Of a stretch of 64,000 nucleotides of DNA, positions 1-64,000 are shown in pieces. The notes beneath the pieces are model-generated. The model was not told the DNA's origin and searched no databases. It saw only the letters and a list, made by a program, of their open reading frames with translations. Each line of letters opens with the position of its first letter. Position 1 is the stretch's first letter. Position numbers and translations under genes: made by a program. Origin of the DNA: Eledone cirrhosa (Eukaryota); contig OZ024743.1 in the NCBI GenBank assembly GCA_964016885.1, forward strand, positions 346,022,001-346,086,000, given 5' to 3'.

Positions 1-399
1 GTTCATATTCCTGTGAGATGTACACAAACATATACATGTATACACAAATACACATACACATATATAGAGGCTCAGATATACATACACCCGCACCCATACA
101 TAAATATATACATACGCACCCACATACAGAAACATCTCCTACGTAGCTATACGTACATACACACACACACATATATATATACACACTCAGCCACATACGT
201 ACATACATGTACATGCATGCACACACACGCGATCATAAGCTCATGCATATACGTACACATGCACATATACACCCCCATACACACCCACGTATATATATAT
301 ATATCTACATACACACACACATACATATACATACGCACATGTCTACACATAAAACACATATATAAACGCAACAGGATAATAAAATAAAATAAATAAATT

Positions 400-2880
400 T
401 ACAATATTTTAGAATACAAACAAATCTGTATGTAACTTCACAAATAGATACACGAAAGAAAAAAAAAAGGGGGTAAATAAAAAACGGGGGGTGGGGTACA
501 GGAGAAGGTACGTGTATCCATGTGATATACTACGCACAGGTAGTATGAGGTGCAAACTTAGGTCCGTATATAGAACAAGTAACAGTAACAAAACAATAAT
601 GACAGTAATAATCATTGTTCCAAAGTGGAAAATGTGGAGAGTATATAGTCACGATTGACGGGGTACATATTCAAGGGGACGCCCGTCCCATTCACCATGT
701 GGCATGGCACCGTGGCTGGGGTGTGCTGTTCTATATGTTTGGGGTATCGGACCGGGCGACCGTGGGCCCCGTGTTAGCCGGTCCCGGCCTAGGCGATGTA
801 TCTGCCCAATGTTGCGTGCTCGGTCAGGTTCGCCCCTGGTTTACATATGTTTACCACACGAGTTGCACAATGTCATCGGGGCATGGCGTCAGGTCCCCTA
901 ATCCCGTTGGGCCTTTCGGGTCTGTGCGTACCCGTTCACATGCCCCCAGCCTGCGCCACCAGGAGGATTCCATGCTGCAAATGTGCATCTTCTCTGGTGT
1001 CTGCAGATCATGATAATTTCAGACTTCAGGTTGACGGCGTCATCCTTCAGTCTGACAATCTCCATCGCCTCGTGTAGGCATAATCGGCACTTTCTACTCC
1101 CAGCCGAATATGACCTCGCATGGCGAACGATACTCCATTCCAGGGCGTATGGAATGCCTTGTTCTTTCATGTCCCCCACCAGATCCGCTAACCTAGTGGA
1201 GTGCCTTTTGCTACGGTCACTGAAGGAATTCGTGTGATTATACATCCGCGATTTAAAGATCGTGGATGTTGCGCCGATGGGTTGTAATCACATACTTGTA
1301 TATCAGGTCCTTAATCAGGAATTTTAACTGTAGGGGGCACTGGGTGCCGGCTCTGCGGTTCCAAGTTCTGTTGTCAGTTTTTACGCATCCGATGTCCGGG
1401 CCTCGATCTGTTATGGCCCTCTCAAGGTTCCCAGGGTGTTGTTCCGCCGACACTGTTGTCTCCTCTATGCCACTAGTTCCCTCTCAACGTTAGATCACTC
1501 ACCCTCAGCGGGCGTTCTTGTCGCCTCGGGGGCCGGGTTTTCATTTGAGGGCCGGTCCCTGGGTGCTTCTCCGCGCTCCGAAAGACGGTCATTCTGTCGC
1601 CGCGGTTGACGGCCAGTGTGCGCCATCTTTATCGCATTAGTTTTAGCAATGTAGTCGGCCATGTTAGGTGCTGTGGTGAAGGAAAACTTCACCGTGTGGC
1701 AGTTGTAGATTTTGTGTTACTTGTTTATCGGCGGAAAGCACTCATCCAACGCTCGGGAAAAAAATCCTGGCACGTTGGTGCGTACATGTTTGGAGTAAGG
1801 CGCATTAAACCAAGTAACGGCCTTAGATCTGTTCCTTCGTGTGCGTGGATTCTTGTTGGGGTGTGCTGGAACTGATGTCCGTCATGTGCTCCGCCCAAGC
1901 ACAATTACATCCCGTGGGTTGTCTCTATCTATTTTCCCGCTATGGGCGTCTGGTTATGCCATTCAGTTATAAAGTTACGTCGTTCTATGTGGTGAGCTAT
2001 ACATCTATTCCCCTAGGTCTATGTGATGGTCCTGTCGGTGCTGTACCACTACAACTAGGCTGGGTGTGCTCCCTGGCGTGTGCCCCGTCCGTATTTGTCG
2101 ATGTCCTGTCCCTGGTCCCAGTTGCTGCGGAGCATGCAGTGTGCGTGCCAGGCCCAGGTCTCTGCGTACTGGGTGGTCTGGCTCCTATGGGTGCCTTTGT
2201 CTTTCCTACGGTCGGTCCTGCGTAAGTAATGTTAGTTGTGTTGCTATTTGTGTTCCTAGATACTGCTACCGGGTCATTTCTTCTACCTAAGGAGGCGCCC
2301 CCGCTATTAGCATTTCTGCACGCCTCATCACTTGGCTCTACTCTGTCCGGGTTATATAATATGATGTCTGTGTAACCGGCCCTGCGCAGTGCCTCATTAT
2401 AATATTCGGCGTGCTGTTTAAACACTTCTGCGTTCGCCGACAGGGTGGATACGCCTTTGGTACCCCTTTAACTATGGCTTATCTGACTGACTTAGGGTGA
2501 TTCGATTGCCTGTTCACATATTGCAGGTTTTCGTTTGGCTTATGGTACTGTCTGTGGATGGCCGTATTCATTTCCAAGGTAACGTCCAGGAAATTGACCG
2601 TCTTAATGCTAGGATCTATTGTCAAGGATAAGCCGTGTTTTAAAAAAAAAGTGCGATATGCGCTTCCTCATGCGCTCCATCTGATTGGGGTTAAGGGAAC
2701 GGAAGTATCTGTATATTCCACCTCCGTTCCCCGGGTCTCCTGTGTTAGCCTATGGATGTGATATATCCCCACAAGGTCGGTCACCTTCGCTGAGTCACTC
2801 GACCCCATGGTGATATCGAAACTCTCCCATAACTTGTCTTCGAATCTAATTAGCGTCTTTCTGGCTGCTACTATGTATCT
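400..2880 (-). mobile_element. Decayed, 5'-truncated Penelope-like element (Naiad-like; RT + C-terminal GIY-YIG), with frameshifts
   Basis: Minus-strand fragments: FDITMGSSDSAKVTDLVGIY (RT core), NFLDVTL..YHKPNENLQYVNRQSNHP (thumb), CPL..LIYK, and RLADLVGDMKEQGIPYALEWSI..YSAGSRKCRLCLHE..NLKSEIIMICRH (GIY-YIG C-terminus). Low-complexity insertion at about 1880-2330. Ends are approximate. Confidence 0.9.
832..883 (-). ncRNA. Degenerate hammerhead-like motif in the 3' pseudo-LTR of PLE 1
   Basis: Minus strand reads CCGATGA-cattgtgcaactcgtgtgg-TAAA-catatg-TA just after the ORF stop. Stem III is palindromic. G12 and stem I are damaged. Confidence 0.5.
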
Positions 2881-2935
2881 ATATATAAGAATCAAGGAAG
2901 CGAAATACTAACAAACAAGAGAATGCTAAAATCTA

Positions 2936-2977
<42 letters not shown>

Positions 2978-2987
2978 CATATGTATG

Positions 2988-3042
<55 letters not shown>

Positions 3043-3066
3043 GTGTATATATATATATGTATATAC

Positions 3067-3150
<84 letters not shown>

Positions 3151-3195
3151 GTATATAGATATATATATATATATATACATATGTATATACATATA

Positions 3196-3285
<90 letters not shown>

Positions 3286-3295
3286 CATATGTATG

Positions 3296-3344
<49 letters not shown>

Positions 3345-3366
3345 GTGTATATATATATGTATATAC

Positions 3367-3444
<78 letters not shown>

Positions 3445-3505
3445 GTATATGCATATATATATACACATATGTATATATATATATATATATATATACATAC
3501 ATATG

Positions 3506-3567
<62 letters not shown>

Positions 3568-3694
3568 TTTTTAGATTTTAGCATTCTCTTGTTTGTTAGT
3601 ATTTCGCTTCCTTGATTCTTATATATAGATACATAGTAGCAGCCAGAAAGACGCTAATTAGATTCGAAGACAAGTTATGGGAGAGTTTCGATAT
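2813..3694. repeat. Inverted duplication with ~128-bp arms around an interrupted (TA)n tract
   Basis: 2813-2940 is the reverse complement of 3567-3694 with no mismatch seen. Confidence 0.95.
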
Positions 3695-3706
3695 ATATAT
3701 ATATAC

Positions 3707-3777
<71 letters not shown>

Positions 3778-3910
3778 GATAAATCTAACAAAAGTTTACG
3801 GTAGTGTCCAATCCGTATGAAGAACTCAATGTAATCCGGATATCATGAAAAGAAGAGATGCATTCAAAAATCACTTTCCGTGAAAGATAAACGGAATACA
3901 GAGTCAAGGT

Positions 3911-4155
3911 AAATTATTAAAAAAATAATGAATAAACAAAGAAACAGTTCCTTATATTAAACAAAAAAAGTTCAGCATTTTACGATCGTTTCTAGGACAT
4001 ATATGTGTTAGAAACGATCGTAAAATATATGTCCTAGACATATATTTTACGATCGTTTCTAACACATATATGTCCTAGAAACGATCGTAAAATGATGAAC
4101 TTTTTTTGTTTAATATAAGAAACTGTTTCTTTGTTTATTCATTATTTTTTTTATA

Positions 4156-4159
<4 letters not shown>
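3911..4159. mobile_element. Nested fold-back palindrome containing hammerhead 3' halves
   Basis: Arms of ~120 bp are reverse complements. Each arm contains ttttacgatcgtttc-18 nt-GAAAcgatcgTAaaa. It abuts (TA)n. Confidence 0.8.
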
Positions 4160-4191
<32 letters not shown>

Positions 4192-4195
<4 letters not shown>

Positions 4196-4890
4196 ACAAA
4201 ATGAAACGAAATTCCATTTCTCACTCTTATTCTTAGTACGGCTGTTACTTAAATATAAGTATGTAGCGTACATACATATATGTATACAGACGTACAGTAG
4301 TATGTATATATATATACATGCACACATATATATATATGTACAATATGGGTTTAGCGAACATTCATTATAATGCTCGGTTTCTTTGTAAATAAACAGCCCG
4401 TACAGTGTTTAGCAACCATCGGTCCCCTTTTGTTCAACACTGACAAAGGAACAATGTACTAGTTTCAATGTACTACCTTCCTGCCAGATGATTGAACGTC
4501 TGAAAGTATATACTTTCCTTATGCATATTAATGGCTGAGCAGCCTAATTTGCATATCGAATGAGTTGTTCGGCCGGACGCACCGAAGACAATAAATGGAA
4601 AAAATGAAACGAAATTTAATTTCTCCCTCTTAGTACGGCTGTAATTTAAATATAAGTATGTATACGTACATACATATATGTATGCAGACGTATGTAAATA
4701 TATGTACGCATGGGTTTACCGAACATTTATTATAATGCTCGGTTTGTTTATAAACAAACCGAGCATTATAATATATGTTTGGTAAACCCATAAGGAAACC
4801 CATACGTACATATATATATATGTGCATGTATGTATATATATACATACTACTGTACGTCTGTATACATATATGTATGTACGTGTACATACA
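4192..4890 (-). mobile_element. Family X non-coding HHR element: partial tandem (period 403) plus fold-back; HHR 5' half deleted in this copy
   Basis: gaaacgaaatt..cttagtacggctgt occurs at 4203 and again at 4606. Inversion apex near 4750. Homologous to 9064, 18001, 18902 and 19594. Confidence 0.85.
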
Positions 4891-4924
4891 TACTCATATA
4901 TATATATATATATGCATACATATA

Positions 4925-5115
4925 TAAGCATACATGTGTTCAAATTGTACGGGACCAAGTTCGCCAGGTTGAGAAAAATATTAACTATTAACTATATGGT
5001 TTGCAAAACTCAATTGTATCTCAATTATATTCACTGCTCAGAAAAGCCTCTTTCTTTGGGCTATTTAATTGTATGAGACTATTTTGAGTTTCTAACTAAA
5101 TATATACCTTTGATG
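4925..5115. mobile_element. Family Y pLTR fragment (inverted piece plus 3' end)
   Basis: 5020-5112 matches 60000-60092. 4930-5015 is reverse-complementary to about 59880-59965. Confidence 0.7.
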
Positions 5116-5134
5116 TATATATATATATATATAT

Positions 5135-5715
5135 AATATTTATAGTTATGTATACACTATATACAACTATATACAGCAAAGGTCAGTAATTCATTACTAA
5201 CTTATTACCAGTAAGAAAAATAGCTCAATGTAAATACATGAGATGTTTTATAGACCAGGAATATAAATTACACAATAATCAAAGCTATGTTTAAATCATT
5301 TTATTGCTGACAATCGTTTCTTCCAAACTTTCGTTTATATCATCGGAGCACTAGCAATGTTATCTCTAGTGTCCACTAGTATCCTCGTTTTACGAGTAAC
5401 TTTCTACCTTAATGCCTCTTTAATTATTATACTATATCTTTGTAATCTCTGTCGCATGCAATTTTTTAATTTTACTTTTAATTATTGTACAATTCTCTTG
5501 TAAACTATGTCGCATCCATTCCACTATGTAAATACGAAACTGTTGTTGACAACATTAATATCCATGTATCTATATGATTGTTCAGTTGAATAGGAGGTTA
5601 ATTATATGTACAAACATTGCTAGTGCTCCGATGGATCACAGCGGAATGTTTAGAAGAAACGATTGTCACCAAAAAAATCATTTGAACATAGCTTTGATTA
5701 TTGTGTAATTTAAAT
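5135..5715 (-). mobile_element. Family Z pLTR-type element with inverted terminal copy, flanked by (TA)n
   Basis: About 5265-5360 is inverted at about 5613-5712. The 3' part recurs at 19945-20115. Confidence 0.75.
5305..5350 (-). ncRNA. Type I hammerhead ribozyme, U4C core variant
   Basis: tgct-CCGATGA-tataaac gaaa gtttggaa-GAAA-cgattg-TC-agca. A decayed inverted copy lies at 5624-5670. Confidence 0.7.
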
Positions 5716-6107
5716 ATATATATATTGTGTGAGGGCGGGGTGCAGAGAGAGAATATAAAAGAGAGGGAGAGAGAAAAAGAAATAGAGACAGAGAATGCGT
5801 GTCTGTGCGCGTATGTATCCGGTACTGATTATTTAGAGTTATCAACCATTTTGTTTCGTCTTTGGCGGGTCACGTAAATCCGAAGTAATTCTGTTAATAC
5901 CGAACTCGGAAATTAATACTTTATACTTTTTAATTTGTGAATACAACTTACTCCAATATGAGCCAGTTCTTTACAAGAAATGACACACACTTATGTTCAG
6001 ATAGTGTTTAAAGAACAGGGGCCATTATAATAATTCGGTATGTAAAAGCCTAATATTACGAATGCAGGGTTTCTCTCTTGTCCTGACTCTCCCCCTCTCT
6101 TCCTTTA

Positions 6108-6139
<32 letters not shown>

Positions 6140-6692
6140 CTTCTCTCTCTCACTCTCTCTCTCTATATATATATATATATGTCTGTCTATCTCTATGTCA
6201 CTTTCCCGCTTCTGTTATTCAATGTAGTAGGATGTATATAATGCATAAACAAATTTACATTTACTTAAACATATTGAAGTTTCGTGATAATATGAATATA
6301 GATATTACATAAAAGTAGATTTTTAAAGAAAAATGTATGGTGACATAAAAATACATAGATAAACGGACAGACAGATTGCTACCTAGCTAGCTAGATAAAC
6401 ATATATGCATGGAAAACGATAGTGTGAGAACTTGAGCGATAAAGAGTAAGATTACTAGAGAATACAAGGCTCAAGAGAAAGAGATTGACCGAAGGTTAAA
6501 GAGGAACCGTATTGAAATATGTATGTATGTATGTATGTATTATGTATGTAAGTATGTATGTTTGCATGTAAGTATGTATGTTTGTATATATGTTTGTTTG
6601 TATGTATCTATGTATATATGTATGTATATAAGTATGAATGTATTTATGTATATATATATATTTATATTTATGTTTATATATATATATATGTT

Positions 6693-6763
<71 letters not shown>

Positions 6764-7092
6764 ATACAGAAGCACCGAATGACTGAGGACCACACGTAAT
6801 TATTGTATATTTTAGTGTCCATCAAGCAAAAAGCTTAGCTGATAAGCAAACAGATAAGAGTAGTATTGGAATTTGAGAAAGACAAAACAAAATTTCAAAA
6901 AATGTCCAAAGTATTAAGTAAGAACGTTTGAACATACACAGACATATATTTACATCCACGTAAACACATATTCATATACCCTGACAGTCGCACATCCACA
7001 AACCCACACTTTATCTTTTTAAACGTAATAACATTTTATCGCTTGTTTTTGTTTTCAAGTCTCATATATAAACAATTCCAGATGGAGAGATA

Positions 7093-7127
<35 letters not shown>

Positions 7128-7310
7128 GTGTGTGTGTGTGTGTGTGGGGGGGGGGGGGGTGTTTGTGAGTGTGTGTGTATATATGCATGTATGTATATAT
7201 ATATGTATGAATGAATGTATATATGTATCTATCTATGAATACATATAAATGTTTATATATTATATATATATATGTATATATATGTATATATATATATGTG
7301 TGTATATATA

Positions 7311-7394
<84 letters not shown>

Positions 7395-9063
7395 AACATT
7401 TATATATATTCATACATTGATACAAATATACATTCATTCATACATACATATATACATACATGCATATACACACACACTCACACACACTCACACACACACA
7501 TATGTACGTATCTAAGCACTTATGTACAGGAATATATACACCACCATATATGTTTGCGTGTGTGTTTATACATATTTATATATATATATATATATATATA
7601 TGTCACTTCTTTTCATACCTTAGCAAACATACGACACGTAAGTCTTTGTTGAATTCATGTCAAACACAACGATCATGCAGGATTTTAACATTTACTAATA
7701 TAGGTCATCCTTCCCCGTAGAATCATTCTTATTCATGTTTCGTCCCCACTTTGAGTACAACTTTCTCGATCTGGCTGTACTTTCGTTTTTGTCGCAACAT
7801 CATACATCAAAAATACATAGAACTTCAGCTGATTCCTATTGTGGAAATATGAATAAAAGCTGAAGAGTATAATGATATTAGAACGTAGCAAAGTTGTCTC
7901 CAACAGTAAAACAAAGCAAATAAATTAATTTTGGGTCAGATGCAATTAAAACGTTAAAAGTAATTACCAATACTTGACCTAGTAGCCTTTGATGATCCTT
8001 TATTGCGACCTCATATCTACAGCAGACGGAAATCGTAATCGTAACGGCGAGTTTTTCTGAGATGACTCAGAACATATTCCAACTCAAATCTATTGCTTAA
8101 TATTTATATAATTTAAATAACAAGTGTCTAATTTTTAAAATCATTATTGCTTCAGACAATATAACATGTGGCATTTCTTTAGCATGTGCGCGCTTTGATT
8201 TCGAATCCACTTGAAATCAACATTACATTTCATCAATTTATTGTTCTTAAACTCAAGTATTTATTCAATTAAAGGAACATCGGATGTCATGGATTAAGTT
8301 TCTTTCAATTGTGCATACTGAGTTCAATTACCACTGAGCTCTACTTACACACTAGATTAATCATAGACCCAACTACATAGCCTTTCCAATTCCGTTGCAA
8401 GCATTTGAGCCAGCTCTCTGGTTTTGGTTTATATCCTTCATTCCCTCCCTTCTATCATTCTCGAAGGCCATGGGGAGTCATATGTGTATAGCACTTCCCT
8501 CGGGAATTAATCAGTATAATGAAAACAAAATCAACGATTACATACGAGTTTAAGGCGTTGGGATGCGCCAGGATGTCTACATATAGAAATATAAATTTAG
8601 CCTAAATAAGTTCTGTATACATTCTCGGAATATTCTAAAGCTACTGCGACTACAAGAGAATCTGCTTCACTGACAATCACACCAAACGCTTCGCTATCCT
8701 TCTCTCATCGGCTAATCTGAATTTCTTATACTAGTTCTCACACTATAAGAATCAACCCATTCCTTCCTGACTCGGCAGCCTAACACTCCGGAATTCCCTT
8801 CTCACCTGCATTTTTCCCTACATATGTTCACTAACAGCTCTTCAAACCAAACATGTACCGTATCAATTTCAACAAATCCAGAAGGTCTGCAATAGATATA
8901 GAAACAGCGGTTTTCCTCCTCCGTAAGTCACATAAAAATGATTAATGATAAACAATGCTGGCCCTCAGCTATGCAATATATGCCGTATCAAAGTTTACCT
9001 GATATGGTTACAAGTAGCAAATTATGTAACCTTTCAGATCTATGTAATTATATATATATATAT

Positions 9064-9448
9064 AAAATGGAAAAGAATGAAACGAGATTTCATTTTTCAC
9101 TCTTAGTACGGCTGATACCTAAATATAAGTATGTGTACGTTTTCGGTATGCCCGGCCGACTAACTCACTCGATATGCAAATTAGGCTGCTCACCCGTTAA
9201 TATGCATAACGAAAGTATATACTTTCAGACGTTCAATCATCTGACAGAAAGGTATACGATGCTGACGATAGCTAATAAGCTTGAAACTAGTAGATCGTTC
9301 CTGTGTCAGTATTGAACAAAGGAGCGACGATAGTTGCCGAGCACTGTAGGGTATAATTCGGGCTGTTTGTTTACAAACAAACCGAGCATTATAATAAATG
9401 TCCGGTAAACCCATACGTACATATATATATATATATATATGTGTGCAT
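9064..9448 (+). mobile_element. Family X copy (inverted 3' end followed by sense monomer)
   Basis: Homologous to 18001-18500, with an orientation switch near 9137. TA-rich flanks. Confidence 0.85.
9256..9298 (+). ncRNA. Type I hammerhead ribozyme (family X)
   Basis: acgatg-CTGACGA-t agct aata agct t-GAAA-ctag-TA-gatcgt, with one stem I mismatch next to the cleavage site. Confidence 0.8.
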
Positions 9449-9580
9449 ATATAGAGTGTCTACAATATAATTGAATTATTTTTAATTTATTTAAAGGATT
9501 GTTTAATGTTTGTTTGTTCTGCTCATCAATTTTTATATATATATATATATATATATATTCATATACGTGTGTGTATATAT

Positions 9581-9653
<73 letters not shown>

Positions 9654-9865
9654 AACACACACGTATATGAAAAATATGTTTTAACGGTTTGTTCTTGTAT
9701 ATTTATTTCTCCACGTGCTTACGCTCTGCTAATTCTCTCGCCCACTAGATATTAACACTTCTAATATTTAACACTGACGGCACTAGTATTGAGCACCCTT
9801 TACATTCCCTATTGGCAAATAACTACATGTATCACCTATCCCTCCTTCTCTCTCTCGATACGTAA

Positions 9866-9987
<122 letters not shown>

Positions 9988-10059
9988 CAAATAACAAAGC
10001 AGATGACACAGTACATTGACAGAATATCTTAGTTGACCGTTTGAGATAGCAGGAAAAGA

Positions 10060-10097
10060 GTCTTAACGTTTCAGCGAGACTAGTCCTTCGTCAGAAC
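10060..10097 (-). ncRNA. Minimal hammerhead motif in a pLTR remnant
   Basis: gtt-CTGACGA-aggactagtctcgct-GAAA-cgt-TA-agac. Stems are weak. It lies ~80 nt from a long (TA)n. Confidence 0.55.
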
Positions 10098-10680
10098 ATA
10101 GAGTTAGAAACAAATGGTAAAATAGAAAGGTAAAGAGATGGCGAAGAAACAGGGAAAAAATGAGAAAAACATCTGTTGCACGATCCAACATGTTAAAATG
10201 TTACTCTCAATTAAATCAAGCGAAAGGATCTTGCTGATGACGGTGAAGATGTGTGTGTGTGTAAACTTGTCTATCGCATTTCTTAATTCCCTTTTCCAAT
10301 GACATCACTTCGCCAACATATGTCTACTTGTCCTTCTCCTCTTTCAATATTTTCTATATTTCAACCACATATTAATCACCTTGTAGATTGACTCTCTGTT
10401 GAACACTGGCCAATGGTGTCTCTCCTCTGAGGCATATTTTGCCATCGCTGATTTTGCCAGCATTCAGCTGTTTTAACAGGTGTTTAAATGATGATTTTTA
10501 TGTATTTAAATACACTCTCGATCAGAGATAGCATTGTTTTTCATATATATATATATATATGTGTGCGTGTGTGTGTATTTAGACAGTCGATCGACTTTTC
10601 GTCAAATCGGACCGAAGAAACAATGTTTCCATTGGTCTTTCCAATTGCTAATACTCTCTATCGTTCGCAGCTCCAGGTAG

Positions 10681-10793
10681 AAGGAGCAACGTGAAATAAA
10701 GTGTCTTGCTCAGGGACATAACGCATCACCTGCTCCGCAAATCGAACTCACGATTGTGAATCCAATTCTTTAACTACTCAGCCACACGCCTTC
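10681..10793 (-). mobile_element. tRNA-derived SINE 5' half (same family as 58978)
   Basis: The reverse complement reads gaaggcgtgtggctgagtagtt..gagttcgatt..ctgagcaagacactttatttcacgttgctcc. Confidence 0.8.
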
Positions 10794-10828
10794 ATATATC
10801 TATATATATATTTACTGTAACACCGGCT

Positions 10829-11620
10829 CAGAGCAAGAGAGTTAAGGCGAAAAAGATATCGGACGCTGAATTTGCCGACGACATAGATCTGGTGACAAAC
10901 ATAGTGAAGGAGGCAGAGTATTTTATGCAAGAGGTGGTAACTGTGTCGATGAGTGTGGAGCTGAGAATGAATGAGATTAAGACGAAGTATCTGGTAGAGA
11001 ATATTAAGAAGCCAGAGAAGATTACTAATGTAGGCGGGAAGCCACTAGAATTGATTGACGACTTCCTGTATTTGGGAGCAAAGATTGGAAATAGGGAAGA
11101 TGATGTGGTCGAGAGGAAGAACAAAGTTTGGGCGGCGTGCCACAGCTTGAGATCGGTGTTGATGTCAGACCTTCATAAAGATCCGTCTCTACGTTGCTGT
11201 AGTGGAGTCTGTGCTGCTGTACGGGTGTGAGACTTAGACACTGACCAGAAACTCACTCAGATGGTGGATGGGTGCTACACAAGAATCCTGAGGATGGCTC
11301 TGAACATTAATACATTGAGGATGAAGAACTCAGAGCTGTACGGGAGCCTCTCAAAAGTCGGCTCGAAAGTGACACAGAGGAGACTGAGGTTAGCTGGACA
11401 TGCTTACCGACATCCAGAGTTGACACTGCACTCAGTGCTCCTGTGCGATCCCCTGCACTGGAAGGGGAAGACCGAGGTTAACATATGGTGATGCCCTAAG
11501 GACAGACACTGGTCTCTTGGAAAGGCAGGACATGGCAGCCATAATGAGGGTCAGAAACCCCTGGAGAGAACTCGCCCATGGATCTCGGGAATGTTACCCG
11601 ACCTAGATAGATAGATAGAT
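10829..11620 (+). mobile_element. RTE-type LINE 3' fragment, decayed
   Basis: EFADDIDL (RT catalytic motif), DDFLYLGAKI, LLYGCET, RRLRLAGHAYRH. Ends in a (TAGA)n tail. Confidence 0.9.
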
Positions 11621-12138
11621 ATACATATCTGCACAAACACATATATATATGCATATAGACATATAGACATATTTGCCCATATGTACTTGAATGAATGTGG
11701 GAGACGGTAATGTTGTTTATGCCTGTGACCTCTGTGTGTATGAATTTATCAATAAGGTGATTTTTTTTTATTTCTTTGTTGACTTATATAGGATTTATCT
11801 TGTTTCATTTTTTTTTTCCTATTTTATGTTCGGGATCTTTTAGGAGTAGATAAATTTTAAATGTTGGTTGCTCGGGTAAGGTTTACAGAAGGTGTGTAAA
11901 AGGTCTGACAACATAAACAAAGTTAATCTGATAAAACAGATGGTAGGGATATCTATAGAAAGTATTCCGTCTGTTCAGATTGGAAGCTCTTCATAATGGC
12001 AATATGCAAACAATAAGAAACCTAAAACCATAAGATCACACGTCACCACACACAGACATACAACAAGCACACTCACACGCACACACACACATACGTACAC
12101 ACACACGCACACACACACACACACATCACACACACACA

Positions 12139-12208
<70 letters not shown>

Positions 12209-12271
12209 CATATATATATATGTATATATATATATATCAGTATCAGTATATATATATGTTTGTGTGTGTGA

Positions 12272-12327
<56 letters not shown>

Positions 12328-12654
12328 GTATATAAATCTTTCAACACTAGATGCATAAATAAATACATACATACGTACATATATACAATCAGCCTATAAG
12401 CAAAGCATCTGCAGCCCGCTGATACAAGCATACAAACTTAACGTCATCAGTAATCATTTCAGATTCGTTTTTTTTAATCGAACCCTATAAGTTGAACCGC
12501 TATGTTACGGATTTAGTGGGACGTAATTTAAACGAATTTTATGCTGGTGATTATTTCGGCTGGTCTAAAGAAACACAGACATGGTCACACCTTTATCTCT
12601 CTCTTTCTGTCTCTCTGTCTCTCTCTCTCACTCTCTGTCTCTCTCTCTCTCTCA

Positions 12655-12733
<79 letters not shown>

Positions 12734-12736
<3 letters not shown>

Positions 12737-13000
12737 AGTGTAACTTGGATTTACTGCAGGTTCACCCGGGTGAGCACTCGATGTTTAGGTTCACTTCTGT
12801 TTCGAGGTGTAGAGCTATACAGAGTGTATTATATTGAAAAGATAACAAGGACGATTGGTTACTCCTTCCTTACATTTATTTGTTGCTGACGCGCGTTTCG
12901 CCACTGATCAGCTCAAGGTGCGATCTGTATCCATCTTACCCGACGCTGTAATCTGCAGATCGACAGAGCCCTTAAAATGCTAGTAGAAAATATCTTTTGA
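12734..13000 (-). mobile_element. pLTR remnant with hammerhead 3' half, between (TA)n tracts
   Basis: Minus strand at about 12885-12905 reads tggc-GAAA-cgcgcg-TC-agc. An ACTCTG...CATCGAGTGCTC motif follows downstream. Confidence 0.55.
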
Positions 13001-13224
13001 ATATATATATATATATGTGTGTGTGAGAATGTGTGTGTGTGTGTGTATAAATAATAAACGTTGACAGCAATCACAACATAGTCGGCTAATTGCAGAAATG
13101 TGTTGAATATTGGCTTGTAAGTAAATTCGCATGGTACGTTTACAAAGTATGTGTTTATAACGGTTAATGTGTGTGATCCGCGATGTTCTCCTCCCACCTG
13201 CACTGATTAACTGGCGCAAGCGCG

Positions 13225-13452
13225 TTGGCGGGCACTAAAGATCTGGGCAACAACGATCAAGGAGGACATCTCAGAACTCTCAGGTCCGCAGGTGGTCGGC
13301 CTGCGCCGATGGAACCGTGACTGGCTCGCTATCTCCAGTGACATAGCTCGGGACCGTCGTGCGTGGGCTGCCATGGTTCGGGATGCCCTCAGGACAAGGT
13401 AAGAAGCCGACTCTAGCCGTCCAGGGTGAATGTCGACACAAGTACACAAGTA
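13225..13452 (+). mobile_element. RTE LINE extreme 3' end
   Basis: GC-rich patch reading KIWATTIKED..WNRDWLAISSDIARDRRAWAAMVRDA, followed by a (CAAGTA)-type tail. Confidence 0.75.
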
Positions 13453-13455
13453 AGC

Positions 13456-13506
<51 letters not shown>

Positions 13507-14361
13507 TGTGTGTGTGTGTGGGGGGGGGGTGTATGTATGTGTGTGTGTATGTGTTGTGTGTCTCTGTGTGTGTACTTACGTATGATATATCATATATCAG
13601 TATATGTATTGCACGCTGACACAAATACATACATATTCACAGACACACATGTATCTATGTATACATATATATATATATGAGAGTATTGAAATTTGCTTGA
13701 AGCATTGTGGAATAATAAGGTAAATTTCTTTAAGTCGTTTGGAAGCATCGACAATGCAGATGGGTAAATCTCCGGGTAACAAGATCCGGTGGTGGAGAGA
13801 GAGATGTAAGTGGGTGTACGTTGAGATGCGTGGCGTGTAGAAGACTGTAGCGTGTAGAAGAATGTAGGAAAGAGCGTAAAGGATAAAAATAAAAATAACA
13901 ACAAGAGATGGAGTTAACTTGGGAGAGATTTAATTGTCACTATATATTTCGGATTCACATCCATCAACTGGGGTTTTTTTCCGGGGGAGGGGGAAGGTTG
14001 TCTGTCGGAAAGGTGCGAAGCGTGTCCTCCGCTGTTCGTTATTTTGAATATCTGAGGTATTCAGCAGAGCACGCGTGCGCCTGAAATGGGGGTCGGTTAA
14101 GCAGAGGTCAGCGGCCGAAATAGTGCTTTCAATTGTGGGAGTGGGGTGGCGCTAGCTGTCAGTCCATAGTATTCTCTACCTCTTTGGTGAATGTTACTGT
14201 GTGTCTGCGTGTGTTGTTGTCTTGTTCCTCAGTATTGGCAGTGTAGTATGTTCGTATGGTGAATGGTACTGTGTGTGTGTGTATGCGTGTGTTGCTGTCT
14301 CGCTTGTGTGTGTGTGCGCGTGTTGTTGCAACGTTTGTTAACTTAAACCAACTAACCACCT

Positions 14362-14432
<71 letters not shown>

Positions 14433-14433
14433 C

Positions 14434-14508
<75 letters not shown>

Positions 14509-14511
<3 letters not shown>

Positions 14512-16700
14512 GTAGAACACTGGAAGGTAATATCCGTAGTGTTAGAGGACTCAGTCCATGGGACGAGTTAGGTAGAAGTTGTTACACAACAGTTAGTTCA
14601 CCATACTGAGAACAATTGTTTCAGCTAAGCGGATCCTCAGCTCGTAATCGGCATGGTTATACGGAACAGGAAGGAGAACCGTACGAACGCCCGTGCGCAG
14701 AGACCCGTCACTTCAAACAGGCAATACTAAAATGCGTGCGAGAGGTGTAAGGGAGATAACTGCGAAAGTCCGAAAAGTTTTTAGTTGATAAGAAAAATTA
14801 TTGATGTTGTTACAATAATCCAGAGCTTTGTAGTTATGCAATAGGTGTTTTGAGACGTGTGGACAACGTGTGAAAAATTCATTTCTCGTGTTTAGGCAAT
14901 CACTATTGCATAATCTCTTTAGAATATTTATTCGTTCGTCAATACACAGTCCACACGACGGATTTCCCCTTGCGTATGGCTTGGATTTAGTGATGGCTTT
15001 CCATTGAATGGAGTAGTCTATACTTGAGTCCTTAAGGGACCATGCGTGGCTCGCGAGTTTCGTGGATGAACTTCTGTCCGTGTACCTTAAGGTCGACTGA
15101 TGGTTCAGGAAACGTTCCTTAAATCGGCCCTCCGCTCCGCTTTGCCCACATAGGATTTGACTTCCTGTGGTTGGTTTGGTCGGTTGGAAGTGACCACAGC
15201 TTCATAAATTACAGCTAGTGTGTTGCATTGCTGTTGAAGGGGGAAAGCTTCGGGCTTACGGCAAGAGCACCCTGGTAGGGTGTTGCTCCTAGGGCTGCTG
15301 GTGATGTGGGCCTTGATGTTCTCAGCGCAGGAGTATCCTAGTTTTACTTTGTGTCGGTTAAAGATGGAGCGGTATTTATGACCTATGGGAAAACTGTCTA
15401 TCGAAGAGGGCTAGAAATGTTTTGCTTTCATTGGTTTTAACGTTGAGTGAGAAGGGAGGAGAAAACCAGATAGTTTGTCTAATGTTGCGCTTTCTTTTCT
15501 TATTGCTGTTGTTGATAGTGGGAGAGTAAGTGATAGGTTCTGAGAAGCCGCTGTTATCTAACGCCGTGTTATAGTAGGGTGCCTGCACTGTAAAGGTAGC
15601 CTTATTAGAGGAGAGGTTTGAGATTCTAGTAATGATATTATTTACGAAGTTTCTAAAAACAGTGGGAGGGTGGCATGAGTCCTTGTGAATGTCATTTGGT
15701 TTTTCGTTTAGCTTATGGAAGGGTCTGTGGATGTGTGTGCGAAGGTCTAAATGAATGTCCAAGAAATCTACGCTAGAGAGGTTGGTAGCTACTGTTATAC
15801 TATGTCCTAACTCATTGAAGGTAGAAGCTAAGTCTTTTTTAAACCAGTCGAGGTCGTGACCACTTTTATGGCTCGATAAGGTCAGTCCATCGTCGCGGTA
15901 TATTCCCGTGTGGAAGTCCGGGGAATCTAACACGTAATATGTCTAAAATAAATAGGCCAACCAAGTCACATACGTCAGCACTGTCAAACGATCCCATGGA
16001 GACGTCGAATAGGTCTGAAGTTGTAAACTTCTTTGCCCAGGCTACTCCGTCGTTGAAGAGGAGGGTTTTCCGGCAGTGAGCGATGATTTGCCTCTCTAAA
16101 CCATCGACGGTAGTGTAAGTGGTAGCGAAGTCCAACGCTTTGTTTAACAGGGTATCTGAGATCGACGGATAAAAATCGACAATGTCAAACTGTGTGAACT
16201 TCGCTTTTTTTTATTTTAAGGAATTAAACCACTTAATTGCGGAGTCGCTGTTCTCCCACTGGGGCAGGTTGGACTTGGTCTAATGGTCTTAACTATGTTT
16301 CTAAGTACCATACCTGTGCGTGCCGGTTTATTAGTCTACATCTGGGGTTAGAAGTAAAGTCTACCTTGTGATCTTTCAGGGGTTAGGAACGCCTCCTCTT
16401 AGCTACGGATTGTAGCTTCTTATCTACCTTAAGGGCGGCGGCAAGTTGTTTGGCTTCTGTATTAATGTCGTGGTAGGGCCATATGGTTAGCTTTCTTGTA
16501 TTTGGAAGTAATAGCTTCATGGGCCAGGTGGCGGAAGCATGCATTTTAGTATTGCCTGTGCAAAGTGACGGGTTTCTGCGCAAGCGCGTTCGTACGGTTG
16601 TCCTTCCTGTTCCGTATAACCATGCCCATTACGAGCTGAGGATCCGCTAAGATCAAACAATTGTTCATGGTATGGTGAACTAACTGTTGTGTAACCACTT
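14509..16700 (-). mobile_element. Decayed Penelope-like element (Naiad-like) with a 3' pLTR and an inverted pLTR at the truncated 5' end, inserted in (TA)n
   Basis: FDIVDFYPSI, FDVSMGSFDSADVCDLVGLFIL, GIYRDDGL, VDFLDIHLDL, WFSPPFSLNVKTN, CSCR..PLQQQC..VIYEA..SYVG, CGLCIDE..LNTRNEFFTRCPH. 14570-14735 is inverted at 16541-16700. Confidence 0.95.
14604..14646 (-). ncRNA. Type I hammerhead ribozyme in the PLE 2 pLTR
   Basis: tacgag-CTGAGGA-tccgcttagct-GAAA-caattg-TT-ctcagta. Homologues at 16630-16672 (+, G12C), 36109-36151 (-, GAAG) and 36197-36239 (decayed). Confidence 0.75.
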
Positions 16701-16772
16701 GTGTATATATATATATGCTCCAGCATGGCCTCAGCCGGATGGCTGAAACACGTAAAAGAGTAAAAGAGTAAA

Positions 16773-16805
<33 letters not shown>

Positions 16806-16875
16806 TATAGACATATATTAGACATATTTAAAGGACGATGTTGGTGATATATAAAATGGCTAGTTAAAATGCACA

Positions 16876-16920
<45 letters not shown>

Positions 16921-17093
16921 ATATATATATATTATATATATACATAGACATATACATACATATTTAAATGACGATGTTGGTGATATATAAAATTGCTAGT
17001 TAAAATTTGAGGATAGGAAGAGAGTAGTGGTGAGGCTTAAAGGGTGGGGGGGCGGTAAGTGAGAATGAGAATGAGAGGGACAGAGAGGGAGAG

Positions 17094-17196
<103 letters not shown>

Positions 17197-17229
17197 AGGA
17201 GGCGAGAGATTGTGAATAAGAAACAGTAA

Positions 17230-17540
17230 TATACAATTGGGGAAAAGAATGGGCGGGTGAAAATGGAGGGCATGGAAGTAAGTATGCAAACGAAATACCG
17301 GGTGTTGTTTCATTGCTATAAGGGCAGGTGTGTAATAGAAGCGGAAGTTGTGGTCTGCGAAGCTAATAGGTAACATATTGGAGGTGGAGTAATGGGTGAA
17401 AAGGGGTAGTGAGGTTTGTGAGAAGAGGGGTGGTGTTATTTAAAGAAGCTGTATTGTTATACGGGTGGAAAGTTTAGAATCCCGTTGCCAATAATATGGT
17501 AGGTGGGTTAAATCCTCGTTAGCAACTGGTTTGAATTTAT
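17230..17540 (-). mobile_element. Possible highly decayed Penelope-like GIY-YIG C-terminal remnant
   Basis: KQHPVFRLHTYFHAL resembles the E.HLIFRL.T..P.GLN terminus of PLE endonucleases. A pyrimidine-rich 3' region follows. Confidence 0.3.
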
Positions 17541-17807
17541 GCTAGATATGACAGCTGTTGTGTATTATGTTTTTTTTTTATCAGCTTATCTATCTATATC
17601 TCGGCGTGACTGTCTGTTTATTTTTCTATCTATCTATATATCTATATCTACAATCTATTATGTAGATCCTCTCTCTCTCTCTCTTCCTCTCTCTCTCCAC
17701 TCTCTCTTCCTCTCTCTCTCCCACTCTCTCTTCCCCTCTCTCCTTTCTCTCTCTCCCACTCTCCCTTCCTCTCTCATTCTCTCTCTCTTTATCTCTATCT
17801 CTCTCTG

Positions 17808-17889
<82 letters not shown>

Positions 17890-17965
17890 ATATAATTTAT
17901 ATATATAAAATATATATATATATGATATATATATATATATAGTAAGTAATATATATAATACGTAA

Positions 17966-18000
<35 letters not shown>

Positions 18001-18003
<3 letters not shown>

Positions 18004-18710
18004 GGAAACAATTAAACGAAATTTCATTTCTCACTCTTAGCACGGCTGTTACTTAAATATAAGTATGTATACGTACTTACATATATGTATACAGACGTAC
18101 AGTAGTATGTATATATATATACATACATGCACACATATATATGTACGTATGGATTACCGAACATTTATTATAATGCTCGTTTGTTTGTAAACATACATCC
18201 CGAATTAAACCGTACAGTGTCTAGCAACCATCGTTGCTCTTTTGTTCAACACTGACAAAGGAACGATGTACTAGTTTCAAGATTATTAGCTAACGTCAGC
18301 AACTTATACCTTCCTGCCAGATGGTTGAACGTCTGAAAGTATATACTTCCCCTTATTCATATTAACGGCTGAGCAGACTAATTTGCATATCGAGTGAGTT
18401 GATCGGCCGGGCGCACCGAAAACGATAAACAGGAAAATATGAAACGAAATTTCATTTCTCACTCTTAGTACGGCTGTTACTTAAATATAAGTATGTATAA
18501 GTTTGTCAGTGTTGAACAAATGAGCAACGATGGTTGCTAGACACTGTACGGCTTAATTCGGGATTTTTGTTTACAAACACACCGAGCATTATAATAAATG
18601 TTCGGTGAATACATACGTACATATATATATGTGTGCAATGGATGTATATATATATATACATACTACTGTACGTCTGTATATATATATGTATGTACGTATA
18701 CATACTTATA
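18001..18710 (-). mobile_element. Family X: full 428-bp monomer, partial repeat and inverted segment, flanked by (TA)n
   Basis: aaacgaaatttcatttctcactcttag occurs at 18014 and 18442. 18506-18705 is an inverted copy of about 18058-18255. HHR at 18263-18303 has core CTGACGT. Confidence 0.9.
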
Positions 18711-18793
18711 TATATATATATATATATATTTATTTATATATGTATATATGAATATATATACATATATAAATAAATACTAATAGACATACATAC

Positions 18794-18865
<72 letters not shown>

Positions 18866-18901
18866 TATATATTTATATATATATATATAAGTTGTAATAA
18901 C

Positions 18902-19004
18902 ATGAAAACGAAATTTCATTTCTCACTCTTAGTACGGCACTTACTTAAATGTAAGTATGTATGTATACGTACATACATATATGTATACAGACGTACAGTA
19001 GCAT

Positions 19005-19085
<81 letters not shown>

Positions 19086-19400
19086 CAGGTACACATACAT
19101 ATATGTACGTATCAGTTTAGCGGACGCTTATTATAGCGCCCACTTTGTTCGTTTGTAAACAAACTGAACAACCTGAATTTATGCCGCACGGTGTTAAGGC
19201 AACCACGTCACCTTTTTGTTCAACACTGACACAGGAACGATGTACTAGTTTCAAGCTTGTTAGCTATCATCAGCACCGTATACCCTTCTGCCAGATAGTT
19301 GAACGTTCGAAAGTATATACTTTCCTTATGAAAATTAACGGCTGAGCAGTCTAATTTGCATATCGAGTGAGTTAAATCGGTCAGGCGCACCGAAAACGAT
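18902..19400 (-). mobile_element. Family X monomer with an internal (TA)n expansion
   Basis: Colinear homology to 18010-18427. Confidence 0.85.
19237..19279 (-). ncRNA. Intact type I hammerhead ribozyme (family X)
   Basis: acggtg-CTGATGA-t agct aaca agct t-GAAA-ctag-TA-catcgt. Stem I is 6 bp, stem III is palindromic and the site is GUA. Confidence 0.85.
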
Positions 19401-19431
19401 GAGTATACATACATACGTATACATACATACT

Positions 19432-19892
<461 letters not shown>

Positions 19893-20122
19893 TATATATA
19901 TATACATATATATATATCCTATGAATGGATGAAACAGTTATAAGTGAATAAATGCTTTGAACATAGCTTTGATTCTTGTGAATTCTATATAACTGCTCTG
20001 TAGAACAACTGATGCTATTACATTGAGCTATTTATCTTACTGGTAATAAGGTAGTAATAAATTACTGACCTTCCCTGTTTATAGGTTAAAGTATACATAA
20101 CTATAAATAGTATCCTTAATAT

Positions 20123-20168
<46 letters not shown>

Positions 20169-20242
20169 GGAAAAATCTGAACAGGGACCAAACAGAGAGG
20201 CAGTATTAATTTCACGCTCTGGAGAGTGGGGTGTTGGTGGGG

Positions 20243-20276
20243 GACGACGTTTCGGGCATAAGCCCTTCCTCAGGTG
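20243..20276 (-). ncRNA. Minimal Penelope-type hammerhead
   Basis: cac-CTGAGGA-a gggc ttat gccc-GAAA-cg-TC-gtc, within a pyrimidine-rich pLTR-like remnant. Confidence 0.8.
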
Positions 20277-20857
20277 ATAAGTGTGTGGGAACAGAGTTCA
20301 AAGGGTGTGTAGGGGAGTGGTGGAGAGACATATAGCGAAAGGAAACGGTGCGAATGAAAAAAATAAAAATTAAAATTAAAAATAAAGCATGATCAAAATA
20401 CAAGGAATGAAATAAATTTAAATATAAAAGCATGATCAAAATAAACTGAAATTAAAAGGGGGGTAAAACAGGTGGTGGAAGGGTGTGGGTGTGTAGGGGT
20501 GGTGGCGGGTGGAGTGGGGAGAGGGAGACGGGGTGTCCGAGCGGGGAGGGCTGAAGGTGGTGTGTGTGTGTAGGTGTAGGTGTGTGTGTGTGTGTGTGTA
20601 TGTGAAAGTAAGGGTTGGGGGAAGAACGGGGCTGCATGTTCAGGAAGAGGTGTGTGTGTGTATGTGGGGGGGGGGGGGTCGGAGTGTCTGTGCGTGTGTG
20701 GATAGAGGGGGGGGGGGAGAGGAATCAGGAGGCTGAGGGTGTAAATATGTGGTGGAAAGCACGTGTGTGTGGGGTTTATATATATATATACGTATGTATG
20801 TCTACAAGTATTTATTTATATATGTATATATTCCTATATACAGATATAAATAAATAA

Positions 20858-20933
<76 letters not shown>

Positions 20934-20935
20934 TA

Positions 20936-20995
20936 TGTCCAGAATTAGCCGTCGAAACGGGTTGAGCTCAGCCGTCGGGGTCCTACACTTTCCTA
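20936..20995 (+). mobile_element. Family W fragment (hammerhead 3' half)
   Basis: Matches 62560-62618 and lies between TA tracts. Confidence 0.8.
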
Positions 20996-21024
20996 TATAA
21001 ATATATATATATTTATATATATAT

Positions 21025-21262
21025 ATAGTTATGTAATAAACAACATAAGGCAATTATTCCATTTACCAGTGGTTTCTTAAAAGCAAATTCAATAAACAGA
21101 CCAGGATTTTTTCATTCTGAGGATTGAAAGCAAACTTTTTTGCTTTTAAGAAACCACCGGTAAATGGAATAATTGCCTTATGTTGTTTATTACATAACTA
21201 TTAAGCTCTGTTACCGACACAGAGCACTCTTTTTTCCTGGACTCTTCCGACGGAATTACTTC

Positions 21263-21268
<6 letters not shown>
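21025..21268 (+). mobile_element. Fold-back pLTR element between (TA)n tracts
   Basis: 21025-21087 is the reverse complement of about 21139-21201. Confidence 0.85.
21111..21168 (+). ncRNA. Intact type I hammerhead ribozyme
   Basis: ttcatt-CTGAGGA-ttgaaagcaa(loop)ttgcttttaa-GAAA-cc acc gg-TA-aatgga. All three stems pair. Confidence 0.9.
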
Positions 21269-21314
<46 letters not shown>

Positions 21315-22086
21315 CATACATAGAGAGTATCAGAGAAAGAGTTTGAGGGGAGACGCTGTTTAGTTATCTAAGCACAACCCTATATAATACCAAACGTGTG
21401 TGCGAATATATTTATCTCAGAGAAAAGAAGAAAAAAACAAATACAAATAAGTGAATGCAAACGTAGATATAAAGGTGTGTCAATGCGTTTATGGGATTGC
21501 GTGAATATATGTATATATATATAAATATGTATACAGATAGATGGATATATGTAGATAGATGGATATATATATGTGTATATATATATATATAAATATATAT
21601 CCATCTATCTACCTATCTATCTACCAATCTACCTCACTATCTATCACTCTTATTATAGCTCTCTCTCTCTTTATATATATATATATATATATAAAACTGA
21701 GGATGTCTGTCTCTGTGTGTGTGAGTCCGAATCCCTAAAACTCGGGAACCACCCAACCTACTGTTTTCAAACTTTACACATGTAATATTTATCTTTCAGC
21801 GAGTTATGTGAGCAAAACAAATTTCAAATTTTTGAATGCCCTAGGGACCACATTAGGCGATTTAGCGATCTCGCTCTATAATTCTTAGTCTTTCTCTTTT
21901 TAGATATATACATACATATAACGTCGCGCCCTTATAATATATGTCTGTATGTCTGGCTTTCTGTATTACGTCACTTCCCTGAGGATGTAATAAATTGAAG
22001 TGAAATGTTGCAAAATAAATACAAAAACAATATATATATATATATATATATGACAAGAAAGTAAAATATGGTTAAACATTTTCATG

Positions 22087-22157
22087 TATTTTATTATGCG
22101 CATTTCAAAAGCATATATCATCCTGGGACGGTATTTGGGTTTTCATCAGATAAAATA
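22087..22157 (-). ncRNA. Type I hammerhead ribozyme
   Basis: tattttat-CTGATGA-(imperfect long stem II)-GAAA-tgcgca-TA-ataaaata. Stem I is 8 bp and stem III is palindromic. Confidence 0.8.
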
Positions 22158-22279
22158 GGGAGACATGATATTGTTCTACAATAAAACTCACCTCCTACAT
22201 ATATATATATATATATGGGGTAGAAGATGGCATAGGACAGAACAAAGGAGAGGCACACAAACGAAGAAAATAATCACCA

Positions 22280-22322
22280 GTCACTGAAGAGGTCACAGAA
22301 TATGTGACGAAAGAACTTTGAC
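22280..22322 (+). ncRNA. Type I hammerhead ribozyme with minimal stem III
   Basis: gtca-CTGAAGA-g gtcaca gaata tgtgac-GAAA-gaac-TT-tgac. Confidence 0.8.
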
Positions 22323-22470
22323 AATATATATACAACCGTCCGGTTGTGGAACCAACCAACCAACTGGAAATTTATAAATTCTTAAATTTATAAATTTAAC
22401 TTATAATAATTTCGAGTGAAAGCAACTGATGCGTGTGTTTCTTATTGGCAACATGACCCTCCCAAAGCAT

Positions 22471-22552
<82 letters not shown>

Positions 22553-22558
<6 letters not shown>

Positions 22559-22978
22559 GATTTCGCTTCAAGCGTAGCTTTATACAAATATGTATAGAAA
22601 TTTCGTATTTCTAAAGAAACGCGGGTTTAGGAAGCCGTAGCTATGTAAACACCGGAGCTAACGCCCTCTGGTAGTGTCCAGCAGAAACAAGGAGGACAAC
22701 CGTTTATGTATATCAGGCTTGACTGGCCTTCATCAGGACGTTCCCTCCCACTGCTTGCAACTGCTGGACTTGAAAACAGTCGAGAATATATAGTTTTCTC
22801 ATGTGTGTAAATGAAGTGATTAATCTCATTTGCATATGAAGCTGCATAAGTTGGCTCAATTTATAATAGAATAGAAATAAGATTTCGCTTCAAATATGTA
22901 TAGACATTTCGTATTTCTAAATAAACACGGTTTTAGGAAGCCGTAGCTCTGCAAACACCGGGGCTAACGCCGTCTGAT
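22553..22978 (-). mobile_element. Partial tandem (322-bp period) between (TA)n tracts, with a disrupted hammerhead-like motif
   Basis: aaataagatttcgcttcaa occurs at 22553 and 22875. The minus strand at 22736-22695 reads CTGATGA-aggc cagtcaa gcct-G[atatacat]AAA-cggttg-TC. Confidence 0.7.
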
Positions 22979-22998
22979 ATATATATTTTTTTTTTTCT

Positions 22999-23058
<60 letters not shown>

Positions 23059-23934
23059 TAAAGAGTGGGTGTGTGGTTACTGAAAACAAAGTGTAAGAAT
23101 GTAATAGTGACGTAAAGAAGGGAAGAAAAGTTGCCCTTCATCAGGTGTTTATTACGGATAATAGATGTTTCGGCGCTTAAAGCAGGACATCGATCCGCAG
23201 TGCACTTGAGGTCTTTTATCCATGAAAAAGCCATGAGGGAAAGAAGTGATAGTGAAGAAAGAGGAAGAACGAAAAAAAGGGAAAGAGGAAAAAACGAAGT
23301 AAACATACCGAATAGAAGGGGGAACACAGGACAATGGCACCTGTAAGTAAGTAACAGAGGAGAAAATAGAATAAGTTATACTGTACCGATCGGTATAAGC
23401 CCGATGGCCATATAATTGCGGAGCAAGGTTTTTTTCCGTGGCGATCTCAGTAAAGTGAGTGTAGAGAGAGAGAAAGTCAGAGAAACCGGAAGTGAGAGGG
23501 GATGAGTAAGAGGGATATAGACAGAGGGAGATATAACAATTATGTCAGGCTGTTCACCATTGTGTAGAACCGGTGGTTCGGGCTGGTATAGGAGGATGCA
23601 ACAAATTAGTTAAAGCACTCAACGCTATACAAATCATCCATCGGAGATGTGGTATCCAGTGGCTGGAGCAGGAACGGAGTAAAGTATTCTTTAAAACTGC
23701 CACAGAAAACCAAACTTAGAAATTTACCTTAGAATTTTAATTCCTCAAAAGCATTGTATATATTTCGATGGCATAACTCTATCATTTAAATATGATGCAA
23801 GACTAGGCGATTTCATCATGTATTATTTGCAAAATTACGTAACAGGATTAAGTAGAACACAAAAATCAACATCGAATAGAAGATAGAAAAAAGAAAGTAG
23901 TAAATAGTGGACCGGTTTACAGATTGACTTTATT

Positions 23935-23985
23935 AGTTTCAGAAGATCCCGTTAAGGGTGAAAGCAGCGATTCTTTGCTTAAACT
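23935..23985 (+). ncRNA. Type I hammerhead, U4A core variant (family V)
   Basis: agttt-CAGAAGA-t ccc gttaa ggg t-GAAA-gcag cgattct ttgc-TT-aaact. The same core occurs at 53894-53943 (-), and a truncated copy at 52477-52525. Confidence 0.75.
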
Positions 23986-24001
23986 TTAATCTGTTATTTT
24001 A

Positions 24002-24135
<134 letters not shown>

Positions 24136-25000
24136 ACATATATATATATACATATTCATATATATGAATATATATATATATGTATGTGTGTATGTCTGCG
24201 TATACACTTATACATACATGTATATAAAATTATGGGTGGATTCCCGATGGGTATTGGGAGGTGAACACAGTTTAAAAGGGTACGCAATACGTTTGTAGAG
24301 TATAGACACCATTATATGAAATCCAGGAATTCAGAAGTTATTTGTGACGTTTATATTTATTTTACGCGCCTTTCAACAAATGAATGCGATGAATATGGCT
24401 AATGGAATATATTTGTTTAATATGCATTCCGGAATATATAAGTAAATCCATATACTAGGATCTTTGGTTGAAACTAAAAACAGTCAAAATTACTCTCTGA
24501 AAGAAAACCACAAATACATCACAAATAATCCATCAGCCAATTTAGGGAAAGAAAATAATATTGGAAATACTAAATTTGATAATTATTTGGTCCCTAATAC
24601 ATGTCTAAATAATTCTATCCATCAAGATAAATTCTATTATATGCACTAATATCGACATTCATAGTTCTGGTTGTAGATCAGTTGGAAAATGCCGTCTTAC
24701 TGGTCACTGTCTTACGGACAATTTCATACATAAATGTACAATGACTACAGCAAAAAGAATAAATGATTATATGGTTTTCTCCTGTTTTAAAGAAAGACAT
24801 TAGTCTCACTTACATTCTGTAAAGAATGAAAATAAAAAAAATCCACGTCCATTAAACAATACATCTGAAATTTAAACAAAACTGAAATTTGACGTACCCA
24901 TCAATATAACTATATGGTTAAACATAGAGAATAAAACACTTTCGAAAGGACTATAAATACCATAAATGAGAGTAAAAGACGGAAAGAGTAAGGACTTTTA

Positions 25001-25078
<78 letters not shown>

Positions 25079-25134
25079 AAGAAAGAAGGAAATAAATGGA
25101 GTGAGAGGGTGAAAGATGACAGAATCAATATGTA

Positions 25135-25800
25135 GGTCAGAGCGGACAAAATGACAAAGGCATTTCTGCAGAAAATGGCCAGTGACACCGGCTGCCACAT
25201 GTACACCACCTCGCGGGGCTCCTTCATCAAACGAGATGTTATCGATCTGATGCAAAGAGGAAATGGCAGGAAAATCCCCGGTATTTTGTTGTCTTTCTGT
25301 CCTTTAGATTGCAAGCCACTCCGACGCGAATGCACTCATCATACCAGTCGATAAGGATGGTACCGAATTGGGCCACTCGCCGCTGTTTATTTGTGAGGCG
25401 GACAGAGGCAGTCGAGGCGGTTTTGGCCCAAGCCAGACTCAATCTGCTGAAAGCAGACATTAACTGATGTCGTTGCAGTTATGGTGGACACTTGTATACT
25501 GGAAGACGGAGAGGCATCTGCTGGTCCAGTCAGCCTGAGTCTGCTCCAGTTCTTGGACCATATCAGGTTCTGCTATCATTTTGACGACCTCGTTCATGAG
25601 AGTGCAACTGGAGGAGATTGAGGAGTTGTAGACCAGCAGTGCCATATCTGAGGCGGATGGGAGGCTGAGGCCACCAAAGCTCATAGGGAGCTTTGGCTAT
25701 TTTCAGCCGATGCTGCTGAAACTGACATTACAGATGAGTTTCGCACAGCGTCGAATAGTGGCATGGAGTTCACCGAGGCGATCTGCGAGAGCTTGACGAC
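25135..25800 (-). mobile_element. CRE-clade non-LTR retrotransposon relic (internally deleted)
   Basis: SFGGLSLPSASDMAL, ECIRVGVACNL and EPREVVYMWQPVSLAIFCRNAFVIL resemble the CRE motifs GGLGLRSA..LALPA, RIGVALRLG and PRE....RISLAIQRGNA. Confidence 0.7.
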
Positions 25801-26239
25801 AAGGCACTCGCACTGTGAAATTCAATCTTATATCAGTAACAATGTAAAATCGGACAAACCGGTCAGAGCTAATTTATTGAATAGGAAAACTGAGGGTTAC
25901 TTTATCTTTTTTACATCAATTGCCGTTCTCTTTTTTAACAAGACGCACCTTAGACCAAATTCAACTTTCTACTGTGATTGCTGGCCTCACGTATCTATTC
26001 ATATTTTAATTTTCATTTGCATTTTTCGGAAACATTACTATTTCAAGATATGTATTTGCTATTCTAGTGAGACATAAACAAAGAATATTGTTGATCCTAT
26101 GATCAGCCTAATTATTCGCTGGCCTGAGAAAGTACCAAATTGGTTACTGGTTCGGATAACACCACTAAAAAAATGTAATATGGCGAAACACAACACAAAC
26201 TTCGTACCACTTCGTCTACCACACATTTTAACAAGGGAT

Positions 26240-26850
26240 GCAGTAAGGCATTAGGTGACGGAGCCTGTTCGAAAATATATTGCAGTCTGTGTCTCAGGCT
26301 GCAAAAATTTGGCAGTGGTTCTGCAACCAGACCAGGGTGATGTGGGAAGGTGGTACAAATACTGCGTATAGCGAGAGCACAAAAACGGTTCGGAATGGAG
26401 CAAACAAAGAGTCTGAATACAGATCCTCCCTTGATGAAGTCTCTGCAGCGTTAGATGTCATTCAAACGAGTCATATATCCTAATGGGAGGCGTCAATGCA
26501 CATGTTGCCACTGAACACTTGATATGCGAAGGCGTGATTGGAAGGATTGTCGCTGCCCATCTAAATAGGAATAGAGAGGCCTTATTAGATTTCTGTTCTT
26601 GTAATGGGCTAACTATTATGAACACATTCTTCCGGCACAGAGTCATTTGTAAATATACATGGAATAAGGGAATCAGAGACAGAGATCTGTAATTGATTGT
26701 GTTATTATGTTTTACCTCTGTGCTGGATGTCCGTGTTAAGAGAGGATCTGAGATGTAGACTGATCAGCATCTAGGTATCTGCAGTTTGAGACTACCACAA
26801 AACTGGCACGGTGACCTACAGAATAAAGTTGAAAGCGTTGGCGGAAAGCG
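26240..26850 (+). mobile_element. RTE-like LINE APE endonuclease relic
   Basis: MGGVNAHVA..EGVIGR..NRNREALLDFCSCNGLTIMNTFFRHRVICKYTW. Confidence 0.85.
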
Positions 26851-27338
26851 GCTTCTGACTCATTTAATAGTTACCTCCCAGGACATTATCTAAAATATTT
26901 GTTTATTCATAGCTAAATTCGAAATAAGCTGCTCTGGAAGAACTCTCGTGTATTTACGACAACCTCAAATCACATGTGGGGCTAGCCATTTATATTTTAT
27001 ATAACAAGCTAAATGAGTTGGGGAGTAAAACCCGACATAACGTAAGTACCTGTATATGTCTCTGTTGTAACAAATTATACACACAAACACACACACGCGC
27101 GCGCACACACACGCGCACACGCATACGCACACACACACACACAGATATATATATATATATATATATAAATACGTAGATATACATATATACCATATATTCA
27201 CCGCGAACATATATTCTGTTTCTAGAGGTCACACGTTCATAAGAATATATATTTATGCGTTTCTTTTTTTAGCAGATGGCTGAAACATTTTAAAAGCTGA
27301 TATTTTTGTGCTGCAAAATATAGTAAACAGTCGAAAGT

Positions 27339-27455
<117 letters not shown>

Positions 27456-27555
27456 GTGCGTATGTTGGTGTACGTCAGTATATTGGGTATATATGGTATT
27501 TGTTACATATGTAAATCACACCCCCTTCCCCCTCTCACTGTCTCTGTATATATAT

Positions 27556-27615
<60 letters not shown>

Positions 27616-29979
27616 CCTTTTACTCGCATACAAATATACTCTTGTGTGTGCGTTTTCTGTGACTGTGAAGTTTGATATATATGTATACATATATAAAACA
27701 TAAGCCACTTTTCATGTATGCTAAACAAAATAAATATATCTCTTTGCTTTTCATAAGCAACGTTTCTTTATATCACTCAACACTACCAACTGGGAAGAGA
27801 CTAATTTTCAAACAAACCACCCACATACTTTTAACCCTTTATTTTCAACACATTAAACCTTTTACTCTTTTCTAATCTTTCCACATAATATTTCATGCTC
27901 ACAAATTTTACTGTTATTTTGCCATATATAATTACTTCAAATCAGGTTCTGAAATTGTAATATATCTGGAGAAATTTAATATTTCGAGTATGAACATTCG
28001 AATATGAACATACGGGCTAATGTTTAAAGTTTTTGACTTCCAATCCATTTTATTTCGTGGAGATCGATTCCTGAACCGGGAGTTGTATTTTGTTATTGGG
28101 CAAAACAATTTGAACCTGTCAACTCCATTGGACATTTGTAGCAAGGTTAGCATCTGCATCTGCAATGTCAGATAAATTTCTACAAAATGTGTTATTTGGC
28201 TTGGAAGAATCTGTATTTCAGTAGATTTCCAATGTTAGCAGAAATTTTAATTCAAATATGCCCACTTTTAGATCGTTATTTATCCTTCCGTTATTAGTTT
28301 ATAGTCTGTTTCAATCAAAATAGTTTTCCATCTCAGGAGTTAATAAAATATGTAACCCTGAAATATATGATGGGGTGTGACCTTTTAAATCATATGCCCT
28401 TGCATATACCAATATTTATCGACACATTGCGCTGAAATATATTTATGTTTCATCTACATATTCACGGCGAATATTGTTAGTAGTTTGGCTGCTAAAGAAA
28501 AGCAACATTTACAAGCATTTTCATTTACAACAGCTCTATTATATCTGATATCTCCTTAGTGTTCCTCTTCATCAGGTATCTTCTGCTAGCAGCAGATTCG
28601 TCACTGTGGATCAACGCCTCGATCATTCTTCTATTGTCCTTATATTTTCATTGTCGTTTGCTCCAGACCAATTCTTGATATTACAATTTCTTTCAGAACT
28701 GGGATAACGTTCCTTGATCTGGATTCATTGTAATGGCTGGAACGCAGTGATAATCCATCATCTCAGTCAATTTTTACCTGGTCTTAAAAAACAGAAAATA
28801 AGAAGTCGCTCTTCTGTCGCCCTATCTGCTAAAATATTAACAAAGTCCCCTTCAAATCAGACTCTGTCGTTCCAGTAAATAGAAATAATAGGAATATACT
28901 GATTCTAGATTTACTGGTTTTAGGGGAAAGGTGAGATGTACCTGCTGTGATATTTTTGCTTCTAATTCTGCTTAATCATAGCTGACGTAGGGTTAAAGAA
29001 TAACAGCATCCATTTTAACTCTACATTTACGCATTTCTTATTCTTATGTTAGTAGTATAAACATTTTAATATTCAGTTTTTAGTTGCGCAATCAAAAAAG
29101 AAAGATATTGTCCATGCGACTATGCGGAATTTCAGACTGTCAGTGGTTGCTGGAATGAAGAGAGGAATTTATCCTTAGATTAAACACCTGGTCCAAATGC
29201 TTACAGCAGAGTGAATTGCTTTAAGGATATCTAAACGTGACGGATTAAGTCTACCACGCCAATCAAAATAATGCGTTGTGTAATCTAAAGACGTCTAACC
29301 AAAATATCTTATTCAATGTCGTATATAAATATATGTTCATTAAACTTGAGTTCGAGTCCAAGAACATTTTCTAGTATTTCTATGCATCGTACTTAATTTT
29401 AAATGTCAACGTAATATATCTTGTGTTGGGGACGTTACCTGTCACTGTCTCTTACTATATACTATGGTAGATTTATCACTTATTCCGGTAATCTAATGCT
29501 TTGCAACTGGATCTAAGTACCGGACGTTATGAATTCTTCGGGGCTTTGGTGTCATTTAATTTATTTTCATATATGAAGGATGACTCTCACTGGGGTCTAA
29601 CATTGACACCGAACTGTAATATGTAATATTAACAGCTGAAGCTATGCAATTTTTTTAAACGTTATAGTATTACAGATTACAATATTGTTTGGGGGAACAT
29701 ACATATCACAGATTTCTTTTCTTTGCTTTCTATTTTGATATCGGAGAAAAACACGCGAAGTTTAGATTATGTGGCCTTTTCCTCAAAACATCCAAATATT
29801 TCTTTGTGTTAACAAATATCATCAACCAATGCCCTCTCAAATACCAAACATTACAATAAATGGCCAATAAATATTTTAGAAACTATGTGATACTCTCCAC
29901 CTCCTTTTTTTCTAATTCTTCATTATTCTATTTATTAATCGGATGTTATTTTCATATGGTTGGCCAGGAAAGTGATGAT

Positions 29980-30650
29980 GGCGGAGGGTTATTGTTGTTG
30001 GTGGTGCTGATGGTGGGCTGTTGTTGTTGATGTTGATTGGTGGTAGTGGTGGGGTTAGTGATAGGGACAGAAATGGTAATGCTGTTTGCTGTTGTCATGG
30101 CAGTTTTGGTGGTGGGGAATCATGATGGCTATGGATTTAAATTTATCAGGGGATGATCGTAAGAGTGGTATTGAGAATGGTGGATGTGGCATGGGTAATA
30201 TTGCTGGTGTGGTGTTAGTTATGATGGTGAGGGTACTGTATTTATTGTGGTAGTGTTGTTGATCGTGCTGCTGATTTTAGAGTATGCTTCTGTGGAATTG
30301 TTTGGGTAGCTACTTATGGTTGTATTAGTGGTGTTGCTGATAGTGTTGGTAGAGTTGACGGTAGTGTTGGTGGTGATAATGTTGGTGGTAGACTTGGTGG
30401 TGCAATAATAGTTATAGGGGCTTAGCTTTGTAGTGGTAGTTCTTGTTATTGTTGTTGTTGGGGATAATAGTAGTAGTGGACGCTGTGGAAGTGATGGTAA
30501 TGCTAGTGGTGGTGCTGGTTGCAATGGTGGTGGAAATAGTGGCGGTGATGATGGCGGTGATGTTAATGGTAATGGCAATAGTGGTGTTGGTGGGGTGTGT
30601 GGGTGGGTGGGTGGGTGGGGGGGGGCTATGTTGTTGATGGTGGTAATAAT
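29980..30650. repeat. Degenerate (GGT/TGT/GAT)n low-complexity tract
   Basis: Mixed trinucleotide repeats. Confidence 0.8.
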
Positions 30651-32938
30651 ACGAAACAATCAAAGACTGTCTTTTGGAGTGTTTCTTTATTTTATCTCCT
30701 CGATACGTTCAATTTCAGCCGTGTATTTTCACTTAAGGAATATGAAGACGAAGGGGGGGGGGGTGAAGGTGGAGATTTGGGAGTGGTGTGGGATTGAAAA
30801 GAGAAATTTTATCTGAGACGAAAACACTGAAAGTGGCCATAAATAAGATCTGAAAAGTAAACAAAGACAAATAAGAAAATATAATCAATAAAAATTTGTT
30901 TGCTGTTTCATCTTAGAGAAAAGAAGAAAAAATAAAGAGGACAACAACGCGAAAAGATAGAGAAGGGGTTGATGTTAAAACATTCCTTTGCAACGTTTGA
31001 AGATAATTCTTATCTAATCTATATGGGGAGGTCTTCTAGGCGATAAAAGTGAAACAAATTACAGTGGACGATAATTCATATGAGTAAACCTCGTTCATGA
31101 TATTATAAAAAGAAAGTTGCAATGGCAAAGGGTGAATGCCAGTACGAGAAAATATATTTTTGGGTATACAGATGATATAGCGATAAAACCAGTCGGCGAA
31201 ATAAAGCCTGTTCCGAATCCTGATTGGACCATTTTTGCTTATTCTGCTGTTTTGCCATTGAGAAAAGCATGAATATCTTACAGTAACCTCTATAGATTTC
31301 AGAATGTGGTTATTGTTTATAAGATATCCAACCCAAATGGCATTATATATAACAACACATTCTATACTTAACATAGTTTTTATTGGAGATAAGTACGTGC
31401 CCCTGTTATACTGAAGTTGTGTATCATGAAGTACTCATCATTGGAATAACTTTTCTGCACATACTGTAAGTTTTACTATGCCAGGTCATAATAAGTACAA
31501 AACACCATAGTTCCCAGTTTTAACCTTTGGCCGTTTATTTGACGATGCGGTACTTTAGAAAATATTAATCACTTTATTACCATATTTCTTATAAATAAAT
31601 TTTGAAAATAATACAAAATATCAGGGCAGATTTAATCTATGGGAAGTTTTTTTTAAACCAATATTTTCATTAGAAAAAAAAAAATTTAAACAATAAGAAC
31701 AAACCTCCTACTCAAAGTTGCGAAAACTAATTTAAATTTAAATATAAACGAATTAAAACGAAGTCCTTTACCATAAAACTAATGTGATTTCTGGCGGGTT
31801 CGTATCAAAAGAGCTAAAGTCGCACTATAAAGATGGGGAACGTGATTTTCTGAGGTTGACTGAGGAGATGGGACTCTTCGTCTTTGTTTTTTTTTTCCAT
31901 TTTATTTTTTCTGTGAGCCCCCAATTTTGAATTTATATTTTAAAGATTAGTCATACGGGCTTTTTTTCATACTATCATATAATAGAAATTACACCAGCCA
32001 GCCTGTTTTCGACTATTCACCCTGCTTAACTATACCTCAGTGTCCTTCCTCTTTATCTGCATGCTGGGCTACAGTCCATATTATTCTCTTCAGTTTTACA
32101 ATTTCTATCTTTTCTATATATTTTTCTCCTGTGTCTAAGTAAGCCCTTTTGCACTATACATTTGCGTAGCATGTCTCTGTATGTTTTGTTACGTCATAAT
32201 GTGCTCGGGAACGAACGGTTAGAGCTTAATGAACAGAAACCGGAGTGATTTCCAGAGTTTGACTGAGGAGATTGGACTCTTTGCATTTACGTTTTTTCCC
32301 CTTGTCTTTGTCCTGTACGCCACCTATTTTAAATTTATATTATAAAGACATAATCATCCGGGTTTTTCTGAAACTATATATATATATATATGTGTGTGTG
32401 TGTGGGGGTGGGGTGGGGGTGGGGGGTGGCGTGTGTGTGTGTGTGGGTGTGTGTGTGTAAGATCGCTAAAGAGTTCTACTGTTAGCATATAGACTAGTAC
32501 AAACTGTCACATGTTCGGGTAATCGGTGACAAAACTAGTAAACCTACCAAGCTTGCTTGGTGAGGAGGGGGGTGTTTGGACACCCTACGGGCCGCAAAAC
32601 AAAACCCGTCAAAAGTGCGGATGGACTCTTGAGAGTCAACAGCCATTCAATACCTGAGGTGTTTTCATCATTGGATTTGTGGTAAACTTTTTCACAAGTC
32701 CTTTGTTTTTCCAAAACGTGTGGTTGTGCCAATTCAAACATTCACATTATATATAATCCGTTTCTGTCTGATGATATACCAACATTTACAGAAAGCTCTC
32801 TGGCCAGAGTGCAAAAGAAACGGTTATTAATCTTTAAACTTGGCATTAAACCGTGTCTATATGGTTATCCAAATAGGTTATCGAACTAAAACCAACTATT
32901 TACTTTTGGTTTCTGGATTGAAAGAACACTCCGGTTAG

Positions 32939-33138
32939 NNNNNNNNNNNNNNNNNNNNNNNNNNNNNNNNNNNNNNNNNNNNNNNNNNNNNNNNNNNNNN
33001 NNNNNNNNNNNNNNNNNNNNNNNNNNNNNNNNNNNNNNNNNNNNNNNNNNNNNNNNNNNNNNNNNNNNNNNNNNNNNNNNNNNNNNNNNNNNNNNNNNNN
33101 NNNNNNNNNNNNNNNNNNNNNNNNNNNNNNNNNNNNNN
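32939..33138. other. Assembly gap (200 N)
   Basis: Run of N. Confidence 1.
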
Positions 33139-35772
33139 AATTCAAATTGGCTTAGGCTGCTTTCACTCAACAAGGAATTCGATCATAGCATCACTAATAA
33201 CTTTTCTCAACAACCTGCAAGTCATACGACAATTTGGATGCCCCCTATGATGGCACGTGATTGAATATCGCTGAACACACAGTTGTGACCGAAATGATTT
33301 CAAAATCATTCGTTCTGTTCACTATCTCTTGGATCATGCACTACTGCACAGTAAAATCTCATTCAATCATCCGCCCAAAGGGTTTGTTCAAACGCTACCT
33401 ATCCCACCCAAGAATGATGTAGATTATTTGAAGTCCACTAGTAAAAGGCTGGAACTTACTGCAAAATTTGTCTTTGGACTTTGTTCAGATTAAATTTCTG
33501 ATGACATTGAGGCTTCATAGAAAGCGCTCAAAATACCAGGTATGTACCCTCAGTAGACCTTGTAGGGTTTCCCATTAGAAAACACATGCACTGGTTTGAG
33601 CAAAGCAATTCAGATATCCGTAATCTTATGAGCAAAAGGAATAACCTAAACGGGGTTTGGATTGGAGATAAAATCTCAACAACTAAAGGGAAAACTTATA
33701 AAAATTGTAAGAAGCAGGCACAGGTCTCACTTAGAAAGCTGAAGGTTGTTTGGTTGACATCTAAACCAGGTGAACTGCAAGACAACACCGATAAAAATGA
33801 CTAGGGGCCTTTCATAATCATTTAAGCGTGGTGTATGAACCAAGGGAAAGTAGATGAAATCGAGTTCTGTATTCTGGTTGTACAACACTATACACAAAGA
33901 CGAGATGCTCTCTCTATGGAACGGAACACTTTGAAGAAGTCCTAAGTACTGAGTCAAACGTAGATGGAGATGTAATATCATCTATTCCCCAAAGGCCGGA
34001 GATAACTGGATTAGCATTCAATCTAAGCTTGAAAGAAATACAAGCTGCTATGAAGCAAATATTATCCAATAAATAAAGTTACTGGTAAAGATGGTCATCC
34101 CGCCTGAAATTTTCAAATATGGTGGTGAAAACTAATTCATAAGCTATGTCGGCTATACCTCAAAATAGGGAAAGCCTGTTGTGTCCATCAATATTTCATA
34201 TATGCATCTATAATACATCTCATCAAGAAGAATATTGACTAATCTCGAGGCATCGCCCTTTTCTGTATTGCTGGTAATGTATTTGTCCGTATCATTCTCC
34301 ACTAAATTACATCCAGACTTGTTCACAACTACCCTGAAAACCAGTATAGTTTCTTCATATATCGGTGTAATATTGACAAGATTTTCTCCCTTTATCAAGT
34401 CGCAGAAAAGATTCGTGAGAAAAACATGGAACTGGTCGGGATCATTGTCGATATGACTAAAACAGTTGGCACTGTCAATCGCAAAGCTCTCTTGAAAATC
34501 CTAAAAAGATTGGCATATCTTAATGATATCATGCATTTTCATGAGGGGATGAAGGCATCAATTATATCAAATGGCGAATGGTCTGAAATTTTTGGTGTCA
34601 CAAACGGTCCGAAGCAGGGTTGTGTCATGTCTCCTGTTCTCTTTGCTTTATGTTTTCTGTAATACTCAAGGCAGCATTTGGGGAGTAAGACACTGGTGTC
34701 AGATTTTAATTCCGCACATCAAGTGGGTTATTAATCGGTCAGCGTTTTAAGGGTGAAGCATTGGTTGCTGCTGCTGCTGCACTTATTGTAACATCACTGG
34801 AATAAGCACACTAATTGATGAACAGTTTTGATTGCTTGTAAGCCATTTGGTTTAACAATGAGGATTAAGAAAATTGAGGTGGTACATCACCCGTGACTAA
34901 CCACCCTCACACAAGTAAAATATATTGGTCAAGGTCGTCCAGAGCATGGATATTCCCATATTCCCCTCACTGTTAATAGCAAATATCTGAAGTATGCGAA
35001 ATCCTTTATTTACCTTAGTAAGTAAGATGAATAGCATCCTTAGATGATGATATAATCAATCGCGTCTACAAGCATGTGACGCATTTGATAAACTATATCA
35101 ATGCCTATGGAACGTCAGAGGTATATCTCTGAAAACGACAATTGCATTTTATTGTGCAATGGTACTGACAACACTTTTATACGACACGGTGTCATCGACA
35201 CGTTATCGCACCCGCATTTATAAGCTTAATGTCCTCCACAAATATTTTCATCGCACTATCTGTGGTTATGTATTCTCTGACAAAATCAGCAATGCTGATC
35301 TGTGCACGAGATAGAAAATTGGTGGTGCCGAGACATTTCTGATGCAATCCCAACTCTGATGGGCTGGTGATGTCCTACGGATGACCGAAGATCGCGCCCA
35401 AACGATACAGACATAGGTCAACTTCATAATGGTGCATGTAATGTAGGCAGACCATTGCTCAGATATAACTACAATGTTCAATGTGGGAACATACGGCAAA
35501 CTCCATTTGCTGCACTAGCTGCTGAACGAGAAAAATGGAGAAAACTCTGATATGAAGATATAAAGGATCATGGAAAAATCCAGTCTGGTCCATCTTAGTG
35601 ATCTAAGATCTAATACCAAGATCCGATCAAACATTCCATCCTGACCCGCTCAAAATCTTATCGGCTTGATGTGTAAATCAACAGCTGGACTAAGGAGCCA
35701 TCGAAGGCATAACCATAAAAATTAACTGAGAAGACTCTTGAATCCTTATGCATCAATATACGACGGCTCATC
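33139..35772 (+). mobile_element. Long decayed RTE (BovB-like) LINE
   Basis: Fragments: PEIFKYGG, VDMTKTVGTVNRKALLKIL, FHEGMKA..FGVTNGPKQGCVMSPVLF, FIYL, QL*WAGDVLRMTEDRAQ. Many stops and frameshifts. Confidence 0.9.
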
Positions 35773-35809
35773 ACATACAAATATATATATATATATAAAT
35801 ATATATGTG

Positions 35810-35880
<71 letters not shown>

Positions 35881-35914
35881 ATGTATATATATATATGCCT
35901 TTATATATATATGC

Positions 35915-35976
<62 letters not shown>

Positions 35977-36013
35977 ACACATATATATACATACACATAT
36001 ATATATTTATATA

Positions 36014-36265
36014 GGGGTAGAACACTGGAAGATAATATCCGTAGTGGTAGAGCACTCAATCCATGGGACGAGTTAGGTAGAAGTGGTAACACAACAGTTA
36101 GTTCACCATACCGAGAACAATTGCTTCATCTTAGCGGATCTTCAGCTCGTAATGGTCATGGATATACGGAACCCTCTTCCGTATAACCATGACCAGTACG
36201 AGCCAAATATCCGGTAAGGTGTAACAATTGTTCTCGGTATGATGAAATAACTGTTGCGTTACCAC

Positions 36266-36270
<5 letters not shown>
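36014..36270. mobile_element. Solo fold-back pLTR of the PLE 2 family, between (TA)n tracts
   Basis: 36016-36172 matches 14511-14667 and is then inverted at 36177-36268. Confidence 0.9.
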
Positions 36271-36313
<43 letters not shown>

Positions 36314-36454
36314 GAGTGGCTGCTATTTGCAGTATAGCAATATAAGGTTGCACTTACCAATGAAACGGTCGTAAATACCTGGATAAAATCCTTCTCTTAA
36401 TGCTTACCTGTGTTTTCTCTTTTATACTATATATATATATATATACCCCCCCCC

Positions 36455-36492
<38 letters not shown>

Positions 36493-36683
36493 ACAAAGAA
36501 ATTGTGGTAAGGAACCACATGGACCATAATTCACCAGTGTACTCAATACTTAGGTTAGTAGAGTGGGAAATTGGAAAAAGTATGTCTCCGACGGCAGAAC
36601 TTAAGCCGTTTCGACGGCTATTTCTGGACACCAGAACTAGCAGTCGAAACGGCTTGAGCTCTGTCGTCGGGGTCATACTTTTT

Positions 36684-36686
<3 letters not shown>
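36493..36686. mobile_element. Family W fold-back element
   Basis: Apex near 36629. Arms ggaaaaagtatg..cgacggctatttctgg / ccagaactagcagtcg..catactttttcc. Confidence 0.85.
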
Positions 36687-36760
<74 letters not shown>

Positions 36761-36761
36761 T

Positions 36762-37028
36762 TAAAATTGTAAGTTTGAAGAACAGTCAGATAAAATATAC
36801 CCAAATTTTTTTCTCCCTTGTCCGTAGAAAGTAACTAGATAAATAATCAGTTAAACGGAGCTAAGTATAAAATGTAACTTCGAAGAAATAACAGATACAC
36901 GATACTGACTATCCCCCGCGAGGAACAGTCAGATTAAATTTACCCATTCTTTCTTCTTAGGCCGTAGAAATTGACTAGACAAATAATCAATTAAACGGAG
37001 TTAGGTCTAAAATGTAAGTTTGAAGAAA
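36762..37028. repeat. Diverged ~143-bp tandem duplication
   Basis: gaacagtcagat..ccgtagaaa..ttaaacggag..aaaatgtaa starts at 36780 and again at 36923. Confidence 0.8.
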
Positions 37029-37051
37029 AAATGTATAAAAACTTTATCAAC

Positions 37052-37139
37052 AGTCTCGACTATCGATAGTTTCGCTCGTACTTCGTGGATATGTCCATTC
37101 GTGGTATTTTCCATGAAGTTTCAAGCTTATCATGAGACT
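37052..37139 (-). ncRNA. Degenerate hammerhead with long stem II
   Basis: agtctc-ATGATAA-gcttgaaacttcatgga..tccacgaagtacgagc-GAAA-ctatcgatag-TC-gagact. Two core substitutions. Confidence 0.7.
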
Positions 37140-37657
37140 CTCTCAAGAGGACTAACATTTCTTCAGTGATCGCTGCCAGAAATGAATTCAAAATGGGTAA
37201 GAATCATCACGTGGCCAGCGGTCAAAGCAGAAGGTTGTGAATGGCAGGCCAGATGGCAGAGCCACACCGTGAAAGGAAGTCATAATCATATATGTATGTG
37301 TGACTATTTCTAAATATATACATATATATCCCTATGAATTTAGTATATATATATTTATATATATATAATTATGGGGTGGTGAATGTTCCTGGTTTGATCG
37401 CTGCTGGGGTGGTCAGTTGAGGCCCGAACATTCCGAGTTGCTTTTACAGGATTTATTAAAACTGAATGACCGCTGTAATAAATGTGTGAATCTGTGAGTG
37501 GAATACGTTAATTAAAATCATAATTAACTCAGCTCTCACCCTCCTGTATTTTCCTTTACTCAAAGCGAGGAATATTACAGCAACCCTCACATATGTACAT
37601 ATCTCTCTATCTCTCTCTCCCCCTCTCACTCTCTCTCTCTCTCTATATATATATATA

Positions 37658-37858
37658 AAACGAAGGAGTTGTGGTAGGGAACCAGATGGACCATAACGCA
37701 CCAGATTACTCAATACTTAGGGTAGTAGAGTGGGTAATAGGAGAAAGTATGACCCCGACGGCAGAGTTCAAGCCGTTTCGACGGCTATTTCTGGACTAAA
37801 CTAGTCTAGAAATAGCCGTCGAAACGGCTTGAGCTCTGCCGTCGGGGTCATGCTTTCT

Positions 37859-37862
<4 letters not shown>
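37658..37862. mobile_element. Family W fold-back element
   Basis: Near-perfect arms at 37737-37797 and 37802-37863. Confidence 0.9.
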
Positions 37863-37900
<38 letters not shown>

Positions 37901-37909
<9 letters not shown>

Positions 37910-38052
37910 TGAGATTCTACAGGACTAGAACTGTTTCATTCTTTAGAAACCATCAGGAATCTGATGATTTCTAAAGAATGAAACAGTTCTAGTCCTGTAG
38001 AATCTCATCTATATTAAAACTTTTATACTCTGCTATTCAACCCGGAATAACG
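37901..38052. mobile_element. Hairpin element (56-bp arms, 4-nt loop) built from a hammerhead
   Basis: The minus strand of the left arm reads agattc-CTGATGG-tttctaaagaat-GAAA-cag ttctagtc ctg-TA-gaatct. The right arm carries CTGATGA at 37961. Confidence 0.9.
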
Positions 38053-38086
38053 TATATATTTATATATATATATATATATATATATT

Positions 38087-38139
<53 letters not shown>

Positions 38140-38440
38140 AAAACCCTATTTGTACAGCCGGCCATGATATTATCCACTGTTTCACTACTATTACCCCCAA
38201 AATGACCTGCATGGGAATTCTCGCAAATTCGCTACCTAAATAAAGAAACCTCTTGTTGAGTCATACAACGCCGTACGTTAAAACTATCGATAGTACAATG
38301 TACTCACAACCTCTAACTGGATTACCTAAAACGATAACTTGTTTTCATATATATATATATATATATATATAAGTATGTAACAGCCGTACTAAGAGTGGGA
38401 AATGAAATATCGTTTCATTTTTCCGTTTAAATATATATAT

Positions 38441-39292
38441 TTTACATTCATTTAAATTATTGACGTATTGTTTTATTGATATTTTTTATCTGTTTGGCCC
38501 GAATCTTCCTTTATCGATTTTAAATCGTATGGTTGATTGTAGACTTGTTCTATATGTGACGGTATTTTAACGATAGTTATAGCTCTGATTCATCTGAATT
38601 ATTGAGCCCTCTGCCGTTCATATCGAATTTCGTTTATCGTGAACTCGTGCGCCGATTTTTCGATACTCGATCTTTCTAATATATTTAGCTCTGGACATAG
38701 CTATCCACCAGTTAATTTTATTGCTCATTTTTTGTCGATTCTATTGAGTGATGAATAGCTTTTGTTTTATTTTAACATGTCTATTGAGCACTCTAATTCG
38801 ATATGTGTATTTCCACATTCACTCGAATTGTTTTCGCGGATATAGGGGTCATCTCCCTTGTCTAATGCCATGTGCGTTTTTCACCGCTAGTTGACTCCTC
38901 TGCCGCCAGGAAAAAACTCGTTGATAACGTAAACTCCGTTCCACTTACTCTAGTAGGCTTTTATATTTATATGTGAGCTGATAGAGTACAGTCTAAGGAT
39001 TTACAGAAACCCATGAAGCTAGATTTAACACCTTTCTAGTGGGTCCGGGTATGATTTTACATTCATTTAAATTATTGACGTATTGTTTTATTGATATTTT
39101 TTATCTGTTTGGCCCGAATCTTCCTTTATCGATTTTAAATCGTATGGTTGATTGTAGACTTGTTCTATATGTGACGGTATTTTAACGATAGTTATAGCTC
39201 TGATTCATCTGAATTATTGAGCCCTCTGCCGTTCATATCGAATTTCGTTTATCGTGAACTCGTGCGCCGATTTTTCGATACTCGATCTTTCT

Positions 39293-39299
<7 letters not shown>
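38441..39299. repeat. 1.4-mer of a 615-bp unit (244-bp identical direct repeats), flanked by TA
   Basis: 38441-38684 equals 39056-39299 with no mismatch seen. Confidence 0.9.
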
Positions 39300-39325
<26 letters not shown>

Positions 39326-39393
39326 TACCTTCGAAATATATATTATAATACATATATTTTGATTATGTGAATGTGTTCATTTATTCATGTTCT

Positions 39394-39456
<63 letters not shown>

Positions 39457-39569
39457 AATTAGTATATCTACCAACATATATATACAGATGCATACCTATG
39501 CTAGCAAATATATAGGTTTTGTCTTAGTAACTTTGTGGTTCAATGCGAGGGGATGCAGAACAATTATAT

Positions 39570-39677
39570 GAAAGACGTAAAATAAGAAAATTATAAAATT
39601 AACTTACTTACTATAATTTTAGTAAATAAGTTTTAGTAAGTAAGTTAATTTTTATAATTTTCTTATTTTACGTCTTT

Positions 39678-39678
<1 letters not shown>
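39570..39678. repeat. AT-rich fold-back hairpin
   Basis: gaaagacgtaaaataagaaaattataaaa..cttacta / tagtaag..ttttataattttcttattttacgtctttc. Confidence 0.85.
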
Positions 39679-39755
<77 letters not shown>

Positions 39756-39756
39756 C

Positions 39757-39803
39757 CAGAATATTAATAAATGAAGACATTCACATAATCAAAATATATG
39801 TGT

Positions 39804-39837
<34 letters not shown>

Positions 39838-40115
39838 CGAAGGTACTGTGCTGTTTTTTTCAGTACGCACTCGTCAGATAAAATACACGAATTGATGTAT
39901 GACATACCTCAACGGTCCTGATGGTTCAATTCCAGTATTGGCAGAATTGAACCATCATGACCGTTGAGGTATGTCATACATCAATTCATGTATTTTATCT
40001 GAAGAGTACGTACTGAAAAAAAACAGCACAGTACCTTCGAAATATATATATATATATATATATATAATAAAACATATATTTTGATTATGTGAATGACTTC
40101 ATTTATTAATAATCT
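39757..40115. mobile_element. Fold-back element with ~170-bp arms and an 11-nt loop
   Basis: Apex ttcaattc-cagtattggca-gaattgaa near 39938. A third partial arm lies at 39325-39390. Confidence 0.85.
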
Positions 40116-40215
40116 GAATAATATTAATAACTCCAGAAATCTTCATTGGAGAGTGCTTTTAATCTATAGTAAAACTATATTCATTGAGTAATCAATGAAC
40201 CATATTAATCTTTGG

Positions 40216-40255
<40 letters not shown>

Positions 40256-41930
40256 ATATTACCATATGTAGTTGACGATTGAGATGAAAGTATACTAAAT
40301 ACTGAAGAGGAGTTTAAATATTCATTTTATTAAGGTTAAAAAGTGAGCCATGTCACTTTGGAGATACGTCTTCTCATAAGCCTTAATAAAATGAATATAT
40401 ACTTATATTATGTACTCAAATTTTATATATATTTATATATATATAAATGATCCTAGTGATACTATAAACAGAAAGAAGGAAATGTTTAATTCTTGCCTGC
40501 ATCGATTTTCCAAAACTTAAAAAAATATCTAATTTATAGAACATATTTTATATTTATAAGTTTCTATAAGTTTTTAAATGTATACATACAAATACTTAAT
40601 ATTATCAAATTTATACATAAATATAATTACTGTTATCAAAATTTATACATAGATATACTTAATGTTATCTAAATCTATACATAGACAGTTTTATCTTTTT
40701 ACTAATATCTTGAACATATTTACTATATGATGATCTGAAATCATATATAATGTTTTACATATACTGTAATTATAATATAAATTGTAATTAATTATTAGGT
40801 TAAACATTAAATCTAACTATATATCTTCAAATAACTTAAACTCCTTAAATTAATAAAAATTAGAGTTATCTTTTACTTTGATGAAAAAACTTGTTTATAT
40901 TTAACCTTTACGAGATATTCCAACTTTATATAAATATTTAAATTTTTTAATTGATATTTCTATCCTGATACATCTATAGATTATACATAATATTATACAT
41001 CTTCTATATAAAAATATAATTATTTCCTCACTCTTAAGCTATATATAGAAAATGCAAATATATCTTCGCTCGGCATATCCTGTTTTCATATGTAAACAAA
41101 ATCTATATTCAAGCATAACTATTTATGTACTAAGTAAACAAAATATATATTCACCCGTAACTATTTATTTATTACATACATGTTTTAATAACAATATACA
41201 ATTAATCTCTTATAATACAATACACTATACTTATAACTGTAATCATCATAATATTAAAACACACCCGTAAAATACATCCAATAGTATATATAAATATAAG
41301 CTATCTTTCACGTATTAAATTAATGGTTCTCACTTTAATACTTTAATTTATAATTCTCACCTTAATATTATAAATACTTCCAAATTATATAATTAAATAA
41401 ATAAAAATAAATATAATTATTTCATTCTTTCTATACCCATGTAAATATGTTCAGACGTATATATGCATATTTATATAAATATTATGTAATTAGCTTTAAA
41501 TATTTTTCTTAAAACTTTTTCTTCAATTTTTTTCTTTAATTTTAATAGCAAACGTCTCTTTTCTTTCCTTTTTAAAAGATAATTCTGATAATTATTTAAA
41601 TATGTCTAGCGTACTTTTCAAATTTAACGTTATCCTCATTAGCATATTCATCCCAAGTTTCGAAGAAGTATTCAATATCTACATTGAACTCATAACATTA
41701 AGTTCATATGTCGATGTGTCATTATCTGTAAACCAAATATTGTATTCTATCTGACGATAGCGTACAAAAATACTGGTAGCCTTGAAATATGCATAATAAA
41801 ATAAATATGGTTTTATAAAGATAGTTTCCATTTATTAATATTATTGATATATATATATATATATAAATTATGTATATATACATATATATATAAATAATGT
41901 ATATACCTATATATATATGTGTGTGTGTGA

Positions 41931-41962
<32 letters not shown>

Positions 41963-42608
41963 ACAACAATGCGAGTATTACAAGAAGAGTCATTGCTACA
42001 GGTTAAATGAAAGGAAAAGTGTAGGATGAAAGAATATAACAAATTCCTTTGGTTCAGAGTCATAGACCCTGGAACAATCTTCTAAATAATGCTACTGAAA
42101 GATTATCCTTTACCATTTCTATTCTGTGCCTTGATAGTTTCATAGAATAAATAGAACTGGTATACAGGAATATTTCTATAGTTTTATTTATATGATTCTC
42201 TAAATTTGTTTGCTTATTCATTCACTCATTATTATTATTATTAATATTATTATTATTTTTACTATTATTATTATTGTTATTATTATTATTATTATTGCTA
42301 ATGGAAGAATTTCGTTTGATAGAGGTGAATAGTTAACTCCGGCATATTTGATCACGTTTACACCATCAGGTTGCCTGTATTCACCGGTTATAAGTCTTGA
42401 AAAAATCTCGATGGAAACCACCCTAACCCCCCCCTCTCTTTCACACACACACTCACGCACACACACGCACACACACACACACACATACACACATACAACC
42501 ACACATTCAAACACATACACACACAAACACACATATGCAAACACACACAATCTCTCCCTCTATTTCTCATTTTCACATACATATATACATAACATATGTA
42601 CATCTATG

Positions 42609-42666
<58 letters not shown>

Positions 42667-42720
42667 AACATAACACATACAGACACATATATATATATAT
42701 ATTTATATACATATATCTAC

Positions 42721-42848
<128 letters not shown>

Positions 42849-43020
42849 ACTATACAACATTCTCTCAAATACACTTTCTCTTTCAGTCTGTCATACTCTC
42901 ATAACTATACACATAAACATACAATGAACAAAAAACAAGAATAACTATTTAACATTCATGATATAATAGTTATATTCAAAGTTGAAACTGCAGGACAACT
43001 TTAGTGAATATATAAAAAAT

Positions 43021-43108
<88 letters not shown>

Positions 43109-43335
43109 TCCCGCCATCACACGCAAAACCGGAGACACAAACACACTGAAGATAACATACCTCTCTCTCTCTCTATATATATATATATACGTATATAAAT
43201 GTGACTCTTTTATATGTTAGTATGGGCATGCATGCATGTACGCACATACATAAACACACCTACCTTTGCACAGATATACATTCATAGACACGCACTGACA
43301 TACACAAGCACTCACATACACACACACACATACAC

Positions 43336-43419
<84 letters not shown>

Positions 43420-43569
43420 TTATATTATCTCTCTCTCTATATATATATTTATTTATATATATTTATATATATATTTATATATATATTATATATATATATA
43501 TATACATATTTTATATATATATATATTTATATATATATATTTATATATATATTATATATATATATATAC

Positions 43570-43622
<53 letters not shown>

Positions 43623-43674
43623 TATATGTATATACATTCTATATATATATTATATATATAAATATATATATACA

Positions 43675-43783
<109 letters not shown>

Positions 43784-43933
43784 TTATGTATGTGTGTGGA
43801 AGTCAAATATACAATTGCAACAACAATAACACATCCCAAGAAGAACCTGAACGAAAAGAAGCAAAATAAGTAAATAAATTTTGAAGCCAGCCTGAAAGTA
43901 AAACAAGATCTAAATCGAAGAGTGAGAGAGAGG

Positions 43934-44001
<68 letters not shown>

Positions 44002-44216
44002 GAGAGAGAGAGAGAGAGAATAACTAAGCAATGGTGAGAACTCATGTATTTATTCCTCCATTCAGGAAGTGTAATTGAAAAGTTGGCATGGAACTTCACG
44101 TTTGTTCATAATACTGGTGGCAAAAAGCTTTGATCTAGCGGGGCTGTTTTTAACAATTTTTTAAGCATTTTTTCAACATACACACACACGCGCTCACATA
44201 CACGAACACACACACG

Positions 44217-44279
<63 letters not shown>

Positions 44280-44287
44280 ACACACAC

Positions 44288-44324
<37 letters not shown>

Positions 44325-44375
44325 TATACATATGTGTGTGTGTGTATATATATATATGTGTGTATATATACATAT

Positions 44376-44406
<31 letters not shown>

Positions 44407-44742
44407 GGTATATATATATATATATATATAGGTATATATATATATATATGTGTGTATATATATATATAAATATATGTGTATATATACATGACCCTCCCCA
44501 AAGTATAACAATATATATATATATATATATATTATACACACACACATATTCATAAGCATATATATATATACACTCTCATTAACATACACACACATATCAC
44601 ATATACATTCATATACCAAAGACACAGAGGTGTACATATATATTCATATATATTTCTATTCTTACACCGGTTTATACTTATGCTTTTCGTTCTTTCGTTC
44701 TATTACACTCATTCTATTTATCATCATAAGCTGCATTGGCTC

Positions 44743-44930
44743 CTTCTTCTTCTTCTTCTTCTTCTTCTTCTTCTTCTTCTTCTTCTTCTTCTTCTTCTTC
44801 TTCTTCTTCCGTCATAATCATCATCATCATCATCACCGTCCTCATCATCATCATCATCATCATAACCACCACCATCTTCATCATCATCATCATCACCACC
44901 ACCATCATCATTATCATCATTATCATCGTT
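44743..44930. repeat. (CTT)n followed by (CAT)n microsatellites
   Basis: Direct inspection. Confidence 0.95.
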
Positions 44931-46120
44931 ATAATCCTCAACACAATCCTCATCGTCGTCATTGTCATTAACACCATTAAGACTCTCATTATATTCATAA
45001 AGACGTTGCAGCCACCCCCACCGTCACCAGCACCACCACATCCACAACCACCACAGCCACCTCCATCTACAACATTACTTTAAAACAACACTTTAAAAAT
45101 GACCTTTTTCATAGTCATATATTCGACAACTTTACAGTATATTCTCCCCATAGAATGTTACCTGACCTTAGTCAGGTGGTTCATTTGATTGCAAATGCTG
45201 TATTTTTCTGACGTGCATCATTTACTACAAATACCCTTTGCACGTTCTGCAGAATCTCATCAATTCGGCCGATCTCTTACCTTTAAGTAAAAGCCATTCT
45301 ATGTCTGGACTAATTGTTTCATTACATCATTCATTTTATCATATGTCGCTTTTGATTTCTATATTCAAGCCTCCTTCATCAACGTTCTTATTTTAACATA
45401 TCGCCCAATTATGATTTAAATAATGTATTTTGATATCGAAACAATAAAATTTTGATATATCTCAATGGGATATTTTTGTATATAACAATGTTAACTTTTG
45501 GTATATCACAGGTATATTTTATTATCATATTGAAAATATTTGCTATATAGCATAGTAATGTGTTGATATTTTCCAATAATAATTTGATACCTTGCAATCA
45601 TGTGTTGACATATTAACAGTTACAATTTCAAATTCCCTAATGCTTCTGTGATATATATACATATATACAATGATACATATATAAATGTCAATGATATTTT
45701 GATAAATTAAAAATAAATATTCAAATATTAATGCTTATATTACGCAATTCTGTTTTGATATAGGCCAATTATATTATATAATACTATAAATATATTTTGA
45801 AAATATTCCAGTTAGAAGTTGATGTATTGCAATTTTTTATTATAGTACATACTTTTAAGACGAGAAGAGGAACGTATTGTCCATGATATTTTTCAAGGTT
45901 TGTTAACCCGTTGACCCCGAAACATTTTTCTCCTATTTTAACATCGGCGAGATTTGAATTCAGAAAGTTGAGATCACGAACACAGTGGCAAACTATTTTG
46001 TTTAATTCGTGGCATTGATATAGTACGATTTCGTACTATATCATACATATTGTTCATTTCGATTATGTACAATATTTTTACAAATTACAATTATATAGTT
46101 CCAAATATCTCGACCTAGAC

Positions 46121-46333
46121 GGGGCGATTGGCAGAATCGGTTGATCGCCGGACGTCATACATTGCAGCATATTGTTACGGCCCTTTACGTTCTGAATTCA
46201 AACCCCGCCGAGTTTAACTTTAACTTTCATTCTTACAGGTCGATAAATAAAGCACCAGTAATGCACTGAGATCGATTTTATCGTCTTTGCTTCACCTTCA
46301 AAGTGCTGACCTTGTGCCTAAAGTAGAAGCCAT
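46121..46333 (+). mobile_element. tRNA-derived SINE with a Nin/Deu-like core
   Basis: A box TGGCAGAATCGG, B box-like GAATTCAAACC and core ctttcattc..gtcgataaataaagcaccag. At least five other copies in the window. Confidence 0.85.
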
Positions 46334-46564
46334 TTTCCCCCTATATATATGTTTCTCTATCTGATTCTCTGTTTTTCAGTGTCTCTGCTTGTCTGTCTCT
46401 CTGCGTATCTCGCTCTACATTCTATTTAACTATCTATCCAATTATGTCTCCTGCTGTCCTGAACCTTTGCAAACGACAATATCACACGAAATAACATCGT
46501 CATTGCACACACACACTCTCTCTGTTACTCTCTCTCTCTCTCTTACTCTCTCTCTCTCTCTCTC

Positions 46565-46786
<222 letters not shown>

Positions 46787-47029
46787 AATAAAAAACAACA
46801 GAAGGCCGGACTGGAAAATATGCCTTAACATTTTAATTCCGTGAAATCACTATACATATTTCGGCCCAGCTCCATCATCCAAATATGATGCAAAACGGGA
46901 CGATCTCATCAGGCAACCTCGGCAGAATTACATGACAGGGTTACGTTGAACCCAAACATATCATGGTATATATAGATATATATAGATATATAGCATTACA
47001 CACATAAACACACACATATATATATATAT

Positions 47030-47174
47030 AGGAAAATGTTCAAGACCACGACAGCAGAGCACGAGCCGTTTCGATGAGGTTTTGAAAATGTTCCTATTAC
47101 CCACTCTACTACCCTAAGTATTGAGTCATTTGGTGCGTTATGGTCCACCTGGTTCCTTACCACACTTCCTTCGT

Positions 47175-47176
<2 letters not shown>
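47030..47176. mobile_element. Family W element (short inverted piece plus 3' end)
   Basis: 47090-47176 matches 62612-62698. 47030-47074 is an inverted piece ending at gccgtttcga. Confidence 0.8.
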
Positions 47177-47226
<50 letters not shown>

Positions 47227-47267
47227 TAAATAGAGAGAGAGAGGTAGATAGATAGATAGATAGATAT

Positions 47268-47620
47268 CTTTCTTCATTTGCCAGAGGGGCGTACAAAAAT
47301 GGGACATTACAAGACGTAACGGCTGGGATTTTACATAAAAATCATATAACTTTAAAATTAATAAATAACAATAAATTATATATAATAAAATAACAATTGA
47401 AATCCCAATAGAAGGGAACGTTACTGCAGGGTTATTTTACACCCCGTGGATAGAACAACCCTCAACACCAGGAACACGTGTTGTAGGTATTCCCGTCTTC
47501 CCTCTGTTTATCTTCCTCAGGTTTATGTACAGAGAAGGCCCATTCACTCGGGCCATTTTCGCCACATTCACCCACCTTTCAGCGAATTTACTGGGATGTA
47601 GCACCTCTATTCTCCACTCT
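47268..47620 (-). mobile_element. Possible Tx1/L1-like LINE 3' end
   Basis: The minus strand reads SKFAERWVNVAKMARVNGPSL, then a UTR ending in an A-rich tail. Assignment is by recollection only. Confidence 0.45.
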
Positions 47621-47621
47621 A

Positions 47622-47665
<44 letters not shown>

Positions 47666-47851
47666 ATTTGATTTTAAGTTCAGTCAATATATATAAATAT
47701 ATATCAACAATGTTTCTCAGGAAAGAGCTCAATACATATCTGTTCATACGATAATATATTACTTGTGAAATAAAACAGTATATTATACATATATACACAT
47801 ATAGCATATATGTATGATAGTGTTAGAATAAAACAGTACTCACATAAAAAT

Positions 47852-47974
<123 letters not shown>

Positions 47975-48573
47975 TATATATATATATCTGTATATATATA
48001 AAAATCTAGTTTTCTGTATGTGAGTGTATGTGTGGACAATTTTTAATGAGGGCTCATATATTCTAAACCAATCATGCGATTTCTTTGAAATTTTTTACAG
48101 AGCTTCTCCTTGCACAAAACCTGTACATGATCTACAAAAGCTTTCAAAAATCGATATTGGGCCTTTGTAGACGTTAAAAATGTTCGGTTATTTGTGTCAA
48201 TTTTCGTGATTAAGTAAGACAAGAGTTATTTTTCGTCAATACAATAGGAACTCATTTTTGATGTTATCAAAAATTTTGTTTGGGGATTTTGATTATTACA
48301 ATGCGGCTCATTCGGATTTTACTTTAGTCTTTGTACTTGAAACAAAAGGCTTTATTGTTGTTAAACAAATGTGTACCTAGACTGGATTTCTGTTACATGC
48401 GATAACGGATGATACGGAGCTCACATATTAATTATTTCGCTGGAATAGTGCCTAAGGTTTTCATATTTACATAAAGTACGTTTTTCTTCTATGTATTCAA
48501 ATTTACTTTGTTTAGTTTAATGAGCTACATCGAAAGCTACTTGAACCGTCCAACGGACGGGTACTTTAGCTCG

Positions 48574-48635
<62 letters not shown>

Positions 48636-48949
48636 CATATATATATGTATATATATGTATATATACATACAGACAGACATACATACAGACATTATGTATC
48701 ATCAATATTTACATATGTAGATATATATATATACAACTTTTGTATATAACTTTTCTTAATTCACCTAAGACGGAAAACGGGAGGGTACTGCTTTCTGTTC
48801 GCAATTGAACCCGCAACAATGTGGAGAAAAAAACTTCAGAAGGCTTATAAAATTTAACGTCCAACTAACATGTTTATTTATGTGCCCTAAATAGATGTAA
48901 GAAAAACCCTTCAGAATAAAATACATACTCGAAAGGAAACACAATACCA

Positions 48950-48986
<37 letters not shown>

Positions 48987-49424
48987 TAGCATATGTGCCT
49001 TGAGCTAAAAATGCTAGAATGACAAGTATGCTATACGAGGAAACGTCTTCACTATCCAGATGACTTCAAGATCAAAGCGGAAAAAAAATGAAAAAACATT
49101 AAATATACGGGAACAACGTTGATGATGAAAATGTAGACTGTTGGAAAGAAATAACGATTGGGTGGGGTAGACACTTAGCAAAATGGCATCCGTGCAAAGG
49201 ACTACCAGGTGGAGTCCTTGAGTGGAGGCTGGGGAAGTAACAAGCAGAGGTGACCCCAAGTTTATGTCATCACGGGTTAGTTGGAAAGATAACTGGTCGC
49301 ATTCTTGCATGAGATAAATTATACGGCTTGTTGACTCAACACGTCGGTATGCGCTATGGTTCTTTCTAATAATTGAGATATGATATACATGCATTAATAT
49401 ATGTCTATATATGTACACATACAT

Positions 49425-49602
<178 letters not shown>

Positions 49603-50223
49603 ATATATATCTCCCTGTTTTCATATATATATATATATAAACTCATATTCATATATTTATATACTCATATATATATATATATATATGTATATATATTTTA
49701 TATATATATATATATGTATATATGCATATACATATATATATATATTTGTGTGTGTGTGTGTGTGTGTTTCTGTGTCTAAAATTACATGAATATATATTTT
49801 TTTAATCTATATTTGCATATATATATTTATACACACAACCATACATATATTCATACATACATACATACATACATACATACATACATACATACAAACATTC
49901 ATACATACTTATGTACAACCGTATGTAATCTTGGGCGGTATTCGCTTCTATAAAAGTTGGCGTGTGAAAGTATATATATATATATATACACACACATATG
50001 TTTGTGTATGTAGTTGCATATATAGATATACGATATATACATACATATTCACACGTATGGTCATATACATGCATATTTATAATTATTATCTGGTCGTTAG
50101 TCTTATCAACCACACTTTCATTTTATCTCTTCATTTTGTCAGTTTTCCTTTTTTACCATCCCGTTATCTATATAAAATATACATGTATATATATACAGGC
50201 ATAGATAAATATATAAGTACGTA

Positions 50224-50263
<40 letters not shown>

Positions 50264-50312
50264 CGTATATGTACATATATATATATATATTTATATATAT
50301 ATATACGTATTG

Positions 50313-50345
<33 letters not shown>

Positions 50346-50356
50346 TGTATACGTAT

Positions 50357-50421
<65 letters not shown>

Positions 50422-50661
50422 TATAAACTTATACTCTATATTTTTTTCTTATATAATACATATATATATGAGTGTTTGTGAGAGAGAGAGAGAGAGAAAG
50501 CAAGAGAGAGTGAGAGAGCAAGAGAGAATGCGTGTGTGTGAGAAAGTTTCTGGGTGATTGTGTGTGTATGTGTGTGTGTGTATGTGAGTGTGTGTGTATG
50601 TTTGTGTGCTTTTGATGCCTGTGTGATCGTACAGAAATAGAATTACCACAACAAAATATAC

Positions 50662-50716
<55 letters not shown>

Positions 50717-51098
50717 TACATATTAAATTAAATCTTGACTGTTTTCAACCAGTTGTCCGTGGATATGATGAGTCACGTCCAATATAACACAGTAGAGAAG
50801 GCAAAGTACATGGGGATAAAAATAAAGCGAATACTAGTGAAATGTGGATGAACAGTAACAAAAATTAGGTAGACCAAGAAAATCGTGATGGAGATCCACG
50901 AAGTTCAATCTACTGAAAGAAACGATACTTCACAATAATGATGACGGTGATCACGGCGTTTGGTTTGGTTGTACTCATGGGCTGTATGTTGCGGATTTCC
51001 TTGTGCTCGTTTATATTATATAATAATCTTCTGATGAGAACCCTCAATTTTCCAATGTCAATTTAACATATTTATCTTCATTCTATATTTTACAAGGA

Positions 51099-51315
51099 CG
51101 GTGGATTATCAGTATCGGTAGAGTGTCGGACGCCATGCATTGCAGCATAGAGTTACGGTCATTTACGTTCTGAGTTCAAATCCCGCCGAGGTTAACTTTG
51201 GCTTTCATTCTTACAGGGTCGATAAAATATAGCACCAGTCACCCACTCGGGTGGATTTAATCAACTTTTCTCTATCCCCAAATGACTGACCATGTGCCTA
51301 TAATAGAAATCATTA
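51099..51315 (+). mobile_element. Nin/Deu-like tRNA SINE copy
   Basis: B box GAGTTCAAATCC. Homologous to 46121. Partial copies at 52245-52345 (+) and 54209-54299 (-). Confidence 0.85.
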
Positions 51316-51645
51316 TTTTTATAATTTACAAGGAAGTACGTAATATTCAAAATCTTTACCTATATATATATTGAATGTGTAAATTTATATACATATTTAT
51401 GCTGTCTCTGTACATAGATATACATTTATCGTATCTTTCATCATATTAGCGAAAACATGTTGAACTATATAAATTATTACTTTTTATTGTGTATATATAT
51501 ATATTTGTATTTAATTTTTTTAAATTGTATATATACATTGGCATTTTTACCTTCCCCATCAGTTCCTCTCCCTCTACCCACACTTTAAATACATGCACAT
51601 AAAGGGACCACTTTTACAATTAGAATGTGTTCTGCGCCTTGGAAC

Positions 51646-51735
51646 GCATATCTGATGAGATGTCGGTACTGTGTTAGGCCCCGAAAATTATGATTGCAAC
51701 CCGAATTAATCGATGTTGAAACAATTCTCATATGC
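51646..51735 (+). ncRNA. Type I hammerhead with a large loop II insertion
   Basis: gcatat-CTGATGA-gatgtcg[45 nt]cgatgtt-GAAA-caattc-TC-atatgc. Stem III is probably a mutated caattg. Confidence 0.75.
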
Positions 51736-51892
51736 AATAAATTCCATATCATCGTTCCTGCTTACTTGTATAAGTATTTATACACACACAAACAAACGCA
51801 TGCACACACATAACCACTTCCATATATATATACATATATATATACGATGATATTAAATAAATGGAAACTATATTTATAAAACCATATTTATT

Positions 51893-51950
51893 CTATTATA
51901 TATATTTCAAGTGTACCAAAAAGTTTGGTACGCTTTCATCAGTTAAAATA
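51893..51950 (-). ncRNA. Hammerhead motif with strong stem II and weak stem I
   Basis: ttttaa-CTGATGA-aagcgtaccaaa ctt tttggtacactt-GAAA-tata-TA-taatag. Confidence 0.65.
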
Positions 51951-52548
51951 CAAAGTGTGTGTAATAAATTTTGACATGATTAGTAGTTACGATGTTTTGT
52001 TGAAGTTGTGATGATGCCGGTATTGATTGAGATGGAGTAATGCTTGTCATAATATTTCTACGGCGTAGCGCTGATCACAAATTGGAAGTGGTGTTTCTAT
52101 TACCGAGACACAAAACAAAGTTTAAGAGTGTGTATTATATGCTAAAGTGCTGGTATTCACTTTGAGCCGGATTCAGTAATTACGCGGAAGAATTTTAGCT
52201 TTAGGAGAGGAACAATTGACTTGTTTGATACTATCTCATTATTTGCCTGGTTAACTTTGCCTTTTATCCTTACGGGTCGATAAAATAAAGTACCAGTAAT
52301 ACACTGGGTAATTGCTGGCCTTGTGCCTAACGTAGAAACAATTATTTGCCTTGATGCCTATTATTTTGTTGGTATGTTTATGTGAATATATTTTTCTGGT
52401 AGGTTAGAGTATTAAATGTATTAGTGTATTAAGATCACACACACACACACACAGACACACAGACACACAGACACACGTTATGGGTGAAAGCAGCGATTCT
52501 TTGCTTAAACTTTAATCTGTTTTTATAAAAAATATTTGCTCGATGGGT

Positions 52549-52602
<54 letters not shown>

Positions 52603-53081
52603 ATGACCCCTTAGCCTTTGTCAAGGCAGAATTCTAGGAGAAGGAAAACTCTGATATAACACCTGCAACCCTGATGGTATCCAATGATGTTGACTTGTTC
52701 TTCTTTTGGGTAAATATCATCTGGGTTAAGAGAATGGGAATGGCTTTGTGCAGTGCCTTTGCTCGCTATAAAAGCTTCACGGCACAGGCATTGCTTTATA
52801 TCTGGAGATCTCGCTGCACTTGTCGCAGCACTATGTGTCATATAATTGTAACAAGTGTAGTGTTTATACTAGAGTTTAAAGTCGCTGTCTGGACTAAAAA
52901 ATCACACTCGTTCAGCGCATCGGTAGGGGTTCTCCTACATGGATATAAATTAGTGGCCGTACTCGAAAACGAGTTGGCAGCCACCATGTATATATATATA
53001 GTTTAATAAATAAGCAGAGAAAAATAAACGGAGAGGCAGTACAAATGATATTAGTATTAGTTTCACGTTTGAGAGTGGGGG

Positions 53082-53127
<46 letters not shown>

Positions 53128-53200
53128 ATTATCGAGCCCTCTTCGGATTTTATTCTTCACATTTATTATTACTATATATATACATACACGCACACAAACA

Positions 53201-53351
<151 letters not shown>

Positions 53352-53628
53352 TAGAAAGTGAGGTTTTTTTTTACAAAATGAAAAATAACCGAGGTGTCCT
53401 ACACGAGTGAAAGTATAAGGAAAAAAGATGAAATCGAAAATGCAACTCGAGTCATATTTAAAAAAATATATATATATTTATTTGGTTCCTTTACCGGTTC
53501 CGCAGTTTTTCTGCTTTTCAAAAGTAGAGTTGAGATGGAGGGTCTGTGGTTTTTCTCACATCAGATGTGAGAAAAACAACATACCCGGTAAAGGAATATA
53601 TAGTTGCATTTTCGATTTCCTCTTTTTT

Positions 53629-53782
<154 letters not shown>

Positions 53783-53893
53783 AGTAATAATAATAAATTT
53801 GAAGACTAAAATCGACAAGGATAAATATATATCAAATATATATCAAATATATAAGAACGGTAGAGCAAATATTTATTAAAATAACAGATTAAT

Positions 53894-53943
53894 GTCTAAG
53901 CAAAGAATCGCTGCTTTCACCCTTAACGGGATCTTCTGAAACT
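53894..53943 (-). ncRNA. Family V hammerhead (U4A variant), second copy
   Basis: Reverse complement of 23935-23985. The stem I 3' strand is agac, giving a G-U pair. Confidence 0.75.
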
Positions 53944-55718
53944 AATAAAGTCAATCTGTGAACGCAGAAGTAAATATTTAAAAAAACGTTTTAACCGGAG
54001 GAAGACAGGAAGACGATACATTGGGTCGTGGAAACGTTCCCTTGCAAAGAACGGGAAAAATGAAGATAATACGTCATTATTTCGAGCGGTGAAAAACAAT
54101 TACACGCAAAGACAAAACCACCTTTATGGTATAAAGGAAGTCGTATTCTAACATTCTATTAGGTGTTTCATGGAGACGTTCTCTGGCAATGAACGGAAAA
54201 AACAATGATAATTGTTTCTACTTTTGGCACAAGGCCAGCAATTAACCAGTGTATTACTGGTACTTTATTTTATCGACCCCATAAAGATGAAAGGCAAAAA
54301 CGAAGATAATACGTCATTATGTGGATCGTGGAGAACAATAAGAACGTGGAGAACAATGAGAACGCGAAGACAAAACCACGTAAATGGTATAACTGAAGTC
54401 GTAGATTAAAATTCTAACTAGGAAACCGAATGATTCTCGGCTTCAGAGTTAAGAATAAAGTAAATAAAATACAGAGGTAATTGAAATTAAATAAATACGT
54501 ACACGCATCCATATACTTTTTTAGTTACGTATGTATATATGCATATATCAATATATGTGTTTATCTACTATGTAATTCTAAATTCTCGGTATTCGTTGGC
54601 ATAGTATATGGTTTGTGACATGTAAACTGTATTGATAGGAACATCATACGGAGTGTCATGAGCAGTTGAGATTTGTTTTGATCCACTCAATTTGATATTA
54701 TATATATTTAGCAGTTTATGAAATGTTTCTCTTGGTGTGTGTATTAGGTATGAATTCCGACAAGTCTATTATTATTCAAGCCACTTTGAAATATATTTTG
54801 CATGAGGTGACACACAATTGACGAAGAAATTATGGTGAAATTATCATGAATGTGCGTAAATAATTTTGATAAAAAATAGAAAAGTAACACTTATGACAAC
54901 TTTAACCTAACAAGAGTTCGTAACTAACACCTCTGGGTCGATACTATTTACACATATATACATTCATATATATATATACATATATGAATGTGTGTGTATA
55001 TATATATATGTGTGTGTCTGTGTGTGTGTGTGTATTTTTGTTTACAAATATATGTATATATATATACATACATACAAACAAACATATACATACATACATA
55101 CATAAATACATACATACATACATACATACATACATACATACATACATACATACATACATACATACATACATACACTCATGAGTGCCAGCATCATATCTTG
55201 ATGATATCGTAATGAGTATTATGATTATCATTACATTTATCTTCTACATAATCATCACCTTCATTATTATCATCATTATTTCTATTATTTTTATTATTAC
55301 TACAAATATCATTATTATCCTCATCTTAATTCCCTCATGTTTTTTCTCCTTCACAAATTAAGTTACATACAGTATATTTTTTCTTTTAATTTTCTCTATG
55401 AAATATAAAGCAAGGGCTACAAAAATTACAACTTCATCATCTATTATATAGCAACTAATGGTGTATATTATCACAAATAATCTTCACACCGACCCGCATT
55501 TCATCCATATAATATTTGTCACGGCGGGTGACATATTTGTCCGGGCGCATAATCTTTTAATTATCGAATTAAATATTTTGTATATCAAGTAATAAAATAT
55601 TCACAAAACAAATATATTAGTGGGATGTTTCATTGGCTAATATATTGCGAGTGTTCATGCGTATATAGACATGTACACGCATGTAGACACACACACACAA
55701 ACCAAACTGTATGTATGT

Positions 55719-55751
<33 letters not shown>

Positions 55752-55758
<7 letters not shown>

Positions 55759-56428
55759 AAATGAAGAATTAGAAATAGAAGCCAGGATTATCCGTCATCA
55801 GTGGTCTACTAGCCAATTCTTTTTATCCCAATAACTTAATTTAGTTATTGTATTGCCCTAGCCGGAGGTATATGGTCTGTAATGCGAAGAAATACCTATT
55901 ATGGCTAGTAGATCACTGATGATGGATAGTCCTGGCTTCTATTTCTAATTCTTCATTTTATTATATATATCATATTTGCAACACTACAGCTCGCCATTTT
56001 TCATTCATATATGCTTTCCCTTTCGCTGTGACCTGTCTTTTCTCTTCCCTTACTGCTATCCTATTTCTCTCTCCCCCTTCTCTCTCCTTCTCCCTCTTAC
56101 TTTCACTCAGCCCCTCTGCTAGTCACCCTCTTTCGGCTAGCCTCTTCCTCACACTTTCACTCACCCACTCTCTGCTACTCACCCCCTCTTTACGTTGCCT
56201 CTCCATTCGTGTTTATTTACCTGTCTCTCTTTCTCCACCCAATTCTTTTTATCCCAATAACTTAATTTAGTTATTGTATTGCCCTAGCCGGAGGTATATG
56301 GTCTGTAATGCGAAGAAATACCTATGATGGTTAGTAGACCACTGATGATGGATAATCCTGGCTTCTATTTCTAATTCTTCATTTTATTATATATATCATA
56401 TTTGCAACAACACAGCTCACCATTTTTC

Positions 56429-56432
<4 letters not shown>
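55752..56432 (+). mobile_element. Partial tandem (426-bp period) with an inverted 5' piece, flanked by (TA)n
   Basis: 55813-56006 is repeated at 56239-56432. 55752-55814 is the reverse complement of about 55903-55965. Confidence 0.9.
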
Positions 56433-56470
<38 letters not shown>

Positions 56471-56655
56471 GTTAGAAATTATCTTATAGTGAGATATGGG
56501 TTTCGGGTTTTATCATTAGTCTTCAGGATTTTCTTCATTATGTATGAAGTACTTTGTTTCATGTTTCTTATTTAGCGCCTGTTGTTTAAACGTTTAAAAC
56601 TTATCTTTGGATCTGCGTATTGAAGGATATGTCACGAAAAGTTTAATTGTGTTGT

Positions 56656-56750
56656 AATAATTTAATTTGATATTGAGTATGGCACAATAATTCAATTTGA
56701 TATTGAGTATGGCACAATAATTTAATTTGATATTGAGTAAAGCACAATAA
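56656..56750. repeat. 30-bp minisatellite x3
   Basis: aataatttaatttgatattgagtatggcac is repeated three times. Confidence 0.9.
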
Positions 56751-57574
56751 TATATATAAATATCTAAACATACATACACACACATACATATATATTTATA
56801 TATATAAGCACACACGTACATACACGCACACACATACATGCACACACACACACACACATACACATATATATATATATGTATGTGTATATTTTAGTGTAAA
56901 TATATTTTCGTATTGCATTTGTGAGATGTATTAGAGAAATTTTCTGAGACATAAATAGCGAAATTAAAATAGGTCATCGTTGTTGTCATCATCATTTAAC
57001 AACAATTAACATCATAATCATCATACTCATTGCTATCACCCCCGTCATTATTTTCATTCCTTTCAACTAATAACAACCAACGTATATCAAAAATATAACT
57101 AACAACGATGAAAGCACATAGATGTCTATCATAACTTTACTTGTGAATCTCAGATGAATAATCAATGATCTCTCTCTGACACCCCGCTTGTTGGTTGATG
57201 ATTGAAGTTTAATTCTAATCTATAGTTTTAATTGTACAAGCTTTTCCTTCGTCGGTCACAGAAAGCTACGAACTCATGAAAGTTTTGAAATTTCATGGGA
57301 CACAAATTCATGGGACACAAATGTAAATCATAACGAAGGGGTGTAAATTATCTAAAATGTTTTATACATATTGCAAATCAGCATTATATTTCAATGGTTT
57401 TGTCTATCAGCTCCCCTGTGTCTGTCTTCCTGCCTGTCTGTCTGTCTGTCTGTATGTATGTCTGTCTGTCTACCTATCTATCTATATATCTATTATATAT
57501 CTATCTAGCCATCGAATACACAAAACAATACTAACAATCTATAAATAATAGCTTAGAAAGTCAAGTAAATTACA

Positions 57575-57860
57575 TTAGCGACAGCTTGTGACCACTTTAT
57601 CCGTCTTTATTCGTTTTCTGCGACGCAGTGGAGACTTCTGGGGTCCTTGGCCCTTAGGCTACCTCCATAGTCACCTCCATACACGCGGAGCTGGCCAGCC
57701 GAAGGTGTGAGCCTCGTCAGTGGGAATGGTTCTTACCATCCTCCGGGGAAACGCCTTCTCCCTCCTGTCCGCCGTGGCTGTGGGGAGGCCAGCACGTGCG
57801 ACCCCATTTCCTCACCATACGGATTAATAGGCAAAGTTATAAACTATTGTAAATAAATAA
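57575..57860 (+). mobile_element. CRE-clade non-LTR retrotransposon 3' end (REL C-terminus)
   Basis: VETSGVLGP*A..EPRQWEWF..ILRGNAFSLLSA, followed by (AAAT)n. Confidence 0.7.
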
Positions 57861-58447
57861 TTAGTCCAAACTAAAGAGCTAGTCTATGCTTGGTGGTTCA
57901 ACCTGTTAGAAATAACAAGTAAATCTTCCTGAAATCACGACCCACCAAAGTTGAAAACAGACTCATTGGACATGGTGGTTCTGGTATATGTGCATATAGG
58001 AAAATGATTGGATGATCGTCATTATATGGTTGGCCTGTAGCTAAACCATGAGAGTATTACACCAATGATTAATATGATAACACCAGACTACATAATTAAT
58101 ACCAGATGAACTACTATGACTGCTAGTCCATACATACATCTGAGAATTAATCTCTCCTGCATTTAGACTTAGCCACTATTGAATCTCCCCCACTACTACT
58201 ACCACTACGACTACTACTACTATAACTACTACTACTACTACTACTTGATTTACCCCACAACTCACGAGAGTCTTTGATATCACTACCACATCTACTACGA
58301 CATTTGATACGACCACCAACACTACTAACACCACACATAACATCATTAACTCTACCACTGTCACTGCTATTGTCGTCTCACCAAAATACTTTCTCTACGA
58401 CTACTAAGGCAGCTACAACAATAAAACATAACAAAGGCAGCAACACA

Positions 58448-58560
58448 GAAGAAGAAGAAGAAGAAGAAGAAGAAGAAGAAGAAGAAGAAGAAGAAGAAGA
58501 AGAAGAAGAAGAAGAAGAAGAAGAAGAAGGAGGTGGAGGAGGAGGAGGTGGTAGTGGAAG
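58448..58560. repeat. (GAA)n/(GGA)n microsatellite
   Basis: Direct inspection. Confidence 0.95.
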
Positions 58561-58977
58561 TTGTGGTGGAGGTGAAGTGAAAGAGGAAGCCGAACAACTA
58601 CAACAAACACATTAGCTCCAAGAAAACACTTCAATAGCATACCGCCGCCTCACTGCTATCAGTATCATTAACGTTCTAATAAATGTTAATGCCACTAACA
58701 GCAAATACCTCTCAATGTTGCTCTACTGCACCATTCTTAGTGCAGACGTCTCTGCACTTCATTATCACCACACTGGCTTACACACCTACATACGAATACG
58801 CTCCTATATACCAAGACTGTAACACTAATATACAAACACATTCGCATAAACATTACACACATAGCTCGTGGAGATAACTATATAGTCGCCACCACTGAAC
58901 ACATGAGTCCTTTTTGTCTGCCCCTTATATATTTCTACCAACTTACCTGTCTATATATCTATATATATATATGTGTG

Positions 58978-59250
58978 TGAAGGCGAATGGCTTGGTGGTT
59001 AGAGCATTAGGTTTGCAATCGAAAGGTTGTGAGTTCAATTCTCGGACCGGCTGATGTGTTGTTTCTTTGAGCAAGACACTTTATTTTACGTTGCTCCAGT
59101 TTACTCAGCTGAAAATGAGAACCAGCAATAGCTGGAGGTTTAACCCTGAGATGGAATGGTGTCCTGTCCAGGGGGGAGTCTTGTACTCTCAGTCGCTTCA
59201 CGCCATGAAACCGGGATAAGCAACGGCCAAATGAGCCTTCTGGCTTAAGA
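58978..59250 (+). mobile_element. Full-length tRNA-derived SINE (Meta-like core)
   Basis: A box TGGCTTGGTGG, B box GAGTTCAATTC and core ttgagcaagacacttt..aaccctgagatgga..tccagggggg..gaaaccggg. Confidence 0.85.
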
Positions 59251-59270
59251 CAGACTTTAGACATTATATA

Positions 59271-59600
59271 TATATCGCATAAGAAACGGAGAATCAGTGG
59301 TGCGACGAAATAGAATTTACAACATATTATAATCGTTTCTCTGGTGACCAGCTCGAGGCACGATGGATACGATGATCGAACCTGACTCTGAAACCGCAAG
59401 TTCTGGTCAGGTTCGATTATCGCATCGATTGTGCCTCGAGCTGGTTGCCAGAGTAACGATTGTAATATGTCTAATAAGTTCTAATTCGTCGCACCACTGA
59501 TTCTCCGTTTCTTATGTGATATTATACTCTGCTCTGTAAGAGCATCGAGTGCTCAAACGGCCTACCGCATACGGACGCTTTAAGCATCCAATACCAAATA
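59271..59600. mobile_element. Older fold-back pLTR element with a hammerhead 3' half
   Basis: Arms 59271-59390 and 59401-59522. The arm consensus is ccaga-GAAA-cgattg-TA-atatgt. Several mismatches look like CpG decay. Confidence 0.8.
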
Positions 59601-59754
59601 TATGTATATATATATAATTATCAAAGAAAACCGAACACAAATATATACATATATGTGTTCAAATCGTAAGGGACCAGATTTGTGTGCGCTAATATTATAT
59701 ATAGCACACTGTTTAGTTTCTTAATATACTTAGAAGTGTCTAGGATACTAATTT

Positions 59755-59832
59755 ATCACCCACTGATGAGCATAAATTGGTAATTCTATTCACAATTCAT
59801 TTTGCGAAACAACATCATGTTGTCTGGGTGAT
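59755..59832 (+). ncRNA. Intact full-size type I hammerhead ribozyme (family Y element, 59620-60095)
   Basis: atcaccca-CTGATGA-gcataaattg..caattcattttgc-GAAA-caaca tca tgttg-TC-tgggtgat. Stem I is 8 bp, stem III is 5 bp and the site is GUC. Confidence 0.92.
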
Positions 59833-60319
59833 TGGCAGTTACCACAATTCCGGTTTATATTTATTTTCTTGATTTTTTCTTAAATTGAGACAAGCAAACC
59901 CTATTGTCTATAGTTAGTATTCTTTTCACCTTAGCGAATCCGGTCCCTTACGATTTGAACACATATATGTATATATCTGTGTTCGTTTTTCTTTTATATT
60001 CAATTATAATATACGGCTCGGAAATATCTCTTTCTTAGAGCTATTTTGTTGTAAGAGACTATTTTGAGTTCCTAACTCAATATATACCTTTCATATACAT
60101 AATTATGTGTATGTTTGTATGTTTATTGATCTGTCTATATACCCCTTACTGGTTCTCCATCTCTATCTAACACTCGTAATGCATATGTATATACGTGAAT
60201 GAGTGTGGGTGTTCCAATACACCGGCACACATACATATAGACAGTCAAACATACAAACACACACACACACACGCCCCCCCCACACACACATATATGTATA
60301 TATATATATGTGTGTGTGT

Positions 60320-60356
<37 letters not shown>

Positions 60357-60551
60357 TCTGTTTGTCTGTTTGTCGCTCTCTTTGTATCTGTCCTTCCCAT
60401 TTTCTTTCTCTCTCCCAATTTCTCACCCTCACTTTACACGCCCCCTCCCCCTGCTCCCTCTCTGACTCGTTTTTCTCCTCAACTCCTACAGAAGCAATTT
60501 TCCTCGATCTAGCAATATCCTTGAGGGACTCAATACCTTCTAAACAAAATC

Positions 60552-60709
60552 CATTGGCAGTATCTGTAGAGGGTCGGACGGCCCTTTTGGTCTGAGTTCG
60601 AATCCCGCCGAGGTTAACTTTGCCTTTCATCCTTACAGGGTAGATAAAATAAAGTACCAGTAATACACTGTGATAATTGCTGGCCTTGTGCCAAAAGTAG
60701 AAACAATTA
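60552..60709 (+). mobile_element. Nin/Deu-like tRNA SINE copy
   Basis: GAGTTCGAATCC followed by ttgcctttcatcctt..gataaaataaagtaccag. Confidence 0.85.
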
Positions 60710-60989
60710 TGGAGATATGCTGTTATTTTGATTTCGATTATTCTATCCAATTGACGACTGTTTTGTTGGATTTTTGTTTAGAGATTCTTTATGTTTTCTT
60801 TCTTTACCCTTGTTACTTTTTCACTTTTCCTCTTTTTCTTTCATCTCCATTACAGTACATCTAAAACTTCCACAATATTACTGTCGTTGTTGTTCTTGTA
60901 GAAAAATCCAATGCTCTGTTATAGTCATTATAATAAGACATATTATCAGTGTTTTATTGGTGCTGTTGGTGTTATAAGAGTAGTAGTAC

Positions 60990-61920
60990 CAAATTAAGTG
61001 CTCGGTTGTCGCAAGGCCACTAGGAAAAGGAAATTCGGCACATGATTTTCAAAGCATTAAACTCTGGTAGATTCCTGTCAGCTGAGGGACCTGGATATTT
61101 GGAAAGGAGTGGTACACCCAATTTTCTAAAAGAGAGAGTGCTACAAATAGAGAGGGACATCTACTGAAAAGTCGATGCTATGTATGTAGCAGAGAAATGA
61201 AAGGATAATGTCAAGTACAAGCTAGCTGACAAGCAGTGTGGTTTTCACCTCGGACGCTGCATAGTCGACCAAATATTCACACTGCCACAAAACTTTAAGA
61301 AATTGTATGAGTATGTGGTTTCGTAGACTTCGAAAAAGTATATGACCACGTTTCTCAGGGCTGTTGTGAAGGATTCAGGAGTATGTGATTGATGGTCTGT
61401 TTCATGTTTCCCTAATATCTCTATACAAATGCCCTAGTATTTGTATTCGGATAAATGGTGATATGTTGAAACCATGCAATGTATATGTCTGACTCCGCAA
61501 AATGAGCGAATTGTCAACTCTCCAGTTCCTAATCTTAATGGATTGATAGGCGCAGCCGCGTAGGAAATGGTATATAGACTGACGTGTTTAGAATCAACGG
61601 CTGGAATTTGTAAATGACATTTTACTACTTAACAAGTCAGAAGTTGATCTCCGACATGCATTTGATAGGTTTGCTGCCGAGTGCTGCACTGCAGAAATAA
61701 AAATTAATAAGTCTATCTTCAATTTGGTATTAGTGCGATGATCCACCTATGATCAGGAATAATGGGTATGGAACGACCGCGAGTACCTGGGGCTGACTCG
61801 TGCAAGATGGTTGGATAAACTGGAGATGGTTGCTTCGGACAGGAGCTGCCGAAAGGCAAGCTCGATGTTTCTTCCCATGAGACCCTCCCAGGAATAGGTC
61901 GGTGCAGAAAAAGGAACCAT
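60990..61920 (+). mobile_element. Decayed RTE LINE RT fragment
   Basis: KLADKQCGFHLGRCIVDQIFTL, VDFEKVYDHV. Confidence 0.8.
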
Positions 61921-61930
61921 TATTATTATT

Positions 61931-62110
61931 GGTGAATTGGCGGTATCGGTAGAGGGTCGGACATGCTTTCCAGCATAGTTACGTCCCTTTATGATCTGAG
62001 TTCAAATCCCGCCGAGGTTAACTTTGCCTTTCATCCTTACGAGGTCGATAAAATAAAGTACCAGTAATGTACTGGGTAATTGCTGGCCTTGTGCCAAAAG
62101 TAGAATTATT
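61931..62110 (+). mobile_element. Nin/Deu-like tRNA SINE copy
   Basis: TGGCGGTATCGG, GAGTTCAAATCC, the core and an (ATT)n tail. Confidence 0.88.
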
Positions 62111-62505
62111 ATTAAAAGATAGATTGCTCGACGATCATGATTAAACTGTTTCGATAAAAAATGTCTAATAGATCCAGATTTCGCATTTTGAAAAGGAAAA
62201 AGGATTAAGGTTGAGTGTTCGACATTTTATCCTATAATAACATTTACAATCTGACTAAGAGTATTAAGAGAAAAAGCGATCTTGATACTCCGAAATACAG
62301 AGATAACACACAATGGACGGAAGCGATAGCCAGGAATTAACGGTCGTCTCTGTGACTCCAAGAGACTGCGGCAACCAATACGTTGAAGAGCCGCAAATTA
62401 ATAACACCTAACCAGGATCATTCACTGGCATGCAGGTGATGAACATCGGCATCATGGTGTTGCTGTCGTATTACGTTGTGTGTGTATATATATATATATA
62501 TATAT

Positions 62506-62698
62506 AGGAACGAGTAGGACCCCGACGGCTGAGCTCAAGCCGTTTCGACGGCTAATTTAGTTCAGAATTAGCCGTCGAAACGGCTTGAGCTCAGCCGTCG
62601 GGGTCCTACTCGTTCCTATAACCCACTCTACTACCCTAAGTATTGAGTACTTTGGTGCGTTATGGTCCACCTGGTTCCTTACCACATTTCCTTCATTA
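62506..62698. mobile_element. Family W perfect fold-back element
   Basis: Arms 62503-62557 and 62566-62620 are identical. The sense arm reads GAAA-cggct tgagctc agccg-TC-ggggtc. Confidence 0.9.
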
Positions 62699-62798
62699 TA
62701 TATATATATATATATATATTATATTATATTTAGAGTTTAAACTCAAAGTCATTTACAATTAATCAGCTCAAAGAAAGAAGCATTTCCGAGCAGTGAAA

Positions 62799-63311
62799 TA
62801 CAAGTTAATATATATTAATATATGATAAACACATACGTGTTTGTATTGTAAGAGACAAAGTTGGCTAGAATGAAATAAACTAATTAAAATGAATACAATT
62901 TGTCTGTCTCGTATGGGATGGTTAGTATAGCTGATTATACCACGTGTGAATCAGTCCTGCAAAATTTTTGGAGGTGAAATGTACTAATTTTACTGGATTC
63001 CTCTTGATAAGCACAGAATATTTGAATATTTCACTTTGTATATTTCAATTTTTTTATATTTCAATTTTTATACCATTGTTGCGAAACATATTTAGGTTTC
63101 GAAGTTCAAATTCATCTACGGAGCAGGTTTGGATTTTGAAATTTAAATTTGTCCAGGAATCACGGCTTTTGCCAATATAAGCTTGTCTTTATTGACTTAT
63201 ATCGAGACAGATAAATTGTATTCATTTTAATTAGTTTATTTCATTCTAGCTAACTTTGTCTCTTACAATACAAACACGTATGTGTTTATCATATATTAAT
63301 ATATATTAACT

Positions 63312-63316
<5 letters not shown>
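62799..63316. mobile_element. Element with ~113-bp inverted arms and a ~290-bp spacer, abutting (TA)n
   Basis: 62799-62911 is the reverse complement of 63202-63316 with about 2 mismatches. Confidence 0.85.
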
Positions 63317-63350
<34 letters not shown>

Positions 63351-63562
63351 GAAGTTAATATGTCCAAGGGTACTAAGTACCCCTAGAAATACAAAGATTG
63401 TCTATGATTCAAGGTTGTTCAATGGTATTAATTTGACATACCAGAACTATAATATTAAGATAAGCAGAACATCAGTAAGGGCCATTAGAAGAGGTAAATA
63501 TTTATGTTATATTTTTTAATTTATTAAAAAAAATTGGTTAAATTTTGCTTGTTCTGCTTATC

Positions 63563-63650
<88 letters not shown>

Positions 63651-63819
63651 AAAGAATAGAGGTGTAACACGCAAGTTATTATATATTGGTAAACGGAATA
63701 GAAAATGCTGACAAATTGTTCACAGTTGAAAAATGGTTTAATTAGTAATAAAAGAGTATTAGTGATTGTATGGGTTAGTATTCAGTTGTGGTTTTAAGTT
63801 TTTAAGTTTTTACCGGTTG

Positions 63820-64000
63820 CGCATTTCTAAATGCTTTTCAAAAATAATTTTGAGATAGAGTGTCCGTGCTGTTTGCTCTGATCTGATTAGTTTTGGGAAT
63901 TCTACCTGTTTTTGGTAGAATTCCCAAAACTAATCAGATCAGAGCAAACAGCACGGACACTCTATCTCAAAATTATTTTTGAAAAGCATTTAGAAATGCG
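63820..64000. repeat. Perfect hairpin with arms of at least 87 bp and a 7-nt loop, running off the window end
   Basis: 63820-63906 is the exact reverse complement of 63914-64000. Confidence 0.95.

Follow-up and report, generated by a model that had tools for sequence, protein, structure and literature searches.

A hairpin of approximately 25 nt, with the consensus RCTC, a variable stem-loop, a 2-nt bulge, GAGY and RCTY, is a real, clade-wide feature of Hydra-clade Penelope-like elements (PLEs) and is positionally tied to both ends of their insertions. The hairpin belongs to a pair in the leader of these elements, in the order hammerhead, hairpin 1, hairpin 2 and ATG, and the second copy, which had been overlooked in the initial annotation of this DNA, lies beyond the end of the inserted copies. 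On the basis of sequence comparisons, we consider it likely (probability approximately 0.7) that each hairpin serves as a docking site on the RNA for the reverse transcriptase (RT) of the element and fixes an internal start immediately 5' of the hairpin. Throughout this study, the window refers to the whole stretch of Eledone cirrhosa DNA that was analyzed, with a length of 64,000 nt.

Structure and covariation of the hairpin

All eight hairpin sequences named in the initial annotation were present in the window at or near the positions, and on the strands, that had been assigned to them, and further copies were observed. In the list below, site A is the insertion-end site just before hairpin 1, and site B is the one at the end of the tail, just before hairpin 2.

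59276..59518 (+): fold-back body of family 6, two back-to-back 5'-truncated copies of the element 3' region; the inverted arm ends at site A
59519..59597 (+): 79-nt tail of family 6, spanning the stretch between sites A and B, with (TA)n behind it
59526..59554 (+): hairpin 1 of family 6, with a 4-bp outer stem, a 6-bp inner stem, a 2-nt 3' bulge and an RCTY extension
62625..62652 (+): hairpin 1 of family 0, in the fold-back 62507-62616; 80-nt tail at 62617-62696
47103..47130 (+): hairpin 1 of family 0, in an asymmetric fold-back
37704..37731 (-): hairpin 1 of family 0; fold-back 37740-37860, tail 37658-37739
36537..36564 (-): hairpin 1 of family 0; fold-back 36573-36685, tail 36493-36572
36050..36073 (-): hairpin 1 of family 5, with a 1-nt bulge; fold-back 36080-36268 with a hammerhead, tail 36014-36079
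14545..14568 (-): hairpin 1 of family 5, inside the tail (14509-14572) of a long PLE copy
14509..16703 (-): decayed 5'-truncated Hydra-clade PLE, with an inverted arm to site A, RT, C-terminal GIY-YIG, hammerhead, and tail to site B
12772..12825 (-): hairpin 1, loop enlarged; a hammerhead-like stretch lies upstream
21205..21229 (+): hairpin 1 with G-C as the first pair; fold-back 21028-21198, tail 21199-21265
40130..40158 (+): additional hairpin copy, absent from the initial annotation, immediately behind an inverted-arm end
38582..38611 (+): additional hairpin copy, with a duplicate at 39197-39226
60016..60045 (+): variant hairpin, bulge of 3 nt, that follows an inverted arm; a related hairpin lies at 62762-62791 (-)
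19995..20032 (+): additional hairpin copy with a longer loop

The 3' pyrimidine bulge described earlier is 1 nt in the copy at 36073, and in the copy at 21205 the bulge consists of CA, or else the stem is a perfect 7-bp helix. The hairpin at 36050-36073 sits in a short fold-back that derives from family 5, the long copy of which is located at 14.5-16.7 kb, and the families of the 12825 and 21205 hairpins are not tied to an open reading frame (ORF). In the fold-back at 37902-38052 (+), a deletion that includes the hairpin's 3' half has reduced the tail to 38 nt, compared with approximately 71 nt for family 2 tails. A tRNA-headed SINE-like element at approximately 58980-59260 (+) is located immediately 5' of the 59526 fold-back, and a piece of a different non-LTR reverse transcriptase was observed at 10760-11230 (+). 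In all copies, GAGY and RCTC (window 59547-59554) form a near-palindrome, which is perfect in some family 0 copies and could be involved in RNA-RNA pairing or in competition with the outer stem.

Genome-wide (3.0 Gb), a tight hairpin pattern gave 10,368 matches compared with 52 for a backwards control, counts in which overlapping starts may be included twice. Within 860 kb at blind-chosen positions, (TA)n was found 30-90 nt downstream in 59 of 85 anchor matches, compared with 2 of 11 in the reversed sequence. An Rfam scan of the window produced 284 matches (E <=1), the best 150 of which were all under the gathering score, and none of these 150 covered a hairpin of this motif as such; the sub-threshold matches were microsatellite-driven microRNA families only.

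The covariation of the inner stem, as claimed in the initial annotation, was borne out by metagenome copies collected with an anchor blind to inner pairing, which consisted of CTC and GAGNNCT only. From 58 anchors in metagenome loci retrieved by protein alone, 14 with an ambiguous 5' start were discarded, the remaining 44 were reduced to 38 non-redundant copies, and one at a contig edge was removed, leaving 37. In the 2-nt bulge register, inner pairs 1-4 were Watson-Crick in 36/37, 27/34, 21/29, and 13/23 copies, respectively, compared with shuffle means of 18.3, 10.9, 7.9, and 7.4, and the observed values were reached in 0, 0, 0, and 186 of 20,000 shuffles; in bulge registers 0, 1, 3, and 4, Watson-Crick pairing was at chance level. 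The four predicted variable pairs occupied ranks 1-4 among 378 column pairs. The first outer pair was G-C in 33 of the 37 copies, U-A in two, and A-C in two, and it is A-U in the present genome.

Ten disjoint pairs of closest relatives, chosen by identity (40-86% protein identity), provided 48 cells, 32 unchanged and 16 changed; among the changed cells, ten showed two-sided change, three were kept via G-U, and three were broken, a count in which hairpin 2 of locus L178 was entered at a wrong 5' start that can only lower the score. A model-fitted alignment was 97% paired, with two-sided change in five of seven pairs, and this is secondary evidence, as the covariance model was trained on these same sequences and its alignment leans to structure. 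Upstream of ORFs, the anchor was found 48 times in sense and four times in antisense orientation in 8,298 bases, compared with 15 and 17 times on the two strands in 63,530 bases of coding sequence.

Unusual thermodynamic stability of single hairpins was ruled out by the z-scores of seven folds, which ranged from +0.50 to -2.35; thus, the evidence for the hairpin is comparative, not thermodynamic. The first inner pair had a predicted probability above 0.5 in just 16 of 37 folds, and loop length varied from approximately 3 to 90 nt across hairpins. A strand test based on the first non-Watson-Crick cell counted six cells of G-U type versus four of C-A, which does not separate RNA from single-stranded DNA. 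In the minimum-energy fold of the family 0 leader, hairpin 1 pairs with hairpin 2 instead; at L267:6120-6310 (-), the 5' half of hairpin 1 and the 3' half of hairpin 2 pair over 9 bp, and this predicted pairing could be a switch masking both signals.

Hairpin pairs in the leaders of Hydra-clade elements

The families carrying the hairpin had been taken as unrelated, a view that we revise: four are tied to Hydra-clade ORFs, and a fifth, family C, is tied to an ORF start of the same look. They are related because the hairpin belongs to PLEs of the Hydra clade, a clade of C-terminal-endonuclease PLEs (Craig et al. 2021, PMC8557442). The motifs listed for this clade are an RWK-type motif, DKT, a CxCX5C linker, and CxxC and CxH around conserved E and N (PMC8557442). 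In agreement with this list, the family 0 protein P0031 contains RWR, DKT, CNCPDRSIC, CNLC, and CKH, and the tandem masters of this family (the 62625 family) carry an intact 719-aa ORF with RT plus a C-terminal GIY-YIG endonuclease. The copy at 14509-16703 (-) contains a decayed RT and GIY-YIG ORF at 14.7-16.6 kb, a CxCX5C linker, and a hammerhead core from 14640, and, in its linker and in the flanking cysteine motifs, this copy agrees with the definition of the Hydra clade given in PMC8557442. Hydra-type ORF starts were also observed behind family 6 (the 59526 family) and in family 4. The assignment to the Hydra clade rests on these motifs, and the tree of RT loci comprised only loci gathered in this analysis. 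A Pfam search of five proteins at E 0.01 gave no match, and a protein search with the endonuclease piece gave none at near lengths.

As for other characteristics of the clade, 147 of 163 ends joined (TA)n, and the family 0 tandem unit, with 3.54 kb, exceeds the size of under 3 kb that Hydra-clade PLEs "generally" have (PMC8557442). The hammerhead core was present in families 5, 6, and C and in most metagenome loci. In family 0, the hammerhead (L267, approximately 130 to 25 nt before hairpin 1) has kept stems I-III and lacks the CUGANGA core, and its loop 2 contains TATA-like and initiator-like sequences, called by promoter consensus: an initiator-like hexamer at -66 and a TATA-like box at -95 relative to hairpin 1.

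Head-to-tail arrays of 3.5-kb Hydra units were observed in L267 (G000:C1:91474001-91484000), with ORFs of 719, 717, and 719 aa, and also near G000:C1:437200340; the L267 ORFs represent a young family that is suited to biochemistry. A second decayed Hydra-type ORF at approximately 980-2820 (-) of the window was 72-78% like the family 6 masters, with no hairpin seen at its 3' side. Nearly all family 5 endonuclease matches contained one TGA, which is probably the natural stop, the query having extended past the usual C-terminus.

The presence of hairpin 2 behind site B in masters, and its absence from inserted ends, was predicted before the search, on the premise that a start lies immediately 5' of every hairpin. 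Hairpin 2 was indeed found past site B in tandem masters of five families (0, 6, 5, 4, and C). In family 0, with 513 matches, an intact hairpin 2 was observed in 19 of the 20 loci viewed (16 places), with an ATG approximately 65 nt later, and these loci sit in 3.5-kb tandem units. Family 6 masters likewise continue past site B into hairpin 2 and an ATG; ten of 20 loci ran on into the hairpin 2 sequence and the ORF start, and the hairpin was intact in five of them. For family 5, seven of 29 loci retrieved via the 5' part of the ORF had site B upstream, and six of these seven continued into a long-looped, imperfect hairpin 2, with a loop of approximately 90 nt and a mismatched first pair, which was part of the predicted fold in two of three copies. 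Two patterns for this hairpin gave nine and seven genome matches, none of them a master, because the copy starts with U and has a long loop. Hairpin spacing was 68, 78, 79, 90, and 91 nt in the five families, and the tails measured in four families (64-66, 72-82, 79-80, and 87-94 nt) lengthened together with it.

The same arrangement was observed in metagenome loci, 77 of which were retrieved with protein alignment only. Among 37 metagenome ORF starts, 22 had two hairpins, nine had one, and six had none; the tandem spacing in the 22 was 57-83 nt, and hairpin 2 was followed by the ATG after 5-45 nt. In 17 of 19 measurable cases hairpin 1 was located 47-63 nt past the hammerhead GAAA, which confirms the earlier placement of the hairpin downstream of the hammerhead.

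A search of the PLEs of other invertebrates, as the initial annotation had suggested, revealed the hairpin in published coral, sea cucumber, and copepod Hydra consensus sequences. We inspected the six new Hydra consensus sequences of PMC8557442 by eye: Hydra-2_Amil (coral) and Hydra-2_Ajap (sea cucumber) have hairpin 1 at the 3' end, Hydra-1_Ajap has both hairpins at the 5' end, and Hydra-1_Crog (copepod) has variants at both ends. The sequences of Hydra-1_Amil and Hydra-1_Obim end before the hairpin, and there was no clear hairpin copy in the inspected 5' stretch of Hydra-1_Obim. In the supplement of PMC8557442, four of six matches to the core 9-mer were in Hydra consensus sequences, and the remaining two were in coding-looking stretches without a hairpin. 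Although these published consensus sequences themselves contain the hairpin, neither "hairpin" nor "stem-loop" occurs in the main text of PMC8557442. A Neptune-like family of the present genome (L354-L378; L083 (-) 2392), with its clade judged from the linker, has two end sites approximately 60 nt apart within an apparent ORF start and the same heptamer at both, and no GCTC/GAGC hairpin at either site. Thus, the hairpin pair appears to be a Hydra-clade solution rather than a general one for PLEs.

Insertion ends, tails, and fold-backs

The insertion unit consists of (TA)n, an arm, an inverted arm, a tail of 60-90 nt, and (TA)n. Most hairpins were located directly behind one arm of a long inverted repeat, the other arm of which abuts (TA)n. 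The hairpin opens the tail and is not merely near the 3' end, where the initial annotation had placed it. Its distance to the downstream (TA)n, put earlier at about 40-60 nt, was 40-50 nt after GAGY at the eight sites and 38-94 nt for other copies in the window; the distance that is tightly kept runs instead to the end site a few nucleotides upstream of the hairpin.

In families 0, 5, and 6, 145 of 163 matches ended at site A or site B, two ended elsewhere, and for 16 no (TA)n was called. Both sites are located at TA(T), mostly 2-7 nt 5' of a hairpin. Measured from the final nucleotide in common with the master, the distances to hairpins 1 and 2 were mostly 5 and 3 nt in family 0, 6 and 3 nt in family 6, and 4 and 2 nt in family 5. 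End positions were more scattered in families 4 and C, with several family C ends 15-29 nt away, and of seven metagenome ends, four were at 2-3 nt from the hairpin, two at 11 nt, and one at 105 nt. At the metagenome locus L141 (440-480), a (TA)n run sits precisely at the junction of the tail and hairpin 2, as though site B of this element had itself been the target. In an independent sequencing run, possibly from the same animal, loose (TA)n ends preceded hairpin 1 by 6 nt and hairpin 2 by 4 nt, in 279 and 68 contigs for the two sites, and strand-switch joints were close to the 5' boundary.

The two sites were combined strictly in back-to-back pairs, with 48 A+B, one B+B, no A+A, and ten unclassified pairs. 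Because the 22 family 6 A+B pairs retrieved with an A+B query are biased, we considered the sets that were not selected by end structure, in which all 26 classified pairs were A+B (18 from the blind sample and eight protein-fetched). Such strict A+B pairing speaks for the joint use of both hairpins of one RNA in a single event, and this would point to two RT units.

Among 30 copies, the fold-back centres varied; the (TA)n-joined ends at sites A and B were precise, and the ends at the centres were ragged. The possibility that the fold-backs are a MITE or DNA-transposon family copied whole was rejected, as the centres differ among these 30 copies, the tail makes the ends asymmetric, and the arms match the 3' region of the PLE masters. 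The hammerhead cut was also rejected as the 5' boundary of family 0 fold-backs, the cut site being at -25 and the boundaries at -70 to -56 in 29 of 48 matches.

A motif-free scan for tailed fold-backs in 864 kb (the window and 80 stretches of 10 kb, three of them adjoining the window) revealed at least 65 tails in 25 clusters, a lower bound since the fold-back filter removed some true copies. By eye, approximately ten of the 25 tail clusters open with the motif or a variant, and the remainder, mostly with shorter tails, are without it; clusters 3, 7, 8, 9, 11, 13, and 18 are fold-back families with tails of 22-56 nt and no motif. Tailless structures accounted for 146 of 264 inverted pairs (3910-4160, 39569-39679, and others), each counted from both strands; they are symmetric, sit in TA repeats, and are probably MITE-like. 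The blind sample extrapolates to approximately 200,000 hairpin-bearing tails genome-wide.

Proposed mechanism, alternatives, and implications

The initial annotation regarded the hairpin as a recognition signal for the RT or the endonuclease. The conserved covarying structure is most likely such a signal, and of the two proteins, the geometry of the hairpins and ends favours the RT as the probable reader. By analogy with PAc, an element of another PLE clade, sites A and B would be RT start sites. The endonuclease would nick both strands of (TA)n, and two RT units would act on one RNA, one per hairpin, each pairing a nicked TA end with the UA(U) that precedes its hairpin and copying towards the RNA 5' end, and the two truncated cDNAs would be joined back to back. 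The B copy would include hairpin 1 as the tail, the A copy would be without it, and hairpin 2 would never be copied into an insertion end. The observed equality of tail length and hairpin spacing would follow from an internal start set by each hairpin. Full-length jumps would need a transcript reading into a second, tandem unit, since insertion ends are devoid of hairpin 2 and only such a transcript carries both signals downstream of the ORF; that PLEs require tandem copies has been reviewed (PMC6765202). Transcripts begun at a putative promoter of the leader itself would give rise to abundant short fold-backs, which would be uniform if such transcripts were copied to their 5' end after approximately 60 and 140 nt. 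We propose more tentatively, at somewhat less than even odds, that the two copies form an RNA operator, in which an RT pair on hairpins 1 and 2 of one RNA programs twin priming and makes both insertion ends. If true, this would explain the tail, the inverted pLTR, why tandem copies are required, and the approximately 200,000 short fold-backs, and the hairpin pair would be a portable signal turning any RNA into a two-ended template.

In the Poseidon element PAc, the tail is flanked by two adjacent internal RT starts, nicking and extension take place on both target strands, RNA located 3' of the starts has to be present, and hammerhead cleavage is dispensable (Frangieh et al. 2024, PMC11167929). 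The PAc starts are located inside the ORF in an AC-rich stem-loop, whereas the sites described here are in the 5' leader, each before one motif copy; in addition, no binding motif was defined for PAc and its priming was reported to occur without homology, whereas 2-4 nt of TA homology were observed here. The Hydra elements of PMC8557442 and those described here have the same protein motifs, insert into (TA)n, and possess a hammerhead (lacking the core in family 0), 5'-truncated copies in inverted orientation, and a tail, which is 30-40 nt long there compared with 60-90 nt here.

Other readings of the same geometry were weighed against the docking of RT. Identical geometry would be expected if the hairpins directed RNA cutting or 3'-end formation just 5' of themselves and the RT started from free RNA 3' ends in a LINE-like manner, and PAc RNA-seq read ends have been reported on the start sites (PMC11167929). 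However, cutting at A or B on separate molecules predicts A+A and B+B pairs, which is at odds with the pair counts given above; the PAc product was unchanged when the RNA 3' end was extended (PMC11167929), and no Rfam family reached threshold among the best 150 of 284 matches in the window. We consider this reading unlikely, and similarly so a signal at the DNA level, in which the endonuclease would read the motif in duplex DNA or folded cDNA and cut beside it, resolving the ends to A and B. Craig et al. explained the tail by resolution through the endonuclease (PMC8557442), recognition by the D. virilis endonuclease depended on the tail (as cited in PMC11167929), the strand test is compatible with single-stranded DNA as well as RNA, and the (TA)n run in L141 stands exactly in front of hairpin 2. 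Nevertheless, loops of approximately 3-90 nt and freely swapping inner pairs are ill-suited to duplex recognition, and B-ended copies are without hairpin 2, which a cDNA begun at B would not contain.

The hairpins might also be template boundaries on an antisense RNA, which the RT approaches before it halts a few nucleotides away, similarly to the boundary element of telomerase. An antisense template has been proposed for PLEs (PMC3846280), and the A-C first outer pair (2 of 37) would be G-U on the opposite strand; yet precise (TA)n-joined ends at A and B with ragged centres are what starts at these two sites usually leave behind, PAc works from sense RNA in vitro (PMC11167929), and B-ended copies would need passage through hairpin 1, so that this account appears very improbable. 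We give equally little credence to a hairpin pair that controls mRNA translation or stability, with ends set only by chance through nearby TA microhomology. The distance to the ATG is close and fairly constant, and the AT-rich leaders offer TA at many offsets before the hairpins, but many other leader TA steps are unused, and families 0, 5, and 6 use one offset per hairpin. A translational role could be additional to end-setting.

Docking of the RT, the reading that we prefer, has counterparts in the RT-docking stem-loops of hepadnaviral epsilon, of R2 and other LINE/SINE 3' ends, and of group II intron DIVa, in which a bulged hairpin carried by the RNA of the element is regarded as selecting the template and fixing where copying begins. 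The present hairpins likewise have compensatory structure and a fixed position relative to the ends, which are taken as starts by the PAc analogy. Those systems are not known to use more than one working signal per RNA, whereas here two copies appear to serve a single event, with the start located 5' of the hairpin and the signal itself left uncopied. Telomerase, the sister RT family of PLE RTs, is similar in that a neighbouring protein-bound helix fixes the internal template position and a short primer pairs with a simple repeat; its boundary helix lies 5' of the template and stops synthesis, whereas the present hairpins are located 3' of the copied stretch and would initiate synthesis. In L1 twin priming, two cDNAs from opposite target strands on one RNA also result in inversion, but the second primer lands variably, whereas both places are fixed here and marked by a repeated motif. 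No description of the motif was found in the passages of open literature that were searched.

PLE reverse transcriptases are the closest mobile relatives of telomerase, and both their RNA recognition and the reason for the optional tail and inverted copy have been open since the elements were described. The tail and inverted-copy features are called undefined in PMC8557442, and the PAc binding region was narrowed to 172 nt, without a motif, in PMC11167929. A covarying 25-nt motif that is present twice and aligned with both ends makes point-mutation experiments feasible, and intact young ORFs are present in this genome. The motif ranges over molluscs, corals, echinoderms, and crustaceans. The hairpins give a rule for annotating the boundaries of Hydra elements, and a very large class of MITE-like fold-backs may be reclassified as abortive PLE copies.
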